Positions 1 through 64,000 of a DNA stretch of 64,000 bases are shown piece by piece. The stretch is from contig CAWFCE010000002.1 in NCBI GenBank assembly GCA_963814275.1, positions 106,537 through 170,536 of the forward strand, read 5' to 3'. Source of the stretch: Candidatus Parcubacteria bacterium. GTDB taxonomy: Bacteria > Patescibacteriota > Patescibacteriia > Patescibacteriales > UBA12075. The stretch's first letter is position 1. Each line of letters starts with the position of its first letter. Position numbers and translations under genes: made by a program. The notes below the pieces were generated by a model. It was given only the letters and a program-made list of their open reading frames with translations. It searched no databases and was not told where the DNA came from.

Positions 1-398
1 ACCTGGACGAACGGGTCGTATCGGCAGCGGATCGCGCGCATCACGGCAGGTTCGTTCGAGAGATAGCTTTGCGGCACACCCGGCTCGGTCGGGCAATAAG
101 CGCAATGGCCGGGACAGGAATGCGGTTTGGTCAGGACGGCGACCGGCGCCACTCCCGATAAGGTCCGGACCGCGCGCTTGCGCAAAAGCCGTTTGACCCT
201 CTCCGCTTTGGCCGCATTTAACTTTCCCGCTTTGGCCATCAGGTTAAGCTCTTTGATGATCCGGGAATTGTCCGGTATCCGGATGCCGTATTGCCGGGCA
301 ATCCGGCGTTTATACCGCATCAGATCCGTCTGATTCGTAATATTCCGGCCCAACAGTTCGTTAATTGCCGTTTGTACGGTGTTATCCTTAATTTCCAT
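1..398 (-). CDS. Elp3-like radical SAM protein, N-terminal part (runs off the left edge)
   Basis: Manual minus-strand translation from ATG at 398: MEIKDNTVQTAINELL...VRTLSGVAPVAVLTKPHSCPGHCAYCPTEPGVPQSYLSNEPAVMRA. The CPGHCAYC radical-SAM Cys triad and flanks are typical of Elp3/tRNA-uridine acetyltransferase-like proteins. Not in the ORF track because it is truncated. Confidence 0.6.
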   Translation of the reverse strand, partial: MEIKDNTVQTAINELLGRNITNQTDLMRYKRRIARQYGIRIPDNSRIIKELNLMAKAGKLNAAKAERVKRLLRKRAVRTLSGVAPVAVLTKPHSCPGHCAYCPTEPGVPQSYLSNEPAVMRAIRCRYDPFVQ

Positions 399-526
399 TT
401 AATATTGGCTTGTTATATTAAAAATGACTTAATTATTTATGAGATTGAAATAAACATGGAAAATTGCTAATATATTGTTAGATTGGACCTAAACAGCATA
501 ACTTATTTATATATATTTTTCAAACT

Positions 527-1726
527 ATGAAAAAAGCATTACTACTCGCTTTGTTCGGGCTGCTGTTCTTATCCCTGCCGGCGGCAACCCGGGCTTACGA
601 GCTCAAAACCGCGCCGGTCGTAACGATCACCGAAGACCAGGTGATCGAAGGCAATCTATACGCGGCCGGCAATACCCTTACCGTTAACGGCACCGTTAAC
701 GGCGATGTCTTTTTGGCCGGACAGAACATCATAGTAAACGGCAAGGTCACAGGCGACGTATTCGCCGCCGGCGAGAATATAACGGTTAACAACGAAGTCG
801 GAGGCAGTGTCCGTGCCGCCGGCGCCAATATCACGATCAACAAGAATGTCGGGCATGGCGTCCAGGCCTTCGGTTCGACCGTTACCTTGTCGCCGGATGC
901 CGCGGTCGGCGGCGATTTCCTGTTTGCCGGCGCGGTCGGCAATATTCAGGGTAAGATAAGCGGTGATCTGCATGGCGGCGGGGCCACAGTCATCATTTCC
1001 GGTGAAGTGGATAAGGACGTCAAATTGCGCCTGGACGAACGGGTAGGGGAAGAGGTTCGCGGCTGGGGCCAAAAGATGGAAGCCAGCCAGCCGCTGGTCA
1101 TAACCGATACTGCCAAGGTCGGCGGTAATGTCTACTACACCGCCGGCGCCAAGGGTGAGATTGCCTCTGGCGCAGTGATCGGGGGTGAAGTCGGTTATAG
1201 CCAGACGAGCAAAGAAACGAAAAGCCGGTCCGCCTGGTCCTGGGGATGGCATTGGATATACTCGATTTTCGCTTCGCTTGTGATCGGCCTGGTTTTGATC
1301 AGCTTGTGGCGCGTGCCCGTGGTCAAACTGACCGACACTATGCTCAATCGCACCAGCGCGTCGTTCGGTTGGGGCATCGTAATGATGTTCGTTACGCCGT
1401 TCATAATCCTTTTGCTGTTGTTGACGATCATCGGCATTCCCCTGGCTGTTATCCTGGCTTTCATCTGGCTGGCAGCGATGTATATCGCGCGGACGATCGT
1501 CGGTATCCTGATCGGACGCGCCATTCTCTCCCGCCTGGGGAAAGACAGGAACGAATCGATAATCTGGGCGATGATCAGCGGTGTTGTTATCATCCAGATG
1601 GTCTCATTTTTACCCTTTATCGGCTGGCTCTTCTCCCTGGCCGCGATCTGGTGGGCCCTGGGCGGCATCTGGCTTGTATTTCTGAAGAAGGACGACGGGA
1701 AAAAGACGATAGCAAGTACTGTGTAA
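527..1726 (+). CDS. Bactofilin-like (polymer-forming cytoskeletal repeat) protein fused to a polytopic membrane domain
   Basis: N-terminal signal/TM segment. Repeated G-x-VNG-x-V-x-GDV/AAG beta-helix-like motifs cover aa 40-230, followed by 4-5 hydrophobic helices. Confidence 0.7.
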   Translation: MKKALLLALFGLLFLSLPAATRAYELKTAPVVTITEDQVIEGNLYAAGNTLTVNGTVNGDVFLAGQNIIVNGKVTGDVFAAGENITVNNEVGGSVRAAGANITINKNVGHGVQAFGSTVTLSPDAAVGGDFLFAGAVGNIQGKISGDLHGGGATVIISGEVDKDVKLRLDERVGEEVRGWGQKMEASQPLVITDTAKVGGNVYYTAGAKGEIASGAVIGGEVGYSQTSKETKSRSAWSWGWHWIYSIFASLVIGLVLISLWRVPVVKLTDTMLNRTSASFGWGIVMMFVTPFIILLLLLTIIGIPLAVILAFIWLAAMYIARTIVGILIGRAILSRLGKDRNESIIWAMISGVVIIQMVSFLPFIGWLFSLAAIWWALGGIWLVFLKKDDGKKTIASTV

Positions 1727-1914
1727 ACTAATAAGCTGTAATCAAAAAATTAAAAGGCGGCTCCAGCCTCTTGGCCAGCCGCCTTTAATACTGGCCGCAC
1801 AAAACCAGCCGATACGCTTGATATCCATAAACGAATGATTGCCATTCCGGCGTTAAATTTGCTAAAATGTTATTATGTTTAATAAATATTATAATATAAC
1901 AACATATCAATCTT

Positions 1915-3342
1915 ATGAAAATCAACCATGAAATAATCCGCGGCTACGATATCCGCGGCTATGTCGACCGCGACCTGAATCCCGAGATTGTCCAACGCCT
2001 GGGCCAGGCATACGGTACGATCATGAAAAGAAAAAATGTTGATAAGGTGGTTATCGGTATGGACTCCCGGGCGACGAGCGAAGAATACAAATTGGCCATT
2101 ACCAAAGGCCTGACCGCCACCGGACTCGATGTGATCGATGTCGGACTGACCCTGGTCGGCACGATCTATTGGGCGCAATACCATTTCGGTACCAAAGCGT
2201 CGATCATGGTTACGGCCTCGCATAATCCCAAGGAGTTCAACGGATTCAAATTCGCCAATGACTATTCCGAATCGATGATCGGCGATGGTCTGGCCAGTCT
2301 GGTCACTATTGCCGAAAAGGGTGAATTCGACCTATCGCCAAAAAAAGGTGACGTAAAAAAAATAGACATCAGGGACGTGTATTTCGATGATATCCTGAAA
2401 AGGAACCCCAATATCAAAAAAATGAAAATTGTAGTGGATGCCAGCCATGCCACGGCCGGGGCGGTCGTACCGCCGCTGCTTCTGAAAGCGGGCTGCGAAG
2501 TGGTGGAAAGCCACTGCAATCTCGACTCCAGCTTCCCGGCAGGGGTAGCAGACCCGACCGAGAATTTCGTGGCGGAACGACTGCGCGACAAGGTACTCGA
2601 GACCGGCGCCGATATCGGCTTCTCCTATGACGCCGACGGCGACCGGATCGGCATCGTGGACGAAAAAGGGACGATCATCTGGAACGATATCCTGGTCGCC
2701 TTGTTCGCGATCGATGTCCTGGATAAGCACCCGGGAGAGAAAATAATGTACAACACCCTTTGCTCCAAGGTTGTCGACGATACCATCAGGAAATACGGCG
2801 GCGAGCCGTTCATGTGGCGGACCGGCCACGGCTTCCTCAAGAAGAAGAACCAGGAGGTCAAAGCGCCGTTCATCGGCGAGCTATCCGGCCATTTCTTCTT
2901 CTCGGCCGATTTCTACAACCACGACGACGGCTGCTACGCCACCCTGCGCCTGCTCGACTATCTCTCGCGAACCGGACAAACCCTGCATCAAGCGATCAGC
3001 GCGTTACCCGAATATATTTCCAGCCCGGAAATAAAGATCTTCTGTGCCGACAGTAAAAAGGTCGCCCTGATGGAAAAGATCACCCCGCTCCTGGAAAAGG
3101 ATTTTCCACAGGCCGAAGTGATTGACGATGAAAGGGCCGGGGATGGCGTCCGTCTGGATCTGCCGGACTCGATGTTCGTGGTCCGCTATTCCCAGAATGG
3201 GCCGTATCTAACTATCAAATTCGAAGCCCGGGAGAAGGGAAAATACGATGAATTGAAAAATTACATCAGCAAACTTTTGCACCGTTTCCCGGAAATAGAA
3301 TGGGATAATGAGATCAGGGTAAATGTCGAGGCTTTGGACTAG
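1915..3342 (+). CDS. Phosphomannomutase/phosphoglucomutase (alpha-D-phosphohexomutase family)
   Basis: Active-site loop TASHNPKEFNGFK and metal loop DADGDR; 475 aa. Confidence 0.92.
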   Translation: MKINHEIIRGYDIRGYVDRDLNPEIVQRLGQAYGTIMKRKNVDKVVIGMDSRATSEEYKLAITKGLTATGLDVIDVGLTLVGTIYWAQYHFGTKASIMVTASHNPKEFNGFKFANDYSESMIGDGLASLVTIAEKGEFDLSPKKGDVKKIDIRDVYFDDILKRNPNIKKMKIVVDASHATAGAVVPPLLLKAGCEVVESHCNLDSSFPAGVADPTENFVAERLRDKVLETGADIGFSYDADGDRIGIVDEKGTIIWNDILVALFAIDVLDKHPGEKIMYNTLCSKVVDDTIRKYGGEPFMWRTGHGFLKKKNQEVKAPFIGELSGHFFFSADFYNHDDGCYATLRLLDYLSRTGQTLHQAISALPEYISSPEIKIFCADSKKVALMEKITPLLEKDFPQAEVIDDERAGDGVRLDLPDSMFVVRYSQNGPYLTIKFEAREKGKYDELKNYISKLLHRFPEIEWDNEIRVNVEALD

Positions 3343-3485
3343 AATGCAGATTACAGGAAACAGATAGCAGACAATAAAAAAATATTTGATTTTTTATTTT
3401 TTTGTGTTAACATAACTTAAATTTAAATATGCCTGGTTTAATCCGGCGTTTATAGTAAACTCTTTCATAACCAAAGGAGGATATT

Positions 3486-3749
3486 ATGCCAGCTAAAAAA
3501 AGACCTGGCGGCAAACACAGACATTTTTTTGTATTATTAACCAACGGCAATGGTAAAACCATCCTTGCCCGGACGAAAAGATGTTCCGGCTGGAAATTCG
3601 CCCAAGCCTATATCAAAGCTCATTGCCCGGAAGGTTGGAGCCCTTTGACCGATAAAAGCTCCTGGAGAGATCGAGTTGTCTTTCCCGCTAATCAATTATA
3701 CGGGAAAATGCGTATGGTCCAACGCGAACAAGGATATGTCCAACTATAA
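3486..3749 (+). CDS. Hypothetical small basic protein
   Basis: SD AAAGGAGG 5 nt before the ATG; followed by the hairpin at 3781-3810. Confidence 0.55.
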   Translation: MPAKKRPGGKHRHFFVLLTNGNGKTILARTKRCSGWKFAQAYIKAHCPEGWSPLTDKSSWRDRVVFPANQLYGKMRMVQREQGYVQL

Positions 3750-3780
3750 AACTTGTCTATAAATTATCTACAAAATCTAA

Positions 3781-3810
3781 AAACCCGGTTTTATTTTTAA
3801 AACCGGGTTT
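3781..3810 (+). terminator. Hairpin terminator after the 87-aa ORF
   Basis: aaacccggtttt-atttt-taaaaccgggttt. Confidence 0.55.
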
Positions 3811-4090
3811 ATGCTAAGATGCATATTACTTATATTCAAAAGTTATCCACAATTATAATATAATTTCAACATAAAAAATACTTATAATATTATATTTGGC
3901 TAAAATTTAAATAAATTTTTTTGTTTACTTATGTTTTATTTTACTATATAATATAAATATCAATCACAGACTGATTCCCAATGCCACCGCTGGACCGATG
4001 ATCTTTCTAACAACTTAACCTCCTTTCACAGGGATCCCGTTTTTACTGGATCCCTCTTTTCTTTTAAAAAAATCCACATATCCCATAAAA

Positions 4091-4113
4091 CCCCTCTAAA
4101 TATTTTGGAGGGG
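4091..4113 (-). terminator. Intrinsic terminator of gdh
   Basis: Minus strand reads cccctc-caaaatattta-gagggg followed by ttttat. Confidence 0.6.
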
Positions 4114-4144
4114 TTTGTCGGGTATTGGTTTAACTGTCTTTTAT

Positions 4145-5425
4145 TCAAATACCTCTAAGTTTCAGCGCCTTGACCAATTTCTCTATTGCCACAATATAGC
4201 CGGCGGTGCGCATATTAACCTGGTAGCGCTCCATCCGCTCCCAGACCCGATCGGTCGCGACCGTTATCTTGCGCTTGAGTTCGCTATTGACCCGGTCCAG
4301 ATCCCAGTAATGGTGCTGCAGATTCTGTACCCATTCGAAATACGATACTGTCACTCCGCCGGAATTGGCCAGGATATCCGGCACGACCAGTTTCTTCTTT
4401 TTATGTAGCATCTCACCGGCTTCGATCGTTACCGGCCCGTTGGCCAGTTCGAGAATAATCTCGGCTTTGATCCGGCCGGCGTTTTTTTCCGTGATCACCC
4501 CTTCAAGAGCGGCCGGCACCAAAACTTTAATCGGCAACTCGAGAAGCTTCTCATTGGTAATATTTTTCGCATTTTCGAAATCGGCTACCGCGCCGGTTTT
4601 TTCTTTGTGGGTAATAACCGCTTCAATATCGAGTCCCTTGGCGTTGTGAATCCCGCCGCGCGAATCGGATACCGCTACCACCCGATATCCGCTCCGGGAC
4701 GCGATCCGGGCGAAATTCATGCCGGCGTTGCCGAAACCCTGGACCGCGATCGTCAGACCGCTTTTCTTCTTTTTGAGCTTTTTGGCCACATTCTCGAAGA
4801 CGTAAAACCCGCCCTGCGCGGTCGCCGTATCACGGCCCAATGAACCGCCCAATTCAACCGGCTTGCCGGTCACTACGCCGGGCACGTTCCGGCCCTTGAT
4901 CCGGCTGTATTCGTCCATGAACCAGGCCATTATCTGGGCATTGGTATAGACATCCGGCGCCGGCACATCCTTGTCCGGACCGATGAATTCCGCGATCGCC
5001 CGGATATAGCCGCGCGACAGGCGCTCCAGCTCGCCCGGCGAGAGTTTTTTCGGGTCGACCGTAATACCGCCCTTGGCCCCGCCATAAGGGAGATCGGCCA
5101 CGGCGCACTTGAAAGTCATCCAAAAGGAAAGCGCTTCCACTTCGTCCAGATCGACCTGGGGATGGTAGCGCACCCCGCCCTTGAACGGCCCCAATACGTC
5201 ATTGTGCTGGATGCGGAAACCGTTGAATACTTCCAAGCTGCCATCATCCATCCGCACCGGTACGGAAACCTCGATTATCCTCTTCGGTGCGGTCAGGATC
5301 TCGGTCTCGTCATCGGTCAGGCCGATGATCTCCTTGGTCCGGTTGATAAGCCCGATCACGTCGCAGGTTTTCTTGAGCTGCAATAAGCACTGTTTGTATT
5401 GCTTAGCCATATATTTATATAACAA
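4145..5425 (-). CDS. gdhA: NAD(P)-specific glutamate dehydrogenase
   Basis: KGGVRYHPQVDLDEVEALSFWMTFKCAVADLPYGGAKGGI and the GFGNAG dinucleotide fold. Confidence 0.95.
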   Translation of the reverse strand: MLYKYMAKQYKQCLLQLKKTCDVIGLINRTKEIIGLTDDETEILTAPKRIIEVSVPVRMDDGSLEVFNGFRIQHNDVLGPFKGGVRYHPQVDLDEVEALSFWMTFKCAVADLPYGGAKGGITVDPKKLSPGELERLSRGYIRAIAEFIGPDKDVPAPDVYTNAQIMAWFMDEYSRIKGRNVPGVVTGKPVELGGSLGRDTATAQGGFYVFENVAKKLKKKKSGLTIAVQGFGNAGMNFARIASRSGYRVVAVSDSRGGIHNAKGLDIEAVITHKEKTGAVADFENAKNITNEKLLELPIKVLVPAALEGVITEKNAGRIKAEIILELANGPVTIEAGEMLHKKKKLVVPDILANSGGVTVSYFEWVQNLQHHYWDLDRVNSELKRKITVATDRVWERMERYQVNMRTAGYIVAIEKLVKALKLRGI

Positions 5426-5564
5426 ATTATTTTAAAATAAAACGCTTATTCTGATATTTAATTAAAAAGTAATAAGTAATAAGACATAAGTAATAAGTAG
5501 TTTTTCGGAATGGCCTTAATAACCCACTTATAACTTATGTCTTATTACTTATTACTAAAACGTG

Positions 5565-6548
5565 CTACTTAATACCAAGCCGTTTTTTCACGGCCTTCAG
5601 CTTACTCTCCGCCATTGGTCGCGCCCGCTTCGCTCCCTCGTCCAGAATTGCCCTTACCTCTTCATCACTAATTTTATTATACTTGGATTGGAATTCGATT
5701 AAAAATGACTTAACTTCAGCCGCCACTGCTTTTTTGAAATCACCGTAACCTTTGCCCGTGAATTCCTTTTCCAGCGACTCGACGCTTTTCCCCGTTAACA
5801 ATGACTGGATAGTGAGCAGATTTGAGATTCCCGGTTTGTCCTTAATATCGTATTTTACCTCTGTGCCGGAATCGGTCGTCGCCCGCATGATCTTTTTGGC
5901 GGCGCCATCAGGATCTTCCGTAAGCTCGATCCGATTGTACTCGCTCGCGGCGCTTTTTGACATCTTTTTCTCCGGCTCATCCAGGCCCATGATGCGCGCG
6001 CCCTGCTTCAGGAGACGCACTTCCGGCTCGGTGAAAGTCCCGCCGAATTGGTGGTTGAAGCGCCGGGCCAGGTCGCGGGTCAATTCCACGTGCTGGGTCT
6101 GGTCTTCGCCCACCGGCACGACCGCCGTATCATAAAGCAGGATATCGGCCGCCATCAGAACCGGGTAATCGAAGAGTCCGATGCTGACGTTTTCCTGGTC
6201 TTCGCCGGCTTTATCCTTGAATTGTGTCATCTTTTTGAGATCCGACAACCGCGCGACCGTATTAAAGATCCAACTGAGTTCCGCGTGCTCGCTCAGATCA
6301 GACTGCTGGAAAATTATCGAGCGTTTGGGATCGATGCCGCTCGCCAGGAACAGCTTGGCGATCTCGATGATATTCTTTTTGAGTACAGCCGGGTCCTGCT
6401 TGACGGTAATGGCATGATAATCGACCACGCAGAAAATGCAGTCAAACTCATCCTGCAAAGCGACGAACTGGGTGATCGCGCCCAGATAATTGCCGATATG
6501 CAGATTGCCGCTCGGCTGGACGCCGGAAAAAATCCTTGGTTTGTTCAT
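5565..6548 (-). CDS. trpS: Tryptophan--tRNA ligase
   Basis: N-terminal SGVQPSGNLHIGNYLGA (HIGH) and KMSKS motifs; 327 aa. Confidence 0.95.
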   Translation of the reverse strand: MNKPRIFSGVQPSGNLHIGNYLGAITQFVALQDEFDCIFCVVDYHAITVKQDPAVLKKNIIEIAKLFLASGIDPKRSIIFQQSDLSEHAELSWIFNTVARLSDLKKMTQFKDKAGEDQENVSIGLFDYPVLMAADILLYDTAVVPVGEDQTQHVELTRDLARRFNHQFGGTFTEPEVRLLKQGARIMGLDEPEKKMSKSAASEYNRIELTEDPDGAAKKIMRATTDSGTEVKYDIKDKPGISNLLTIQSLLTGKSVESLEKEFTGKGYGDFKKAVAAEVKSFLIEFQSKYNKISDEEVRAILDEGAKRARPMAESKLKAVKKRLGIK

Positions 6549-6796
6549 ATGTTTTAGAGACAGTTAGACAGTTAGCAAATAGACAGCTAGAATGCCCCGA
6601 CCATTATTTTTCTAGTTGTCTAGTTGTCTATTTACTAATTGTCTAAAATCAAATAAATAATAAAACTATATTTTATACAATTGTTTAGCTTCATGGTCAA
6701 ACGTGTTTAATATAACTATATTTTAATTAATAACAAGCTAAATAGCAAGAAATGGGCGGGCGGCTATCCGGGCTAATTCCGGATAGCCGCCGCGTT

Positions 6797-6979
6797 TTAC
6801 CAGGGGAGGAATTTACGAATGAACCAACGCCTGTGTTCGCGCCGGATAAGTTCGCGGCGCAGTTTTTTTGCCTGATTCTTCTCGACAATCCTCATTTTGG
6901 CCAATGTCGTGAGTGTTTTACCATCCCTGACCGGCCCGAGCGACCTTTCCGCCTCTTCCAGTCCACTATACTTCATCAT
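6797..6979 (-). CDS. Hypothetical 60-aa basic protein (second gene of a small two-gene operon)
   Basis: Start placed at the MMKYSG ATG pair behind AAAGGAGAG. It overlaps the upstream ORF by 14 nt. The hairpin gcggctatccgg-gctaatt-ccggatagccgc (6756-6792) follows the stop. Confidence 0.45.
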   Translation of the reverse strand: MMKYSGLEEAERSLGPVRDGKTLTTLAKMRIVEKNQAKKLRRELIRREHRRWFIRKFLPW

Positions 6980-7154
6980 CTCTCCTTTCTTTGGCGGTTC
7001 CGCTTTCGGAAATTTTATCGCCGAAAACAACAACCGGATTTCTTTTTTTGACGACTTTATTATTCCCGCCTATCGGTACTTTTTTTACAATTAATTCTTC
7101 GAACCCATCTTCCCAATTTGCAAACGGTTGTAATGTACAAATTTGACCGAACAT
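6966..7154 (-). CDS. Hypothetical 62-aa protein (first gene of the small operon)
   Basis: Very strong SD on the minus strand: aaaaGGAGGTaattATG. Confidence 0.55.
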   Translation of the reverse strand: MFGQICTLQPFANWEDGFEELIVKKVPIGGNNKVVKKRNPVVVFGDKISESGTAKERRDDEV

Positions 7155-7319
7155 AATTACCTCCTTTTCTGTTTTTGATTGTTATTTGTTTTTTGATTTA
7201 TAAAATTTTCTTCGATAATCCGTTTATTAAATAAATTTAATAGCTTATTTGATTTCTGTAATTATTTTAAATTTTAATATGTAAATTTTGCAGTAAATTT
7301 GTAAATTCGCGTGGATAAT

Positions 7320-7371
7320 AAAACCCCCGTCCTTTTGCCCATAGCTAAAACTATCGACAAAAGGACGAGGG
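7320..7371 (-). terminator. Intrinsic terminator downstream of the structured RNA
   Basis: Minus strand reads CGTCCTTTTG...CAAAAGGACG (10-bp core stem) followed by GGGGG-TTTTAT. Confidence 0.6.
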
Positions 7372-7384
7372 CTAGTTATTTATT

Positions 7385-7750
7385 TTAACCTATATATACG
7401 TTCAATCTGGTATGGAATCGACTGGATTACTAATAGCCTAATGGTTAGGCCAAAGTAATCCTGCTTTCTGCCGTCTAAAATAAAAAGCACCCCGCGGTGC
7501 CACCTCTTTAGCCTTGAGTGGGTGAAACGAAACGAAGGGTTACGTTTTCAATATTTCAAGGCCTCTCACTGACTCCGCGTCGGATATCAGTTGCCCTATG
7601 GTTACGGAGGGAGCCGGATCGCCACTCATGCAGCAGCCACCTTCCCGCCAATTGCTGGCGGGGACATATGCCCAATCCTTCGACTCGCTACGCTCGCTCA
7701 GGACAGGCCCTTTACGAGAAACGGATCGAAGGACATATGCCAAAGGTTTT
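7385..7750 (-). ncRNA. rnpB: Probable RNase P RNA (bacterial type, reduced and divergent)
   Basis: Three minus-strand blocks resemble E. coli M1 RNA. (1) GATCCGGCTCC...CCATAGGGCAAC vs AGUCCGGGCUCCAUAGGGCA. (2) TCACCCACTCAAGGCTAAAGAGG vs CCACCCGGAGCAAGGCCAAAUAGG. (3) GACGGCAGAAAGCAGGATTAC vs CACGACAGAACCCGGCUUAUC. There is also a P3-like hairpin cccgcc-agcaatt-ggcggg. No credible ORF is present. Boundaries are approximate, and the universal GGAAAGUCC is not intact. Confidence 0.5.
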
Positions 7751-7864
7751 GTAGTTGTCAAAGATAATGCTATATTATATGATTTCGTGAAGATTGTCAA
7801 ACGAAGATTGTCAAACGAAGCGAAAGGGACCTGGTCTAGCCACGCCCCCGTGCTCTTGGATGCA

Positions 7865-8041
7865 TTAGATTTTGCCCTCCAAAAACTCTTTTAAAACCAC
7901 GCAGCCCGGGAACAGATTGTGTTCTGCCGGGGCAAAAGGATTACAAGGTAGTGCCGGGTTCAAATCCGGCAAACTGACGTTTTCCGCCTCTTGGCGGCTG
8001 GGCCGACCAGCCGCATCTTCATTTAAGCTGGCGTTCTCCAT
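7865..8041 (-). CDS. Hypothetical 58-aa peptide (not in the ORF track)
   Basis: Minus strand has aGGGAGGGGAtcagaaATG. Translation: MENASLNEDAAGRPSRQEAENVSLPDLNPALPCNPFAPAEHNLFPGCVVLKEFLEGKI. Confidence 0.35.
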   Translation of the reverse strand: MENASLNEDAAGRPSRQEAENVSLPDLNPALPCNPFAPAEHNLFPGCVVLKEFLEGKI

Positions 8042-8180
8042 TTCTGATCCCCTCCCTGTCGTGTGATTGAAATTATTACAAAGACCTGTATATATTATAG
8101 CAAAAATCGTGAATATTGCCTATGATTTTGAAAAATATAATGATGTATCTTAAAAAAATTGTTTAAAAATTTATTTTAAA

Positions 8181-8231
8181 AGAATAAAACCCCGCCGCAT
8201 GCGCTTTAACTGTAGCGCACTGGGCGGGGTT
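8181..8231 (-). terminator. Intrinsic terminator of the 531-aa secreted protein gene
   Basis: aaccccgcc...ggcggggtt stem followed by a T-run on the minus strand. Confidence 0.6.
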
Positions 8232-8239
8232 ATACCGGT

Positions 8240-9835
8240 CTAGGGATAAATCAATTTAGGTCCCGTGACCGGGGTGTCGACATTATAAACGAAATTCCGG
8301 GTATCCTGGCCGTCGATACCCAGATTACCGGTGTTGTGGACAAAGCCTACCATGTCGATAAGCTCGCCCTGGAGCGACTCTCCGACAGTCAGGTTGTCCA
8401 CGAAGCATCCGATCTTGTACTCCTTAAGCTCTCCGGCATTGACCACTCCCCCGGGTAAAACCCCGAACGTTTTGCTGAGGTCATACCTGACGACAGAGCC
8501 ATCTGGAGTTTCGACCAGATGAGCCGGACCGCCGTAGCCATCCAATAAAGGCAGCTTGGCACTGCCCGGAGTAAAAATGTAAAAATCGGATACGGAGACG
8601 GCATTATAACCGCCTGATAAATTTGCCCCCTTCAACCTCAGGGTATAATTCGTAAGTTTCAGGGGTAATTTATCGCCGTCAACGTCTAGATTCGACGAGT
8701 CGCTGGACGCCACCGCATATGAAAATATCACTTGCGGCCCCCGCATTAACATCCGCTCGCCTGCATCGGTAGCGGCGATGTTGCCCGGCATGGCGCCGAC
8801 GATCGTGAATACCGGGGTCTGGATATCCGAATGGACATCGTAATAATAATTCCCGGTATCCGGATTCTCGATGTCAGACCGGACAATCTCGAACCGGAAC
8901 TGGTTCCCGGCCGTTGCCGTGGCAAAAGGCCCCGGACTGGCCGAGTAGTCGATCGAGCGGACCGAAACTACGAACCAAAGGTAAGTTACATCGGAAAACT
9001 CATATGACAAATTTTCCCAAGTTACTTGGCCATTCCAGTCGATGGTCGATGCACCGACTTTCTCTGTCATTGCTTCGTCGGTAAAAAGCATAATGGGGCC
9101 CAGGTCAGCGTTGGACGCGCTCAAGGTGTTTTTCATTGCCAAATCCCTGAGATTACCACGGCCGTTTTCCGCCCTGAGAACGACTCTTCCTACCAGGAAA
9201 GAAGTCCCGGCCAGAACGGTTTGCGGTTGACTGGCGCCCTCAAAATATATCCCGTAAGTCGGCTCCGGCAGCGCGTACGAGGCAACGTCATAAACCAATG
9301 TTGCTTCGTCTCTGAACTCGCGGCCTTTCTTATCCTCAAAAATGAATCTTTTGAGAATAATCCGGCTCTCGAACTCTTCCCATACGTCAAACTGCAATTG
9401 CATTACAAATAACGTATTGGGAGCCAGCCGAATATCGACTGAGTCCAGATCAAAACTTTGGTCGCCGAAAAGAAGTCGCAGATCGCTAATCGGCAAATCG
9501 TGGACGGCCTTCAAGCCCTTAAACCAAAGTTCCTCCGGGCCGGTGGAAATGGCGATCGAAACCGACTGCGCCTTATCGACATTAACTTCCCAAAGATGAG
9601 GCTGCTCGTAAGGCTCGGATACAGTGACTAACTGCTTCCGACTAAATTTCACGGCCAACTTTGCCAGATCCATACCATCCACATCGTAATCGTGGTTTTC
9701 GTCGAACCGTGACTGGACTCCTATTTGCCCGAAAACCTTGGAAAACTCGTTTAATCTAGCGCTATTTGCCATGGCCAAAGTTGAAAAACCGACAATAGCA
9801 ACAACCGCCAAAACGATTCCCATGAGTCTTTTCAT
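8240..9835 (-). CDS. Secreted hypothetical protein
   Basis: Signal peptide MKRLMGIVLAVVAIVGFSTLAMA; 531 aa with no family I recognise. Confidence 0.75.
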   Translation of the reverse strand: MKRLMGIVLAVVAIVGFSTLAMANSARLNEFSKVFGQIGVQSRFDENHDYDVDGMDLAKLAVKFSRKQLVTVSEPYEQPHLWEVNVDKAQSVSIAISTGPEELWFKGLKAVHDLPISDLRLLFGDQSFDLDSVDIRLAPNTLFVMQLQFDVWEEFESRIILKRFIFEDKKGREFRDEATLVYDVASYALPEPTYGIYFEGASQPQTVLAGTSFLVGRVVLRAENGRGNLRDLAMKNTLSASNADLGPIMLFTDEAMTEKVGASTIDWNGQVTWENLSYEFSDVTYLWFVVSVRSIDYSASPGPFATATAGNQFRFEIVRSDIENPDTGNYYYDVHSDIQTPVFTIVGAMPGNIAATDAGERMLMRGPQVIFSYAVASSDSSNLDVDGDKLPLKLTNYTLRLKGANLSGGYNAVSVSDFYIFTPGSAKLPLLDGYGGPAHLVETPDGSVVRYDLSKTFGVLPGGVVNAGELKEYKIGCFVDNLTVGESLQGELIDMVGFVHNTGNLGIDGQDTRNFVYNVDTPVTGPKLIYP

Positions 9836-10115
9836 GTCTTCTCCCTTCTTCTTTTGAGTTGTTTTTTATGAACGATGATCAACATAATTACCCAAAACTT
9901 AGTCCAATTATAATATAATTCTACTAATATTAGGGTAATTATGTAAAAATATATTTTAAAAACCAGAATTAGATATATTAGCATTATTTTATCTATTTGT
10001 CAAGCTAAAATAATTAAACTGATTGACAATATTTAGTTTATATGTTATTAATTATTAATTAACCTAATTATTCTAAAGTATAAAAATAAAACACAAAAAC
10101 AGAAAGGAATTAAAA

Positions 10116-10637
10116 ATGAACGACTATCGAAAAAACCCCTGGTATTGGCCACTAATAGTAGTTGATGTGTTATTGGTCGTGTTTGTTCTTTACATGGTCG
10201 GTCAAAAGTATTGGCTAAATTTTTTACCGGACATCGGATTAACGGAAATCATTATTATATCACCGCTATTTATAGCCGTAATTATTTTCTACAGGCTGTA
10301 TATCGGCTACAAACCGCCACAGAAGCGCTGGTATCCGAGATTCCGCGTCAAATTGCGGAGCCTACGGAAAATAGCAAACAAAATCTCCGACGTCCATCTG
10401 GCAATAATTTTTGCCCTAATGTTGATAGGCGCTGGGTTTACCAATTTCGTACAAATCGCCTATATGTACGAAAAAATCAATATCGGCGCAGATCCATTTA
10501 CGTCAGCCATGGCTGGCGGTCCGTTCATCGCCGGAGCCGCAATCCTGCTTTTTCTTGTCATTCGATGGCAAAAAAAGCGGGATAAATATCTGACCCGTTT
10601 ATATCGCCCGACCAGAATGTTGTCGGAGCGTAAATAA
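10116..10637 (+). CDS. Hypothetical membrane protein
   Basis: SD GAAAGGAA upstream and four hydrophobic segments. The overlapping 124-aa frame is less plausible. Confidence 0.6.
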   Translation: MNDYRKNPWYWPLIVVDVLLVVFVLYMVGQKYWLNFLPDIGLTEIIIISPLFIAVIIFYRLYIGYKPPQKRWYPRFRVKLRSLRKIANKISDVHLAIIFALMLIGAGFTNFVQIAYMYEKINIGADPFTSAMAGGPFIAGAAILLFLVIRWQKKRDKYLTRLYRPTRMLSERK

Positions 10638-10952
10638 TGACAATAAAAACGAACCGGTACTTGCCCTTTGCGCAAGTACCGGTTTTACTTTTTTGCCGTA
10701 AAATATACCTTAAGCCTATCTGTCGTCTGTCATCTGTTTATTTACAATTTGACTTTAACCTTATTATTAGTCAAGATTATAAATAGACACATAATTTATA
10801 GCATACGGCTTATTATTGCGTAATAAATCAATATCATATATAAATGTGAAAATGACAAAAAACGGACAGCGCCAAGTAAAAATATGTTTTCACCGTGCTA
10901 TCTGCTAACTGTTAACTAATTAACCTGCCAGCTATCAATTCCGTATAATCAC

Positions 10953-11801
10953 ATGAATTTTCTCCACACTTTCACGCCCAATCCCATCTTGATAAACATT
11001 GGCCCGCTTACGATCTACTGGTACGGGCTGTTTATCGTTTCCGGCATCCTGGCCGCCACCCTGATAACTCTCAGGCTGGCCGGACGGGCCGGCGTCAAGA
11101 AAGACACGATGGTCGATCTCATCTTCTGGGCGATCATCGCCGGCATGGTCGGCGCCCGCTTATACCATGTTATATTGGAGTTGCCGTACTATCTGGCCAA
11201 TCCCCTCGATGTCTTCAAGGTTTGGCAAGGCGGGCTGGCGATACACGGCGCCATAATCGGCGGACTGCTGACAGTCTGGCTCATGAGCCGGAAACGGTCG
11301 CTCGACTTCTGGCTCTTAACCGCCCTGACCGTGCCGGGACTGGCCCTGGCGCAGGCGATCGGCCGCTGGGGTAATTATTTCAACCAGGAGCTTTTCGGCA
11401 GACCGACCGATCAGCCGTGGGGCATACCGATCGCTTTGCCGCACCGGCCGTTCGTATATCTCAATGCCGACTATTTCCAGCCGGCCTTCCTCTACGAGTC
11501 AGCCGGTAATCTTCTGATATTCGTGGTATTGATCCTCGGCTACCGTTTTTTGCAAAACACCAAGGCAAAAAACCCCGCGATCTACGATCTGCGCTACCGG
11601 ATCATGACTCTGGGCTATCTATTCCTTTATTCCACCCTCCGTTTTATCATGGAATTCATCCGGATCGACCCGGCTTATTCATACTTTGGCCTGCGCCTGC
11701 CGCAATACGTCTGCCTCCTGACCATGCTGGGGGTAATTATATATTTTGCCATAATTTATCGCTTAAATAAGAATAAACCGGCCGCCCTTGCCAAGGAATG
11801 A
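10953..11801 (+). CDS. lgt: Prolipoprotein diacylglyceryl transferase
   Basis: GPLTIYWYGLFIVSG and GRWGNYFNQELFGRPTDQPWGI motifs. Confidence 0.92.
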   Translation: MNFLHTFTPNPILINIGPLTIYWYGLFIVSGILAATLITLRLAGRAGVKKDTMVDLIFWAIIAGMVGARLYHVILELPYYLANPLDVFKVWQGGLAIHGAIIGGLLTVWLMSRKRSLDFWLLTALTVPGLALAQAIGRWGNYFNQELFGRPTDQPWGIPIALPHRPFVYLNADYFQPAFLYESAGNLLIFVVLILGYRFLQNTKAKNPAIYDLRYRIMTLGYLFLYSTLRFIMEFIRIDPAYSYFGLRLPQYVCLLTMLGVIIYFAIIYRLNKNKPAALAKE

Positions 11802-11910
11802 TTTACATGTTATATTATCCAAGTGCTTTCACACTATTAATATCGATTATTAAATTACCGAAATTACTATGCCCCGCGGCATACTATATTGACGGATAAA
11901 TTTCATAACT

Positions 11911-12195
11911 ATGCCTAATACCAAATCGGCAAAAAAAGAATTGCGTAAAGGCGCTAAACGCGCGGTTTACAACAAAAAGATCAGCGATAACCTGAAAAAT
12001 CTGGCCAAAAAAAGCCGCAAAGCGATCGCGGCCAAAGACGATAAGGCAAAGACTCTGGTCAGCGACACCATGAAGGCGCTCGACAAAGCGGCGCAAAAAG
12101 GCGTGATCAAAAAAAATACCCGCGACCGGAAAAAATCGCGCTTGCATCTAAGCCTCAATAAAACCCTAAAGGAAGCAAAAGGCGCTACCCGCTAA
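11911..12195 (+). CDS. rpsT: 30S ribosomal protein S20
   Basis: MPNTKSAKKELRKGAKRAVYNKK...; 94 aa and basic. Confidence 0.92.
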   Translation: MPNTKSAKKELRKGAKRAVYNKKISDNLKNLAKKSRKAIAAKDDKAKTLVSDTMKALDKAAQKGVIKKNTRDRKKSRLHLSLNKTLKEAKGATR

Positions 12196-12411
12196 TACGG
12201 GTAAACAAAAAAACTGTTGGCATCGGACTATTCCGATATAACAGTTTTTTTGTTTTTTTATTCCCTTACGGGATATTCCAGGCTCTAAAATTTTCCGGTA
12301 CCGGATTAAATATTGCTCTTTTTAATCCTCATGAATCAAGAATCCCGAGTCAGCTCGGGATTTTTGGTTTTTATCACCGTACGAACGCAAAAAATGGAGC
12401 GGCAAAAAAAA

Positions 12412-13416
12412 TTAAATTTTCGCGATCAACAGGCTAAGCCCCGATTTGGCATCGGCCCTCCCTGTTTTCATCCGATAATCGATCGCCACCAATTCGTTCA
12501 TTATCGCCTTGAGCGTTTCCAAGGGAAAATTGCGTACCTGGGCAGTTGCCTTCTGAATCACGAAGGGGTGAAGCTTCAAGAGCGACAACATTTTCCGGTT
12601 TGTATGGCCCTGATTCAGGGCCTCCCGCACCTGGAGCAGGATCCTGAACTGCCGGGTGATCATGGTAATGAGATAGCTCTCGGTAACACCCGCCTCGATC
12701 TCCTGCTCGAATAGCTTAAGCGCCAATGATTTATTCTTCTGGCTGATGGCATCAGTCAAGGCAAAAATATTCTCATCCGCGCTGCCGCGGACCAGGTTGT
12801 CGACATCCGCCACCTCGATCAAAACCTCCTGGCCATCCGCCAATAACTCGGGCTGTTGCCCGCGCTTGAAGTTGACCAGCTTATTCACTTCGTTGGATAT
12901 CCGCCACAGATCGGAGCCGAAAAGCGAGACCAAATGGACCGCCGCTTCATTGCGGATCGACCCACCCCTCTCCCCGACCGCCCGCTTAACCCATTCCGCC
13001 GCTTGGGTATTCGATAACGGCTTGAAATCCTGGACGAACTGCTGCTTCAAGAGTAATTTGAACAGTTTATTGGCTTTATGCTTTTCGCCGCCGATCCCAT
13101 CCCGGAATACTATGATATTGTCATCGGCCGATTTGCCTTTGGCGTTCTTCTCTTTTTTCCGGAAATAATCGAAAATCGCGTCCTGGACTGTCTTGCTTTT
13201 ATTTTCGAATATGCCGTCAATCACTATCATGCGCCGCTTGGCAAAAAGCGAAGGCGCCGCCACGGCTTCGTTGAATTTGTCCAAAGTGGTTTTTCCACCG
13301 TCAATCATAACCACGCTGTTTCCGCTCGGATCAACATCGCGGATGAATTTATCTCTTAACTCCTTCAATTTTTCCCGGCTTCGGTACGTATCCTCACCGT
13401 ATAAAAAAATTATCAT
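12412..13416 (-). CDS. holA: DNA polymerase III delta subunit
   Basis: MIIFLYGEDTYRSREKLKELRDKF start, and length and layout typical of HolA. Confidence 0.8.
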   Translation of the reverse strand: MIIFLYGEDTYRSREKLKELRDKFIRDVDPSGNSVVMIDGGKTTLDKFNEAVAAPSLFAKRRMIVIDGIFENKSKTVQDAIFDYFRKKEKNAKGKSADDNIIVFRDGIGGEKHKANKLFKLLLKQQFVQDFKPLSNTQAAEWVKRAVGERGGSIRNEAAVHLVSLFGSDLWRISNEVNKLVNFKRGQQPELLADGQEVLIEVADVDNLVRGSADENIFALTDAISQKNKSLALKLFEQEIEAGVTESYLITMITRQFRILLQVREALNQGHTNRKMLSLLKLHPFVIQKATAQVRNFPLETLKAIMNELVAIDYRMKTGRADAKSGLSLLIAKI

Positions 13417-13700
13417 AAGTGATATGTATCCATATTAAGCGTTAACCCCTGTTTTTCTATAATTTAATCTATTAAGATATTATAATAAATACTTATTGTA
13501 ACGATTTCATGTTTTTTACGTATATTATATATAATCCTAAAATAAAATATCCGCGTTCAATCCGCGTAGTTATCCGCGCCTGCTGCCGGCAGGCAGGTTT
13601 TATCCGCGGCAACATCATTAATATATAATCAATCTTTAAATAATAATAAAACAATACACAATAAAATTTACTATTTTAATCTTATGATAAAATCAAGATT

Positions 13701-13865
13701 ATATCAAATCGATAGTCGGCATATGAGCCCGGTAGGCAAAACCGGCGCTTGTTTGCGCGCGTGCCCATCCGGCCGGACTTTGATCGATTTGATATAATTC
13801 ATATTTATCCTCCCATAAATCGATAGCCCTGCCGGGTCGGCAGGGTATTTTGATAGGAGGATAAA
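13701..13865 (+). promoter_or_regulatory. Structured 5' leader (riboswitch/attenuator-like) of the GNAT gene
   Basis: A perfect 13-bp inverted repeat atatcaaatcgat (13701-13713) / atcgatttgatat (13783-13795) encloses nested GC hairpins. The terminator-like hairpin ccctgcc-gggtc-ggcaggg (13827-13845) is followed by tatttt. The anti-SD atcctccc (13807-13814) faces the SD aggagga (13855-13861). Confidence 0.45.
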
Positions 13866-14411
13866 ATGAAAGAGAGAATAATATTTCTTAGCGGCGCCAG
13901 GATCGACCTTTGTCTCCTGGACAAGGAACTGCACTTTCAAAAATGTATGGCGTGGTTCAATGACCATGCTATCACCGAAAGACTGATCGTTGGCTTGTTT
14001 CCGGTGAATATAGGCGCGGAAACGGAATGGTTCGACAAACTGCACGCGCGCCTGGATGATATCGTGCTGGCGATACATAAAAAAAATGGCGACCATATCG
14101 GCAACACCGGCCTGCATCTGAAGGACCGGTATGCGCGGGTAGCCGAACAGGGCACCGTGATCGGCAAAAAGACCGAATGGCGCCAGGGCTATGCCACGGA
14201 AGCCAAGATCATGATCATGAATTACGGCTTCAAGCGGCTGGGGCTCAACCGTATCTATGTCCAGGTATTCGCGGATAATATCGCCAGCCTCCGGGCCAAC
14301 GAAAAAGTCGGCCTGAAAAAAGAGGGAGTGCTCCGCCAGCACATTTACAAAAACGGCATTTATAACGATGTGGTCATTATGAGCGCGCTAAAAGAAGAAT
14401 GGCTGCACTAA
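13866..14411 (+). CDS. GNAT family N-acetyltransferase (RimJ/RimL-like)
   Basis: WRQGYATEAKIMIMNYGFKRLGLNRIYVQVFADNIASLRANEKVGLKKEG acetyl-CoA binding core. Confidence 0.88.
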   Translation: MKERIIFLSGARIDLCLLDKELHFQKCMAWFNDHAITERLIVGLFPVNIGAETEWFDKLHARLDDIVLAIHKKNGDHIGNTGLHLKDRYARVAEQGTVIGKKTEWRQGYATEAKIMIMNYGFKRLGLNRIYVQVFADNIASLRANEKVGLKKEGVLRQHIYKNGIYNDVVIMSALKEEWLH

Positions 14412-14573
14412 ACCAATGAAACCCGCCGACCCGAAAAGAAATAACCGCCCTAACCTTATTGGGCGGTTTTTCAATTTCCGCGATACGACCAAATTCTATT
14501 TTATTTAAAATGTACCGCAATTATATCAAGATATTACCCGTGCCTTCTCTATAAAAATTTTTCGCCTGCAGGA

Positions 14574-15377
14574 TTATAACTCTACTTTTTCGATATCGGT
14601 AAATTTAATTTTTAAGTATTTGCTGCTGACCCGATCAAAAAAATCACATTTTTCCGTAGTTAATATTTTTACATGGCCGTTTTTCTTTCGTGTTAAATCA
14701 AGCTCAGTATGCCGGGACAAATAATCCGACAAACTGGCTGCGACTATTTCACCGGGATTAAGGATCAGGCAGTTTTTTGGCATAACCCTTTTTATGTCCT
14801 TAAGCATGACCGGATAGTGCGTGCAGGCCAAAAGTAAAGCGTCGATACTCCTATGTTTAAGGGGGCGCAAATAACTCCGTAAGATCATTTTGGCCTCCGG
14901 CCTGTCTATTTCGCCCTCTTCGATCAAAGGGACTAACAAGGGGGCGCTTTGCTGAAATACAGTTATATTTTTATTTAGTTTCAATAATTCCTTTTCATAA
15001 GCCCGGGAATTGATTGTCGCTTTCGTGCCGATAACCCCCACCCTCTTGATCATTTCATTAGCCGCAGCCGCCTCCACTAGCGGCCGGATAACGCCCAGTA
15101 TTTTCCGGCCGGGAAATGCGGCCAGGTCATTTTGTTGGATCATTCTCAACGCTTGCGCAGAGGCGGTATTACAGGCAATAATAATCAATTGGCAACCTCG
15201 ATCAAACAAAAAATCCACCGCTTCCTTAGTGTAGCGATAGATCGTTTCCGAAGATCGGCCACCATACGGCGCCCTGGCATTATCCCCCAAATACAGATAA
15301 TCATAATACGGCAGTTGCTTATTCAAATGCGACAAAATATTCAAACCGCCAAAGCCGGAGTCAAAAACACCGATCAT
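14574..15377 (-). CDS. murI: Glutamate racemase
   Basis: IGVFDSGFGGL, IIACNTASA and ACTHYP motifs. Confidence 0.93.
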   Translation of the reverse strand: MIGVFDSGFGGLNILSHLNKQLPYYDYLYLGDNARAPYGGRSSETIYRYTKEAVDFLFDRGCQLIIIACNTASAQALRMIQQNDLAAFPGRKILGVIRPLVEAAAANEMIKRVGVIGTKATINSRAYEKELLKLNKNITVFQQSAPLLVPLIEEGEIDRPEAKMILRSYLRPLKHRSIDALLLACTHYPVMLKDIKRVMPKNCLILNPGEIVAASLSDYLSRHTELDLTRKKNGHVKILTTEKCDFFDRVSSKYLKIKFTDIEKVEL

Positions 15378-16711
15378 AAGTATTTTTTTAATTCCTCTTT
15401 GAACAGATCGCCCCGTTCTTTATAGTTTTTGAAAATGCCGAAACTGGCGCAACCCGGGGACAGAAGGATGATATCGCCGGATCGGGCCTGGGCGCGGGCG
15501 ATCCGCATCGCATCGGGCATGCTCATTGCCAAGGCAATGTTTTTTTTCGGAAAACCGGCTGTCTTGAGCTCGGACTCTATCCTGGGTGTGGCCTTGCCGT
15601 CGAATAACACCATGAATTTAACCCGGTCTACCGCCTCCCTGGCGAATTGCCCGAAATCCGCTCCCTTGTCCGCCCCGCCCGCCAAAAGGATAATCGGATT
15701 ATCGAACGAACGCAGAGCGGTAATTGCCGCTTCCGGGGTCGTCGCAAAACTGTCGTCATAATATTTGATTCCGTTGCTCTCTCCGGCTAATTCGATGCGA
15801 TGGGGCAGGCCGCGAAATTTCTTGGCTGCTTTCTTGATCACCTGGATCTTGACGCCCGCGGCAAACACCGCCGCAGCGGCGGCGGCGATGTTTTCTTTGT
15901 TGTGGCCCCCAACCAGGCGCGAAGAAAAATCGACGCTGTCAAAATATATTTTTTTACCCTTCCCGAGGTCGAAACGGCCGCGCTTGCCGGGTGAAACGGC
16001 GAATTTGATCTTTTTATTGAATATCGCGATATCACCACTGGTCTGATATTTCACGATGTTGAGCTTAGCCTGCTGATAATCCGCTTCGCTCAAATGGTAA
16101 TTCGGATTGATCGGATCCGCCGGCTGCAAATGTTCGTGCATCAGGTTGGTAATTACGGCAATATGCGGGCTGGCTTCAAGGTCTTCCAGCTGAAAACTGG
16201 AAAGCTCAAGTACTACCCAGCCATCCGGTTTCACCTGGTCATAAAAATCGAATATCGGCGTACCGATATTGCCGCCCAAAAAGGCAGCCAGCCCGGCCAA
16301 GGATAGCATATCCGTGATAAGTCCGGAGGTCGTACCCTTGCCTTTGGAACCGGTTACGCCGATGGTATTGCCGGTTGGCGGAAATTCGAAAAACAACTTC
16401 GTCGGCGAGGTTATTTCCGCTCCCGCTTTGGCCGCTAGTTTAAGCGGCGGCGAAAACAAAGGATAGCCGGGAACACGGAAAATGAGGTCAAAATCGGACA
16501 AATCCTTGTCATAGTCCGGTCCCAGACGCCAATCGACAAACGGTAGTTCAAATTCAGGATGAAGCAGATGCAAATCCTTCAACGCATCGCAAATCGTAAT
16601 CCGGCAATCGGCCCGATGCTTGATAAGCCAGTTTACCAAAGCGACGTTCTCGCTTCCGCAGCCCAGCATCGCGATTTTTTTGTTTCTGAATTTTTTCAAA
16701 ATATTATCCAT
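15374..16711 (-). CDS. murD: UDP-N-acetylmuramoyl-L-alanine--D-glutamate ligase
   Basis: GVTGSKGKGTTS P-loop and Mur ligase layout; 4-nt overlap with murI. Confidence 0.92.
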   Translation of the reverse strand: MDNILKKFRNKKIAMLGCGSENVALVNWLIKHRADCRITICDALKDLHLLHPEFELPFVDWRLGPDYDKDLSDFDLIFRVPGYPLFSPPLKLAAKAGAEITSPTKLFFEFPPTGNTIGVTGSKGKGTTSGLITDMLSLAGLAAFLGGNIGTPIFDFYDQVKPDGWVVLELSSFQLEDLEASPHIAVITNLMHEHLQPADPINPNYHLSEADYQQAKLNIVKYQTSGDIAIFNKKIKFAVSPGKRGRFDLGKGKKIYFDSVDFSSRLVGGHNKENIAAAAAAVFAAGVKIQVIKKAAKKFRGLPHRIELAGESNGIKYYDDSFATTPEAAITALRSFDNPIILLAGGADKGADFGQFAREAVDRVKFMVLFDGKATPRIESELKTAGFPKKNIALAMSMPDAMRIARAQARSGDIILLSPGCASFGIFKNYKERGDLFKEELKKYL

Positions 16712-16797
16712 ATAATTTCACGCGAATGTACAAATCGGCTACAAATTTACTCTTCTATACTCAAAAAAATCAATTTATTTGTTATCAATCCAAAATC

Positions 16798-19677
16798 TCA
16801 AATCGAAATCCCCTTCATCTCTCCCCAATTCTTGCCCGCCTTAGCGTCGACAACGATCGGAACCTTCAGTTTCATCGCCTTTTCCATGATTGCCTTATAC
16901 TCCGACGACACTTCTTCCACCAGGCCGTCCTTAACTTCAAAGACCAATTCGTCATGCACGGTCAGGATCATCCGCACCGGCCAATCGAGATAACCGCTAT
17001 CGCGCCGGCGGGGGGCATATCTTTTTATGGTTTCTGCCTGGATTTCAACCATCGCTTTTTTGATCATGTCGGCGGCCGTACCCTGAAGCGGGGTGTTGAT
17101 CGCCATCCGCTCGGCTTGCTTGCGGATCATGGTCACGGTCGAATTTATCTCCGGTAACGGCCTGATGCGGCCGAACAAAGTGCTGACATAGCCGTCGTGC
17201 CGGGCCTGTTTCAATGTCGTATCGATAAACTTCCTGATATTGCCGTATACCAGGAAATATTGTTCGATGAATTCGCGCGCCCGCTCATAGGGGATATCGG
17301 CCGTCTGGGACAGTCCGCGCGGCCCCTGGCCGTAGAGAATGCCGAAATTGATCGCCTTGGCTTCCCGGCGCATTTCGGGGTCGACCACTTTGGGGTTTAC
17401 TTGATTGATCTCAGCCGCGGTTGCTGTATGGATATCGGCCCCATGCTTGAACGCCTTGATCATTTTGGGATCACCGGAAAAATGGGCAGCCAGGCGGAGC
17501 TCGATCTGGGAATAATCGAGGCTCAGCAGACGATAGCCGGGCGCGGCCGTAAAAGCTTTGCGAATCTCCCGCCCCAGATCGGTCCGAATGGGGATATTCT
17601 GCAAATTAGGCTCGGTCGAAGACAAGCGGCCGGTGGCGGCAACCGTCTGGTTAAAGCTCGTGTGCAAGCGGCCGGTTTTCGGATTTATGAGTTCGGGCAA
17701 GGCATCCACGTAAGTCGAGGCCAATTTGGCCAGTTCACGGTATTCCTGAATCAATTTGATGATCGGATGCAGGTCTTTGAGCTTATCGAGTTCGCTCGCG
17801 GCAGTGGACAAACCGGTTTTGGTCCTGGCCACCCGGTCTGTCGGGATTTCCAGATTTTCGAACAGGATTTCCCGCAGCTGCTGGGTCGAACTGATATTGA
17901 ACTTTTCCCCCGCTTGCTTGTATATTTTGGCTTCGATCTCTTTCGTTTTCTTTTTGAGCTTACCGCTCATTGTCTTCAGAAATGATATGTCCAATTCGAC
18001 GCCGGTATCCTCGAGCGCGGCCAGCACCGGCACGAGCGGCATTTCGATAGTATCGAATAATTCCCGCAATTTTCGCGCTTTCAGCTTAGGCGCCAGGTGC
18101 CGCGTCAATCGCTCGGTAAAATCCGCGTCTTCCGCGGAATATAGCATCAGCTTCTCGTCTTCCACTTCGCTGAAACCGACCCGCTCGCGCCCCTTGCCCA
18201 GGAGGTCGTCTTTCGAGATCTTTTCGAAATTTAGCTCCGTAAATGTCACGGCATCCAAATTATGCTGGCGCGTCCCCGGATTAAGGAGATAACTGGCGAT
18301 CATGGTATCAAAATCGGCTCCTTCTACGACTATACCGTTATTTTTCATGACCCTGATATCGAATTTGATATTATGCCCATGTTTTTTCACATCTTTATTC
18401 TCAAATATCGGCTTCAACTCCTCCAACCAACCATGAGGGGCAAGTGTCGAATGTCGAATGTCGAATGTCGAATTCTTTTGATAATTAAATAAATTTTTTT
18501 CTTTCATTCGCAATTCGTCATTCGTCATTCGTAATTTGAGGAACCACGCTTCTCCTGCGTTCCAGGAAAAACTGATTCCCAGCAAATTCGCGGTTATCGG
18601 ATCGAAAGACGAGGTTTCGGTATCGAAGGTAAAACTCTTTTGTTTTTTTAACTTGGCTAGAAATGATTTGAATTTTTTCTCATCGTCCACCAGAATGTAT
18701 TTGAACTCCTGGCGGTTGCGTTCGAATTTATCCGCCGTACGGCCGGCCCGTTCTTCCTTGGTCGAAGCGACATCGGAATTGTTCATGGCGGCCAAACGCG
18801 GCAGAAGTGAATTGAATTCCAGTTCGCTTAGAAACTTCGCCGCCCTTTCCCGGTCATAGCTCCGAAAACGGGTTTTCTCCAAATTGAACTTGATCGGCAC
18901 GTCGCATTTGATGGTAGCCAGGTCTTGCGAGAGGTAAGCATCTTTTTTGTGCTTTTTAAGCAATTCTACTATCCGCGGCTTCACCTTCTCCTGGATTTTT
19001 TTACTGTTGGCATCGACATTCTTATATATATTATCCAGACTGTCGAATTCTTGCAAAAGCTCCGAAGCGGTTTTCTCGCCGATTCCCCTGACTCCTGGGA
19101 TATTATCGCTCGGATCGCCGCGCAAGGCCTTGTAATCGACCATCTGCTCCGGAGTGATGCCGTAGCGCGCTTCGACCGCGGCCGCATCATAGATGACCGA
19201 ATCGGTAACACCCCGGCTCATCGAATAAACCTTGACGTGATCGTTTACGAGCTGCAGCGTATCCTGGTCGCCTGTCAGGATAATCTTTTCCACGTCGCCG
19301 TTCACACTATTTGCAATCGTACCGATCAGGTCATCGGCTTCGAAACCGGATTTTTCGAACAACGGAATATCAAAAGCGGCCGCCAGCTCTTTGACCCGCG
19401 GTATCTGCCCATAGAGCTCATCCGGCGCCTTGATCCGGGTAGCCTTATATTCTTTATACTGCTTATGGCGGAAGGTCGGACCGGCTTTATCCATGGTCAA
19501 AACCACGTATTCGGGCCTAATCTCCCGCACCGCTTTCATCAGGAAGCTGGCAAAGCCATACACGGCATTCGTCACCTCCCCGCTTTTGGTCCGCATGGTC
19601 GCGGGCAGGGCATGGAAGCTCCGGTGCACCAGGGCATTACCATCGATAATCATCAGTTTTTCCTTGGATTTAGCCAT
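16798..19677 (-). CDS. polA: DNA polymerase I
   Basis: 5' nuclease N-terminus (LMIIDGNALVHRSFHA), exo domain (FTFDTETSS), and polymerase motifs (LLSLDYSQIELRLAAH, QVHDEL-like TVHDELVFE). Confidence 0.96.
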   Translation of the reverse strand: MAKSKEKLMIIDGNALVHRSFHALPATMRTKSGEVTNAVYGFASFLMKAVREIRPEYVVLTMDKAGPTFRHKQYKEYKATRIKAPDELYGQIPRVKELAAAFDIPLFEKSGFEADDLIGTIANSVNGDVEKIILTGDQDTLQLVNDHVKVYSMSRGVTDSVIYDAAAVEARYGITPEQMVDYKALRGDPSDNIPGVRGIGEKTASELLQEFDSLDNIYKNVDANSKKIQEKVKPRIVELLKKHKKDAYLSQDLATIKCDVPIKFNLEKTRFRSYDRERAAKFLSELEFNSLLPRLAAMNNSDVASTKEERAGRTADKFERNRQEFKYILVDDEKKFKSFLAKLKKQKSFTFDTETSSFDPITANLLGISFSWNAGEAWFLKLRMTNDELRMKEKNLFNYQKNSTFDIRHSTLAPHGWLEELKPIFENKDVKKHGHNIKFDIRVMKNNGIVVEGADFDTMIASYLLNPGTRQHNLDAVTFTELNFEKISKDDLLGKGRERVGFSEVEDEKLMLYSAEDADFTERLTRHLAPKLKARKLRELFDTIEMPLVPVLAALEDTGVELDISFLKTMSGKLKKKTKEIEAKIYKQAGEKFNISSTQQLREILFENLEIPTDRVARTKTGLSTAASELDKLKDLHPIIKLIQEYRELAKLASTYVDALPELINPKTGRLHTSFNQTVAATGRLSSTEPNLQNIPIRTDLGREIRKAFTAAPGYRLLSLDYSQIELRLAAHFSGDPKMIKAFKHGADIHTATAAEINQVNPKVVDPEMRREAKAINFGILYGQGPRGLSQTADIPYERAREFIEQYFLVYGNIRKFIDTTLKQARHDGYVSTLFGRIRPLPEINSTVTMIRKQAERMAINTPLQGTAADMIKKAMVEIQAETIKRYAPRRRDSGYLDWPVRMILTVHDELVFEVKDGLVEEVSSEYKAIMEKAMKLKVPIVVDAKAGKNWGEMKGISI
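18444..18536. repeat. Inverted pair of cgaatgN heptamer arrays embedded in-frame in polA
   Basis: Left arm gtgtcgaatgtcgaatgtcgaatgtcgaattc; right arm cattcgcaattcgtcattcgtcattcgtaatt; about 30-nt AT-rich spacer. Confidence 0.8.
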
Positions 19678-19866
19678 ATTTTATACTACTATTACAGCAT
19701 ATCAGCCGGATTTAAGCAAATAAAAAAACGCCGGCTACTGTGAACAGAACCCCAAAAAACAGACACTTACATGCCCTCTTTGGGGATACAGTTCAATTAT
19801 TCAGGGTGGCTTTGCATTACGGCCACAGCAAACATATGGACCCAGCCGTGCGTTTTTATCCTTGTA

Positions 19867-20919
19867 TTACTGTTTCCGTTCTAAATTGGCACCGCATTGG
19901 GGGCATTGTATCGTCGAGCAGGGAATTCCTTTTTGGTGGGGCGCCCTATAGCCGCACTTCGGGCAAACGCAATTGCCGCCCGGTCCCTGTCCCCGCGATT
20001 CCGGGTTATTTTTTGCCGGTTTGCCCTGCCTTTGCCAGCCGAAACCATGGCTGAAAGCGGGCTTGTAATATCCGGTTTCCATGTCGTGGCTTCCGATCTG
20101 GATTGCCACGTAAGAAAGGCTTTTTATATTTAACATTAATTTCCCTCTCAATGTTTCCGAAATTTTCGTCGCTTCTTCCACGCTTAGGTCTTTCGGCAGT
20201 TTGATCTCAAGGTTTGCCGTTATCTCTGCGCCTTTTTTCTGCGTTTTAACCGAATCAACCCCAACGCTCATCTCCATGGCAATGCTTCTTATCCTGTCTT
20301 CCACTTCCTTCCCGGCCGATACGTCAAGCAGGGAATCAACCGCCTCTTTGCCGAGTGAAAACGACTCCTTGATTATATAGATTCCGATCAGGAATGCCAG
20401 GATCGTATCGGCATAAATGAAATATTTTGCCAGGATCAAGCCGGCAAATACCGCCAGGGAAGTATAAACATCGACGCGCGAATGGACACCGTCGGATATA
20501 AGAGATATCGAGCCTTCTTTCTTTCCGTATTTGATCTTCACTCTTGCCATTATTTCATTGGCTGCCGCCGAAAAAAGCATTACCCCGAAACCGATATATG
20601 TGAATTCGATCGCTACCGGATCACGAAGACGCCCGTAGGCTTCATAAATAATTAATGCGCCCGTAGCGAAAAGTATAATAGTGATGATCACCCCGGTCAA
20701 AACCTCAATCTTGGCATGGCCGTAAGGATGTTTCACGTCGGCCGGTTTTTGGGAAATCTTTATCCCCCAATAACTTATCGCGGAGGAAATAATATCCATG
20801 ACCGAATGGATTCCTTCGGCCATAATCGACGATGAGCGAGAAATTAAACCGGCAGCAATTTTCGCAACCGCCAAAAATCCATTTGCCAAAATCGAAATTC
20901 CGGCGATTCTTTCTTTCAT
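19867..20919 (-). CDS. Cation diffusion facilitator (CDF) transporter with a C-terminal Cys-rich zinc-ribbon-like tail
   Basis: CDF TM core (HSVMDIISSAISYWG, DGVHSRVDVYTS). The tail is GNCVCPKCGYRAPHQKGIPCSTIQCPQCGANL. Confidence 0.88.
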   Translation of the reverse strand: MKERIAGISILANGFLAVAKIAAGLISRSSSIMAEGIHSVMDIISSAISYWGIKISQKPADVKHPYGHAKIEVLTGVIITIILFATGALIIYEAYGRLRDPVAIEFTYIGFGVMLFSAAANEIMARVKIKYGKKEGSISLISDGVHSRVDVYTSLAVFAGLILAKYFIYADTILAFLIGIYIIKESFSLGKEAVDSLLDVSAGKEVEDRIRSIAMEMSVGVDSVKTQKKGAEITANLEIKLPKDLSVEEATKISETLRGKLMLNIKSLSYVAIQIGSHDMETGYYKPAFSHGFGWQRQGKPAKNNPESRGQGPGGNCVCPKCGYRAPHQKGIPCSTIQCPQCGANLERKQ

Positions 20920-21301
20920 AACTTCTTTAATAAAATATTAAACAGTATCTATTATTTATATTTTATTAAATAAATATTACAAATAAATTAAAAAGCACCC
21001 CAAAAAAAGTGAGTAACAAACAATGATAAAAAATTTTACTTAAAGGCAAGGCGGTTAATTGATTTTTCCGCCCAAAATCCCTTTCAATCTGGCCGCGGGG
21101 CACCACTTCGCTTCTATGTATTTCGCTATTATCTTCGTGGTGCCATGCACCGTGTAGCTCCTAACGAACGAAGTGAGGTAGGGGCGAAGTGGTGGACCAT
21201 AAGGGATTCGAAGGGGCGGAAGCCCCGCTCCGGCTTAAGGTTCGTATCACCATTATCGCCACCATCATAAAATCCGCTGCGCGGCAGCGGATTTAATAAT
21301 G

Positions 21302-21375
21302 TGGACCATAAGGGATTCGAACCCTTGACCTCCTGCATGCAAAGCAGGCGCTCTAGCCAACTGAGCTAATGGCCC
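21302..21375 (-). tRNA. tRNA-Ala (anticodon TGC)
   Basis: Hand-folded cloverleaf: GGGCCAT acceptor with G3:U70, anticodon loop TTTGCAT, T-loop GGTTCGAATCC. CCA is not encoded. Confidence 0.9.
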
Positions 21376-21439
21376 GGAATATAACAATTAACTATTAACA
21401 ATTGACAGTTAACTTATAATTTTAATTGGTTTGTTTGGT

Positions 21440-21493
21440 TGGGCCTAGCTGATCGAATCTACGAAGCTTCGGCAAGGGGGGGGCTAATGGCCC
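21440..21493 (-). pseudogene. Truncated tRNA-Ala-like fragment
   Basis: Shares its first 11 nt (gggccattagc) with tRNA-Ala; the surrounding 13-nt forward string gctaatggcccgg (21483-21495) matches 21365-21377. It ends ...attcgatcagctaggccca. At 54 nt it is too short to fold into a cloverleaf. Confidence 0.35.
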
Positions 21494-21531
21494 GGTTTAA
21501 TTTTCGAATGACGATTTTCGATTTTCGATTT

Positions 21532-21637
21532 TTCCACTTGGTTTTACCTGCCTGCCGGCTGGCAGGGCCGAAGGTTCGCCAGGCTTCCACTTGGCTTTAC
21601 CTGCCTGCCGGCAGGCAGGGCCGAAGGTTCGCCAGGC
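21532..21637. repeat. 2 x 53-bp tandem repeat, each unit carrying a GC-rich palindrome
   Basis: Unit ttccacttggNtttacctgcctgccggcNggcagggccgaaggttcgccaggc occurs at 21532 and 21585. The core cctgcctgccggcaggcagg is a perfect 20-bp palindrome in unit 2. Confidence 0.85.
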
Positions 21638-21683
21638 TTTAGCCTGGTACATAAAGTATACGCAAACTTTCCCCATATCCGAA

Positions 21684-21959
21684 TCAAAATCCCGTATCCG
21701 TGGTTCCGCCGGGAAGATAAAATCTAAGCAAGGGGGACAGGATCCAGGTTAAAAAACCAGTGATCAGGCCGGTCATTATGAGAATACCGATAAATATCGC
21801 GAGCATGCCAATAAGTTTATAACCGAACCGTGAGCCGCCGGAGGTGGCCAATTTATCTTCAAAAAAACCAATCCGCCCGAAATTATTAAGCATCCACTCT
21901 GATTTATAGACGATTAAAACCCCAACTGCCGTGATTAAAAAACCGAGAATGAATTTCAT
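21684..21959 (-). CDS. Small membrane protein
   Basis: 91 aa with three hydrophobic helices. Confidence 0.55.
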   Translation of the reverse strand: MKFILGFLITAVGVLIVYKSEWMLNNFGRIGFFEDKLATSGGSRFGYKLIGMLAIFIGILIMTGLITGFLTWILSPLLRFYLPGGTTDTGF

Positions 21960-22038
21960 GCTGTACTTCGGATAGTTGCGCCAGGTGGAATTAACCGGAA
22001 ACTTTCTTTTCGTCCGACCAGCGCGATTATCCGGACAA

Positions 22039-23547
22039 TTAATACTTAATGTAATTTAACGGATTTTGCTTAACCCCGTTGATGATTACTTCGAAATGGA
22101 CATGCGGCCCAGTCGACCAACCGGTCGAACCCATGGCCGCGATCGTCTGGCCCTTCGTTACCGTATCGCCCTTTTCCACATAAAACTTTGACAAATGGGC
22201 GTATCTGGTCTTTTTGCCGCCGCCATGATCGATCACGATCTGGTTGCCGTAACCGGTCCCCCAGCCGGCCACTTCTATCGTCCCGGCATCGGCAGCGTAG
22301 ATCGGCGTACCGACCTTATTGGCAATATCGACTGCCGTATGGCGCCAGGAATAATACTGGGTGATGCGGCTGCCGACAGTCGGCCAGTTCATCTTATTGC
22401 CGGAAACGGGCGTCGCGCTGGGTGACGTAACAATATCACGAATAGCGGAAAAACCGGTATATGACGTGGTGGTATATTGCGGTTCGGTTACCTTTCGGCC
22501 GCCTGGTATAAGGAGCACTTGGCCGACTTTCAGCGTATCGCCCGGCTTCAATTCATTCGTCTCCATGACCACGTTCTCTTCAACATCGTATTTTTTGGCG
22601 ATACTGCCGATATTCTCGCCTTTCGCCACCTCATGGCTGACTCCGCTCACCGGCAGGATACGCAGCGTTTCCCCGGGCCGGATAATGCTATAAGCGGTTT
22701 TGTTATTTTCCCAAAGGATCGTCGAGACGCTAACCTCAAATTCCTGGGCAATCGTCGATATCGTATCTCCCGGCTGAACCTTATATTCGACGGTTTCCGT
22801 TCGCGCCCGTTTGGTTATCCTGGTCGCCGCCAGGTCGGGCTTAACGATGCTCGTACCGCCCTGAATGGTCGGCAGTGATTCTTCTTCGACCGCTATATCA
22901 TTGAGCGAGGCGCGCGGCTGGGGCCGGAACGCTCCCAGATTATCCAGATAGTTCTGCTGGATCGGAGAGATTACCGCTTCCTGGTCAAAAGTTTCGACAA
23001 TCAGACGCTCATTCTCGTCATCATATCCTTCAAATTCATTCTTGATTAGCTCCGCCAAGATGGTTTGCTGTGCCTTGTCGGTGAATCCGACCGCCTTAGT
23101 CTTCGGGGCAAGGTTGATGGCGATCAGCATAATCGTTATGACAACGACCAGGACATGGACCAGCTTCTGGTGGAAGAAAAAGGCCAATACGTTCTGCTCC
23201 AGGCCTTTCCAGCCCAGGCGCCTGAGCAGGCTCAAATAACGGCTATAGCCGGGGACGACGAGTTTGTAGAATATAAGCCGCAGAACAAAGTGCAACGGAC
23301 GTATCAGTAAGAAAACAAAAAAAGCGGTCAAAAACCTCTTTAATAAAATCAAGACCTGGAAAATATAGAACAAAAGGCTCGCCCCGGCCTTAAGCCAGCG
23401 TGATTTGCCGCTATGGCTGTTGCGGCGATTTTGCCCTTTGTATTGTTGCTTATAACGGTAATAATCGATATGGGTTTTGTTATTTTCGACGGTTACGGCA
23501 TATAAACTATCAGACCTTATAATACCATTAAAAACCTCTACGGTCAA
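22039..23547 (-). CDS. LysM-domain M23 family metallopeptidase
   Basis: Two LysM repeats (YKVQPGDTISTIAQEF, HEVAKGENIGSIAKKY) and the M23 core GYGNQIVIDHGGG...GSTGWSTGPHVHFEV. The start codon is uncertain. Confidence 0.9.
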   Translation of the reverse strand: MTVEVFNGIIRSDSLYAVTVENNKTHIDYYRYKQQYKGQNRRNSHSGKSRWLKAGASLLFYIFQVLILLKRFLTAFFVFLLIRPLHFVLRLIFYKLVVPGYSRYLSLLRRLGWKGLEQNVLAFFFHQKLVHVLVVVITIMLIAINLAPKTKAVGFTDKAQQTILAELIKNEFEGYDDENERLIVETFDQEAVISPIQQNYLDNLGAFRPQPRASLNDIAVEEESLPTIQGGTSIVKPDLAATRITKRARTETVEYKVQPGDTISTIAQEFEVSVSTILWENNKTAYSIIRPGETLRILPVSGVSHEVAKGENIGSIAKKYDVEENVVMETNELKPGDTLKVGQVLLIPGGRKVTEPQYTTTSYTGFSAIRDIVTSPSATPVSGNKMNWPTVGSRITQYYSWRHTAVDIANKVGTPIYAADAGTIEVAGWGTGYGNQIVIDHGGGKKTRYAHLSKFYVEKGDTVTKGQTIAAMGSTGWSTGPHVHFEVIINGVKQNPLNYIKY

Positions 23548-23632
23548 GCTTATACCGCCCTCTACTCAACGCCGAATTTGACAAGTTTAACGAACATATT
23601 ATAATGGAAAATAATAATTATTAAAGCTTTTT

Positions 23633-23848
23633 ATGGAAGAACAAATTGGCGAAATCTTGGAATTAACCAAGAAAAAAATGCAGGAACAGGGAGCTTTCGA
23701 CCGCGACGCCTATAAGAATCTGGTTGAGGAAACGATTGATTATTTTGTCGAAAAAGGCAAACTGACCGATGACGACAATCTGGAATTTATCGAAGACCGC
23801 CTGTTGGATATGTACGATGATGTACGGGAGGGATTCGAAGACCGCTGA
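23633..23848 (+). CDS. Hypothetical acidic 71-aa protein
   Basis: Clean ORF but no clear SD. Confidence 0.4.
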   Translation: MEEQIGEILELTKKKMQEQGAFDRDAYKNLVEETIDYFVEKGKLTDDDNLEFIEDRLLDMYDDVREGFEDR

Positions 23849-23966
23849 TCGGTTTGGGATTTTTATGATTGTTGGGATGGTTGGGATTGTTAAGCTTGGA
23901 ATTTAAAATTTATATATCAAAAAGACCGTTTATCCGCATAAACGGTCTTTTGTTATCCCAAAAATC

Positions 23967-25784
23967 CTACACTTTTATCACCACCGGCAGCACCATCGGC
24001 CGGCGTTTGGTCTTGGCGAAAAGAAATTGGCCGATTTCATTACGAATCTTATTCTTGATATAATCGTCGTCGGCCGGCGTTCGCGGGTCGTGGTCCTTCA
24101 CTATCTTTTTGACTTTCATCCGGGTCTCTTCGATCAATTCGCGATTTTCTTTCATGTAGACGAAGCCGCGGGATATGATATCCGGGTTGCCGATCGGATC
24201 GCCGGTCTTCGCATCGATCGTGGCGATCGCCACGATCATGCCGTCTTCGGCCATTACCCGCCGGTCGCGCAATACGATATTCGAAACGTCGCCCACACCC
24301 AAGCCGTCAACCATCACATAGTCGGCCGGCACTTTTTCGCTGGTCAAGCGCCCGGCTGAAGCATTGTTCTCGGTGGAAAATTCGACCACCTGTCCGTTAT
24401 CGGCGACAAAAACATTCTGTTCGGGGATACCGACCGCCGTAGCCAGGTCGGCATGGGCCTGAAGCATATAATGACTGCCTTCGATCGGCATGAAAAATTT
24501 CGGTTTCAGAAGGCGCATCATCAATTTAAGGTCTTCCTGCTTGGCGTGGCCGCCGGCATGGACGTCCATCATCTGGTAATGGATTACCCTTGCCCCCTGC
24601 CGCACAACCATATCTTTCAGGGTCTGGATACTGCGTTCGTTGCCCGGAATGATCGAAGAGGAAAATATCACCGTATCGCCTTTCTTAAGCTGGATCGTTT
24701 TGTGCTCCCGGTTTACCACGCGCCGTAGGAATGCGTTCGATTCGCCTTGCGCGCCGGTACCGAGGATGATGATCTTCTTATCGGGCAAACGCCGCAAATC
24801 CCCATCGTGGGCGATGATACGGGGGTTGAATTTAAGGTAGCCGATCTGATGGGCGATTTCGACGTTATTGTTCATGGACCGGCCCTGGAGATAGATACGG
24901 CGGCCATGTTTCCTGGCTAAATCAAATATTTTCTGGATACGGCTGATCTGCGAAGCAAATGTTCCGATAATGATACGGCCGTCAAGCCGCTCGAAAATGC
25001 GGTCGATCTCGTCGCCGATCGTCGATTCGGAAACCTGGTAGCCGGGATCGATCGCGTCGGTTGAATCAGCCATCATCAGCATGATGCCGTGGTCGCCCAA
25101 AAGGGCAACCCGGTTCAAATCGGCCGGTTTATCATTAACCGGCGAATAATCGATCTTGAAATCACCGGTATGGATAACCGTGCCGACAGGCGTATGGACG
25201 ATCGTAGCGAATGCGTCCGGAATAGAATGGTTGACGCGCAAAAACTCGACTTTAAAATTCTTGCCAAGCGAAAAATTTTTCGTATCATCGATCTCTATCA
25301 TATTCGGTTTGGGGCAGTGCCGAAACTCTTCACAACGCTTGCGGATCAAGCCGGCGGTCAATTTACCGGTATAGATAGGCGGATTATTCAGGGGACCAAG
25401 AATATGGGGAATCCCTCCGATATGATCCATATGGCCATGCGAAATGACCGCGCCCTTGATCCAGTCGGTTTTGTCTTCCAGATAGCGGATATTGGGAATA
25501 ATATAATCGATCCCCGGCATATCCTCTTCCGGAAACTGTAATCCGATATCGATAATTATTATTTCTTTGTTATATTCTATTACGGTCATGTTCCGGCCGA
25601 CCTCTTCCAGGCCGCCCAGCACAATAATCCGTAATTTGCCGTTTTGGTAAGCCGTGGCCTGGCCATCCATTACCGCCGGCTTGTTCCGCGTGGCGGGCCG
25701 TCGCCGACCAAACGGCTGTTCGTTTTGTCCGCGGAGTGGCGGCCTATTTTGCTGCCGGCTCCGTGGTTTGTATTTTGTTATCAT
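23967..25784 (-). CDS. rnj: Ribonuclease J
   Basis: Metallo-beta-lactamase HGHMDHIGG, beta-CASP layout and a basic N-terminal extension. Confidence 0.93.
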   Translation of the reverse strand: MITKYKPRSRQQNRPPLRGQNEQPFGRRRPATRNKPAVMDGQATAYQNGKLRIIVLGGLEEVGRNMTVIEYNKEIIIIDIGLQFPEEDMPGIDYIIPNIRYLEDKTDWIKGAVISHGHMDHIGGIPHILGPLNNPPIYTGKLTAGLIRKRCEEFRHCPKPNMIEIDDTKNFSLGKNFKVEFLRVNHSIPDAFATIVHTPVGTVIHTGDFKIDYSPVNDKPADLNRVALLGDHGIMLMMADSTDAIDPGYQVSESTIGDEIDRIFERLDGRIIIGTFASQISRIQKIFDLARKHGRRIYLQGRSMNNNVEIAHQIGYLKFNPRIIAHDGDLRRLPDKKIIILGTGAQGESNAFLRRVVNREHKTIQLKKGDTVIFSSSIIPGNERSIQTLKDMVVRQGARVIHYQMMDVHAGGHAKQEDLKLMMRLLKPKFFMPIEGSHYMLQAHADLATAVGIPEQNVFVADNGQVVEFSTENNASAGRLTSEKVPADYVMVDGLGVGDVSNIVLRDRRVMAEDGMIVAIATIDAKTGDPIGNPDIISRGFVYMKENRELIEETRMKVKKIVKDHDPRTPADDDYIKNKIRNEIGQFLFAKTKRRPMVLPVVIKV

Positions 25785-26060
25785 ATTTTAATTAATAACG
25801 AGATAACAGTAAACAAACGACAGCTATACTGCGCTATTTATACTATTATCTTTTAATTTTGTTAATTATTAATGAGTCCCAATGACAATCTAATTATCGT
25901 TAGAGTACATTGTCTTTTTTAATTTTTATATGCTTCAAGAAGAAATTGGCGGGTCAATTCAGTTTGAAACTTTTTCGGCAATTACATTCGCAAATCCACT
26001 AAAAAATGAATATTGATAAGAGAGTTAACAGTTAATTGTTAACTGTTAATTGTCGAAATG

Positions 26061-26144
26061 TGGGCGAGAGAGGACTCGAACCTCCACGGCATTGCTGCCA
26101 CTAGCACCTGAAGCTAGCGTGTATACCAATTTCACCACTCGCCC
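26061..26144 (-). tRNA. tRNA-Leu (anticodon CAG)
   Basis: Acceptor GGGCGAG/CTCGCCC+A, anticodon loop TTCAGGT, long variable arm, T-loop GGTTCGAGTCC. Confidence 0.9.
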
Positions 26145-26325
26145 CTTTTTTCTGAGTAAAACTCAATATTTTTGCTTAGCTGTTATCGGTGTAAATTTAA
26201 ATTATCACAATTAAACACCGCAATTAACTCTAAATCCTAAATAGTAAATTCTAAACAAACTTGAATTTTCAAAATCCTAATTTTGGACGCCAAAGAAAAC
26301 TTTATTGCCGGACCGGAATCACGGC

Positions 26326-28311
26326 CTAATCGGTTTGATTGTCTCCGGGCCAGACCAGGCGCTTGCCAGTCCTTATATACCAATCGGTTACGTTGGCAAA
26401 ACGGTTGCGCGGATAAAGTATGTTGGTGACCGCAAAACCTTTTACCTTGTTGGACTGAACATAAGTATAGATCGGAGAATACATGAAAATTACCGGCTCA
26501 TCATCGGTGATGATTTCCTGAAAACGCAGATACTTTTCCTGGCGCGCTCCCTGGTCCGAGGTCAGGCGGGCATCTTCTAACAATTGATCGACATCCTTGT
26601 CGGCGAAATTGGCGATGTTGAATCCGTTCTCGCCGGTTTGCGACGAATGCCAGAAGGCATAGGGGTCGGGATCGCCGCCAACCACCTGACCGTAGAATAA
26701 AGCATCAAATTGCCTGGTTTTTATAACTTCCGACTGGATCCGCGATAAAGGCAGCGCTTCGGTCGCGGTTTTCACTCCGACTGCCTCCCAATCATGCTTC
26801 ACCGCGTCTATAACCAATTGGTTTTCATTGCGCTCAACCGTTTTCAGGGAAATGACCAAGTAATTGCCGTCTTTCATCCGCCATTGTCCTGCACCCATAA
26901 ATAAAATCTGATTAGCCTTATTGCGCACTTCCTCGTCATCCGACTCGGCGTCAATTTGCGCCTGGGCGATGTCTTCGTCCGTAACCTCGCTAAGTTTCCA
27001 GTCTACGCTATCCAATAACTCAGCCGCCTTCGATACATTATAGTCGTATTTGGTGACATTTGGATTATAGGCGAAGCTATTGGCCAGAATCGGACTATCG
27101 ACGATATAGGCATCGCCGCCTAAAATGTCGTTGATTATCCGATTTCGGTCAATCGCGAAAGCGAGCGCCTGCCTGACTGCCTTATCCCCCAAGGCCGGAT
27201 TTTGGGCCTGATTGAAAAATATCAATGTCAACTGCGGTAAATATAATTTATGGAAATTATAAGTTCGCGGGGTAAGTATCTGGTCCTTCAGGTCATATGG
27301 CAAATAACTTAGCCCGTCGATCGCATTATCGTTCAGGGCGGTAACCGCTTCCTGAAAATCTCCGTAGAATATGAAATGAAGATCGATTTTGGGCGGAGCT
27401 TGGTAGTAATCCTGGTTGGCTGTCAGGGTATAATCCCGGATATTCCCGTTTTTATCTTTCGACAAAGTGTTGAATTTGTATGGTCCCGATCCTATCGGCT
27501 TGAGATTAAGCTGCGCCAAGGGCGTGGCTTCGGGAGGAATTTGCGCCCACAGATCGGCCGGTAAGATGCCGAAAGTCAATAATTCCAAAAATGCGGCATA
27601 CGGATCCGTTAATACGAATTTCAATTTACGATCATCTATCCGCTCGATCTCGACTCCGGAAAAACTGTTTTTGAGGGGCGATTTATATGAGGTGTCATTA
27701 ATGGCGGAAAATGTGAATAGTACGTCGTCCACCGTCAAAGGGGAGCCATTATGCCACTGAATGTTATCCCGCAAAGTCAGCGTATACGTCTTGCCGTCCT
27801 CGCTGACCTCATAAGAATCAACGAGATCGGGTATCAACTCACCGTTCTGATCACGCCGGAAAAGAGAAGAATATATCAAACGGGACAAATCATTGTCGAC
27901 GTCGCTCAAAATCGCGTATAGAGGATTGATATATTTCGGCGTTCCGATCAATCCTTCACTATATTCTCCGCCAGCGACAGGAACAGCCTGTAAATTTCTG
28001 TAATAAAAACGCGTGGAGACAAAAACTACACACCCGATAATCAGCAAAAAGCCGATCCTAATCGTCCAACGCTCGCGCGGAGTCAAAAACCGCTTCAGCT
28101 GCCTTAGCTGCCGCCAATTGGGAATACGCGACTTGGAGAGGTTGTAGACCAATTTTTTATCAAGATCGATCTGCTTTTGTCCGCTTACTTCCGCGGCCGC
28201 TCCGGTTTGTCCGCCGAGCGATACAGGAGTCGTAAAAACGCCCGCAACCCTGTGACCGATTGACGCTAGGGGGCGTTTTATTCGGTTGGCTATTCCTTTA
28301 AATGAGTTCAC
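26326..28311 (-). CDS. ABC transporter substrate-binding protein, peptide/nickel (family 5) type, membrane anchored
   Basis: N-terminal TM anchor followed by SBP_bac_5-like length and motifs (TLTLRDNIQWHNGSPLT, GSGPYKF). Confidence 0.82.
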   Translation of the reverse strand: MNSFKGIANRIKRPLASIGHRVAGVFTTPVSLGGQTGAAAEVSGQKQIDLDKKLVYNLSKSRIPNWRQLRQLKRFLTPRERWTIRIGFLLIIGCVVFVSTRFYYRNLQAVPVAGGEYSEGLIGTPKYINPLYAILSDVDNDLSRLIYSSLFRRDQNGELIPDLVDSYEVSEDGKTYTLTLRDNIQWHNGSPLTVDDVLFTFSAINDTSYKSPLKNSFSGVEIERIDDRKLKFVLTDPYAAFLELLTFGILPADLWAQIPPEATPLAQLNLKPIGSGPYKFNTLSKDKNGNIRDYTLTANQDYYQAPPKIDLHFIFYGDFQEAVTALNDNAIDGLSYLPYDLKDQILTPRTYNFHKLYLPQLTLIFFNQAQNPALGDKAVRQALAFAIDRNRIINDILGGDAYIVDSPILANSFAYNPNVTKYDYNVSKAAELLDSVDWKLSEVTDEDIAQAQIDAESDDEEVRNKANQILFMGAGQWRMKDGNYLVISLKTVERNENQLVIDAVKHDWEAVGVKTATEALPLSRIQSEVIKTRQFDALFYGQVVGGDPDPYAFWHSSQTGENGFNIANFADKDVDQLLEDARLTSDQGARQEKYLRFQEIITDDEPVIFMYSPIYTYVQSNKVKGFAVTNILYPRNRFANVTDWYIRTGKRLVWPGDNQTD

Positions 28312-28365
28312 AATATATATAATAAACGAGAAATTTTACAGTGAAAAATATTTCCGCTTTCATTC

Positions 28366-28578
28366 CTAGATAACGACCACAGCCAACGAAACCGAGAAAA
28401 ACAATACGGCCAATATGATGGTGGCGTAAAATAACTTCTTCTCCAGTCCCCGCTTAGTAGCGTAAATATTACTGCTTCCGCCAAAAATTCCCGACAACCC
28501 CGCTCCGCGATTCTGAAGAAGGATCGTCGTCATCATTAGTAATGCGATGATTATTTGGGCTAAATTTAGTATTTTCAT
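28366..28578 (-). CDS. secG: Preprotein translocase subunit SecG
   Basis: 70 aa with two TM segments and the LLQNRGAGLSGIFGG motif. Confidence 0.85.
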   Translation of the reverse strand: MKILNLAQIIIALLMMTTILLQNRGAGLSGIFGGSSNIYATKRGLEKKLFYATIILAVLFFSVSLAVVVI

Positions 28579-28587
28579 AATTACTTT

Positions 28588-28935
28588 CTAGCGCTTTATG
28601 TCGCTGATAATTCGATCGAGCACCTTTTTATTGTCTTCCGCCAAATTTGCCAATATTTTACGGTCCAATTCGATCTTGTTGGTTTTCAAAAGATTGATTA
28701 AGCGTGAATAACTAACCCCGCGCTCGCGTGCAAAAGCGCCGATCTTGATCTGCCATAAACCGCGAAAATCACGTTTACGCTTACGGCGGTCAACGAAGGC
28801 ATGATGGCCTGCTTTAACCTTGGCTTCCTTGGCCTGTTTGATCTTATTCTTCCGGCCCCAGCGGTAGCCCTTGGTCTGTTTCAATAATTTTTTTCGTCTT
28901 TTTAAGTGGGTCACGCCCCGTTTCACTCTCGGCAT
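28588..28935 (-). CDS. rplT: 50S ribosomal protein L20
   Basis: MPRVKRGVTHLKRRKKLLKQTKGYRWGR. Confidence 0.95.
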   Translation of the reverse strand: MPRVKRGVTHLKRRKKLLKQTKGYRWGRKNKIKQAKEAKVKAGHHAFVDRRKRKRDFRGLWQIKIGAFARERGVSYSRLINLLKTNKIELDRKILANLAEDNKKVLDRIISDIKR

Positions 28936-29011
28936 ATCTTAATGGATATATATTTATTTATTATGAAACTAAATTTGGCAAGTAAAATTAATCCGATATA
29001 TCGGCAAAATA

Positions 29012-29209
29012 TTATTTATAGGGTATTAACTGCGTAATTGTTTTCCGCAGGGTATTATCGGTCGTAATATCACGACGTTTGCTTCGTTTGGTGTTGCCGC
29101 GTTCGCGCGCATTAAAGTGATCCTGACCGGCTTTGCGCTGTTTGATCTTGCCTTTGCTGGTCAACTTGAATCTTTTCACCGTGGCTTTATGGGTTTTTAT
29201 TTTCGGCAT
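29012..29209 (-). CDS. rpmI: 50S ribosomal protein L35
   Basis: MPKIKTHKATVKRFKLTSKGKIKQRKAGQDH. Confidence 0.93.
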   Translation of the reverse strand: MPKIKTHKATVKRFKLTSKGKIKQRKAGQDHFNARERGNTKRSKRRDITTDNTLRKTITQLIPYK

Positions 29210-29348
29210 AAAATATATCTTAAATATTCCTATTGGTTAGCGGATATATGGTTAATTCCGGCTGCCAATGTGCTATAAAGAAATAAAATAAGCTAATGTC
29301 AATAATATTAAACAAAAAAACCAGGCATAATACCTGACCAAATTAGGT

Positions 29349-29906
29349 TTATTCTTTTTTATTGGCCAGTACCATTGTAAACCGTCCGCCTTGTTTTGTC
29401 AAGTCCTGTTCCCTGATTATCTTCAAATCCTCTTCTTTGTTCAATTCGGCGACGAACTCATCAAATATCTCGACCGCTTTGCCGGGATGCGCCCGCTCGC
29501 GCCCTTTTAAGATCAAATCCAGTTTCAATTTATGGCCTTTTTGGAAAAATTTCTTTGCCTGTTCGATGCGGAGGGCCAAATCATGCTGGCTGATCCTGAT
29601 CGACAGGCGGATTCCTTTGGTTTCCACTTTCTTTTGTTGCATTTTCTGCTTGTGCGCTTTCTTTTCCTGCACGTATTTGAATTGTCCGTAATCCATTATT
29701 TTCACTACCGGCGGTTTAGCCGACGGATTGACTTCAACCAGGTCCAGCCCGGCTTCGCGGGCCATGCTCAACGCGCGGGCAGTCGGTGTTTCCCCGATTT
29801 GCGTGCCGTTTTCGTCTATAACAAAAACACTCGGGATTCTGATCTGATCATTAGCTCGAAATCTTTTTTCCGGTTTTGGTTTTGCTTTTCTCCAGGTACG
29901 TCGCAT
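29349..29906 (-). CDS. infC: Translation initiation factor IF-3
   Basis: NDQIRIPSVFVIDENGTQIG...GLDLVEVNPSAKPPVVKIMDYGQFKY, in the infC-rpmI-rplT gene order. Confidence 0.93.
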   Translation of the reverse strand: MRRTWRKAKPKPEKRFRANDQIRIPSVFVIDENGTQIGETPTARALSMAREAGLDLVEVNPSAKPPVVKIMDYGQFKYVQEKKAHKQKMQQKKVETKGIRLSIRISQHDLALRIEQAKKFFQKGHKLKLDLILKGRERAHPGKAVEIFDEFVAELNKEEDLKIIREQDLTKQGGRFTMVLANKKE

Positions 29907-30011
29907 TAATATTGACAGCAGATAACAGAAAACAGATAGCAGGCTGACACACCTTTAATCTGCTTCTGCAAACGCCATTTTAAAAATAATTCGAAAATCG
30001 ACATTTATTTG

Positions 30012-30083
30012 AGCGGGTAACGGGAATCGGACCCGTCTTTCGACCTTGGCAAGGTCGTGTAATAGCCACTATACCATACCCGC
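30012..30083 (-). tRNA. tRNA-Gly (anticodon GCC)
   Basis: Acceptor GCGGGTA/TACCCGC+T, anticodon loop TTGCCAA, T-loop GGTCCGATTCC. Confidence 0.88.
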
Positions 30084-30316
30084 AATTTAATTTACGATTG
30101 GCGGTCGGCGCTAGATGATTTAGGTTACTAAACGGGAAAATAAAATAGCTACTAGAGGTAGCTAATCGCTAGGATTATTATAGATTAAAAGATTTATTTT
30201 GGCAAGTACTTTACAAAAATGCAAAAAAATGTTAATATTAGCTAGTTGAATTATAAATAATTATCATTTTATAGCAATAATTCGAAATTCAAAAATCTTA
30301 ATTAGAATATTAAAAT

Positions 30317-30775
30317 ATGCCAGTATTAGCCGTAAACAAGCGGGCCAGTTATGATTACAACCTGGGAGACAGTTTTGAAGCCGGGATGGTTCTCTTTGGC
30401 CACGAAGTTAAAGCAATAAAAACCAAGCGTGCCTCTCTAAAGGGGGCATTCGTAACGATCAAACAAGACAGAACCGGAACAGCCCTTTTTCTTACCAACG
30501 CCCATATTTCAAAATATGACAAAGCCAGTACGGTAAAAGACTACGACCCGGACCGGCCGCGTAAATTGCTGGTCCATAAGAACGAGCTGAACCGCCTCAT
30601 CGGCAAGAAGCAGGAACAAGGGCTGACATTGGTACCCACGAAGATATACACCAGGCACGGCCTTCTCAAACTCGAATTCGTCCTCGGCCGCGGCAAGAAG
30701 AAATACGACAAACGCGAAGCGATCAAGAAACGGGAGCTCGACCGCAATATAAGGTCTTTGACAAAGATGAGATAG
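30317..30775 (+). CDS. smpB: SsrA-binding protein SmpB
   Basis: ASYDYNLGDSFEAGMVLFGHEVKAIK and KLLVHKNELNRLIGKKQEQGLTLVPTKIY. Confidence 0.95.
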   Translation: MPVLAVNKRASYDYNLGDSFEAGMVLFGHEVKAIKTKRASLKGAFVTIKQDRTGTALFLTNAHISKYDKASTVKDYDPDRPRKLLVHKNELNRLIGKKQEQGLTLVPTKIYTRHGLLKLEFVLGRGKKKYDKREAIKKRELDRNIRSLTKMR

Positions 30776-30920
30776 TTGGGATATTTTGGATTTTTGGGAT
30801 AAATGATATTTCGTGTTTATCCCAAAAATCGCAACAACCCCAACCATCCTAAAAATCATAATAAAGCAATCATTCGCATATCCCGCATTCGTAATGGCGG
30901 GCTCGCGAAGCGAATAACAT

Positions 30921-31310
30921 GGGGATGCTGGGCTTCGATGGCAAGATTTTCAGCGGATATTCGGAACGTGCGAGTCGGGTATCACGCAAAACTTCCCGAA
31001 AACCAATAAATGCCAAAAACGCATTAGCCAAAGTCCGCGCTGCTTTCAGCATGCCGGCCTTGGCGCCAGTTATGGCCTAACAGCCGTAGCCATCCGACGC
31101 GGGGGACGCCTGATAGTCCGCGCGGGTGTCATAAAAATCAGGCTAGGCGCGGGGAGCGCTTCCGGTCCGGCGCCGAAACCAAGGGAGCTTTTTACGGCCT
31201 AATTTCGTCCGGCTCTTAAAGCCGTAATAAAACCATCAACCGGACTAATTCCGTATCGATATCCGTCCGAAACTTGTCAGACGCGGGTTCAACTCCCGCC
31301 ATCTCCACCA
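30921..31310 (+). ncRNA. ssrA: tmRNA (SsrA)
   Basis: The 5' GGGGATG pairs with the 3' CATCTCC+ACCA (G3:U pair). T-arm GCGGGTTCAACTCCCGC. Candidate tag ORF 31012-31077 (AKNALAKVRAAFSMPALAPVMA) then TAA. Lies immediately downstream of smpB. Confidence 0.88.
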
Positions 31311-31466
31311 GACAAAACCAGGCCGCCAGGTCTGGTTTTGTTTTGGGGAGTATGGTGATCTAGTTGAAGCCGAGAAAAACCGTAAACAAACATCAAAATG
31401 AGTACTTTACCATTAGCAGATAAAAGCAAACATTCAAGTCTAACCGGGTGAAACGGGCCTCGGCCC

Positions 31467-31494
31467 TTCAACTCCCGCCATCTCCACCAGACAA
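31467..31494 (+). repeat. Second copy of the tmRNA 3' terminal 28 bp (att-like direct repeat)
   Basis: ttcaactcccgccatctccaccagacaa is identical at 31288-31315 and 31467-31494. Confidence 0.9.
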
Positions 31495-31595
31495 TATTCG
31501 AATGACGAATTTCGATTTTCGAATGATCGTTTTTAATTGATTACAAAAGACCTTTGCGTTTCGCGCGAAGGTCTTTGTATTATTATCTGATTGTT

Positions 31596-32096
31596 CTACT
31601 CGATTTTAACGATCCGATATTCCACCGCCCTCTCTGCCAACTGTACTCTGACAATATCGCCGACACGGCGGCCGAGAAGGGCCTGGCCGAGGGGGGAGCT
31701 GTGGGATATAACCCCATGGGTCGGATCGGCTTCGCTCGAGCCGAGGATGTAGTATGCCTTTTTCCGGCCGTTTACCTCCAATGTAACATAGCTGCCCAGC
31801 GCCGCCACTCCGGAACTCCCCCCGGCTCCGATGATCACCGCGCGTTTCAGATGTTCTTCGATCTCTTCGATCCGCCGGTTGATCCCGCGCAGGCGTCCCT
31901 TGGCCGCGCTATAGGCGGCATTATCCGAAAAATCACCGTCCGAAGCATGCAGTTTTAGCTCGGTGATCGCGCGCGGCCGGCTGATTGCCTTGAGTCTTTC
32001 CAGTTTTTCCTTAAGCTCCTTGTGCTTGGCGGCTGTGATGTTCGGATCGGCCTTGAGACCGCTATATTTTCCCGCTTTTCTGATCGGCATTCTCAT
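31596..32096 (-). CDS. greA: Transcription elongation factor GreA
   Basis: GDFSDNAAYSAAKGRL and the C-terminal GSYVTLE...SPLGQALLGRRVGD. Start moved to the first ATG (the track start is TTG at 32117). Confidence 0.9.
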   Translation of the reverse strand: MRMPIRKAGKYSGLKADPNITAAKHKELKEKLERLKAISRPRAITELKLHASDGDFSDNAAYSAAKGRLRGINRRIEEIEEHLKRAVIIGAGGSSGVAALGSYVTLEVNGRKKAYYILGSSEADPTHGVISHSSPLGQALLGRRVGDIVRVQLAERAVEYRIVKIE

Positions 32097-32290
32097 AATT
32101 GCCAAATTTAAATCCAAAACGGATAATTATATTTAATATTATCATTATATAATATACGATTGAATATTCAATATGAAGACTTTGCCTTATATTGCATTTT
32201 TTGCTAAGATAATGTTAAATATAATCCAATTAAGCGACATGGAATGTAACTCCCATATATCGCTTCTCATTTTTAATAACCGGATAAATT

Positions 32291-32680
32291 ATGAACAAAA
32301 ATAATACGGTAGTTATTGTCGTAGTGGCAATACTGGCGATTGCCGCGATCGCTTTTCTTATGAATTCACGCGGTGCGGCACCGGTGGTCGGTGATCTGGG
32401 CGAATTCGCCCAGTGCCTCAAGGATAGCGGCGCCAAGTTCTACGGTGCTTTCTGGTGTTCGCATTGCCAGAACCAAAAGGCGGCTTTCGGCGCGGCCGCG
32501 GACAAGTTGCCTTATGTCGAATGTTCGACTCCGGACGGCCAAGGCACGCAATCGGTCTGCACCCAGGCCGGTATCAGCGGCTACCCCACCTGGGTATTCG
32601 CCGACGGCAGCCGCGCATCCGGCGAACAATCACTGCAAACGCTGGCTGACAAAACCGGCTGCACCCTGCCCAGCCAATAA
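32291..32680 (+). CDS. Membrane-anchored thioredoxin-fold protein (CxxC)
   Basis: N-terminal TM segment, then FYGAFWCSHCQNQKAAFG and GYPTWVF (VKOR/DsbA-associated Trx-like pattern). Confidence 0.8.
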   Translation: MNKNNTVVIVVVAILAIAAIAFLMNSRGAAPVVGDLGEFAQCLKDSGAKFYGAFWCSHCQNQKAAFGAAADKLPYVECSTPDGQGTQSVCTQAGISGYPTWVFADGSRASGEQSLQTLADKTGCTLPSQ

Positions 32681-32698
32681 TATTTTAACGATCAAATT

Positions 32699-33235
32699 AT
32701 GCCAAACATCGTAAGCCACATTCTGGCCATATTGACGATAATCGCGCAATTCGTAATGGTTATAACCATTACTTATTATCTGCTTAACCGAAAGAATCGG
32801 GGAGACAAATTGATAAATTTTCTTTCGCAAAAAGGCCTGATTTTCGCCTTCATCATTGCTCTGGTATCGACTATGGGCAGCCTGTTCTACTCTGATGTCG
32901 CCGGCTTTGACCCCTGCGAACTCTGTTGGTTCCAGCGCATATTCATGTACCCGCTGGTGCTCCTCCTCGGTCTGGCCTTTTACAAAAAGGATGAGCGGAT
33001 AAACGACTATGTCCTGTCGATGGCAACTGTCGGCGCGTTGATATCGATCTACCACAACTATATCTATTACGGCGGCAGCGGATTCACCTCCTGCTCGGCC
33101 GCCGGCCTGGGCGAATCCTGCGTCCGCCATTACGTTTTCCTCTACGGCTATATCTCCATACCCATGATGACCCTGACCGCTTTCCTGATAATTATCTGCT
33201 TGACCGCTTTACGCAAAATTTATTCCAGGCAATGA
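32699..33235 (+). CDS. Disulfide bond formation protein B (DsbB/BdbC family)
   Basis: Four TM segments and CELCWFQRIFMYP; a second Cys pair lies in the loop (SCSAAGLGESC). Confidence 0.85.
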   Translation: MPNIVSHILAILTIIAQFVMVITITYYLLNRKNRGDKLINFLSQKGLIFAFIIALVSTMGSLFYSDVAGFDPCELCWFQRIFMYPLVLLLGLAFYKKDERINDYVLSMATVGALISIYHNYIYYGGSGFTSCSAAGLGESCVRHYVFLYGYISIPMMTLTAFLIIICLTALRKIYSRQ

Positions 33236-33296
33236 ATTTTGGCATTCATACTGTTACCCATTTACTACACGTATGCCGATATGATATGATATACAA

Positions 33297-33773
33297 ATGC
33301 GAAAAAGAAAATGGGATTTAAAATCCTTGAAATCAGCGGTAAAATCTTCAACGAGTTACAGACAGGTATTGGTCAAATTGGGTTTAAAGCCGGCAGGGGG
33401 AAACTACAGCCAGATAAAAAAATATGTTGAAGAATACCATCTAAGTTTCAAACACTACAAGGGGTGCGGTTGGAAAAAAGGCCTTTCCGGTTTAGATGCT
33501 CCGCGGATCCCCCTTGATAAAATCATTGTCAAAAACAGCGACTTTCAAAGTTTTAAACTAAAAAAAAGACTTTTTAACGCCGGCCTCAAACAAAAAAAAT
33601 GTGAAGAATGCGGCTGGAATAAAATTTCCGAAGATGGACGATTACCCTTGGAGCTGGATCATATAAACGGGGACAGCCGTGATAATCGATTACAAAATTT
33701 GCGAGTGCTTTGCCCCAATTGCCACAGTCTCAAACCGACCCACAGGGGCAGAAACAGAAAATTAAAAACATAA
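33297..33773 (+). CDS. HNH endonuclease
   Basis: CEECGW...LELDHINGDSRDNRLQNLRVLCPNCHS (HNH with zinc-binding Cys pairs). The stop codon is 3 nt before tRNA-Leu. Confidence 0.88.
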   Translation: MRKRKWDLKSLKSAVKSSTSYRQVLVKLGLKPAGGNYSQIKKYVEEYHLSFKHYKGCGWKKGLSGLDAPRIPLDKIIVKNSDFQSFKLKKRLFNAGLKQKKCEECGWNKISEDGRLPLELDHINGDSRDNRLQNLRVLCPNCHSLKPTHRGRNRKLKT

Positions 33774-33776
33774 AGT

Positions 33777-33859
33777 AGCCGCGGTGGCGGAATTGGTAGA
33801 CGCGCAGCACTTAAAATGCTGTGGAGATTCTCCGTGCCGGTTCGATTCCGGCCCGCGGC
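33777..33859 (+). tRNA. tRNA-Leu (anticodon TAA)
   Basis: Acceptor GCCGCGG/CCGCGGC+A, anticodon loop CTTAAAA, long variable arm, T-loop GGTTCGATTCC. Confidence 0.9.
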
Positions 33860-34004
33860 ACAAGGAAATTTCGAATGTCGAATTTCTCAGCCAAAGGCTG
33901 ATCCGCCTATGGCGGAGATTTTCGAATTATTTAATTAAACGCCAATATAATCTAATCAGTGGATCATAAAACTCCCTCCCGGGGAGTTTTTTGTTGTTGA
34001 AGTT

Positions 34005-34562
34005 TTATTTATTCTGCCACAACTGCTGTAATTCATTATCGATCTGGCTCCGTTCATTGTCGCCCAGGCCGCGGCTGCCGTCATCGTATTCTTCTTCCGT
34101 TCCTTCCGGTTCGTCCTTGGTCCAGACGCGGAGCAGTTCGGCGGCAAAATCGGTGGCCCGTTCTATCTTGATCGCCAGTCCGGCGTGGGACTGCACTTCT
34201 TCCAGCCGTCTTTTCAGCTCGTTGTCGTCAGTAATGATTACGATATCGCTTCGTTGGGACGGTCCATTACTGTCCGCTCCGCTCCATGAAAATGTCCCCG
34301 CGCTGATGCTCCTGACCATCTCTACGATCTTGTCATCGGCCGACTGGTAATATTGGTCTTTGGGAGAATATATAACGGTAATATGTTCATTGATCGTATT
34401 CTTATCTCCCCACGGTTCGCTACCGTCAAACACCAGATAGATATTCTTCTGCCGCTTGCGGTTATAATACCGGACCATTTCAGTGAGCTGCTTGTCGAAA
34501 TTCGGCTCCCTAAGCATCTTGAGCTTTCCGGCTACGTTGTTGGCGTCGATGATATACGACAT
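34005..34562 (-). CDS. NYN-domain protein (YacP/Rae1-like RNase family)
   Basis: MSYIIDANNVAGKL...IYLVFDG...VIYSPKDQYYQSADDKIVE pattern, with an acidic C-terminal tail. Confidence 0.7.
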   Translation of the reverse strand: MSYIIDANNVAGKLKMLREPNFDKQLTEMVRYYNRKRQKNIYLVFDGSEPWGDKNTINEHITVIYSPKDQYYQSADDKIVEMVRSISAGTFSWSGADSNGPSQRSDIVIITDDNELKRRLEEVQSHAGLAIKIERATDFAAELLRVWTKDEPEGTEEEYDDGSRGLGDNERSQIDNELQQLWQNK

Positions 34563-34563
34563 A

Positions 34564-35187
34564 TTATGCCAGTAAATATTCCATTGCGGATCTTAATTTG
34601 TTATTGAATGCTATTTCCGTATTGATCGTTTTGAAACTATACTTGCCCGTCTCCCTATAAAAATACTCTCCATAAACCGCTATTGATCTGGCGGCTAACC
34701 TCAAAACATCATCATCCTTGATGTGGGCGGCGATCCAATCGTTGTTCTCCCGGCTTTTCTTGAGCCCTTTGAGCAACAACTCCGCATCCCGCTTGACCAG
34801 ATATGCTATTTTCAGTTCTTTCTCGTGCTTTTTCAAACGATTAATATAATTCGGCAACAAATGTACGCCTTCGATTACATAATCCATCCGGCAAGCGATC
34901 AAATGGTCAATCAAACTTCTGACGCCGGGCCAGATAGTCCTGCTTTCGATAAGATCAGCCTTGAGCTGGGATTCACCGTCATATTTCTGAAAAAATTTCT
35001 CGACTTCAGTGGAATCGAACATTTTGATAAAAGGGAATTTTAAGGCTTGTTGCCGTCTTGAAAAATATTTGATAATAACCGGCCGCAAATTGTCGGTCGA
35101 GATATAGCCGATGTTTAATTTTTTAGCCAGCTGCCGCGACAATATGCTCTTGCCGCTGCGCGGTGACCCGCCGATTAAATAGATCAT
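34564..35187 (-). CDS. P-loop NTPase/kinase-like protein
   Basis: Walker A IGGSPRSGKS near the N-terminus; 207 aa. Confidence 0.65.
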   Translation of the reverse strand: MIYLIGGSPRSGKSILSRQLAKKLNIGYISTDNLRPVIIKYFSRRQQALKFPFIKMFDSTEVEKFFQKYDGESQLKADLIESRTIWPGVRSLIDHLIACRMDYVIEGVHLLPNYINRLKKHEKELKIAYLVKRDAELLLKGLKKSRENNDWIAAHIKDDDVLRLAARSIAVYGEYFYRETGKYSFKTINTEIAFNNKLRSAMEYLLA

Positions 35188-35212
35188 ATGATTTATATTA
35201 GTTTACAACCCA

Positions 35213-35238
35213 GGCGACACGGCGACGTGCCGCCTTCC
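35213..35238 (+). repeat. REP-like hairpin, copy 1 (one stem mismatch)
   Basis: ggcgacacg-gcga-cgtgCcgcc-ttcc. Confidence 0.8.
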
Positions 35239-35369
35239 TGGCAAAGGGATCGACTATGTTCGAATCAAATAACCGTCACTTGATTATTAACCTAATAAAA
35301 TACAATCAGCGACATGTCGTATTCCGTTGTTACCCGGGTAAATGATTAATTCCTTGCCATCACCTTAAC

Positions 35370-35395
35370 GGCGACACGGCGACGTGTCGCCTTCC
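35370..35395 (+). repeat. REP-like hairpin, copy 2 (perfect 9-bp stem, GCGA loop)
   Basis: ggcgacacg-gcga-cgtgtcgcc-ttcc. Confidence 0.85.
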
Positions 35396-35441
35396 ATAAG
35401 GATTGTACGTCAAGTATTAAATGATTATTTTAAACAACCCA

Positions 35442-36032
35442 TCACATTTCGAAATAATCAACCGTTTCTTCATAATTTTCCGATACGAAAGGCCAATCCT
35501 CCGGCAGGCCGTGCTTCAAGTGATTGTCGACGGTATAGCGGTAATGCTCATAAAAATCTTTTTGACCCCGGACGATATGGTCATGAAACGACCTTTGCCA
35601 TTTAAAGGAAGGAATTTCATTTCGACTACTACCATATTCGATTTCGAATTGCCTCCGAAACGAATCCATTTCTTTCCTCACCGGAAGGCGACACGTCGCC
35701 GTGTCGCCGGTGAATTTTCTGCCGGTGATTATATAATTGGCATCCCTGGAAAAATTTTCTTTCAATGATTTCATTATTTGCGATATATTATATCCGTCCT
35801 CCGGCATCAATAATAAATTGACATGATCGTAAATAATACTCCATCCGAATAACGCAAATTTTTTCATCTCTTTGCATAATTTGAGCTCCTCGACCAACAG
35901 ACGGCAGAATATCGGCTCCCTGAAATAGGGATAATTATCATGAGTCTTGGTCACGATATAATAAATATTGCCTTCATCGTAAAATCGTTTTTGCGAATTA
36001 CGATGAATTTTTCCCTCCTTATGATACGGCAT
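35442..36032 (-). CDS. IS200/IS605-type Y1 transposase homolog, REP-associated (RAYT-like)
   Basis: YDHVNLLLMP at the HUH position and YRYTVDNHLKHGL at the catalytic-Tyr helix (Y-x3-N-x2-K-x-G-L); 196 aa. Flanked by inverted REP hairpins. Confidence 0.75.
   Translation of the reverse strand: MPYHKEGKIHRNSQKRFYDEGNIYYIVTKTHDNYPYFREPIFCRLLVEELKLCKEMKKFALFGWSIIYDHVNLLLMPEDGYNISQIMKSLKENFSRDANYIITGRKFTGDTATCRLPVRKEMDSFRRQFEIEYGSSRNEIPSFKWQRSFHDHIVRGQKDFYEHYRYTVDNHLKHGLPEDWPFVSENYEETVDYFEM
35683..35708 (-). repeat. REP-like hairpin, copy 3, inside the RAYT-like ORF
   Basis: Exact reverse complement of copy 2. It is read in-frame as TGDTATCRLPV. Confidence 0.85.
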
Positions 36033-36084
36033 ATCTGAATGAATAGATGATACTATTTAGTAAACAAGTTTTAACATATACCCC

Positions 36085-36110
36085 GGAAGGCGACACTTCG
36101 CCGTATCGCC
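36085..36110 (-). repeat. REP-like hairpin, copy 4 (degenerate)
   Basis: ggaaggcgacacttcgccgtatcgcc, upstream of the RAYT-like start. Confidence 0.65.
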
Positions 36111-36132
36111 TGCTTTTATTTTAAATAATATA

Positions 36133-36897
36133 TTACTTGATCTCCTGCCATAACTCCCGGAAAACTTCACGCAGGTTGTGGGCCAGGACCTGGTCATGGA
36201 TTTCGACCAGGTAATTCGGCTTTTGCCTGGTGACGAGCATGATCAGGTAGTCGCCCATCACCCAGGTCGAGGCGGTGAAATCGATCTTCTTCTGCCAATA
36301 CTTGATCTTCCGGACCGTCTCCAGTCTTTCCCCTTTCATCGCTTTCTCGATCTCTGAAAGGTTCGTTATGAGCTTGACCCGGTTTTCCGGCAACTCCTTG
36401 ACCGCCCAGGCGATCCATTCCCTGTATCTCTCGGCAAAGCTATGGTCCTGGAAACCCCAGCAGACGCCGTCTCGCTGCCGTGAGCTCTCATACCAGACGG
36501 AAAGCTGCTTATACAGGTATTTCTCCATTTCCTCTTCCTCGATGAAGCGGATCTTCGGGATGGAATATTTCTTATTCCCGAAAGGCATATCCTCAAGCTC
36601 ATCGATCGCGGCCGCGATCGTTTTTTTCTTGCTCTCTAGTGCTTTCTCCTCCTTTTCCGCAGACGAATACAAACTGTCGAAAGGCAGCGGCACCAGATAC
36701 AAGACCGATCCGCCCAAATCCTCGGCAATGACCCCTTTTTTGACCAGCGTCTTCACTGTCGCATACACCGTGGTTCGGTTAATGCCGGTCTGGGCTGCTA
36801 CCTGGGCCGGCGTGGTTTTCCCTTGTTCCAATATTGCCAGATATATTTCGGTTTCTTTATCGGTAAAATCAAGTTTTTTCAGTATTTCCTGGATCAT
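36133..36897 (-). CDS. TrmB-family HTH transcriptional regulator
   Basis: LDFTDKETEIYLAILEQGKTTPAQVAAQTGINRTTVYATVKTLVKKG. Confidence 0.78.
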   Translation of the reverse strand: MIQEILKKLDFTDKETEIYLAILEQGKTTPAQVAAQTGINRTTVYATVKTLVKKGVIAEDLGGSVLYLVPLPFDSLYSSAEKEEKALESKKKTIAAAIDELEDMPFGNKKYSIPKIRFIEEEEMEKYLYKQLSVWYESSRQRDGVCWGFQDHSFAERYREWIAWAVKELPENRVKLITNLSEIEKAMKGERLETVRKIKYWQKKIDFTASTWVMGDYLIMLVTRQKPNYLVEIHDQVLAHNLREVFRELWQEIK

Positions 36898-37120
36898 ATC
36901 ATATTTGAATCTAAACCCATAAATTACTTAATATTATAGTTTGTTGTTATATATATGTCAACAATTTTTTTTACTTTATATTAAATGATAAATTTAAATA
37001 TTTATAATTATTGTTATATTTATATTGACAATATCATAATTTTCTGTTATTATTATTGGTTGCACCTTAAAATATTATGTAATGTAAACTCTTTATACCA
37101 AACGAAAGGAGAAGCTAAAT

Positions 37121-37825
37121 ATGGATAAAGTCGATACTTATAATAATGAAGCGGCACGTAAATATTATGAGGTTGTAGGAGAAGATGTTGACAGCGAAAT
37201 AAATGAAGCGGAAAAACGCTTTACCGGTTTGATCCCCCGCGATCTCCCGGGCAAGAATGTGCTCGATCTCGGATGCGGCAACGGCCGGCACTCGGAATTA
37301 TTTTGCCAAAGCGGGGCGAATAAAGTTATCGCGCTGGACTGCAGCGAGTCAATGCTCCACCGCGCAATGGCGAGAAAAAAAGAAAAAAAGTTGAACAACC
37401 TCGAAATGATCTCCGCCGACATGAATTATTTACCGCTCAATAGGATCAAATTTGATCTGGTTTTCTCCCGCTTTTCCCTTATGTATACCGCGGAACTGGA
37501 GAAAGTAATGAGCTGCCTTGGACAATTCCTGGTAAAGGGCGGAAAAATCCTGATAGAAACCACAGTGGTTTATTACAAAAAAGATAATTGCCGCAATGAT
37601 CTGTCGGGTAAAACAATACCATTAATCTTAAGGAAAGGCGATAAAAAAATGGAATTCAGGAATTATCCTTATACTTTAAATGACTATCTCGGCGCGTTTG
37701 AAATATCGCGTTTGAATGTTACGGTTGCCGAAATATTTCCGGCCGATAACTTATCGATCAGCGCCAATTTTCCTTATCGCGATATAATCACCTATAATTA
37801 CGGCATCTTTAAAGCGATACATTGA
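37121..37825 (+). CDS. Class I SAM-dependent methyltransferase
   Basis: Motif I VLDLGCGNGRHS; SD AAAGGAGAAG upstream. Confidence 0.85.
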   Translation: MDKVDTYNNEAARKYYEVVGEDVDSEINEAEKRFTGLIPRDLPGKNVLDLGCGNGRHSELFCQSGANKVIALDCSESMLHRAMARKKEKKLNNLEMISADMNYLPLNRIKFDLVFSRFSLMYTAELEKVMSCLGQFLVKGGKILIETTVVYYKKDNCRNDLSGKTIPLILRKGDKKMEFRNYPYTLNDYLGAFEISRLNVTVAEIFPADNLSISANFPYRDIITYNYGIFKAIH

Positions 37826-37840
37826 TTTTAATTTTATATG

Positions 37841-37865
37841 GGCGACACGACGACGTGTCGCCTTC
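37841..37865 (+). repeat. REP-like hairpin, copy 5
   Basis: ggcgacacg-acga-cgtgtcgcc-ttc. Confidence 0.8.
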
Positions 37866-37922
37866 TGTTTTAAAAAATAAACCGATTTTGTTACATCTTA
37901 TTCGCCGTCAATCATCCTTCCC

Positions 37923-37948
37923 GGAAGGCGACACGTCGCCGTGTCGCC
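37923..37948 (-). repeat. REP-like hairpin, copy 6 (inverted partner of copy 5)
   Basis: Identical to copy 3. Confidence 0.85.
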
Positions 37949-38032
37949 GGCTTAAATACGAAAAAACCCGGATCAATCACCCGGGTTTTTCATATTTAAT
38001 TCAAATATTCGTCATTCGACATTCGTCACTCG

Positions 38033-39319
38033 TCATTTGCCGACGTTCCACTCTTTCAGCTTATCGACCACCTTTTGGCTGGACAAGGCATTTCTGAGAT
38101 AGGCGCGGTATTCGGGCGATTTTGACTGCTCCAGCATTTTCGGGTTGTCTTTGTAGGCCTTTTTGAGCTGTTCCAGCTGTTCTTCCATTTCCTTGTCCGA
38201 AACTTTGATATCCTCCTTGATCGCCAACTCGCGGATAAGGAGCGAGGCTTTGACCCGCTTGACCGCTTCCGGCAGGAGATCGAGCGTCAGCTGATTGCGG
38301 GTCTTATTGATCGACTGGAGATAATCTTCGAACTTGCCGCCCTGATCGGCTACCGTATGCTCAAGCTCATGGATCATATTATGCGATTCGGATTCGACCA
38401 ACATTTCCGGGATATCGCCGAACCGGGATTTATCGATTATCTTATCGAGCATTTCCCGCTCCATCGCCTGGTCCCGTTCCTGTTCTTTCTGTTTGGCCAG
38501 GCTTTTTTTCAGGTTATCCTTAAGCTCTTCCATTTTCTTCAGTCCGAATCCGGCGGCGAATTCATCATTCAATTCCGGCAGCTCACGGCTGAACACGTCT
38601 TTGACCGTGACTTTGAATTCTACCATTTTGCCGGCGATGTTCTTCATGTGGAAATCCTTGGGATAAGGCAGGGTGAATTCCCGGATCTCCCCTTTAGCCA
38701 TCCCCAAAAGTTGCTTGTCGAAGCCGGGGACGATATAATCCTTGCCGACGATTACGGCAGTGTCGGCCGATTGGCCGCCCTCGACCGGTACTTTGTCGAG
38801 AAACATCTGCATATCGATAAGAACCTTGTCTCCGTCCTTGATCGGCCGCAGCGATACGGCTTCCTTAACGCGCATCTCACGGAATTCGCCGAGCATCTTG
38901 TCGACTTCTTCGTCCTTGACCTCAACAGTTTTCCGCCTGATCCCCAAATCTTTATATGTTCCGAGAGTAACTTCCGGCAATAGGGCTAGCACCACTTTGT
39001 AGCCCACGGGGTTGCCCGGCGCCAATTTGGTTATATCCACTCTCGGCTGGCCGACCGGGGTGCCTTCGACATGATCGCGGATCACCGTGCCCAGAGTGTC
39101 ATTCACGGCCAGACGGGCAGCTTCTTCCAGAATGGTCATCTCGCCAACCTTGCGCTTAACGATATCGAAAGGCGCCTTGCCCGGCCGGAAACCTTCTATC
39201 TTAACGTCTTTCGAAACGCGCGCCGCTCCTTTTTCGAGAAACGGTTTGAATTCCTCAACCGAAAGCTCGACATTAAGCTCAATTTGCGATTTTTCCAATG
39301 GTTTTTTTTCTACGTTCAT
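38033..39319 (-). CDS. tig: Trigger factor
   Basis: N-terminal ribosome-binding GFRPGKAPFDIVKRKVG, a central PPIase-like segment and the C-terminal arm; 428 aa. Confidence 0.93.
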   Translation of the reverse strand: MNVEKKPLEKSQIELNVELSVEEFKPFLEKGAARVSKDVKIEGFRPGKAPFDIVKRKVGEMTILEEAARLAVNDTLGTVIRDHVEGTPVGQPRVDITKLAPGNPVGYKVVLALLPEVTLGTYKDLGIRRKTVEVKDEEVDKMLGEFREMRVKEAVSLRPIKDGDKVLIDMQMFLDKVPVEGGQSADTAVIVGKDYIVPGFDKQLLGMAKGEIREFTLPYPKDFHMKNIAGKMVEFKVTVKDVFSRELPELNDEFAAGFGLKKMEELKDNLKKSLAKQKEQERDQAMEREMLDKIIDKSRFGDIPEMLVESESHNMIHELEHTVADQGGKFEDYLQSINKTRNQLTLDLLPEAVKRVKASLLIRELAIKEDIKVSDKEMEEQLEQLKKAYKDNPKMLEQSKSPEYRAYLRNALSSQKVVDKLKEWNVGK

Positions 39320-39482
39320 GATTATAGATAACAGATAACAGTAAACAGATAGCAGTTACCTAACCGGTTATCTCTTTACCATATCCGATTTATTTTTAAA
39401 CTTCTATTTGATCTGAAAAGTTGAATAAATTGAGGGAGAGACAAGCTTGCCTCTCCCGTCGAACAGTGCCGTTTTGAAATGG

Positions 39483-39728
39483 CTAATTGCTCGAATTCCT
39501 TGCCAGCTGTAAAGCAATTAATTCCGCTCCTAACTGTTCCATTTCCTGTCTTTCCGAGAAAGACATTTTTCTCAATGCAGCCTCGTTTGCCAATACCTCA
39601 CTGCTACCGTCATCGCATAATGCTCTCTCGGGCAAAAAATCAAAAGTATTGTCTGCCACGACCGCATTAAATTTCTCTTTTTTAAGCTTTCTCCCAAATA
39701 AAAGATCTAAAAACTTTTTCATTGCCAC
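39483..39728 (-). CDS. Hypothetical 81-aa protein
   Basis: SD AAGGAGGGAG before the ATG; hairpin gggagag...ctctccc after the stop (39433-39457). Confidence 0.6.
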   Translation of the reverse strand: MAMKKFLDLLFGRKLKKEKFNAVVADNTFDFLPERALCDDGSSEVLANEAALRKMSFSERQEMEQLGAELIALQLARNSSN

Positions 39729-39793
39729 TCCCTCCTTATTTATTTGATATTCAAAAAAATTTATATCGTTCTGCTATCTGTTTATCTAAATAA

Positions 39794-40759
39794 TTACTTA
39801 TCGAAAACTTCGGTGAACTTCGGCGCTACCTGCTTCTTGCGGGAGATGATGCCCGGGAGATAAACGCGGCTGTTCTCCAGCTTGGCGCCGAGCGCCTCCT
39901 CCACCTTGGCCTGGTCCGCGGTCGCCACCAGAAATTGGCTGCCTACATTGATGATATCGGTCAAAAACAAAATTACGCTGTGGTAGCCGAGTTTATTCCT
40001 CATGTCATTCATAGTTTCCAGAAGCTCGTCTTCGCGCGGTTTGATCTCACCCAAATCGGCCGTCTCCATCTGGCCAATACCGAATTTGCCGGCCTTGAAC
40101 TCGAAATCCTTGAAGTCGGACTTAATTATCTCGGCCGGCGACAGCTCAGCCACGCTCGAGCGGATCTTGAAGAGCTCCATGCCATAAGCCTGCCAATCGC
40201 CGATGCCGGCGAGCTTCGATAATTCACTGATGATCTCTTTGTCTTTGTCCGTACAGGTCGGCGACTTGGTAATGACCGTGTCGATCAGCACTGCTGAAAG
40301 CATCAGTCCAGCCAGTTTGCCGTCCGGTTCGATATTATTCCTCTTATACAGATCATAAATTATCGAGCAACTCGAACCCCAGGGTTCGATCGTGACCTTG
40401 ATCGGTTCGGCGTATTTGAAGTCCAGTTTATGATGGTCAAGCAATTCGACGATTTTCGCATCGCCCATGCCATCCACGGACTGAGCGGATTCGTTATGGT
40501 CAACCAGGATAAAGCTTTTATCCGCGGCCGCAGTGATCATGGCCGGTTTGGCTATGGCGAACTTATCCAAAGCATAAGCTGTTTCCCGATTGCACTCTCC
40601 AGCGACAGCCGGCTCATAATTTTCGCCGCCTGCCAACCGGTTTTTGAGGTCGGCATAACTGATAGCCGCAGCGACCGAGTCCAGATCCGGCGACTTATGG
40701 CCGATAACATAAATATTATTTCCCATAGCACGTAGCCCATAACCCGTAACTCGCATCAT
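39794..40759 (-). CDS. ppaC: Manganese-dependent inorganic pyrophosphatase (DHH family II)
   Basis: IYVIGHKSPDLDSVAAAISYA, VDHNE and LLDHHKL motifs. The real start is probably the internal ATG at 40726 (MGNNIYVIGH). Confidence 0.9.
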   Translation of the reverse strand: MMRVTGYGLRAMGNNIYVIGHKSPDLDSVAAAISYADLKNRLAGGENYEPAVAGECNRETAYALDKFAIAKPAMITAAADKSFILVDHNESAQSVDGMGDAKIVELLDHHKLDFKYAEPIKVTIEPWGSSCSIIYDLYKRNNIEPDGKLAGLMLSAVLIDTVITKSPTCTDKDKEIISELSKLAGIGDWQAYGMELFKIRSSVAELSPAEIIKSDFKDFEFKAGKFGIGQMETADLGEIKPREDELLETMNDMRNKLGYHSVILFLTDIINVGSQFLVATADQAKVEEALGAKLENSRVYLPGIISRKKQVAPKFTEVFDK

Positions 40760-40824
40760 GTAGCATGCAACATACGAATTGCAACACGCAACTTATGCGA
40801 ATTAAAGCGGACTATGATATAAAA

Positions 40825-42348
40825 TTATTTATCTTCATCCTTCGCTTTTTTCTCTTTTTTCTTATCTTTTTTGTCTTTCTTTTCTTTTTCGGAATTCTCT
40901 TTTTCTTCTTTCTTGCTATCCTTTTTATTATCTTCTTTATTGGTAACTTTTTCTTCTTCCCTATTCTCGACTTTCTCGCTTTCAACTTTTTCGATAGCTT
41001 TATCCGTTTTTTTATCTTCATTCTTCAATTCCTTTTCGTTTTTAACATTTTCCGATTCATTTTTATCATCGCTAACTGTTTCTTTTTCACTGTCGTTCTC
41101 TGTTGTCTGTTTACTGTTTACTGTTGTCTCGTCTTTGTATTCCACAATATCCACTTTCCAACCGGTCAGCTTGGCCGCCAGACGGGCGTTCTGCCCGCCC
41201 TTGCCGATCGCCAGCGACAGCTGGTCGGAATTGACCTTGACCGTTGCTTTCCTGTTTTCTTCATTAGTATCTATCGAAAGCACTTTGGCGGGGGATAAAG
41301 CATTGGTAATATAGCGGATCGGATCATCGTCATGCTGGATGATATCGACTTTCTCGCCGCCCAGTTCACTTATGATTGTCTGGATGCGCGCGCCGCGCTG
41401 CCCAACGCAGGAGCCGATCGGATCGACATTTTCCGAGTCGGTCCAGACAGAAACCTTGGAGCGAAAGCCCGCTTCACGGGCCACACCCTTGATCTCAATT
41501 AAACCATTCGATATTTCCGGAATTTCCAGATAAAACACTTTTTTAAGTATTTCATCGGAAGTGCGTGATAATATGATCTCCGGCCCCTTGGAGCGCGAGC
41601 TTACTTCCTTGACATATACCTTGATCCGGTCACCGGGCCGATATTGCTCGCCCTGGATCATCTCTTCCGGAGTGAGCACCCCGACTGCCTTGCCCAGGTC
41701 GACCAAGACGATCTTGCCTTCGCGGCGCTGGACTACGCCAGAAACGACTTCATGCTCTTTTTCCTTAAAATCATTAAAGACCATTTCCCGCTCCGCTTCC
41801 CGAAGGCGCTGGATGATAACTTGCTTAGCAGTCTGGGCCGCCATCCGGCCGTAGCCCTCCGGCTCTTCCAGCTTAATCCTGATCTCATCACCCAATTTGG
41901 CGGTTTTCTTGATCTGTTTCGCTTCGCTTATTTCCATCATAGTCTTAGGATTGAATTTGAACTCCTCTTCATCTTCATCCGATTTTTTCTCGCCAGCTTC
42001 TGCCAACTGCCCCTTTGTCTCCTTTTTTTCGCTTTCCGGCTTCACTCCCTCATCCTTCTTTTTACCCCGCTTCCCTTCATTGCTGTTTTCTGTTTTCTCG
42101 GTGTCTTCACCTTCCTCCCCTTCCTCGTCTACCTCTTCTTCGGGTTGGTCTTCCACGACGGTTTTCACGTCAAAAATCTTCGACTTAGCTGTTTCCGGGT
42201 CGAATTCCACGATGATGTTCTGGTTTTTTTTGCCAAAATCCTTGCGGTAGGCAGCGGCCAAAGCCGATTCGATGGTCGTAACCACCGCTTCATAACTCAA
42301 ACCTTTTTCCTCACAAATTTGTTTAATCGCGCTTGATAATTCAGACAT
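40825..42348 (-). CDS. nusA: Transcription termination/antitermination factor NusA with an acidic insertion and a K/E-rich C-terminal tail
   Basis: NusA N-terminal domain, S1 (VSGVVQRREGKIVLVDLG) and KH domains (GSCVGQRGARIQTI, AIGKGGQNARLAAKLTGW). Start set to ATG at 42348 (MSELSS). Confidence 0.92.
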   Translation of the reverse strand: MSELSSAIKQICEEKGLSYEAVVTTIESALAAAYRKDFGKKNQNIIVEFDPETAKSKIFDVKTVVEDQPEEEVDEEGEEGEDTEKTENSNEGKRGKKKDEGVKPESEKKETKGQLAEAGEKKSDEDEEEFKFNPKTMMEISEAKQIKKTAKLGDEIRIKLEEPEGYGRMAAQTAKQVIIQRLREAEREMVFNDFKEKEHEVVSGVVQRREGKIVLVDLGKAVGVLTPEEMIQGEQYRPGDRIKVYVKEVSSRSKGPEIILSRTSDEILKKVFYLEIPEISNGLIEIKGVAREAGFRSKVSVWTDSENVDPIGSCVGQRGARIQTIISELGGEKVDIIQHDDDPIRYITNALSPAKVLSIDTNEENRKATVKVNSDQLSLAIGKGGQNARLAAKLTGWKVDIVEYKDETTVNSKQTTENDSEKETVSDDKNESENVKNEKELKNEDKKTDKAIEKVESEKVENREEEKVTNKEDNKKDSKKEEKENSEKEKKDKKDKKKEKKAKDEDK

Positions 42349-42692
42349 ATTTTTATTCAGAAAGCACGGCAAAATTATTAATTTCCTGCCTCAGCTTCTC
42401 CGAATTTATAAGTTATAAATATTGTAAAAAAATAAGCTAGTCTATCCGGAGGATAACTAGCCATTTCAAGTATATAATATCACAAGCAAGGATATTTGTC
42501 AATGACAGTCTGCTCTAAATTAATTTTACTATCTGTTTTTATTTAGTTTTGCGAAAATATGGCTCAAACAAAAATTATTTACTATTAATTTCGACCTCAC
42601 TGACCGGATAGCATAATTTTGGCTAAAATTTACATACAAAGCAAAAAATGTTAAAATAACATTAAGATATAATCTAATTAAAAATAAAAATT

Positions 42693-44147
42693 ATGTTCGA
42701 CAAACTTCATAAAAAATTATTCCGAGCGTCGGTATTTCTCACGCTTGTTCTGTTTTTTTCCGCGCTCATCGCACCCCTGCCCGGCTATGCTGCAACCAGC
42801 GCCACTGTCTATGAGGCCAACACAGTTAACGGCCAAGCGTACCGGTCAAACGGCAGTGTCTACAACTATAATATTGCCATTGAGCTGAGAAAAATTGCGT
42901 CTGGCCAGGCTACGGGCGGCCAATTAATAGATTTTTCGAAAAATTCGCGCGGTAAAATATCTTTTACCGACGTGCCCAACGGCAACTACAGGATCGATAT
43001 CTATTTTGAAAAAGACCTTTTAAACCCCGGAATCGATGCCACACCGATCTACTCCGACCAGATCACAATGAACACTTATGCTGTGGTTCTGCCGAACATA
43101 ACCCTGCCGATACCCACCAAGTGCGCCCGGGGGGAAACGTTCTACTTCGAAAATGGCCAGGGGCGCTGCGCTGTTATGAGCACTCATCAGCAAAATTTCA
43201 GCGCCGCCGAGCTGGAAGAACGTATCTTCGCGATGGTTAATTATTACCGCCGGACCAAAAAACAGGCCCCCTTCCAGCATGACGACCAATTGAAAACCAT
43301 GCTCAAGGCCCATGTCGCGGATATGGCAAATTATAATTACGTCAGTCTGACCGACCTCGACGGTTGCGATACTTTGTGCCGCCTCAATGCCAACAACATT
43401 TTGCCGTCGATTCCCTTCGCGATGGCCCTGGGATATTATACCTATGACCGGATTTTCAAGGGCGGCATACCGGCCCGCTACATCACGCCGTATAGCTTTG
43501 CTAACCGGATCGCGCGAAAAATTAAATATAAAAAATTGTCGGAATATGACAAATTCGAAGCCGCTGTCGTAATAAAGAATAACCGCGTCTATGTCCACCA
43601 GGCCGGCATGGCCGATTTTACAATCGACGAATGGGGGGAATTGGTCGGTATAGTGACCCACCTGGTCAGCGGAGTGTCCAGCGACCGGGAAAAAATAGTA
43701 AAAGTCCACGACTGGATCACGGAAAATATCGCTTATGACGTCAAAAAAAGAAGCATGAGCTATACGGGTGTCGGGGCATTCCGCAACCGGCTGGCGGTCT
43801 GCGAGGGATATGCCGACCTATTAAGATACATGATGGCCATAGCCAACATCAATGCCGATATCGTCCACGGCTGGGCGCCTCAGGCGCATGCCTGGAATAT
43901 GGTCTCGCTCGACAGCCAGATATTATACATTGACGCGACCTGGGATGCCGGCTACCTTTATAAAAGAAAATTCGTCTCGTCGCCCAGCGACAATTATCTC
44001 CTGATTCCGGAGGACTGTATCGTGATCGACCATTTTACGGATAAAAAATCCCGCGTAAAAAATAAACAGGCATATCTCTCGCAAAACCAGGAGGTTTTTT
44101 CCGCACAATGCGGTGGACTATACGATAAATACGCGCCGAACATATAA
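42693..44147 (+). CDS. Secreted protein with a CAP/SCP-like region and a transglutaminase-like cysteine protease core
   Basis: Signal peptide; Cys-His-Asp candidate triad in CEGYADLLRYMM...AHAWNMV...IDATWD. Confidence 0.65.
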   Translation: MFDKLHKKLFRASVFLTLVLFFSALIAPLPGYAATSATVYEANTVNGQAYRSNGSVYNYNIAIELRKIASGQATGGQLIDFSKNSRGKISFTDVPNGNYRIDIYFEKDLLNPGIDATPIYSDQITMNTYAVVLPNITLPIPTKCARGETFYFENGQGRCAVMSTHQQNFSAAELEERIFAMVNYYRRTKKQAPFQHDDQLKTMLKAHVADMANYNYVSLTDLDGCDTLCRLNANNILPSIPFAMALGYYTYDRIFKGGIPARYITPYSFANRIARKIKYKKLSEYDKFEAAVVIKNNRVYVHQAGMADFTIDEWGELVGIVTHLVSGVSSDREKIVKVHDWITENIAYDVKKRSMSYTGVGAFRNRLAVCEGYADLLRYMMAIANINADIVHGWAPQAHAWNMVSLDSQILYIDATWDAGYLYKRKFVSSPSDNYLLIPEDCIVIDHFTDKKSRVKNKQAYLSQNQEVFSAQCGGLYDKYAPNI

Positions 44148-44186
44148 CTTATTTTCAAAATTATCAAATAAATTAGCCATAAATCT

Positions 44187-45587
44187 ATGAAACAAAGATA
44201 TTCCTATTTCTTATTCTGCGGCCTCCTTGCAGTCATGTTCGCGGTCGGCGGGCAAAGCGCTCATTCGGCTGCCAATATGGCCAATGCCCAAAAAGGCAAA
44301 ATCCTTCTGCAGGTCGAGAAAAACGGCGAAGCCTGGTACGTCAATCCGGCGGACGAAATGCGCTATTTCATGGGCCGGCCCGAAGATGCCTTCATTCTGA
44401 TGCGCCAGCTGGGAGTAGGAATTACCACCGGCAACCTGGACAAAATACGGTATGCGGCAATAAACGGAGCCGGTCCCGACCAGGATGGCGACGGTCTATC
44501 CGACTTATACGAAGATGCCATCGGCAGCGACAAAACCAAGATCGATTCCGACAATGACGGCTATGCCGACAAGGTAGAGGTCGAAAATGGCTTCAACCCC
44601 CTGGGCGCTGGCTCCCTCAAGGCTGACGATAATTTTAGCGGGCAGCAAAAGGGGCGGATCCTGCTCCAGGTCGAAGGTAACGGTGAGGCCTGGTACGTCA
44701 ATCCGGCGGATGGACTACGCTATTTCATGGGCCGCCCGGCCGATGCCTTCGCCCTGATGCGCCAGCTGGGGCTCGGCATCAGTAATGCCAACCTGGAAAG
44801 AATCGCCATTAAATCCGGCCCAGCGGATAATACCACGCCCGAATCAAGCCCCGCACAGGCCCCTGCGAACAGTGAATTATCGAAAATCATCGCAGACCAC
44901 CAGGCGATGGTCAAATCGTTCATCGCTTCCTATGACGCCGACGATTATACCACTTACGGCCAATTATCCGAAAAAACCTTTACCGCCGCCGGGGCGGCCA
45001 AAGCCGAAGAAAAGGTAAGCGACTTCTTTTCCGCCTTCACCCTCGGCCTGAAAAGGATCAATCGGCTTGACCTGAATGAGGAATACCAGTTCGCGCAGGA
45101 TAATGGCGATCCCGTCCTGCCTTACGATAAAATTGACGATCAAACGATCGTAATTGGCTTGGGAATCGAGGATATCAACCCCTACGAGCTGAAACTTGAA
45201 GGTGGCAAATGGAAAGTTGACCTGAAACTCGCTGAGAGCTATTATAATGAAGCGGAAAATCTGGCCAGCATAGAGGTAGACGCTGAGGGATCGGAATTGG
45301 AGCTTTACTTGATGGGAAAAATAAAGCCAGTGTTGCAGGCATACAAAAAATCTCACGGTAATTATCCAAGTTCCCTGGAAAAAATACTGATAACCTATCC
45401 TGCGCTCAAAGATTATCTTGACATGTTTTACTATGCCGTTAGTAGCGATGGCATAAAATGCCATTACGGGATCGAGGTATACGACGATGAAGCGCAGCTT
45501 GCCAAAGACTCGGATTTCGATTCGCTAGCTGAAGGATTCGACAACGGTTTTGAGGGCGATGACCCCATATATGATATCGTAATGTAA
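44187..45587 (+). CDS. Secreted repeat protein (two copies of a roughly 60-aa module plus a Ca-binding D-x-D-x-D-G linker)
   Basis: Signal peptide. The module GKILLQVEKNGEAWYVNPADEMRYFMGRPEDAFILMRQLG is repeated as GRILLQVEGNGEAWYVNPADGLRYFMGRPADAFALMRQLG. Linker DQDGDGLSD...DSDNDGYAD. Confidence 0.75.
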   Translation: MKQRYSYFLFCGLLAVMFAVGGQSAHSAANMANAQKGKILLQVEKNGEAWYVNPADEMRYFMGRPEDAFILMRQLGVGITTGNLDKIRYAAINGAGPDQDGDGLSDLYEDAIGSDKTKIDSDNDGYADKVEVENGFNPLGAGSLKADDNFSGQQKGRILLQVEGNGEAWYVNPADGLRYFMGRPADAFALMRQLGLGISNANLERIAIKSGPADNTTPESSPAQAPANSELSKIIADHQAMVKSFIASYDADDYTTYGQLSEKTFTAAGAAKAEEKVSDFFSAFTLGLKRINRLDLNEEYQFAQDNGDPVLPYDKIDDQTIVIGLGIEDINPYELKLEGGKWKVDLKLAESYYNEAENLASIEVDAEGSELELYLMGKIKPVLQAYKKSHGNYPSSLEKILITYPALKDYLDMFYYAVSSDGIKCHYGIEVYDDEAQLAKDSDFDSLAEGFDNGFEGDDPIYDIVM

Positions 45588-45767
45588 TAACTCATCGTTG
45601 CGCGAAATATAGTGTTGTGAATTCAATAACGAACGCGGAACATGACCCGCATATCCGCCCTTAACATACGTGACAGCCATACGGCAATTACACGGCCACG
45701 ACCGACACATTTGTGAATTGGCTCAAATACGACCAAGGAGCGCCAACGTTCCTTAAAGGAGGATAAA

Positions 45768-46277
45768 ATGAAAATGAGAATGACCGTCGCCTACGTGATC
45801 CGAGGCCCTAACATATTGTTGGGGTATAAAATCGTCAGGATCGGCAAAGGATTGTACAATGGCTTCGGCGGCCATATCGAGCCAGGCGAAAGCGCCCTGA
45901 ATGCGGCAGGAAGAGAGCTCAAAGAGGAGAGCAATATCATAGCCCTGAACCTTATATATTGCGGGCTGGTCCTGGTTCTATACAAGGATAAGAAAATCGA
46001 AGTCGAGTTGCATTATTTCATTACGAACCATACGAGCGGTTCACCGTATAAGAGTTCCGATGAATTCGATTCGATTAACTGGTTCCGGGCCGATGACCCG
46101 CCCTACGGCCTGATGTGGCCGTCCGACCGCATCATCCTTCCGATCTTCCTGGCCGATAAGCTTGCCTTTGGCCGCATCCTGATGGACCACCCGGAGAAAA
46201 GAAACCTCATCAAACATGACATCAGAATCGTCAATGAATTGCCGGCAGAAATCAACGCCGCGGGTTTCTACCCATGA
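45768..46277 (+). CDS. NUDIX hydrolase
   Basis: Nudix box GFGGHIEPGESALNAAGRELKEESNI; SD AAAGGAGGA upstream. Confidence 0.88.
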   Translation: MKMRMTVAYVIRGPNILLGYKIVRIGKGLYNGFGGHIEPGESALNAAGRELKEESNIIALNLIYCGLVLVLYKDKKIEVELHYFITNHTSGSPYKSSDEFDSINWFRADDPPYGLMWPSDRIILPIFLADKLAFGRILMDHPEKRNLIKHDIRIVNELPAEINAAGFYP

Positions 46278-46438
46278 ATGGATTTTGGGAACAACTAATG
46301 AGGCATAACGTCATAAACGTTCTGCCTCGTTTTATTTTTTTAATTCACGGCCGATCATTGATTTATTACGATTAATATGATTAAATAAATAATTAAAAAC
46401 TTTAAATCAAACCACCAACAAAAATCAGGAGGAAAAAA

Positions 46439-46699
46439 TTGAACAATATACTATATACGTTGATCGTCGGATTGGCAGCGGGTTTTGCGGATAATCTGGT
46501 AAAAAACAGATATGGTGAACCATTAATTTTGCTGGCCAGGGGCTTCATCTTTTTTCTGGTATTTTCCGGCGTATTTATCGGAATATTGATTAGCCGTCAC
46601 AAAACGCCCAAAACAGCAATAGGTAAATGCGTTTATGCCGGTCCGCTATTCTTTGCCGGCTACTTAATCGGCGGCTTGTTTATCAAATTGTTATTTTAA
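46439..46699 (+). CDS. Small membrane protein (TTG start)
   Basis: SD AGGAGG 6 nt before the TTG; three hydrophobic segments. Confidence 0.55.
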   Translation: MNNILYTLIVGLAAGFADNLVKNRYGEPLILLARGFIFFLVFSGVFIGILISRHKTPKTAIGKCVYAGPLFFAGYLIGGLFIKLLF

Positions 46700-46727
46700 A
46701 CAACAAAACAACTACAAGAAAGGAGAG

Positions 46728-47117
46728 GTGGCAATGAATTTGAGATACATATTAATCGGAATCGGTTCGACCATCCCCCGGCTCGGGGGGCCATACACTG
46801 TTACCATCCACGCAATCGAAATATGGGACGTAGACAAACCAGGCGGTAAACCGGTCGAAATTGCGGATGATAGCCAAGCGGGATGGGAGCGGCAACGGGA
46901 GATTCTCGGGCAGAGAAAGGTCGAGTGGGATAATCCCGATTTTACCAACCATCATTATACGCACACTTTTTTGAAAGTGACTGCCCTGGCAGATCTTTAT
47001 TACAGCCAGCAGAAATGCAAAATCCAAATAAACGGCATCTCTCCACGATCGAACGGTTATGGCATCAAAGGTAATGTAGAAGCGGAGATCGAATATCCGC
47101 GCGACTATAGCTCCTAG
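46728..47117 (+). CDS. Hypothetical protein
   Basis: SD AAAGGAGAGGTG before the ATG; terminator hairpin cagccctgtc...gacagggctt at 47142-47160. Confidence 0.6.
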   Translation: MAMNLRYILIGIGSTIPRLGGPYTVTIHAIEIWDVDKPGGKPVEIADDSQAGWERQREILGQRKVEWDNPDFTNHHYTHTFLKVTALADLYYSQQKCKIQINGISPRSNGYGIKGNVEAEIEYPRDYSS

Positions 47118-47235
47118 CAATCCATCAGACTGAAACAGCCCTGTCACCTCGACAGGGCTTTGATTTACGCAAAACCGGCATGATAATTCCAGTACCAATG
47201 ATTGGATCAAAATAATTCAAGAGCTCTGACAAATT

Positions 47236-47484
47236 TTAACGATGAGGGCAGCCGGGCCAGCAACACGGCCGGCGCATTCCTGTCTCAAGTTCTTCTGTCG
47301 TTCTTCTGATTCTGCGCTCCCTGGTTTTTGATTCCTTGGCTGATTCAACCCAGCAAATAAATTCATTTATTGCTAACTGGGTAATACTATCCCAGACTGA
47401 GAGAACTTTTTTATTATTTTTAAGGTTATTTTTCAAGTCTTCCGGCAATTCGTGCACTGTGCCGCCAAATATTTTATTAGTCAT
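47236..47484 (-). CDS. YdeI/OmpD-associated family small protein
   Basis: WVESAKESKTRERRIRRTTEEL and the terminal RRPCCWPGCPHR, as I recall for this family. Confidence 0.6.
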   Translation of the reverse strand: MTNKIFGGTVHELPEDLKNNLKNNKKVLSVWDSITQLAINEFICWVESAKESKTRERRIRRTTEELETGMRRPCCWPGCPHR

Positions 47485-47662
47485 AACTTGTAAATTATAT
47501 TAGATTACAATTATATAAAATAAGCTTAACAAAAAAATTAAATCTAATCTCATCCACAATAAAAAACTGCCTTTTTCTAAAGCAGTTTTTTTATTGCGGA
47601 AGCAAATAGTCGCCATTCTAACCTTTTTTCGCGAAAATACATTGTGCTATATTATTCCAAAG

Positions 47663-48190
47663 TTATAATATACTTTTTTTATATTTCTTTATTAATTTAA
47701 GTAATTGATTGTACTGCCAGTTTTTTTCCTTTAAAATAGCTTTATCAATATTCTTTGGCGTACTTCTGTAAATAGCTTGTAAGGCATAAATTGCAGGTCC
47801 AATAGAATGAGTGTAAACATGGGCAGTGGCCACCGCTTGCCCAGCCGCACGGGCAACAGAGCGGGCTGTATTATCTTCGCCTACATCTCGTGCTGCAGCG
47901 TGGGAGGAGAGTGACGCTTTTCTAATAACTGCCATTTTAAATTTTCCGGTATCAATCCAATTTTGTAACACTTCAAGAGCCTCTCTTGGCCGCTTATCAT
48001 TTGGGTAGTTATTTTCAAAATATGGAAGAACTCTTTTGGCACAATCTAATGCCCAAATTGCTAAAATTTTTTTATCTGTTTTATGTATTAACTTTTCAGT
48101 TCTTTTATCTTTAAAATCTACAAGTGAATATTTTTTTCTTTTTTCAATAATTACTTTTGATGAAATTTTTTTAGTTGTTTTGCTTGTCAT
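47663..48190 (-). CDS. Hypothetical protein resembling the Imm-5-like putative immunity protein family
   Basis: LAIWALDCAKRVLPYFENNYPNDKRPREALEVLQNWIDTG...AARAAGQAVATAHV pattern. The assignment is from memory of the family and is unverified. Confidence 0.55.
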   Translation of the reverse strand: MTSKTTKKISSKVIIEKRKKYSLVDFKDKRTEKLIHKTDKKILAIWALDCAKRVLPYFENNYPNDKRPREALEVLQNWIDTGKFKMAVIRKASLSSHAAARDVGEDNTARSVARAAGQAVATAHVYTHSIGPAIYALQAIYRSTPKNIDKAILKEKNWQYNQLLKLIKKYKKSIL

Positions 48191-48249
48191 AATATTATTG
48201 TACCAAAAAAGCTAGAGTAAGTCATTGGGGGTTAGTAAAAACAACAAAA

Positions 48250-48273
48250 AAGTTGGCTAATTAAAGCCAACTT
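48250..48273 (-). terminator. Intrinsic terminator downstream of the padR-DUF1048 operon
   Basis: aagttggct-aattaa-agccaactt, with a T-run on the minus strand. Confidence 0.6.
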
Positions 48274-48278
48274 GATTT

Positions 48279-48383
48279 GTGCGGGGGCTGGTTGACGATT
48301 TTAGAAATATGGACTGGGTTGATGTTTGGAAAAGCCTTAGGTATTCAGCGAGCAAAAATATGGGAAAGTATATTTCTTTTTAG
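48279..48383 (+). CDS. Candidate 34-aa small protein, paralog A (GTG start; not in the ORF track)
   Basis: VRGLVDDFRNMDWVDVWKSLRYSASKNMGKYISF. Colinear with copy B over 35 codons with no indels. Differences are enriched at third positions. Confidence 0.4.
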   Translation: MRGLVDDFRNMDWVDVWKSLRYSASKNMGKYISF

Positions 48384-48428
48384 AATACGTCATATTCTAT
48401 AATCAGAAACAGTACACTCTATTTTTAA

Positions 48429-48773
48429 CTAATCATCTTTCCCAAGTTTTTTCTTGATGCCGAGGTTTAATTTTTGCCGCCAATTTTCTATGTAGGTTTT
48501 TTCACCTCGCACAAGCTCATCACAAAACGCCGCTACATCGTCGCCGGTAATTTCCAATACAGACTTGTCGTTAGCAGCGGCTTCTTCGAAGAGTTCGACT
48601 ATGCCCTTAAACACTTCTATTGAGCCGAGCCCAGCGCTTTTAAAAAGATAATTCTTCATTTCATCATAGACAATGCGGTACTCACGCGGCAGGGCTTTTG
48701 CTCGCGCCTCTATTGCTTTCCACTCTTTTTTGGCGGATATGTCGCCAATGATTTTTTCTAAAAATTTATTCAT
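48429..48773 (-). CDS. DUF1048-family protein (PadR operon partner)
   Basis: KKEWKAIEARAKALPREYRIVYDEMKNYLF...GDDVAAFCDELV; overlaps padR by 8 nt. Confidence 0.72.
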   Translation of the reverse strand: MNKFLEKIIGDISAKKEWKAIEARAKALPREYRIVYDEMKNYLFKSAGLGSIEVFKGIVELFEEAAANDKSVLEITGDDVAAFCDELVRGEKTYIENWRQKLNLGIKKKLGKDD

Positions 48774-49095
48774 ACGATTTTTCTTTTAAATTATTAATTT
48801 TTGAAGATACAAAATTCCATTTCTTCCAAAATATTTCCAGCTCTTTGCGTCCCGCATTGTTGAGAGTATAGAATTTACGCGGCGGTCCGGCAGTAGAAGG
48901 TTTTTTCTTGATATTTACAAAACTATTTTTTTCGAAGCGCAATAAAATAGTATATACTGTGCCCTCAACAACATCCGTAAAGCCCAGCTGGCGCAGCGAT
49001 GAAGCGATTTTATAGCCATATGTTTCGCCATTGCTGATTATTTCAAGTACGCAGCCTTCGAGAATACCTTTTAGTATTTCTGTAATATTTTTCAT
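48766..49095 (-). CDS. PadR family transcriptional regulator
   Basis: LEGCVLEIISNGETYGYKIASSLRQLGF...EGTVYTILLRFEKNSFV...YTLNNAGRKEL. Confidence 0.88.
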   Translation of the reverse strand: MKNITEILKGILEGCVLEIISNGETYGYKIASSLRQLGFTDVVEGTVYTILLRFEKNSFVNIKKKPSTAGPPRKFYTLNNAGRKELEIFWKKWNFVSSKINNLKEKSYE

Positions 49096-49244
49096 TTTAT
49101 TTCTCTTACTTGCTTGTTATGCTTTGGTATATTGTATTACATACTACTACTATATCGTATCACACAGTAGTTAAGCTGTCAATAGAACAAACCAAAATAA
49201 GCTGAATGGATTCATGCCCCGCCAATAGTCGCGAAAAATCAAAT

Positions 49245-49274
49245 AAAAAATTCCTTAAAGTTAAGGAATTTTTT
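49245..49274. terminator. Symmetric A-run/T-run hairpin; near-identical copy of the tRNA-Asp terminator
   Basis: aaaaaattcctta-aagt-taaggaatttttt. Confidence 0.6.
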
Positions 49275-49285
49275 ATGGAAAATTT

Positions 49286-49390
49286 ATGCGGGGGCTGGTA
49301 GACGATTTCAGAACTATGGATTGGGTTGAGATTTGGGAAGGGCTCAGATATTCAGCTATTAAAAATATGGAAAAGTATATTGCTTTTTAA
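49286..49390 (+). CDS. Candidate 34-aa small protein, paralog B (ATG start; not in the ORF track)
   Basis: MRGLVDDFRTMDWVEIWEGLRYSAIKNMEKYIAF; lies 76 nt upstream of, and co-directional with, the 234-aa ORF. Confidence 0.4.
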   Translation: MRGLVDDFRTMDWVEIWEGLRYSAIKNMEKYIAF

Positions 49391-49466
49391 GAAAATATTT
49401 TTTGCTTTTTTATTATTTTTTTGCTACTTTTTAAATATAATAAATAAAATAATAGTATAAAAATTT

Positions 49467-50171
49467 ATGAAGCTTATTTATAAAATTGATAAAAAATACG
49501 ACAAGGAAATGCTGTTTGAATTTATGCCTGAGGGCAGAACCAGAGAAATCGGACAATTCGCAGAGCTAATGCGCATTGATAAAGATGAGGCTGCTTTTGC
49601 GATTAAAAATCAGGGAAAAGACATCAATAAACTAGTGCCATTTCTAATTGAACAAAAATATAAAAAAATATTACCCTATCTTAAGAACTCAGTAGCAACC
49701 TACCAGTCATCATGGGACAAAATTAATAAACAATTTTCGGAAATGGTTACAAGAAAAACCCAATTCGACTGGAAGCATGAAAAATATTATTGCGTGGTCA
49801 GTGCTTATCACGAGGGCATAAGTTCCTGGGGCGGCAATACGATTGCCAGACGCTGGTCAATCAATTCTGATACGCAAAGACCCGTCACCGCCCATGAACT
49901 TACACTCTCACATTTCTGGACCATAATGGAAAGAAATGATAAAGCCAAAGACTGGACAGAGGATAAAAAGTGGCAATATTCAGAAATATTATCCTGGTGT
50001 CTTTTGGGACTGGATGATGATTTTTATAAATTCTGGCCTTGGCTGCCGCAAAGCCACAGATTTCCGCTCAATCATAATTATCCAGACATTGTTCCTCTAC
50101 AGAAAAAACTACGCTCTATTTATCTAAAACATAAAAACTTCAAATCATTCCTCGAACAGATATTAAAATAA
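49467..50171 (+). CDS. Hypothetical Trp-rich protein
   Basis: 234 aa and AT-rich, with no family I recognise. Convergent with the rSAM gene. Confidence 0.65.
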   Translation: MKLIYKIDKKYDKEMLFEFMPEGRTREIGQFAELMRIDKDEAAFAIKNQGKDINKLVPFLIEQKYKKILPYLKNSVATYQSSWDKINKQFSEMVTRKTQFDWKHEKYYCVVSAYHEGISSWGGNTIARRWSINSDTQRPVTAHELTLSHFWTIMERNDKAKDWTEDKKWQYSEILSWCLLGLDDDFYKFWPWLPQSHRFPLNHNYPDIVPLQKKLRSIYLKHKNFKSFLEQILK

Positions 50172-50172
50172 G

Positions 50173-50206
50173 AAAAAAGGCGTTACCCAGAGGGAACGCC
50201 TTTTTA
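50173..50206. terminator. Bidirectional terminator between the convergent 234-aa ORF and the rSAM gene
   Basis: aaaaaaggcgtt-acccagaggg-aacgccttttt. Confidence 0.65.
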
Positions 50207-50229
50207 TTTTAACTAGATTTTGAAAGATA

Positions 50230-51651
50230 CTACTGCTGATTTTGCCGGATAAAATCCTGAAGTACCCATTCAACCGATTTCTTGGAATGAATACAAAAGA
50301 TATCATCAATTGCCCAAACGCTGCCGTTTCTGATATCCGAACGACATGGACAGCCACCGCCGCAAAGTCCGACCGCGATGCAGTCGTAGCACTGCGGCAT
50401 GGATAATGGCGATCGGTTTGCCCATTCAGCAAAAGTCTTGTCCGTATACGGTGAAAAACCTGTTTTGTATTTTGTAAAATACTTTTTTGAACCCATAAAG
50501 GCTTGACAAGGTCCGACTTCACCGCCAGGCAACGCGACGACTTGCCTGCCGCAAGCAGCGCAATCATTGGGATACACCTTTTTGTTGGTGAAAAACTCCA
50601 CTTTCCGCATCATGCGGTCTTCATAGATACCTTGCTCGCGCAGATACTCAAAGCATTGGATAATTTCATCCGAAGCCTTTTGGGCATACTCCCTGTCGGC
50701 GAATATCTGGTATTCGCTATCCATGAGAATATTGTAGCCAAGGCTTTTTACTTTGAATTTGTCAATCACATACTTGGTGTTCTCGAGCAAATTGTCGACA
50801 TTATGCCAGCCGACAGTGAATGAAATTCCGACATCGTCGACTCCTGCCTCCATCAATCTTGAATAACCATTCCAAGTGGCCTGAAATGTGCCGCCGCCTG
50901 ATTTATATACGCGGCATTGATTGTTTGTTTCAGGCATACCGTCTACGGATAACCCGACGCCAACGCCGTTAGTCTTGATGAACTCGGCTATTTCCCTTGT
51001 TATCAAAGACCCGTTTGTTATCATGCTGATGTCGGTGTTTTTAGGAAGTCTTCCTTCCTTTACCAGTTTGACGATATGCAGCACTGCTTCCTTGAAAGTC
51101 TTTTGGTTCATCAGCGGTTCGCCACCGTAAAAAAGTATCGATTTATTTTTGGACTTTTTGTGATGGCTCCAGTCCGCGAATAAATCAGTTCTCTTTTTTG
51201 CCATAGCGGGCGACATGTGGGAAAACTGATAATCGCCTGGCATGCCATTTTCAACAAAACAATACTTACAGGCAAAATTGCACTCATCGGTAAGAATAAG
51301 GTACAAAAGATTGATAGCTGTGCCTGGAAGATTGTTTTCCTTGCAGTTCCTGATGTCATTCGATTCATCATATTCGACTGGCACCATCATGCCGAAGTCA
51401 ACCAGCCTTTTCAGGAGACGAACAAGGTTTTTCCTGTCTTCTTCCGAGATATCCATCTGCCCTGCAATCATTTTGATTGACTTGCCGTATTTATAATCTT
51501 CGATAATTCCAGAGAATGTCTCTTCCAGAAATACCACTTCCATGCTCAGGGCATGAAACAAGGCATAACTGCTTCCTGCTTTTTTGGGCGGTATGATATG
51601 GCAAAACCGCGAGAATCTGAAAGCGTCCTTATAATAATCTGTCTTTTTCAT
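50230..51651 (-). CDS. Radical SAM/SPASM-domain peptide maturase with an N-terminal RRE-like domain
   Basis: CNFACKYC (CX3CX2C) at aa 125-132. The C-terminal SPASM Cys pattern is CAACGRQ...GPC then CYDCIAVGLCGGGCPC...C. About 110 aa precede the rSAM core. SD AAGGAG 7 nt before the ATG at 51651 (the track start is TTG at 51654). Confidence 0.88.
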   Translation of the reverse strand: MKKTDYYKDAFRFSRFCHIIPPKKAGSSYALFHALSMEVVFLEETFSGIIEDYKYGKSIKMIAGQMDISEEDRKNLVRLLKRLVDFGMMVPVEYDESNDIRNCKENNLPGTAINLLYLILTDECNFACKYCFVENGMPGDYQFSHMSPAMAKKRTDLFADWSHHKKSKNKSILFYGGEPLMNQKTFKEAVLHIVKLVKEGRLPKNTDISMITNGSLITREIAEFIKTNGVGVGLSVDGMPETNNQCRVYKSGGGTFQATWNGYSRLMEAGVDDVGISFTVGWHNVDNLLENTKYVIDKFKVKSLGYNILMDSEYQIFADREYAQKASDEIIQCFEYLREQGIYEDRMMRKVEFFTNKKVYPNDCAACGRQVVALPGGEVGPCQAFMGSKKYFTKYKTGFSPYTDKTFAEWANRSPLSMPQCYDCIAVGLCGGGCPCRSDIRNGSVWAIDDIFCIHSKKSVEWVLQDFIRQNQQ

Positions 51652-51698
51652 CAACTTTCTCCTTTGCTATTTCGTTAATTGCCAAATATATTAAATGA

Positions 51699-51726
51699 GG
51701 CTCGCCCAAAACAAATGAGCGAGCCT
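51699..51726 (-). terminator. Hairpin between the precursor peptide and the maturase (partial terminator/attenuator)
   Basis: Minus strand reads ggctcgc-tcatttgttttg-ggcgagcc followed by tcattt. Confidence 0.45.
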
Positions 51727-51748
51727 TTTTGCGGTTTATATCACACTG

Positions 51749-51901
51749 CTAATACCCGTCGGAACAACTGCAACGGCAGCGGCAGCTTTTTGCGCCGTAA
51801 GCGCCCTTGAATGACTTGAGGTCAATCTTTTTGAGCACTTTTTGGCGGCATTCTGCGCCAGGCACCTTCCAGCGAAACTGGCTTTTGGGGCTCTTCTGCA
51901 T
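51749..51901 (-). CDS. Candidate RiPP precursor peptide, 50 aa, with an alternating-Cys C-terminus (not in the ORF track)
   Basis: Minus strand has AAAGGAGGTGaaaggcaATG. Translation: MQKSPKSQFRWKVPGAECRQKVLKKIDLKSFKGAYGAKSCRCRCSCSDGY, then TAG. It ends 94 nt upstream of the rSAM start. Confidence 0.7.
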   Translation of the reverse strand: MQKSPKSQFRWKVPGAECRQKVLKKIDLKSFKGAYGAKSCRCRCSCSDGY

Positions 51902-51971
51902 TGCCTTTCACCTCCTTTCATTGTTTAATGTGCACAACGTGATATCGCAGATCATTCTGAAATATCGTGTT

Positions 51972-52000
51972 GTATTAAAATATAATTAGAATTTTGTCAA
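51972..52000 (-). promoter_or_regulatory. Candidate sigma70-type promoter of the precursor-maturase cassette
   Basis: Minus strand reads TTGACA, 17 nt, TAATAC. The imperfect inverted repeat acaacgtgatat (51934-51945) / atatcgtgttgt (51962-51973) abuts/overlaps the -10 element. Confidence 0.4.
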
Positions 52001-52047
52001 CCACCAAAAAAAGTTCGAGTCTCTTCCGTTGTCTTAAGAAACTAAAC

Positions 52048-52077
52048 AAAAAATTCCTTAACATTAAGGAATTTTTT
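52048..52077 (-). terminator. Intrinsic terminator of tRNA-Asp
   Basis: aaaaaattcctta-acat-taaggaatttttt. Confidence 0.65.
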
Positions 52078-52088
52078 GTGATAAATTA

Positions 52089-52165
52089 TGGCGGAGCGGA
52101 CGAGACTCGAACTCGCGACCTCTGCCGTGACAGGGCAGCGTTCTAACCAACTGAACTACCGCTCC
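52089..52165 (-). tRNA. tRNA-Asp (anticodon GTC), CCA encoded
   Basis: GGAGCGG acceptor, anticodon loop CCTGTCAC, T-loop GAGTTCGAGTCTC, 3' GCCA. Confidence 0.9.
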
Positions 52166-52304
52166 GAATCTAACAATTGACTATTAACAGTTAACAACTA
52201 ATTAGTAGGCAAAAAAGAAAGATAGTCGTTTCCTGACTATCGTTTAAAATACTAACATATTAGCCGAAATCCGTCAATATTATTTAATGGTTAATATTTA
52301 ATTA

Positions 52305-54446
52305 CTAAGATCTTAGCAAAACTCTGACTAGTTTCAGTTCGTCATATGTGTATTTTTCACCGAGATGCTCGAATACCGGTTTCAGCCTTTCGTCGCCGCA
52401 GGCCGCGAAGGCGGCTTTCATCGCTTCGTAGCGGTCGCGGGGCAGTTTGAGATAATCCAGGTCCAGCTTTTCGCCGGCGTCGATCAGTTTTTCTATATGA
52501 TTAATGACCGTGGACGGCTGGAGATCCTGGTGTTTGGCGATCTTTTCGATCGGGATCTTCTTGTTTATGAGCTCCCTGGTTTTGGTGTTGAAATTCCTTG
52601 TTCTGACTTTTATCCGTTTGATCTCTTTCACGCCCTTTTCCGGGCGGGCTGGCGGTTCGATGCCATTCTTCCGGACAAATTCGTTTATTTCTGCTAAAAA
52701 TATTTTCCCGTACTTATCCAGCTTAGCCGCGCCGACGCCGGAAATAAGGCTGAAATCCTTCGGCTCACGCGGAAAATAATAGGCCATTTCCCGCAGACTG
52801 GTATCACCGAAGACCACGAACGGCGGTACTCCGGCTTTTTCGGCGATCTGTTTGCGGAGCTCGCGCAGCCTGGCGAACATATCTTTGTCAAAATCAAGTT
52901 CGCCTTTCGCCGGCGCCGCATCCAGCTTGATGTCGGCACCCGGCTTGGCCAATTCCAGGTTCTCTGCTGAATTCAACCAGGCCGCCCCTGGGCGGCTCAG
53001 ACTCAGTACCGGATATTCACCGGCGCTTTTCGCGAGCAAACCGCGGTCCAGGAGCTGTTTCATGATCTGACCCAGCTCATCGGCGGAAAAATCATCCACT
53101 ATTCCGAATACCGACAGTCCGTCATGCTTGTTCATCTGGACCTTTTGCGTGTTTTTGCCGAGCAGGACATCAATAATATAATTGCGCCCAAAGCGGCTGC
53201 CGGTCTTCAGTATCGCGGACATGATCTTTCGCGCCACCACGCTCGCGTCGAACATTTCCCGGTCGGTCAGGCAGATATCGCAAGCCCCGCAGTTGTCGCG
53301 ATCCAGCTCCTCGCCGAAATATTTCAAGAGATATTTCTTGCGGCAGCTCGACAGCTCGGCGAATTCCAGTACTTCGGCCAGTTTTTCCTGGGCTTTTTCG
53401 CGCAAAGTATCATTCTCCATCTGATTGATGAAATATTCATGCTTGCGGGTATCCGCGTAAGTATAGAACATCACGCAGTCGCTTCGGAGTCCGTCGCGGC
53501 CGGCGCGTCCGATCTCCTGATAATAGCCCTCCAGGGTCTTGGGGAAAGTATAGTGCACCACCAGGCGCACATCCGGCTTGTCAATGCCCATGCCGAAGGC
53601 GATCGTCGCCACGATGATGTCGGTCCGGTCGCCGGTGAAGCCGTCCTGCACCGCTTTCCGTGTCGCCGGATCAAGGCCGGCATGATAAGCGGCCGCGTTG
53701 AAACCGTTCAGGCGCAAATTGTCCGCGATCTCCTCGGTCTCCTTGCGGGAGAAGCAATAGACGATCGCCGATTCCTGCCGGTAGTCCTCCAGCAGCCAGA
53801 CCAGCTTGGGGAAGGCCTTTTTCTTGTCCACGACCCGGATATGCAGGTTCTCGCGGTCAAAGCCGGATACGAACGGCCGGGCGCGGGGGATATTCAGATG
53901 ATGCAATATGTCCTGGCGCACTTTGGCCGTGGCCGTGGCGGTCAGCGCGATCAGCGGCACACCGGGAAAAAGCTTTTTCAATATGCCCAGATTGCGGTAA
54001 TCCGGCCGGAAGTCATGCCCCCATTCAGAGATGCAATGCGCTTCATCCACGGCGACCAGGCTCACATTGATACCGGCCATAAATTCCCGGAAGCCAGTGG
54101 CAGCGAAGCGTTCGGGCGCGATATACAATAATTTTGTCCGGCCGGCCCGCGCCCGCTCCATGCACCGTTCGATCTCCGCGCCGCCCAAACTGGAATTGAT
54201 GAATTCCGCCGCAATGCCGTTGGCCTGCAGGCTGTCCACCTGGTCCTTCATGAGGGCGATCAGGGGCGAGATTACCAGGGTCAGGCCGGGCAGCTTGAGC
54301 GCCGGCAACTGGAAGCACAGGGACTTGCCGCCGCCGGTCGGCATCAGTACGAAAGTATCGCTGCCCGCGAGTACGTTAGTGATAATCTCCGCCTGCAGCG
54401 GCCGGAAATTGTCATAACCGAAATATTTTTTCAATAGTCCCTCCAT
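52305..54446 (-). CDS. recQ: ATP-dependent DNA helicase RecQ
   Basis: PTGGGKS, DEAHCISEWGHDFRPDY, RQC zinc Cys cluster, HRDC region, plus an extra C-terminal HTH-like tail. Confidence 0.95.
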   Translation of the reverse strand: MEGLLKKYFGYDNFRPLQAEIITNVLAGSDTFVLMPTGGGKSLCFQLPALKLPGLTLVISPLIALMKDQVDSLQANGIAAEFINSSLGGAEIERCMERARAGRTKLLYIAPERFAATGFREFMAGINVSLVAVDEAHCISEWGHDFRPDYRNLGILKKLFPGVPLIALTATATAKVRQDILHHLNIPRARPFVSGFDRENLHIRVVDKKKAFPKLVWLLEDYRQESAIVYCFSRKETEEIADNLRLNGFNAAAYHAGLDPATRKAVQDGFTGDRTDIIVATIAFGMGIDKPDVRLVVHYTFPKTLEGYYQEIGRAGRDGLRSDCVMFYTYADTRKHEYFINQMENDTLREKAQEKLAEVLEFAELSSCRKKYLLKYFGEELDRDNCGACDICLTDREMFDASVVARKIMSAILKTGSRFGRNYIIDVLLGKNTQKVQMNKHDGLSVFGIVDDFSADELGQIMKQLLDRGLLAKSAGEYPVLSLSRPGAAWLNSAENLELAKPGADIKLDAAPAKGELDFDKDMFARLRELRKQIAEKAGVPPFVVFGDTSLREMAYYFPREPKDFSLISGVGAAKLDKYGKIFLAEINEFVRKNGIEPPARPEKGVKEIKRIKVRTRNFNTKTRELINKKIPIEKIAKHQDLQPSTVINHIEKLIDAGEKLDLDYLKLPRDRYEAMKAAFAACGDERLKPVFEHLGEKYTYDELKLVRVLLRS

Positions 54447-54695
54447 AAATATTTATAAAAATTAACTATCCACAATTAATATTATTATACACGAACAAAA
54501 AACGAAAGTCAAATAATCCATATAACGCTGGGCGTATATATTATTTTTGTTCGATTCTCAAGGGCGGGAACTTATACTCAATCTAGAATTTTTTTCTGCT
54601 TGGAGATATAATATTTAATAGCAATTGAAGACTTTATTCGCGGGTAAATTCCGTGATAGTCCCACAATACAGTATTAAATTTTTATAAATAGCAC

Positions 54696-55292
54696 ATGTC
54701 CGACATTATCACCTCCTCTTCGCCTGCCTACGCCCTGATATTTAGCACCGTTTTTTGTTTTTGGGTTGCTTTTGAATTGTGGGTATTTTCCCGCGATCGC
54801 AAGGCCAAATTAAAAAATACGCCCAACCAGGGCAGCGGGCGGTGGGTCATCCTTGCGCTGGTGGCCGGCATCGGGCTCGGTTTCAATCTGCCCAATACCG
54901 CTCCGCAATTCGCTATTCGATACTATCCGGTTATTATGTTCTGTCTCGGCCTGGCATTGGTTGGTGCCGGTATCCTCTTTCGTTTCTGGGCGATCCGGAC
55001 ACTTGGCGAATTTTTTCGCACGAAAATAATCATCCAGCAGGAACACCGGCTGATCACCGCCGGACCGTACCGGTATCTTCGCCACCCTTCCTATACCGGC
55101 ACGCTGGTTACGCTGATCGGTTTCGGGCTGGCGATCGGCAACTGGCTCAGTCTCTTCGTGCTGCTTACGGCCGGCCTGGCCGCTTACGCCTGGCGCGTCA
55201 GAGTCGAGGAGCAGGTGCTGCGCGAACGCTTCGGCCCAGCCTTCGATGATTACCGCCAAAGAACCTGGGCGCTCATTCCTTTTGTCTGGTAA
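54696..55292 (+). CDS. Isoprenylcysteine carboxyl methyltransferase (ICMT/PEMT-like) family membrane protein
   Basis: LITAGPYRYLRHPSYTGTL motif; multi-TM. Confidence 0.78.
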   Translation: MSDIITSSSPAYALIFSTVFCFWVAFELWVFSRDRKAKLKNTPNQGSGRWVILALVAGIGLGFNLPNTAPQFAIRYYPVIMFCLGLALVGAGILFRFWAIRTLGEFFRTKIIIQQEHRLITAGPYRYLRHPSYTGTLVTLIGFGLAIGNWLSLFVLLTAGLAAYAWRVRVEEQVLRERFGPAFDDYRQRTWALIPFVW

Positions 55293-55330
55293 CGGTTAAT
55301 TACTAAATAAAACAAGTAAAGCATATTATA

Positions 55331-55364
55331 AAATCCGCCCCGGAATATACCGGGGCGGATTTTT
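55331..55364. terminator. Bidirectional terminator
   Basis: aaatccgccccgg-aatata-ccggggcggattt. Confidence 0.7.
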
Positions 55365-55380
55365 AATATATAAAATTTAT

Positions 55381-55950
55381 CTACATCGGTAAAATCCTTT
55401 TTTTGTAAACTTCATTGAGGATCTCCGCTGCCGCCAGATAGATCGCCGACAGGCCGCAGATGATCCCCTCGTAGCCGGCCAGATGGGTGATAGCCGCGCT
55501 GCCGGTGATATCGCCCAAAGCCAGGAGCACGAACAGTACGGCGAGCGAGCCGAACACGATTTGCAGGCCTTTGCCGAGTTTCAGGGTAGCGATGAACATT
55601 ATCGCGGTAAAGAGCCCCCAGACCAGAAGATAGGCGGCCATGGCGCTTGACTCGGTGGCGCTGGCCCAGCCCAGGCCCGGCATCACGATGATCCCGACTA
55701 GGGTAAGCCAGAACAGGCCGTAGGAGATAAAAGCGGTCATGCCGAAAGTGTTTTCCTTGCGCCATTCCATTATCCCGGCGATGATCTGGGCGATGCCGCC
55801 GTAAAAGATCCCCATCGCCAGGATCATCCCGCCCATGGAGAAGAAACTGGCGTTGTGCATATTAAGAAGCACGGTGGTCATACCGAACCCTAAGAGCCCC
55901 AAGGGCGCCGGATTGGCGGAATTGATAATTTTCGTTTTCGCTTCAGCCAT
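55381..55950 (-). CDS. Acetate uptake transporter family protein (GPR1/FUN34/YaaH)
   Basis: [22 protein letters not shown] signature; six TM segments. Confidence 0.85.
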
Positions 55951-55971
55951 AATGTTAAAACAAAATAATTA

Positions 55972-56445
55972 TTAATTGTTTTTTTCAAAATCGATTAATA
56001 TTTCTAAATATTGATTTTGTAAATCTTCAGGAATTTGAGAATTTTTTAAACGCGATATTTCACCATGATTGCTAATTATTTTATTGATTATATCAAAATA
56101 AAATCCTTCGAGACTGGCAATAAATAAATATGATGGATTCCAGGATTCACTCATTCGTTGTGCATATTTTAATATAAATTTAGAATTTATTTCGCGCATA
56201 TATTTTACTTCGATAAGTTTCACCTCTTTCGTCTTTTGATTAATCACCGCAAAGTCCGGTGCAGTTCTCAATGTTTCTAGAGTTACATTTTTATCGTCGT
56301 ATCCTTGCTGAACCAATTCGGGAATTACTTTTTCGTAGCCGAATTCCAAAACTGTATATGTTTTAGTTTCACGTAACATCTGCGCGAATATGGTTTCAGC
56401 GATTTTTCCTTTAACTAAATTTTTGGCAAATACTATATTGCTCAT
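55972..56445 (-). CDS. Hypothetical protein with a PD-(D/E)xK nuclease-like motif
   Basis: APDFAVINQKTKEVKLIEVKY (D ... E-x-K spacing); AT-rich. Confidence 0.45.
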   Translation of the reverse strand: MSNIVFAKNLVKGKIAETIFAQMLRETKTYTVLEFGYEKVIPELVQQGYDDKNVTLETLRTAPDFAVINQKTKEVKLIEVKYMREINSKFILKYAQRMSESWNPSYLFIASLEGFYFDIINKIISNHGEISRLKNSQIPEDLQNQYLEILIDFEKNN

Positions 56446-56559
56446 ACATTTATCAATTATTCTAATTATATTTTACCCTATTTTTAACTATTTTTAAAGC
56501 TACCTTTGTCTAATATTTTTGTGATATAATAAAACATAATTAATTCTTAAATATAATAT

Positions 56560-57435
56560 ATGACCAATCCCAAGATCGGATTTATCGGCGTCGGCACTAT
56601 GGGCCGGGGCATGATCAATAACCTTAAAAAAACATACGACGTCACTGTTTACAACCGTACCCGGGCGCGGGCCGAGGCGCTCGGCGGCGTCAGCGTGGCC
56701 GGCTCGCCGGGAGAGGCGGCGGCGGCAGCGGATATAATCTTCACCTGCGTCTCGAACGATACCGCCTTGACAGAGGTATTGTTCGGGGACAAAGGAATTT
56801 TTAGCGTCGAGCTCAAAGGCAAAACGCTTGTCGACTCCTCCACCACCTCGCTGGAACTGACGGAAAAAATCAAAAAGCAGGCGGACGGGAAAGGCGCGAA
56901 ATTCCTGGATGCGCCTATCACCGGCTCCAAGCTGGGCGCCGAAGGCGGGACGATGATGTTCATGGTCGGTGGCGAAAAAAATATTTTTGATGGACTTCTG
57001 CCTGTACTCGAGACCATGGGCAAACGGTTCGTCTACTGCGGCGAGAGCGGCAATGGCCAGCGAGCCAAACACGCGCTCAACCTGACGATGTCGATGATCC
57101 TCGAAAGCTACCTCGAGGGTATGGCCTTGGGGATCAAGCATGGCGTACCGGCGGACGCAATGCAGGAAATTCTCGATAATTCCGGCGCCCAAAACGCTGT
57201 CGCCACTTTCAAGATGCCTTACATCAAAAAACGCGATTTCGACCAACACTTCATGCTCAAGCTCATGCACAAGGATCTGAAGCTCGCCGAGGCTGACCGC
57301 CGCGCGCTCGGGCTCTACGCGCCCCTGTCCGACGCGATCACGGGAGTATTCGGCAAAGCGCTCCCGCGCGGCGACGAAGATATCGCGACCATCGCTAAGA
57401 CCCTGGAGCAGAAAAACGATATCTCTTTTTCCTGA
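56560..57435 (+). CDS. NAD(P)-dependent oxidoreductase (3-hydroxyisobutyrate/6-phosphogluconate dehydrogenase-like)
   Basis: KIGFIGVGTMGRGM Rossmann motif and the family's length. Confidence 0.88.
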   Translation: MTNPKIGFIGVGTMGRGMINNLKKTYDVTVYNRTRARAEALGGVSVAGSPGEAAAAADIIFTCVSNDTALTEVLFGDKGIFSVELKGKTLVDSSTTSLELTEKIKKQADGKGAKFLDAPITGSKLGAEGGTMMFMVGGEKNIFDGLLPVLETMGKRFVYCGESGNGQRAKHALNLTMSMILESYLEGMALGIKHGVPADAMQEILDNSGAQNAVATFKMPYIKKRDFDQHFMLKLMHKDLKLAEADRRALGLYAPLSDAITGVFGKALPRGDEDIATIAKTLEQKNDISFS

Positions 57436-57507
57436 CATTTGTTACCATTATACATTTTAGAAATGAATAAGCCGGTTCTGGTGACAACACCTGAACCGGC
57501 TTTGTAA

Positions 57508-58722
57508 TTATTTGCTTTTTTTAAGTTTCTTTTCCGCTCCCATCACCAAGCCTTTCTCCGGATATTTCTCAATATTGTAGAAATACGGTCCAACCTGTAC
57601 TAATTTCGGATAATACTCTATGTGTCCCTTGCCTGGCGGTCGTCGCCAATGGCCTTCGCGGTAGCCGAACCCCAGCTCTTTTACCACCCGAATAATATCT
57701 TTGTCATGGGTCGTTTCTTTAAGGATCTTATCGATAATCACTCTCTGATCGGGACGAAAGTCATAGCTACTGCCGACAAAACAAACCAAAGCCGCATCCG
57801 TAATCACCCGGGCCACCGGTTTTTTTACCGCCTGTGCCTTGCTTGTCTTTCTCTCCCAATCGCTTACCGCCTTTTTCCGGGGCGGCAAGGTCTTCAGATA
57901 AAAACACATACCGGCCACGATGCGCAGGGCCCGGTCAATCACGTATTTATCGGATTCGCGATAATAGGTATTCTCACCGGAACAGCTGTATTTCCGCCAA
58001 TCAAGCCCGAAGCTAGCCTCCCCCACATTATCCATATTGGAAGTAAGCGGTAAGTCCAGTATTTTTTCCTTGATAAAAGGAAAATTCATCGTCAGATTAT
58101 ATGGCCGCTTCCTGTTGAGCTCACCCATTTCTTCGTATATTCTCTCCGCCTGTTTCCATTTTTTCTTTTGCGCAAATCTTTTTAGCTCTGTGAGTTTCGG
58201 CGACATGACATAAATGAAATCGCCGGTACGACGGGAAATCAATCGAATCTCCGATAACTTGATATCAACTCCGGGAATTATCGAAGTGGACACCAGTATA
58301 AAATCATAATTTCCGTCAATCGGCGTCTCGAGCTGTATGCCGAACGAATCGAATGGCAGCTGAATATCGCGCCAAGTTAGGTCCTCCAGGTTGGTGAATA
58401 CAAGCATCAGCTGGACAGTTTTGGATAAAGCGTATACCCGCCGTGATTGTCCGGTCCAGGAATTAAGCGCATGGGGCACCAATTGCCAAGTGTAGAGCTG
58501 GCCGGCCAAAGTCGAACCGTCGACGAACCTCGTCGCATGTCCCCTATTCATCGGCCGGCCCTGGTGGTCGATCAAAAATTGCCGGAATGATCCGCAGAAT
58601 TCAAACGGACCGCCCGGACTGGCTTTATTGTTTTGATTAACAATCTGGTAATGGTATTTTACGGTAGAACAAACCAACTCCCAGGCCCTGAGCAGCTCCT
58701 CCAGTCTGATAATCTTCTTCAT
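57508..58722 (-). CDS. Hypothetical 404-aa protein
   Basis: Long clean ORF with no family I recognise. The C-terminus contains REGHWRRPPGKGH. Confidence 0.65.
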   Translation of the reverse strand: MKKIIRLEELLRAWELVCSTVKYHYQIVNQNNKASPGGPFEFCGSFRQFLIDHQGRPMNRGHATRFVDGSTLAGQLYTWQLVPHALNSWTGQSRRVYALSKTVQLMLVFTNLEDLTWRDIQLPFDSFGIQLETPIDGNYDFILVSTSIIPGVDIKLSEIRLISRRTGDFIYVMSPKLTELKRFAQKKKWKQAERIYEEMGELNRKRPYNLTMNFPFIKEKILDLPLTSNMDNVGEASFGLDWRKYSCSGENTYYRESDKYVIDRALRIVAGMCFYLKTLPPRKKAVSDWERKTSKAQAVKKPVARVITDAALVCFVGSSYDFRPDQRVIIDKILKETTHDKDIIRVVKELGFGYREGHWRRPPGKGHIEYYPKLVQVGPYFYNIEKYPEKGLVMGAEKKLKKSK

Positions 58723-58761
58723 GGCTTCCTCCTTATGATATTTATATTTTGAAAGACCGGT

Positions 58762-59103
58762 TTATTCGAATAATTGATTATCGGTATTGTCGTTTATTTC
58801 CGGCAAAAGCTGCTTCTCTTCACCGTTCTTAACCAAAATACCGATTCCCTTTGGATTAGTATCGGATCGTTTGCTCATGCCGTTGCTTACAAGCAAGGAA
58901 GCGATCTTCCTTTCCGGCAATTCGAAGCCGAGGTCGTTTGACTTGAATTTCTTTATAAAAAATTCCTCGCCGTTTTTCGCGACCAAGCGGTATCCATCAG
59001 AATGATAACCGCAGCCGACTGACTCATGATCTACCAGCTCAATATTTCGTCCCAGCTTTTCAGTTAATATTTTTGAAACTTTATTTAAATTCAAATTTTT
59101 CAT
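58762..59103 (-). CDS. Small protein resembling only the N-lobe of an APH/fructosamine-kinase-type phosphotransferase
   Basis: GCGYHSDGYRLVAKNGEEFFIKKF resembles the Gly-loop plus the beta3 Lys region. At 113 aa it lacks a catalytic lobe. Confidence 0.45.
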   Translation of the reverse strand: MKNLNLNKVSKILTEKLGRNIELVDHESVGCGYHSDGYRLVAKNGEEFFIKKFKSNDLGFELPERKIASLLVSNGMSKRSDTNPKGIGILVKNGEEKQLLPEINDNTDNQLFE

Positions 59104-59333
59104 AATTTATTATTATAAATATATAATAATAGTTTGTCAAATTATTTTTACTGATAATTTATCTTCGTTCGTTAAAACCATTCTCTAATATATAAAAAAA
59201 TGTTAAAATACAAGCAATACGAATTACGATTTCGCACTAATAAACGAATTTACTTGTATATATTATTGTTACATTCTAGATAAATAATCGTTGTATAAGT
59301 CATGCGAGATTAATTATAATATATCTCATAATT

Positions 59334-60380
59334 ATGGAATTCTTAAACAAGTACGACCTGACCCCGAAAAAAATCTTGACCATCGCCGGATTGGCTCTGG
59401 TCGGAATTATCGTGGTGGCCTTTGCCGTTAAGCTGATCGGCTCATCGTTCGGGCCGATTTTGAGAAAAAGCCAAAATGAAACTATCAGCGCCTTGGGCTT
59501 GGCCGGCTATAGCGCCGATTCCGCCAAAAGCATGGCTGTTGCCGGAGGCGCCATGCCCGAATTGTCCGCCCGTAATATCGCGCCGATGCCGCCGATCGAT
59601 AACGGCGGCACGACCGGCGACACCGCCGAGCGGTTCGAAGTGACCAGCTACAACAGTACGGTCGAAACCCGCAATCTCGACAAAACCTGCGCCGCGATTG
59701 CCGGCCTCAAACCGAAGGATTACGTGATCTTCGAAAACGCGAATGAATATGACCACGGCTGCAACTACACCTTCAAAGTGGAGCGCGACCACGCGCCGGA
59801 AATCCTGGCGGTCGTCAACGGGCTCAACCCCAAGGAACTGGTGGAAAACACCCATACGATCAAGAAGCAGGTCGACGATTACACCAGCGAGATCGATATT
59901 CTCCTGAAAAAAAAGGAAACGATCGAAGATACTCTGGATAACGCGATCAGCGACTATGACGAGATCAGCAAACTGGCGACCCAGACGCGCGACGCGGAAA
60001 CGCTGGCCAAGATCATCGATTCCAAGATCCGCATCATCGAAAGCCTGACCAACCAGCGCATCAGCGTCGCCGACCAGCTGGACCGGTTAGCGCGGGCCAA
60101 AGCGGATGAACTGGACAAGGTCGACTATACTTATTTTTACATCAATATTTACGAGAACAAATTCATTGACTTCGAAAATCTGGCGGATTCCTGGAAAGCG
60201 GCAATCAAGAAATTCGTCCTGGACACGAATAATATCATCCAGGAATTGAGCGTCGGGCTGATAACGGTGATCTTCATGATCGTGCAATACGCGATCTACC
60301 TCCTCCTGATAATACTGGCAGCCAAATACGGCTGGCGTCTGGTGAAACGGATATGGACAGGTAAAACAAATGCGGAATAG
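59334..60380 (+). CDS. DUF4349-like membrane-anchored protein
   Basis: N-terminal TM segment, a central coiled-coil-like region and C-terminal TM pair. The family assignment is from memory. Confidence 0.55.
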   Translation: MEFLNKYDLTPKKILTIAGLALVGIIVVAFAVKLIGSSFGPILRKSQNETISALGLAGYSADSAKSMAVAGGAMPELSARNIAPMPPIDNGGTTGDTAERFEVTSYNSTVETRNLDKTCAAIAGLKPKDYVIFENANEYDHGCNYTFKVERDHAPEILAVVNGLNPKELVENTHTIKKQVDDYTSEIDILLKKKETIEDTLDNAISDYDEISKLATQTRDAETLAKIIDSKIRIIESLTNQRISVADQLDRLARAKADELDKVDYTYFYINIYENKFIDFENLADSWKAAIKKFVLDTNNIIQELSVGLITVIFMIVQYAIYLLLIILAAKYGWRLVKRIWTGKTNAE

Positions 60381-60400
60381 ATAAAACAATAACCGGCAAC

Positions 60401-60430
60401 AAAACCGCCCCGATTCTCGGGGCGGTTTTT
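60401..60430. terminator. Bidirectional terminator
   Basis: aaaaccgccccg-attct-cggggcggtttttt. Confidence 0.7.
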
Positions 60431-60518
60431 TATTACTGAACCATGTTTTTAGCCGTATTTCGCTCTACCGAAAATCGTGTATCGATAGCGAAATGAAATT
60501 ATGCCTTGATCTCGCATA

Positions 60519-61256
60519 TTAACCGATAAGCAGCAACAAATACATAAATATTATACCGAAGGCAAAGGAGAAAAAGTGGATGCCATTCAGGCAAATATTA
60601 TCCGAGTGCTTAACTTCCGGGATCAGGTCGGAGGCGGCGATATAGAGAAAATTCCCGGCCGCAAAAGGCAGGAGATACACCACTTCGATCTTACCCGCCA
60701 ATAACCACGCCAGGAGCCCGCCCGCGACCATTGTCAGTCCGGATAAAAAATTAAAAAGCAGGGCACGAACCTTATCCCAGCCGCCATGCACAAGGATGCC
60801 GAAATCACCCAATTCCTGGGGGATTTCGTGCATCGCTACCGCCAAGGAAGTAATCAGGCCGAGATGGATATCAACCACGAAGGCGCTGCCGACCGCCAGA
60901 CCATCGAGAAAATTATGAAGCCCGTCGGAAAACAGCACCAGGTAGGTGACCGGGTGCTTGTGTTCCGAGGGCGCGCGGTGGCAATGATGCCAATGGATGA
61001 ACTGCTCCAAAAGGAAAAACAGGGCAAAACCGATAATTACCCAGGTAAAAACCGTGATATGGTCCCCGATCTTATTGATCGCTTCGGGAATCAGATGCAA
61101 AAGAGCGCCGCCCAAAAGCGAACCGGCGGAAAAGGAAACAAGCGGAAATATGAATTTCCTGAACATTTCCTCACGGAAAAACAAAGCGACTACCCCGATC
61201 AGGGATATGGCGCTCAAAACAATAGTACTTAAAATTATCCAGATTAAAGTGGGCAT
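60519..61256 (-). CDS. ZIP family metal transporter
   Basis: HEIPQELGDFGIL and HNFLDGLAVG motifs; eight TM segments. Confidence 0.88.
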   Translation of the reverse strand: MPTLIWIILSTIVLSAISLIGVVALFFREEMFRKFIFPLVSFSAGSLLGGALLHLIPEAINKIGDHITVFTWVIIGFALFFLLEQFIHWHHCHRAPSEHKHPVTYLVLFSDGLHNFLDGLAVGSAFVVDIHLGLITSLAVAMHEIPQELGDFGILVHGGWDKVRALLFNFLSGLTMVAGGLLAWLLAGKIEVVYLLPFAAGNFLYIAASDLIPEVKHSDNICLNGIHFFSFAFGIIFMYLLLLIG

Positions 61257-61366
61257 ATATTTAAGTTAATAATACGTAATACCGGGCATGATTGTCAAAT
61301 ATATGGATTATCGCACTTCGGTTTACAACCAAGTATATATTTAATACAATATGAATATAACAATTC

Positions 61367-63241
61367 GTGTACGACAAAACCATGAACAAAAAACCTTATC
61401 TCCGCCCAGAGGAAAAAGGAAGCTCTCAAAATAGTAATTTTATAAATTTACCCAAACCGGGTTTTCTGTCCTGCGTCAATGCCGGCGCGCATATCATCGT
61501 CGCATACCAAGCCGGCCGTGATGGGAATATCCCGGTTTTGGCCGTTAACAATAAGAAAACCGCACGCGACTTCCTGAACTGGTTCAAAAACTTCTTAATA
61601 CAGAAAAAAATTAAACCGATAGCCGTAGCTTTGGCGGGATTCGATTGTCCGCAGAAGATCGGAACGCGTCTTTGGCTCGATTTCGATGCCGTCTCCCATT
61701 TTTACGAAAAAACCGGCGGAAATAATGAAGCACTGGCACAAAAATTATTACGGCGGACGGCCGCCGGATACGATAAGGAATTCCGGCCGAAAATCAGGAT
61801 CTATCCGGATCGGAAAGTCAAAGTGTCGACATTGACCGGCCTGGATGCCTACCGTTCATATCCGACGGAACTTGAGTTCGATAATCTGGAGGATCTGGCG
61901 TCGCGCTGCCGCGAGCGGAAACTCAAAGTCGCCTTTATCAATGCCACGGCGGCCGGCGGCGGCGTCGCGATCATGCGGCACGCCCTGATGCGCCTGTACA
62001 GACTGCTCGAAGTCGACTTTGCCTGGTATGTCCTCCGGGAAAACCGGGAAATTTTCCATATCACCAAAAAAAAGATCCATAATGTCCTCCAGGGCGTTTG
62101 TCCGCCGGACGCGATCCTGACAACGGCCGATAAACGCCTATACCAGGAATGGTCCTATGCCAACGCGCAAATCTTACGCGACGTCTTCCGGGATTCCGAT
62201 CTGATCGTTATCGACGATCCGCAGCCGGCCGGATTGATCCCGTATATCAAAAAGGCCAAGCGCCGGATTAAAATCATCTACCGCTCCCATATCCAGATCC
62301 GCGCCGATCTGATCGACACCCGCACGCCCCAGCAATGCGCCACCTGGGATTTCCTCTGGCGTTTCATCCGCCGCGCCGATCTGTTCGTCAGCCACCCGAT
62401 CCCGGAGTTCGTGCCGCAGATGGTGGATCGCGGCAAACTGCTCTATCTGCCGGCCATGACCGATCCGCTGGACGGACTCAATAAACATCTCGGCAGGAAC
62501 CAGCGCGATTATTATTTCGATCTGTTCGACCGGCTGATGGTGGGGTCCGGGCAAGCGCCGCTCGACCGGCGCCGGCCTTATCTGATCCAGATCGCCCGCT
62601 TCGATCCCTCCAAAGGCATACCGGACGTGGTCGAATCGTTCCGGCGCTTGCGCCGCGAATGCGATAAAAACGGCTGGCCAGCCAGCCGTCTGCCGCAATT
62701 GATCATCGCCGGCAACGGTTCGGTCGACGATCCGGAAGGCGCGCCGATCTACGATGAAACCCGGCGCATCCTCGGTATGGACACCTATGCCGCATTGGCT
62801 GCGGACGTCAAAGTCGCCCGTTTGCCCCATTATGACCAGCTGCTGAACGCATTGATGGAGGAAGCAACAATCGCGCTCCAGCTCTCCCACCGCGAAGGTT
62901 TCGAATTCAAAGTGACGGAAGCCCTCTTGGCCGGCAAACCGGTAATCGCCTACAAAACCGGCGGCATCCCCCTGCAAATCCGCCATGCCCGTACCGGCTA
63001 TCTGGTCAAGCCGGGCAACACTAAACAGGTGGCCAAATACGCTTTCCGCCTGCTTTCGGACAAAAACTTTTATCGAACTATGAGCAAAGCCGCCGCAACC
63101 ACGGTCAACCATGATTTTCTGGCCCTGAACAACGCCGTTGCCTGGCTCTATCTGGCGCTCGAAATCACTGACAAAAAACCTTTCTTTGGGAATGGCTCTT
63201 CCGTCCACAACCTGGTACGCGGCGCTTATGGCAAAAAATGA
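61367..63241 (+). CDS. GT4-type glycosyltransferase (trehalose-synthase-like core) with a roughly 170-aa N-terminal extension
   Basis: SHREGFEFKVTEALLAGKPVIAYKTGGIP (E-x7-E) and VIDDPQPAGLIP. The track start is GTG; an alternative ATG lies at 61382. Confidence 0.75.
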   Translation: MYDKTMNKKPYLRPEEKGSSQNSNFINLPKPGFLSCVNAGAHIIVAYQAGRDGNIPVLAVNNKKTARDFLNWFKNFLIQKKIKPIAVALAGFDCPQKIGTRLWLDFDAVSHFYEKTGGNNEALAQKLLRRTAAGYDKEFRPKIRIYPDRKVKVSTLTGLDAYRSYPTELEFDNLEDLASRCRERKLKVAFINATAAGGGVAIMRHALMRLYRLLEVDFAWYVLRENREIFHITKKKIHNVLQGVCPPDAILTTADKRLYQEWSYANAQILRDVFRDSDLIVIDDPQPAGLIPYIKKAKRRIKIIYRSHIQIRADLIDTRTPQQCATWDFLWRFIRRADLFVSHPIPEFVPQMVDRGKLLYLPAMTDPLDGLNKHLGRNQRDYYFDLFDRLMVGSGQAPLDRRRPYLIQIARFDPSKGIPDVVESFRRLRRECDKNGWPASRLPQLIIAGNGSVDDPEGAPIYDETRRILGMDTYAALAADVKVARLPHYDQLLNALMEEATIALQLSHREGFEFKVTEALLAGKPVIAYKTGGIPLQIRHARTGYLVKPGNTKQVAKYAFRLLSDKNFYRTMSKAAATTVNHDFLALNNAVAWLYLALEITDKKPFFGNGSSVHNLVRGAYGKK

Positions 63242-63374
63242 TACAGAACATACATACGCGGCTAAAAAAGTTTACCCGCTAAAACAATCACATTCCATTT
63301 CGAAAAACATTTACGGTTCAACAAACTATAAAATTACCATTATTAATTTATTATTCCAATTTTCCCAAATAACT

Positions 63375-63400
63375 AAAAACGGGCCAGATGGCCCGTTTTA
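63375..63400. terminator. Bidirectional terminator
   Basis: aaaaacgggcc-agat-ggcccgtttt. Confidence 0.7.
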
Positions 63401-63458
63401 TTATTTCGTATATTAACGATTCACGTTCTCTGCCTGCCCCGAGCCGCGCCGAGGGGAT

Positions 63459-64000
63459 TTACGATTTTCGTCGTTTGAGTTCCCCTTCTTTCTTATTCAC
63501 CGCCATCGTCGTTTTGATCACCGTGTCGGGGATCAAACTGATCGAGTCGATGCCGCATTCCACCAGGAAAGTCGCGAAATCCGGGAAATCCGACGGCGCC
63601 TGGCCGCAGATGCCCACTTTGGTACCGGTTTCTTTGCCTACTTCGATCAGGTATTTAATGAGCGTTTTGACCGCTTCATTCTTCTCGTTCGACACCCCGG
63701 CCACCTCGAGCGTGCCACCGGCGTCGCGGTCAATTCCCAGGGTCAGCTGGGTCAGATCGTTCGAACCGATGGAAAAGCCGTCGAATTCCTTGGCGAATTC
63801 ATGGGCCAGGATGATGTTGGCCGGAATCTCGGCCATAACATAGATATCGAGTCCGTTCTGGCCGCGTTTCAGGCCATGCTCGGCCATGATCGACTTCACC
63901 CGCTTGCCTTCGTCCACGGTGCGGCAGAATGGGATCATTACCTTGAGATTCTTGAGGCCCATCTCGTTGCGTACCTTTTTGAACCCCTCGCACTCCAGCC
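63459..64000 (-). CDS. ppsA: Phosphoenolpyruvate synthase / PEP-utilising enzyme, C-terminal TIM-barrel part (runs off the right edge)
   Basis: LECEGFKKVRNEMGLKNLKVMIPFCRT...FSIGSNDLTQLTLGIDRD...GICGQAPSD. The frame stays open to position 64000. Confidence 0.88.
   Translation of the reverse strand, partial: LECEGFKKVRNEMGLKNLKVMIPFCRTVDEGKRVKSIMAEHGLKRGQNGLDIYVMAEIPANIILAHEFAKEFDGFSIGSNDLTQLTLGIDRDAGGTLEVAGVSNEKNEAVKTLIKYLIEVGKETGTKVGICGQAPSDFPDFATFLVECGIDSISLIPDTVIKTTMAVNKKEGELKRRKS

Follow-up and report, generated by a model that had tools for sequence, protein, structure and literature searches.

The window, a stretch of 64,000 nucleotides from a Candidatus Parcubacteria assembly (contig CAWFCE010000002.1, positions 106,537 to 170,536), contains a compact array of genes beside a tRNA-Asp(GTC) gene (52089-52165, minus strand; ARAGORN, with a score of 71.5 bits for the Rfam tRNA family), which anchors the array and whose 3' end faces it. 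The array has a G + C content of 38%, compared with 47-50% in its flanks, and its parts lie in the order T0, Imm5-like gene, T_A, ORF_A, DUF1048 and PadR, T_B, ORF_B, 234-aa ORF, radical SAM and Cys-rich peptide, T_Asp, tRNA-Asp. Junction T0 (47552-47599) is composed of an A-run, a hairpin (~47563-47593), a T-run and TTGCGG, with no micro-ORF behind it. It is homologous to the hairpin arm that precedes the micro-ORF at another locus, L010; the similarity stops at GCGG, beyond which the window sequence is unrelated. T0 is probably an older or remodelled junction, and also the terminator of the Imm5-like gene (47663-48190, minus strand; Pfam PF21805 Imm5_like, E = 1e-41), which is the cargo between T0 and junction A.

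Micro-ORF A (48279-48383, plus strand; GTG start, 34 aa, MRGLVDDFRNMDWVDVWKSLRYSASKNMGKYISF) stands next to hairpin T_A (48250-48273, minus strand), the intrinsic terminator for the padR-DUF1048 operon, which has a 9-bp stem followed by TTTTGTTGTT and a folding energy of -12.7 kcal/mol. The operon is the cargo of what we call cassette 1 (48429-49095, minus strand) and consists of DUF1048 (48429-48773) and PadR (48766-49095), with Pfam matches to PF06304 (E = 9e-34) and PF03551 (E = 1.7e-21). It has a promoter-like sequence, TTGACA-17-TACGAT, at 49182-49154 and is transcribed towards micro-ORF A and T_A; copy A lies physically inside its 3' UTR. The left arm of junction B (49241-49291) comprises hairpin T_B (49243-49276), a spacer and ATGCGG, and copies the terminator arm that lies 3' of tRNA-Asp (52044-52094), which has a hairpin at 52046-52079, a spacer and, from the 3' end of the tRNA, its first bases (TGGCGG). 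The two arms align over 51 nt, the similarity stops at GCGG, and the T_B hairpin sequence occurs just twice in the window.

Beyond junction B lie micro-ORF B (49286-49390, plus strand; ATG start, 34 aa, MRGLVDDFRTMDWVEIWEGLRYSAIKNMEKYIAF) and the cargo of cassette 2 (49467-51901): an orphan 234-aa ORF (49467-50171, plus strand), a radical-SAM enzyme (50230-51654, minus strand; Pfam Radical_SAM and Fer4_12) and, from the list of open reading frames, a Cys-rich 50-aa ORF (51749-51901, minus strand) that may be the precursor peptide of the enzyme. The 234-aa ORF has no family match in Pfam, NCBIfam, PADLOC or PHROG-type searches, and PADLOC defence-system models found nothing among the cargo genes. 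By exact-protein look-up, the 234-aa protein occurs elsewhere only in a Logan contig (L001) and in one contig longer than 1 Mb, and the PadR and DUF1048 proteins have no record. On the far side of the terminator from tRNA-Asp is an inverted partial copy of the tRNA gene, covering T-arm and acceptor (52012-52033, plus strand; AGTTCGAGTCTCTTCCGTTGTC), which has the 12-mer AGTTCGAGTCTC in common with it. Inverted partial copies of this kind are also present at L020 (three times), L024 and L017.

The original prediction drew attention to 48279-48383 and 49286-49390 as colinear direct repeats of 105 nt each, without indels and with 18 nucleotide differences, 10 of them at third codon positions. A re-count agrees (5/3/10 over the three codon phases), and the synonymous changes at six sense codons, the eight amino-acid changes and both translations were reproduced; the start (GTG/ATG) and stop (TAG/TAA) codons also differ. 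Homology extends over 48275-48389 and 49282-49395, from ~4 nt ahead of the start to 6 nt beyond the stop. The upstream hairpins described at both copies were found, ending 5 nt before the start of copy A and 9 nt before that of copy B, and no Shine-Dalgarno sequence is visible at either, as had been stated; neighbouring genes in the window also have no obvious one. The similarity goes far beyond chance, with 0 matches to the 22-nt head pattern in 100 shuffles. It had further been argued that codon periodicity favours coding. From the two copies alone the excess at third positions is weak (p = 0.043, with the phase chosen beforehand), and because the sense frame and antisense frame -1 have their third positions in common, periodicity alone cannot tell the coding strand. 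Two copies cannot decide the identity of these sequences, and for this reason 13 further DNA copies and ~45 called proteins were gathered from CPR metagenomes, giving 15 DNA copies in total. Seven loci (L003-L008 and L011) were left out as pattern-only matches that are due to chance or unrelated.

Several properties of this family are those of coding sequence. Frame +0 has no stops in the first 78 nt (26 codons) in any of the 15 DNA copies, while the remaining five frames contain 20, 29, 15, 4, and 25 stops in total; the additional homologues leave the proposed reading frame intact. Counted from conserved codon 0, the ORFs are 26-46 codons long. Within a 12-codon block, the mean entropy is 0.40/0.23/0.80 at codon positions 1/2/3, and codon choice varies for Gly (GGA/GGG/GGT), Thr (ACC/ACG/ACT), and Arg (AGA/AGG/CGG), as it does for Leu downstream of the block (CTC/CTT/TTG/TTA). 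A dN/dS-type comparison of the kind originally suggested gives pN/pS = 0.44 in frame +0, and the BLOSUM62 score at differing sites is best in that frame (-0.07 vs -0.5 to -1.2 in the other five). The antisense ORF in frame -1 equals the sense frame in periodicity and pN/pS, but it has a start codon in 3 of 15 copies only and stops in 4 copies, and it was rejected. The called proteins have in common the block RGL[RV]DDFRT[LM]DW, a variable linker whose indels keep the frame, and the tail [KQS][LI][ED][YH][LF]L. An AlphaFold2 model of the predicted product has two helices (pLDDT 85.6), and the predicted peptide is charged and amphipathic, and not membrane-like.

No match to the putative micro-protein was found in PADLOC, Pfam or NCBIfam, in PDB sequence and fold searches, or, as a true match, in phage genomes and viral contigs, including a tblastn search of 50,697 phage genomes. 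The proposal of a real, duplicated micro-protein is strengthened by the homologues, in which the frame is kept, synonymous codons vary and replacements are conservative. The micro-ORFs apparently make up a family of unannotated, protein-coding small genes, and their substitution patterns demonstrate selection at the amino-acid level.

The surroundings of the family are as distinctive as its sequence. Every copy begins 0-36 nt past an A-run/hairpin/T-run; by a strict criterion a hairpin is present in front of 14 of 15 copies vs 14 of 123 ordinary gene starts, and the folding energies of the two groups differ (Mann-Whitney p = 2e-6). The layout of the junctions is an A-run, a hairpin, a T-run, a short spacer and (N)TGCGG, and then the body of a micro-ORF, the body of tRNA-Asp or, rarely, other sequence. 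In each of three comparisons, the hairpin arms are homologous but continue into right arms that differ (micro-ORF, tRNA-Asp, other), and the break falls directly after GCGG, within the first two codons of the micro-ORF. As expected of a tRNA-anchored array, tRNA-Asp(GTC) is adjacent in four lineages (the window, L019, L020/L023, and L024), lying 1-3 kb from the ORF and antisense to it in each, with the terminator arm repeated at boundaries and unrelated cargo genes in between. In five of nine lineages with enough flank, the 4-8 kb of sequence retrieved on the downstream side of the ORF contain no tRNA-Asp. The unit of array and tRNA-Asp is inverted between L020 and L024, and the relative orientation of ORF and tRNA is unchanged. 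The arrays consist of only two or three units, and L020 has three tandem copies of the micro-ORF.

Cargo and flanking genes have no homology between any of the loci compared. Genes downstream of the micro-ORF differ at each locus and are mostly convergent, which gives no general support to the suggestion that copy B and the 234-aa ORF share a transcript. Mobile-element genes lie near the micro-ORF at L017, and L013 has a weak serine-recombinase-like remnant. Searches with two L017 proteins, a tyrosine and a serine recombinase, detected no recombinase gene in the window or at most loci, and distant ones could escape such queries. With these queries no integrase borne by the element itself was evident in the window, whose cargo genes are PadR, DUF1048, Imm5-like, radical SAM, and an orphan. 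Contig L001 corresponds to 49205-52093 of the window and ends no more than 1 nt from the predicted breakpoint, the sole and indirect hint of an excised circular form or an empty site, neither of which was observed.

These comparisons establish the anatomy of the junctions, the existence of the family and the breakpoint at GCGG, and taken with the amino-acid-level constraint described above they lead to an interpretation of the whole array. The data on anatomy, family and breakpoint point to the two ORFs as the heads of the PadR-DUF1048 and radical-SAM cassettes, serially inserted. We put a probability of roughly 60% on this reading, in which a conserved head module recurs where cassettes meet next to tRNA-Asp in CPR (Parcubacteria-like) bacteria, both ORFs are copies of it, and the cassettes arrived by serial insertion at the 3' end of the tRNA gene. 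The earlier link to an integration site is borne out to the extent that the copies sit at recombination junctions beside tRNA-Asp, and the two are better explained as separate cassette heads than as a local duplication flanking an operon. Site-specific recombination would insert units of terminator, micro-ORF, and cargo in turn at the tRNA-Asp 3' end, crossing over in or beside GCGG, and each incoming unit would displace older ones away from the tRNA. Cargo would mostly be transcribed towards the micro-ORF and halt at the hairpin. The recombinase would have to act in trans, since none was found in the window. The ORF product would be a two-helix peptide of ~35 residues, for which an accessory role in cassette recombination or maintenance is our guess, because the ORF is fixed at a recombination junction. 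Repeats of 51-87 nt could instead stem from homologous recombination.

An alternative, which we consider unlikely, is that the conserved 5' block serves chiefly as a DNA site for recombination, an arm or core-binding region by the GCGG crossover, with an open frame that is incidental or a relic and yields no peptide. The block is located exactly at the breakpoint, and some of its synonymous sites are invariant: Arg codon 1 is CGG in every copy that encodes Arg there (13 of 15), with Arg codon 8 variable, and codon 5 has a constant third-position C. Codon 0 is ATG, GTG or TTG in 8 of 15 copies and a non-start codon in the other 7 (TGG in three, GAG in two, TTT and CTG in one each). The missing Shine-Dalgarno sequence fits such a site too, and the 0-36 nt between the bidirectional terminator and codon 0 leave no room for a promoter. 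However, variability in the block has a 3-nt periodicity, which is unexpected of a protein-binding DNA site, and Arg is kept across AGA and CGG, Leu is kept across CTC and TTG, and the linker indels stay in frame. The helix-like pattern of the tail is also kept where the DNA has diverged, for example between copies b and c at L020.

The same coding signal would suit an ordinary small gene that stands alone and encodes, for instance, a regulatory or toxin-like peptide, carried in variable islands with no role in recombination, its position next to a terminator reflecting tight packing. Toxin-antitoxin and immunity genes are present on the islands, and the ORF is antisense to the 3' UTR of cargo, much as in type I toxin-antitoxin loci. 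We regard this as improbable, given the near-universal association with the hairpin and the breakpoint inside the first two codons, together with the charged, non-membrane-like character of the predicted peptide and its lack of matches in the defence and domain databases. An actual type I toxin-antitoxin locus was rejected on the nature of the two-helix peptide and on the antisense promoters, where only consensus-level sites, and no consistent promoter, were found.

Constraint on an RNA could mimic coding, and the original prediction had allowed for a minus-strand sRNA or 3' UTR element. An intrinsic terminator directly follows each copy on the minus strand, and a copy lies between the stop of a convergent gene and the terminator in copy A of the window (WA) and at L002, L010, L013, L015, and L019. 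Copy B of the window (WB), L009, L017, and L018, however, lack such a convergent gene. Folding the antisense consensus gives 0 pairs and the sense consensus fold reaches -7.7 kcal/mol with one compensatory pair; single-sequence z-scores (0.27 and -1.64, and, for the antisense strand, 0.11 and 0.95) give no structure conserved on either strand. Rfam scans at the gathering threshold and at E = 10 returned nothing relevant. Along with the codon-periodic variability and double changes that preserve the amino acid, these results make an RNA element very improbable, even though copy A does lie in a 3' UTR.

Least credible of all is a stub, the C-terminal end of a longer gene that integration has split, or a remnant of an integrase overlapping its own attachment site. 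The block does end ORFs of 146 aa (P0043) and 192 aa (P0046), and a 75-aa PHROG with the annotation 'integrase' is weakly matched by 6 of 33 family members, but true matches are 32-192 aa long with N-terminal extensions that are not homologous to each other and include translated hairpin (the residues just ahead of the block in P0046, at L013), and in a check for longer proteins ending in the block a word-indexed search found none and an exhaustive one (HMMER, 1.84 billion representative proteins) only short ORFs, besides satellite-like translations, CUB repeats, and a tape-measure repeat, all of them unrelated repeat proteins. P0046 was also considered as a C-terminal fragment of a serine recombinase and rejected, with nothing in Pfam or NCBIfam and a weak PHROG match (E = 0.0035). 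The mismatches between the copies are not adenine-specific and include 9 types of change, which argues against the TR/VR pair of a DGR. The micro-ORF block does not mimic the 3' half of tRNA-Asp (z ~0 vs shuffles, no better than other tRNAs), and the boundary repeat is not a partial copy of the tRNA 3' end, with which it has only GCGG (4-7 nt) in common.

To our knowledge, how the tiny genomes of CPR (Patescibacteria) gain accessory genes is poorly understood. The recurrent junction signature of terminator hairpin, GCGG and 35-codon ORF marks small cassettes stacked at tRNA-Asp that carry regulators, immunity and toxin-antitoxin genes, and a radical-SAM peptide-modification set. The micro-ORF signature may indicate an undescribed route of accessory-gene gain in small CPR genomes. 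If serial insertion of head modules is the correct reading, the signature is a marker by which variable gene cassettes can be searched for in uncultured bacteria, the micro-proteins are a new family overlooked by standard annotation, and the recombination breakpoint is defined well enough to be checked directly in metagenomic reads. More generally, it can be serial insertion, and not local duplication, that leaves a pair of paralogous ORFs on either side of an operon. A wider and decidedly tentative proposal is that CPR bacteria possess an undescribed cassette system with a trans-acting recombinase, whose module unites a terminator hairpin, a GCGG core common to the tRNA-Asp 3' end and a micro-ORF whose two-helix product aids recombination; such a system would be integron-like in function, distinct in mechanism and evolution, and a main route by which accessory genes are acquired.

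The array can be compared with several known systems. The phage family phrog_24671, of 75 residues and annotated 'integrase', is matched over its first ~25 positions by the 6 of 33 micro-ORF family members mentioned above, a weak similarity (best E = 0.0014) confined to the block. Type I toxin-antitoxin loci are similar in having very short, diverged paralogous ORFs in variable regions, with an antisense transcript running to a terminator; the micro-ORFs differ in their predicted charged, amphipathic two-helix peptide, in the absence of an evident dedicated antisense promoter, and in their location at a recombination breakpoint. The likeness to integron arrays lies in small, mostly single-operon cassettes that have no recombinase of their own and are bounded by hairpins of variable sequence. 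Unlike integrons, the array has no intI/attI platform or adjacent integrase that could be found, and its hairpins are plain A-run/stem/T-run terminators with short, near-perfect, mutually unrelated stems in place of imperfect attC sites with R''/R' cores. The array's own conserved core (GCGG and the block) lies beyond the hairpin, a tRNA gene serves as anchor and each unit has a conserved micro-ORF; an integron cassette array was rejected for these reasons. Tycheposon islands of Prochlorococcus (bioRxiv 10.1101/2020.12.28.424599) resemble the window array in their anchoring on the 3' flank of a tRNA gene within a small, streamlined genome, in the proposed outward push of older units by later insertions, in variable cargo with repeats at each boundary, and in having some units without an integrase and fragmented integrases nearby. 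In contrast to tycheposons, the units here are very small (0.8-2.8 kb) with no integrase found in the window array, the separators are not partial tRNA copies and have only ~4-7 nt in common with the tRNA 3' end, and each boundary is formed by a terminator hairpin joined to a conserved 35-codon ORF.

Two 105-nt segments of the window, at 48279-48383 and 49286-49390, are colinear direct repeats without indels, and each encodes a 34-amino-acid peptide on the plus strand (micro-ORF A, with a GTG start and TAG stop, and micro-ORF B, with an ATG start and TAA stop). The resemblance is far beyond chance, and profile alignment extends it to 48275-48389 in copy A and 49282-49395 in copy B; the preceding hairpins end 5 and 9 nt, respectively, before the start codons. 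A recount reproduced the divergence reported in the original prediction: 18 positions differ, divided 5/3/10 among the codon phases, with six sense codons changed synonymously and eight amino acids replaced. The split that had been taken to favour coding is real, but copies A and B by themselves make a weak coding argument: for a phase chosen beforehand, the excess at third positions gives p = 0.043, and periodicity cannot tell the strand because antisense frame −1 has its third positions in common with the sense frame. The pair had been described as paralogous ORFs flanking an operon. Rather than a local duplication around it, we read the two copies as modules at the junctions of a cassette array that has tRNA-Asp as its anchor, a combined explanation with a probability of roughly 60%.

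Relatives of the micro-ORF were found at both the DNA and protein levels. A first protein search using the two concatenated peptides as query gave no matches. DNA pattern scans identified true copies in L002, a Candidatus Parcubacteria MAG, and in L009, L010, and L012, which are metagenome contigs; only G-L-V-[DE]-D-F-x-x-M-[DE]-W was specified in the pattern used for metagenomes, so that the remainder of the element provides an unbiased test. L002 also encodes a close homologue of RecQ, about 70% identical in DNA to the window recQ, although its micro-ORF has the opposite orientation relative to this gene. Exhaustive searching of 1.84 billion representative proteins with HMMER, and then of a 5.8-billion-protein collection with a profile, yielded a family of about 45 members of 32-192 amino acids, nearly all of them singleton clusters and none with a precomputed Pfam domain; long multi-stretch matches were rejected as unrelated repeat proteins. 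This micro-protein family is unannotated. Its members contain a conserved block, (W/M/L)RGL[RV]DDFRT[LM]DW, then a variable linker and a tail, [KQS][LI][ED][YH][LF]L, and there is no homology among their N-terminal extensions. Two called ORFs, P0032 and P0035, contain the DDFRT block twice, roughly 200 nt apart, and may represent nested or closely spaced junctions. The core motif of P0013 and P0016, [LI]V..F...DW..[IV]W.G[LI], resembles a phage tape-measure repeat unit (FFKNTDWGKVWQGI) and the CUB-domain motif YDWLEIWDG, probably because short motifs of this helix or strand type have converged; the sole match in a tblastn search against phages was a tape-measure protein with E = 9. Exact-protein look-ups added DNA and context for nine further loci, giving 15 distinct micro-ORF copies in total.

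These copies uphold the preferred reading of the original prediction, that of a real micro-protein. Across the first 78 nt, frame +0 has no stops in 15 of 15 copies, as compared with summed counts of 20, 29, 15, 4, and 25 in the other five frames. Mean entropy in the 12-codon block is 0.40/0.23/0.80 for codon positions 1/2/3, and synonymous codons are used for Gly (GGA/GGG/GGT), Thr (ACC/ACG/ACT), Arg at codon 8 (AGA/AGG/CGG), Leu at codon 10 (CTT/TTG), and another Leu further downstream (CTC/CTT/TTG/TTA). Frame +0 has a pN/pS of 0.44 among six copies, and its differing sites are the most conservative by BLOSUM62 (−0.07, vs −0.5 to −1.2 in the other five). Two of the copies in locus L020, b and c, have the block in common and unrelated tail DNA, and both keep the pattern F...IE.L. 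AlphaFold2 with the family alignment predicted helices at residues 2-10 and 13-33 (mean pLDDT 85.6). We conclude that the micro-ORF evolves under selection on its encoded peptide, and its translation is likely. A canonical start occupies codon 0 in only 8 of the 15 copies, no Shine-Dalgarno sequence precedes the micro-ORF, and a bidirectional terminator just 0-36 nt before codon 0 leaves no obvious room for a promoter.

Constraint on the DNA itself may also contribute. All 13 copies with Arg at codon 1 use CGG for it, and codon 5 invariably ends in C, a pattern suggesting that the 5′ end is under additional DNA-level constraint. An ORF in antisense frame −1 has about the same pN/pS as the sense frame (0.40) and was rejected, having a start codon in just three of 15 copies and stops in four. 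The proposal of a minus-strand sRNA or 3′ UTR element that mimics coding does poorly, as does structured RNA in general: consensus folding gave no pairs on the antisense strand and a weak sense fold with one compensatory pair (−7.7 kcal/mol), single-sequence z-scores were 0.27, −1.64, 0.11, and 0.95, and Rfam returned no family match even at E = 10.

The surroundings of the micro-ORFs point to an array. An A-run, stem-loop, and T-run lie upstream of every copy, with hairpin sequences that are unrelated between lineages. Hairpins satisfying a strict criterion precede 14 of 15 copies vs 14 of 123 ordinary long-ORF starts in the same loci, and the 50 nt upstream fold with a median energy of −11.9 vs −5.2 kcal/mol (Mann-Whitney p = 2e-6). 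The micro-ORF is antisense, between a convergent gene's stop and the terminator, in copy A, L002, L010, L013, L015, and L019, and the gene that follows is encoded on the micro-ORF's own strand in copy B, L009, L017, and L018. A tRNA-Asp(GTC) gene lies 1.05-2.7 kb beyond the micro-ORF in the window (52089-52165, minus strand), L019, L020/L023, and L024, always on the opposite strand and with its 3′ end towards the ORF. The intervening genes are unrelated: a radical-SAM set in the window, a GIY-YIG gene and an orphan in L019, orphans, an SSF transporter, and TrmB in L020, and an orphan in L024. L020 contains three tandem copies (6040, 6817, and 7739), each with its own hairpin; successive copies are separated by a single cargo gene, and the last copy is separated from tRNA-Asp by two. 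Both L020 and L024 have the array and tRNA-Asp as a unit between rplT and a PPDK gene; the whole unit is inverted between them, with the ORF/tRNA relationship preserved. There, rplT adjoins smpB-tmRNA-infC-rpmI, and the variable region also has toxin-antitoxin pairs (ParE/RHH and HigB-like). Elsewhere, L018 1057-1105 is 94% identical over 49 nt to window 30872-30920, just 5′ of the tmRNA gene; ARAGORN found no tmRNA in L018. The window array averages 38% GC (34-39% over 47-50 kb) vs 47-50% in its flanks and 46.5% in the window as a whole, and the low GC of 47001-52000 fits horizontally acquired cassettes. Within the radical-SAM cassette, a 50-aa ORF (51749-51901, minus strand) ending ...KSCRCRCSCSDGY closely precedes the radical-SAM gene (50230-51654, minus strand), with a hairpin between them at 51698-51726. 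It is a plausible candidate RiPP precursor, so that this cassette can be explained without the micro-ORFs.

Homologous left arms are followed by different right arms in three comparisons. The first is within the window, where hairpin T_B, its spacer, and ATGCGG (49241-49291) can be aligned with the terminator 3′ of tRNA-Asp, its spacer, and TGGCGG (52044-52094); the likeness is lost at GCGG, beyond which one sequence runs into micro-ORF B and the other into tRNA-Asp. In L020, copies b and c are preceded by 83-87 nt with about 93-95% identity to the tRNA-Asp 3′ flank, and the likeness again ends at GGAGCGG. The arm of a further window hairpin, T0 (47552-47599), is homologous to that before the L010 ORF as far as GCGG, followed by unrelated sequence. 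L024 has a short, 15-nt version of this pattern. The comparisons define a junction grammar of hairpin, spacer, and (N)TGCGG, then variable sequence, and this anatomy is very probably correct. Read on the opposite strand, GCGG comprises the discriminator base and first acceptor-stem bases of tRNA-Asp, and the invariant CGG of codon 1 is consistent with DNA constraint at this core. The T0 junction (47552-47660) has a hairpin and TTGCGG without a micro-ORF; the next 60 nt or so (47612-47670) show homology to the L010 contig end, about 860 nt from its ORF, which suggests shuffling of modules between lineages. Beyond the terminator lie inverted partial copies of the tRNA-Asp T-arm and acceptor, seen in the window (52012-52033; 12-nt exact match to the resident tRNA), in L020 (6741, 7663, and 10189; 14-nt match), where they belong to the repeated left arm, in L024 (about 7385), and in L017, 64 nt upstream of the ORF. 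A Logan contig from another sample (L001, ERR11571143) is 100% identical to window 49205-52093, exactly one cassette unit, and ends 5 nt into tRNA-Asp, at most 1 nt from the predicted breakpoint; this end could be an assembly-graph branch from strain variation at the junction.

The window reads T0, Imm5-like gene, hairpin T_A, micro-ORF A, DUF1048 and PadR genes, T_B, micro-ORF B, a 234-aa ORF, radical SAM, the Cys-rich 50-aa ORF, terminator, and tRNA-Asp. The hairpin of tRNA-proximal copy B matches the tRNA-Asp terminator, while that of distal copy A differs, and L020 has the same gradient. This fits serial insertion, in which a unit of terminator, micro-ORF, and cargo would integrate at the tRNA end through site-specific recombination at GCGG, displacing older units outward. 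The recombinase would be supplied in trans. In L017, genes for a tyrosine integrase, an HTH_17 protein, and a large serine recombinase follow the micro-ORF at 2-5 kb downstream; no relatives of these recombinases occur in the window or most loci, and L013 has just a weak serine-recombinase-like remnant. A 75-aa PHROG annotated ‘integrase’ weakly matches six of 33 family members. Because its place at the junction is fixed, the peptide might, as a guess, be an accessory in recombination or cassette maintenance.

Among known systems, the features of type I toxin-antitoxin loci are absent from the micro-ORF loci. Integron arrays are functionally similar, but their attC cores and intI/attI platform are lacking here, and literature searches on cassettes, integrons, or tRNA islands in CPR turned up no relevant work. 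The closest described analogue is the build-up of integrative elements at tRNA genes. With each new integration into a tycheposon island, older elements are displaced deeper into it, and partial tRNA copies separate the elements (bioRxiv 10.1101/2020.12.28.424599). In contrast, the block is not tRNA-like, and separators of the type found in the window consist of a terminator copy and a coding micro-ORF, with only 4-7 nt in common with the tRNA.
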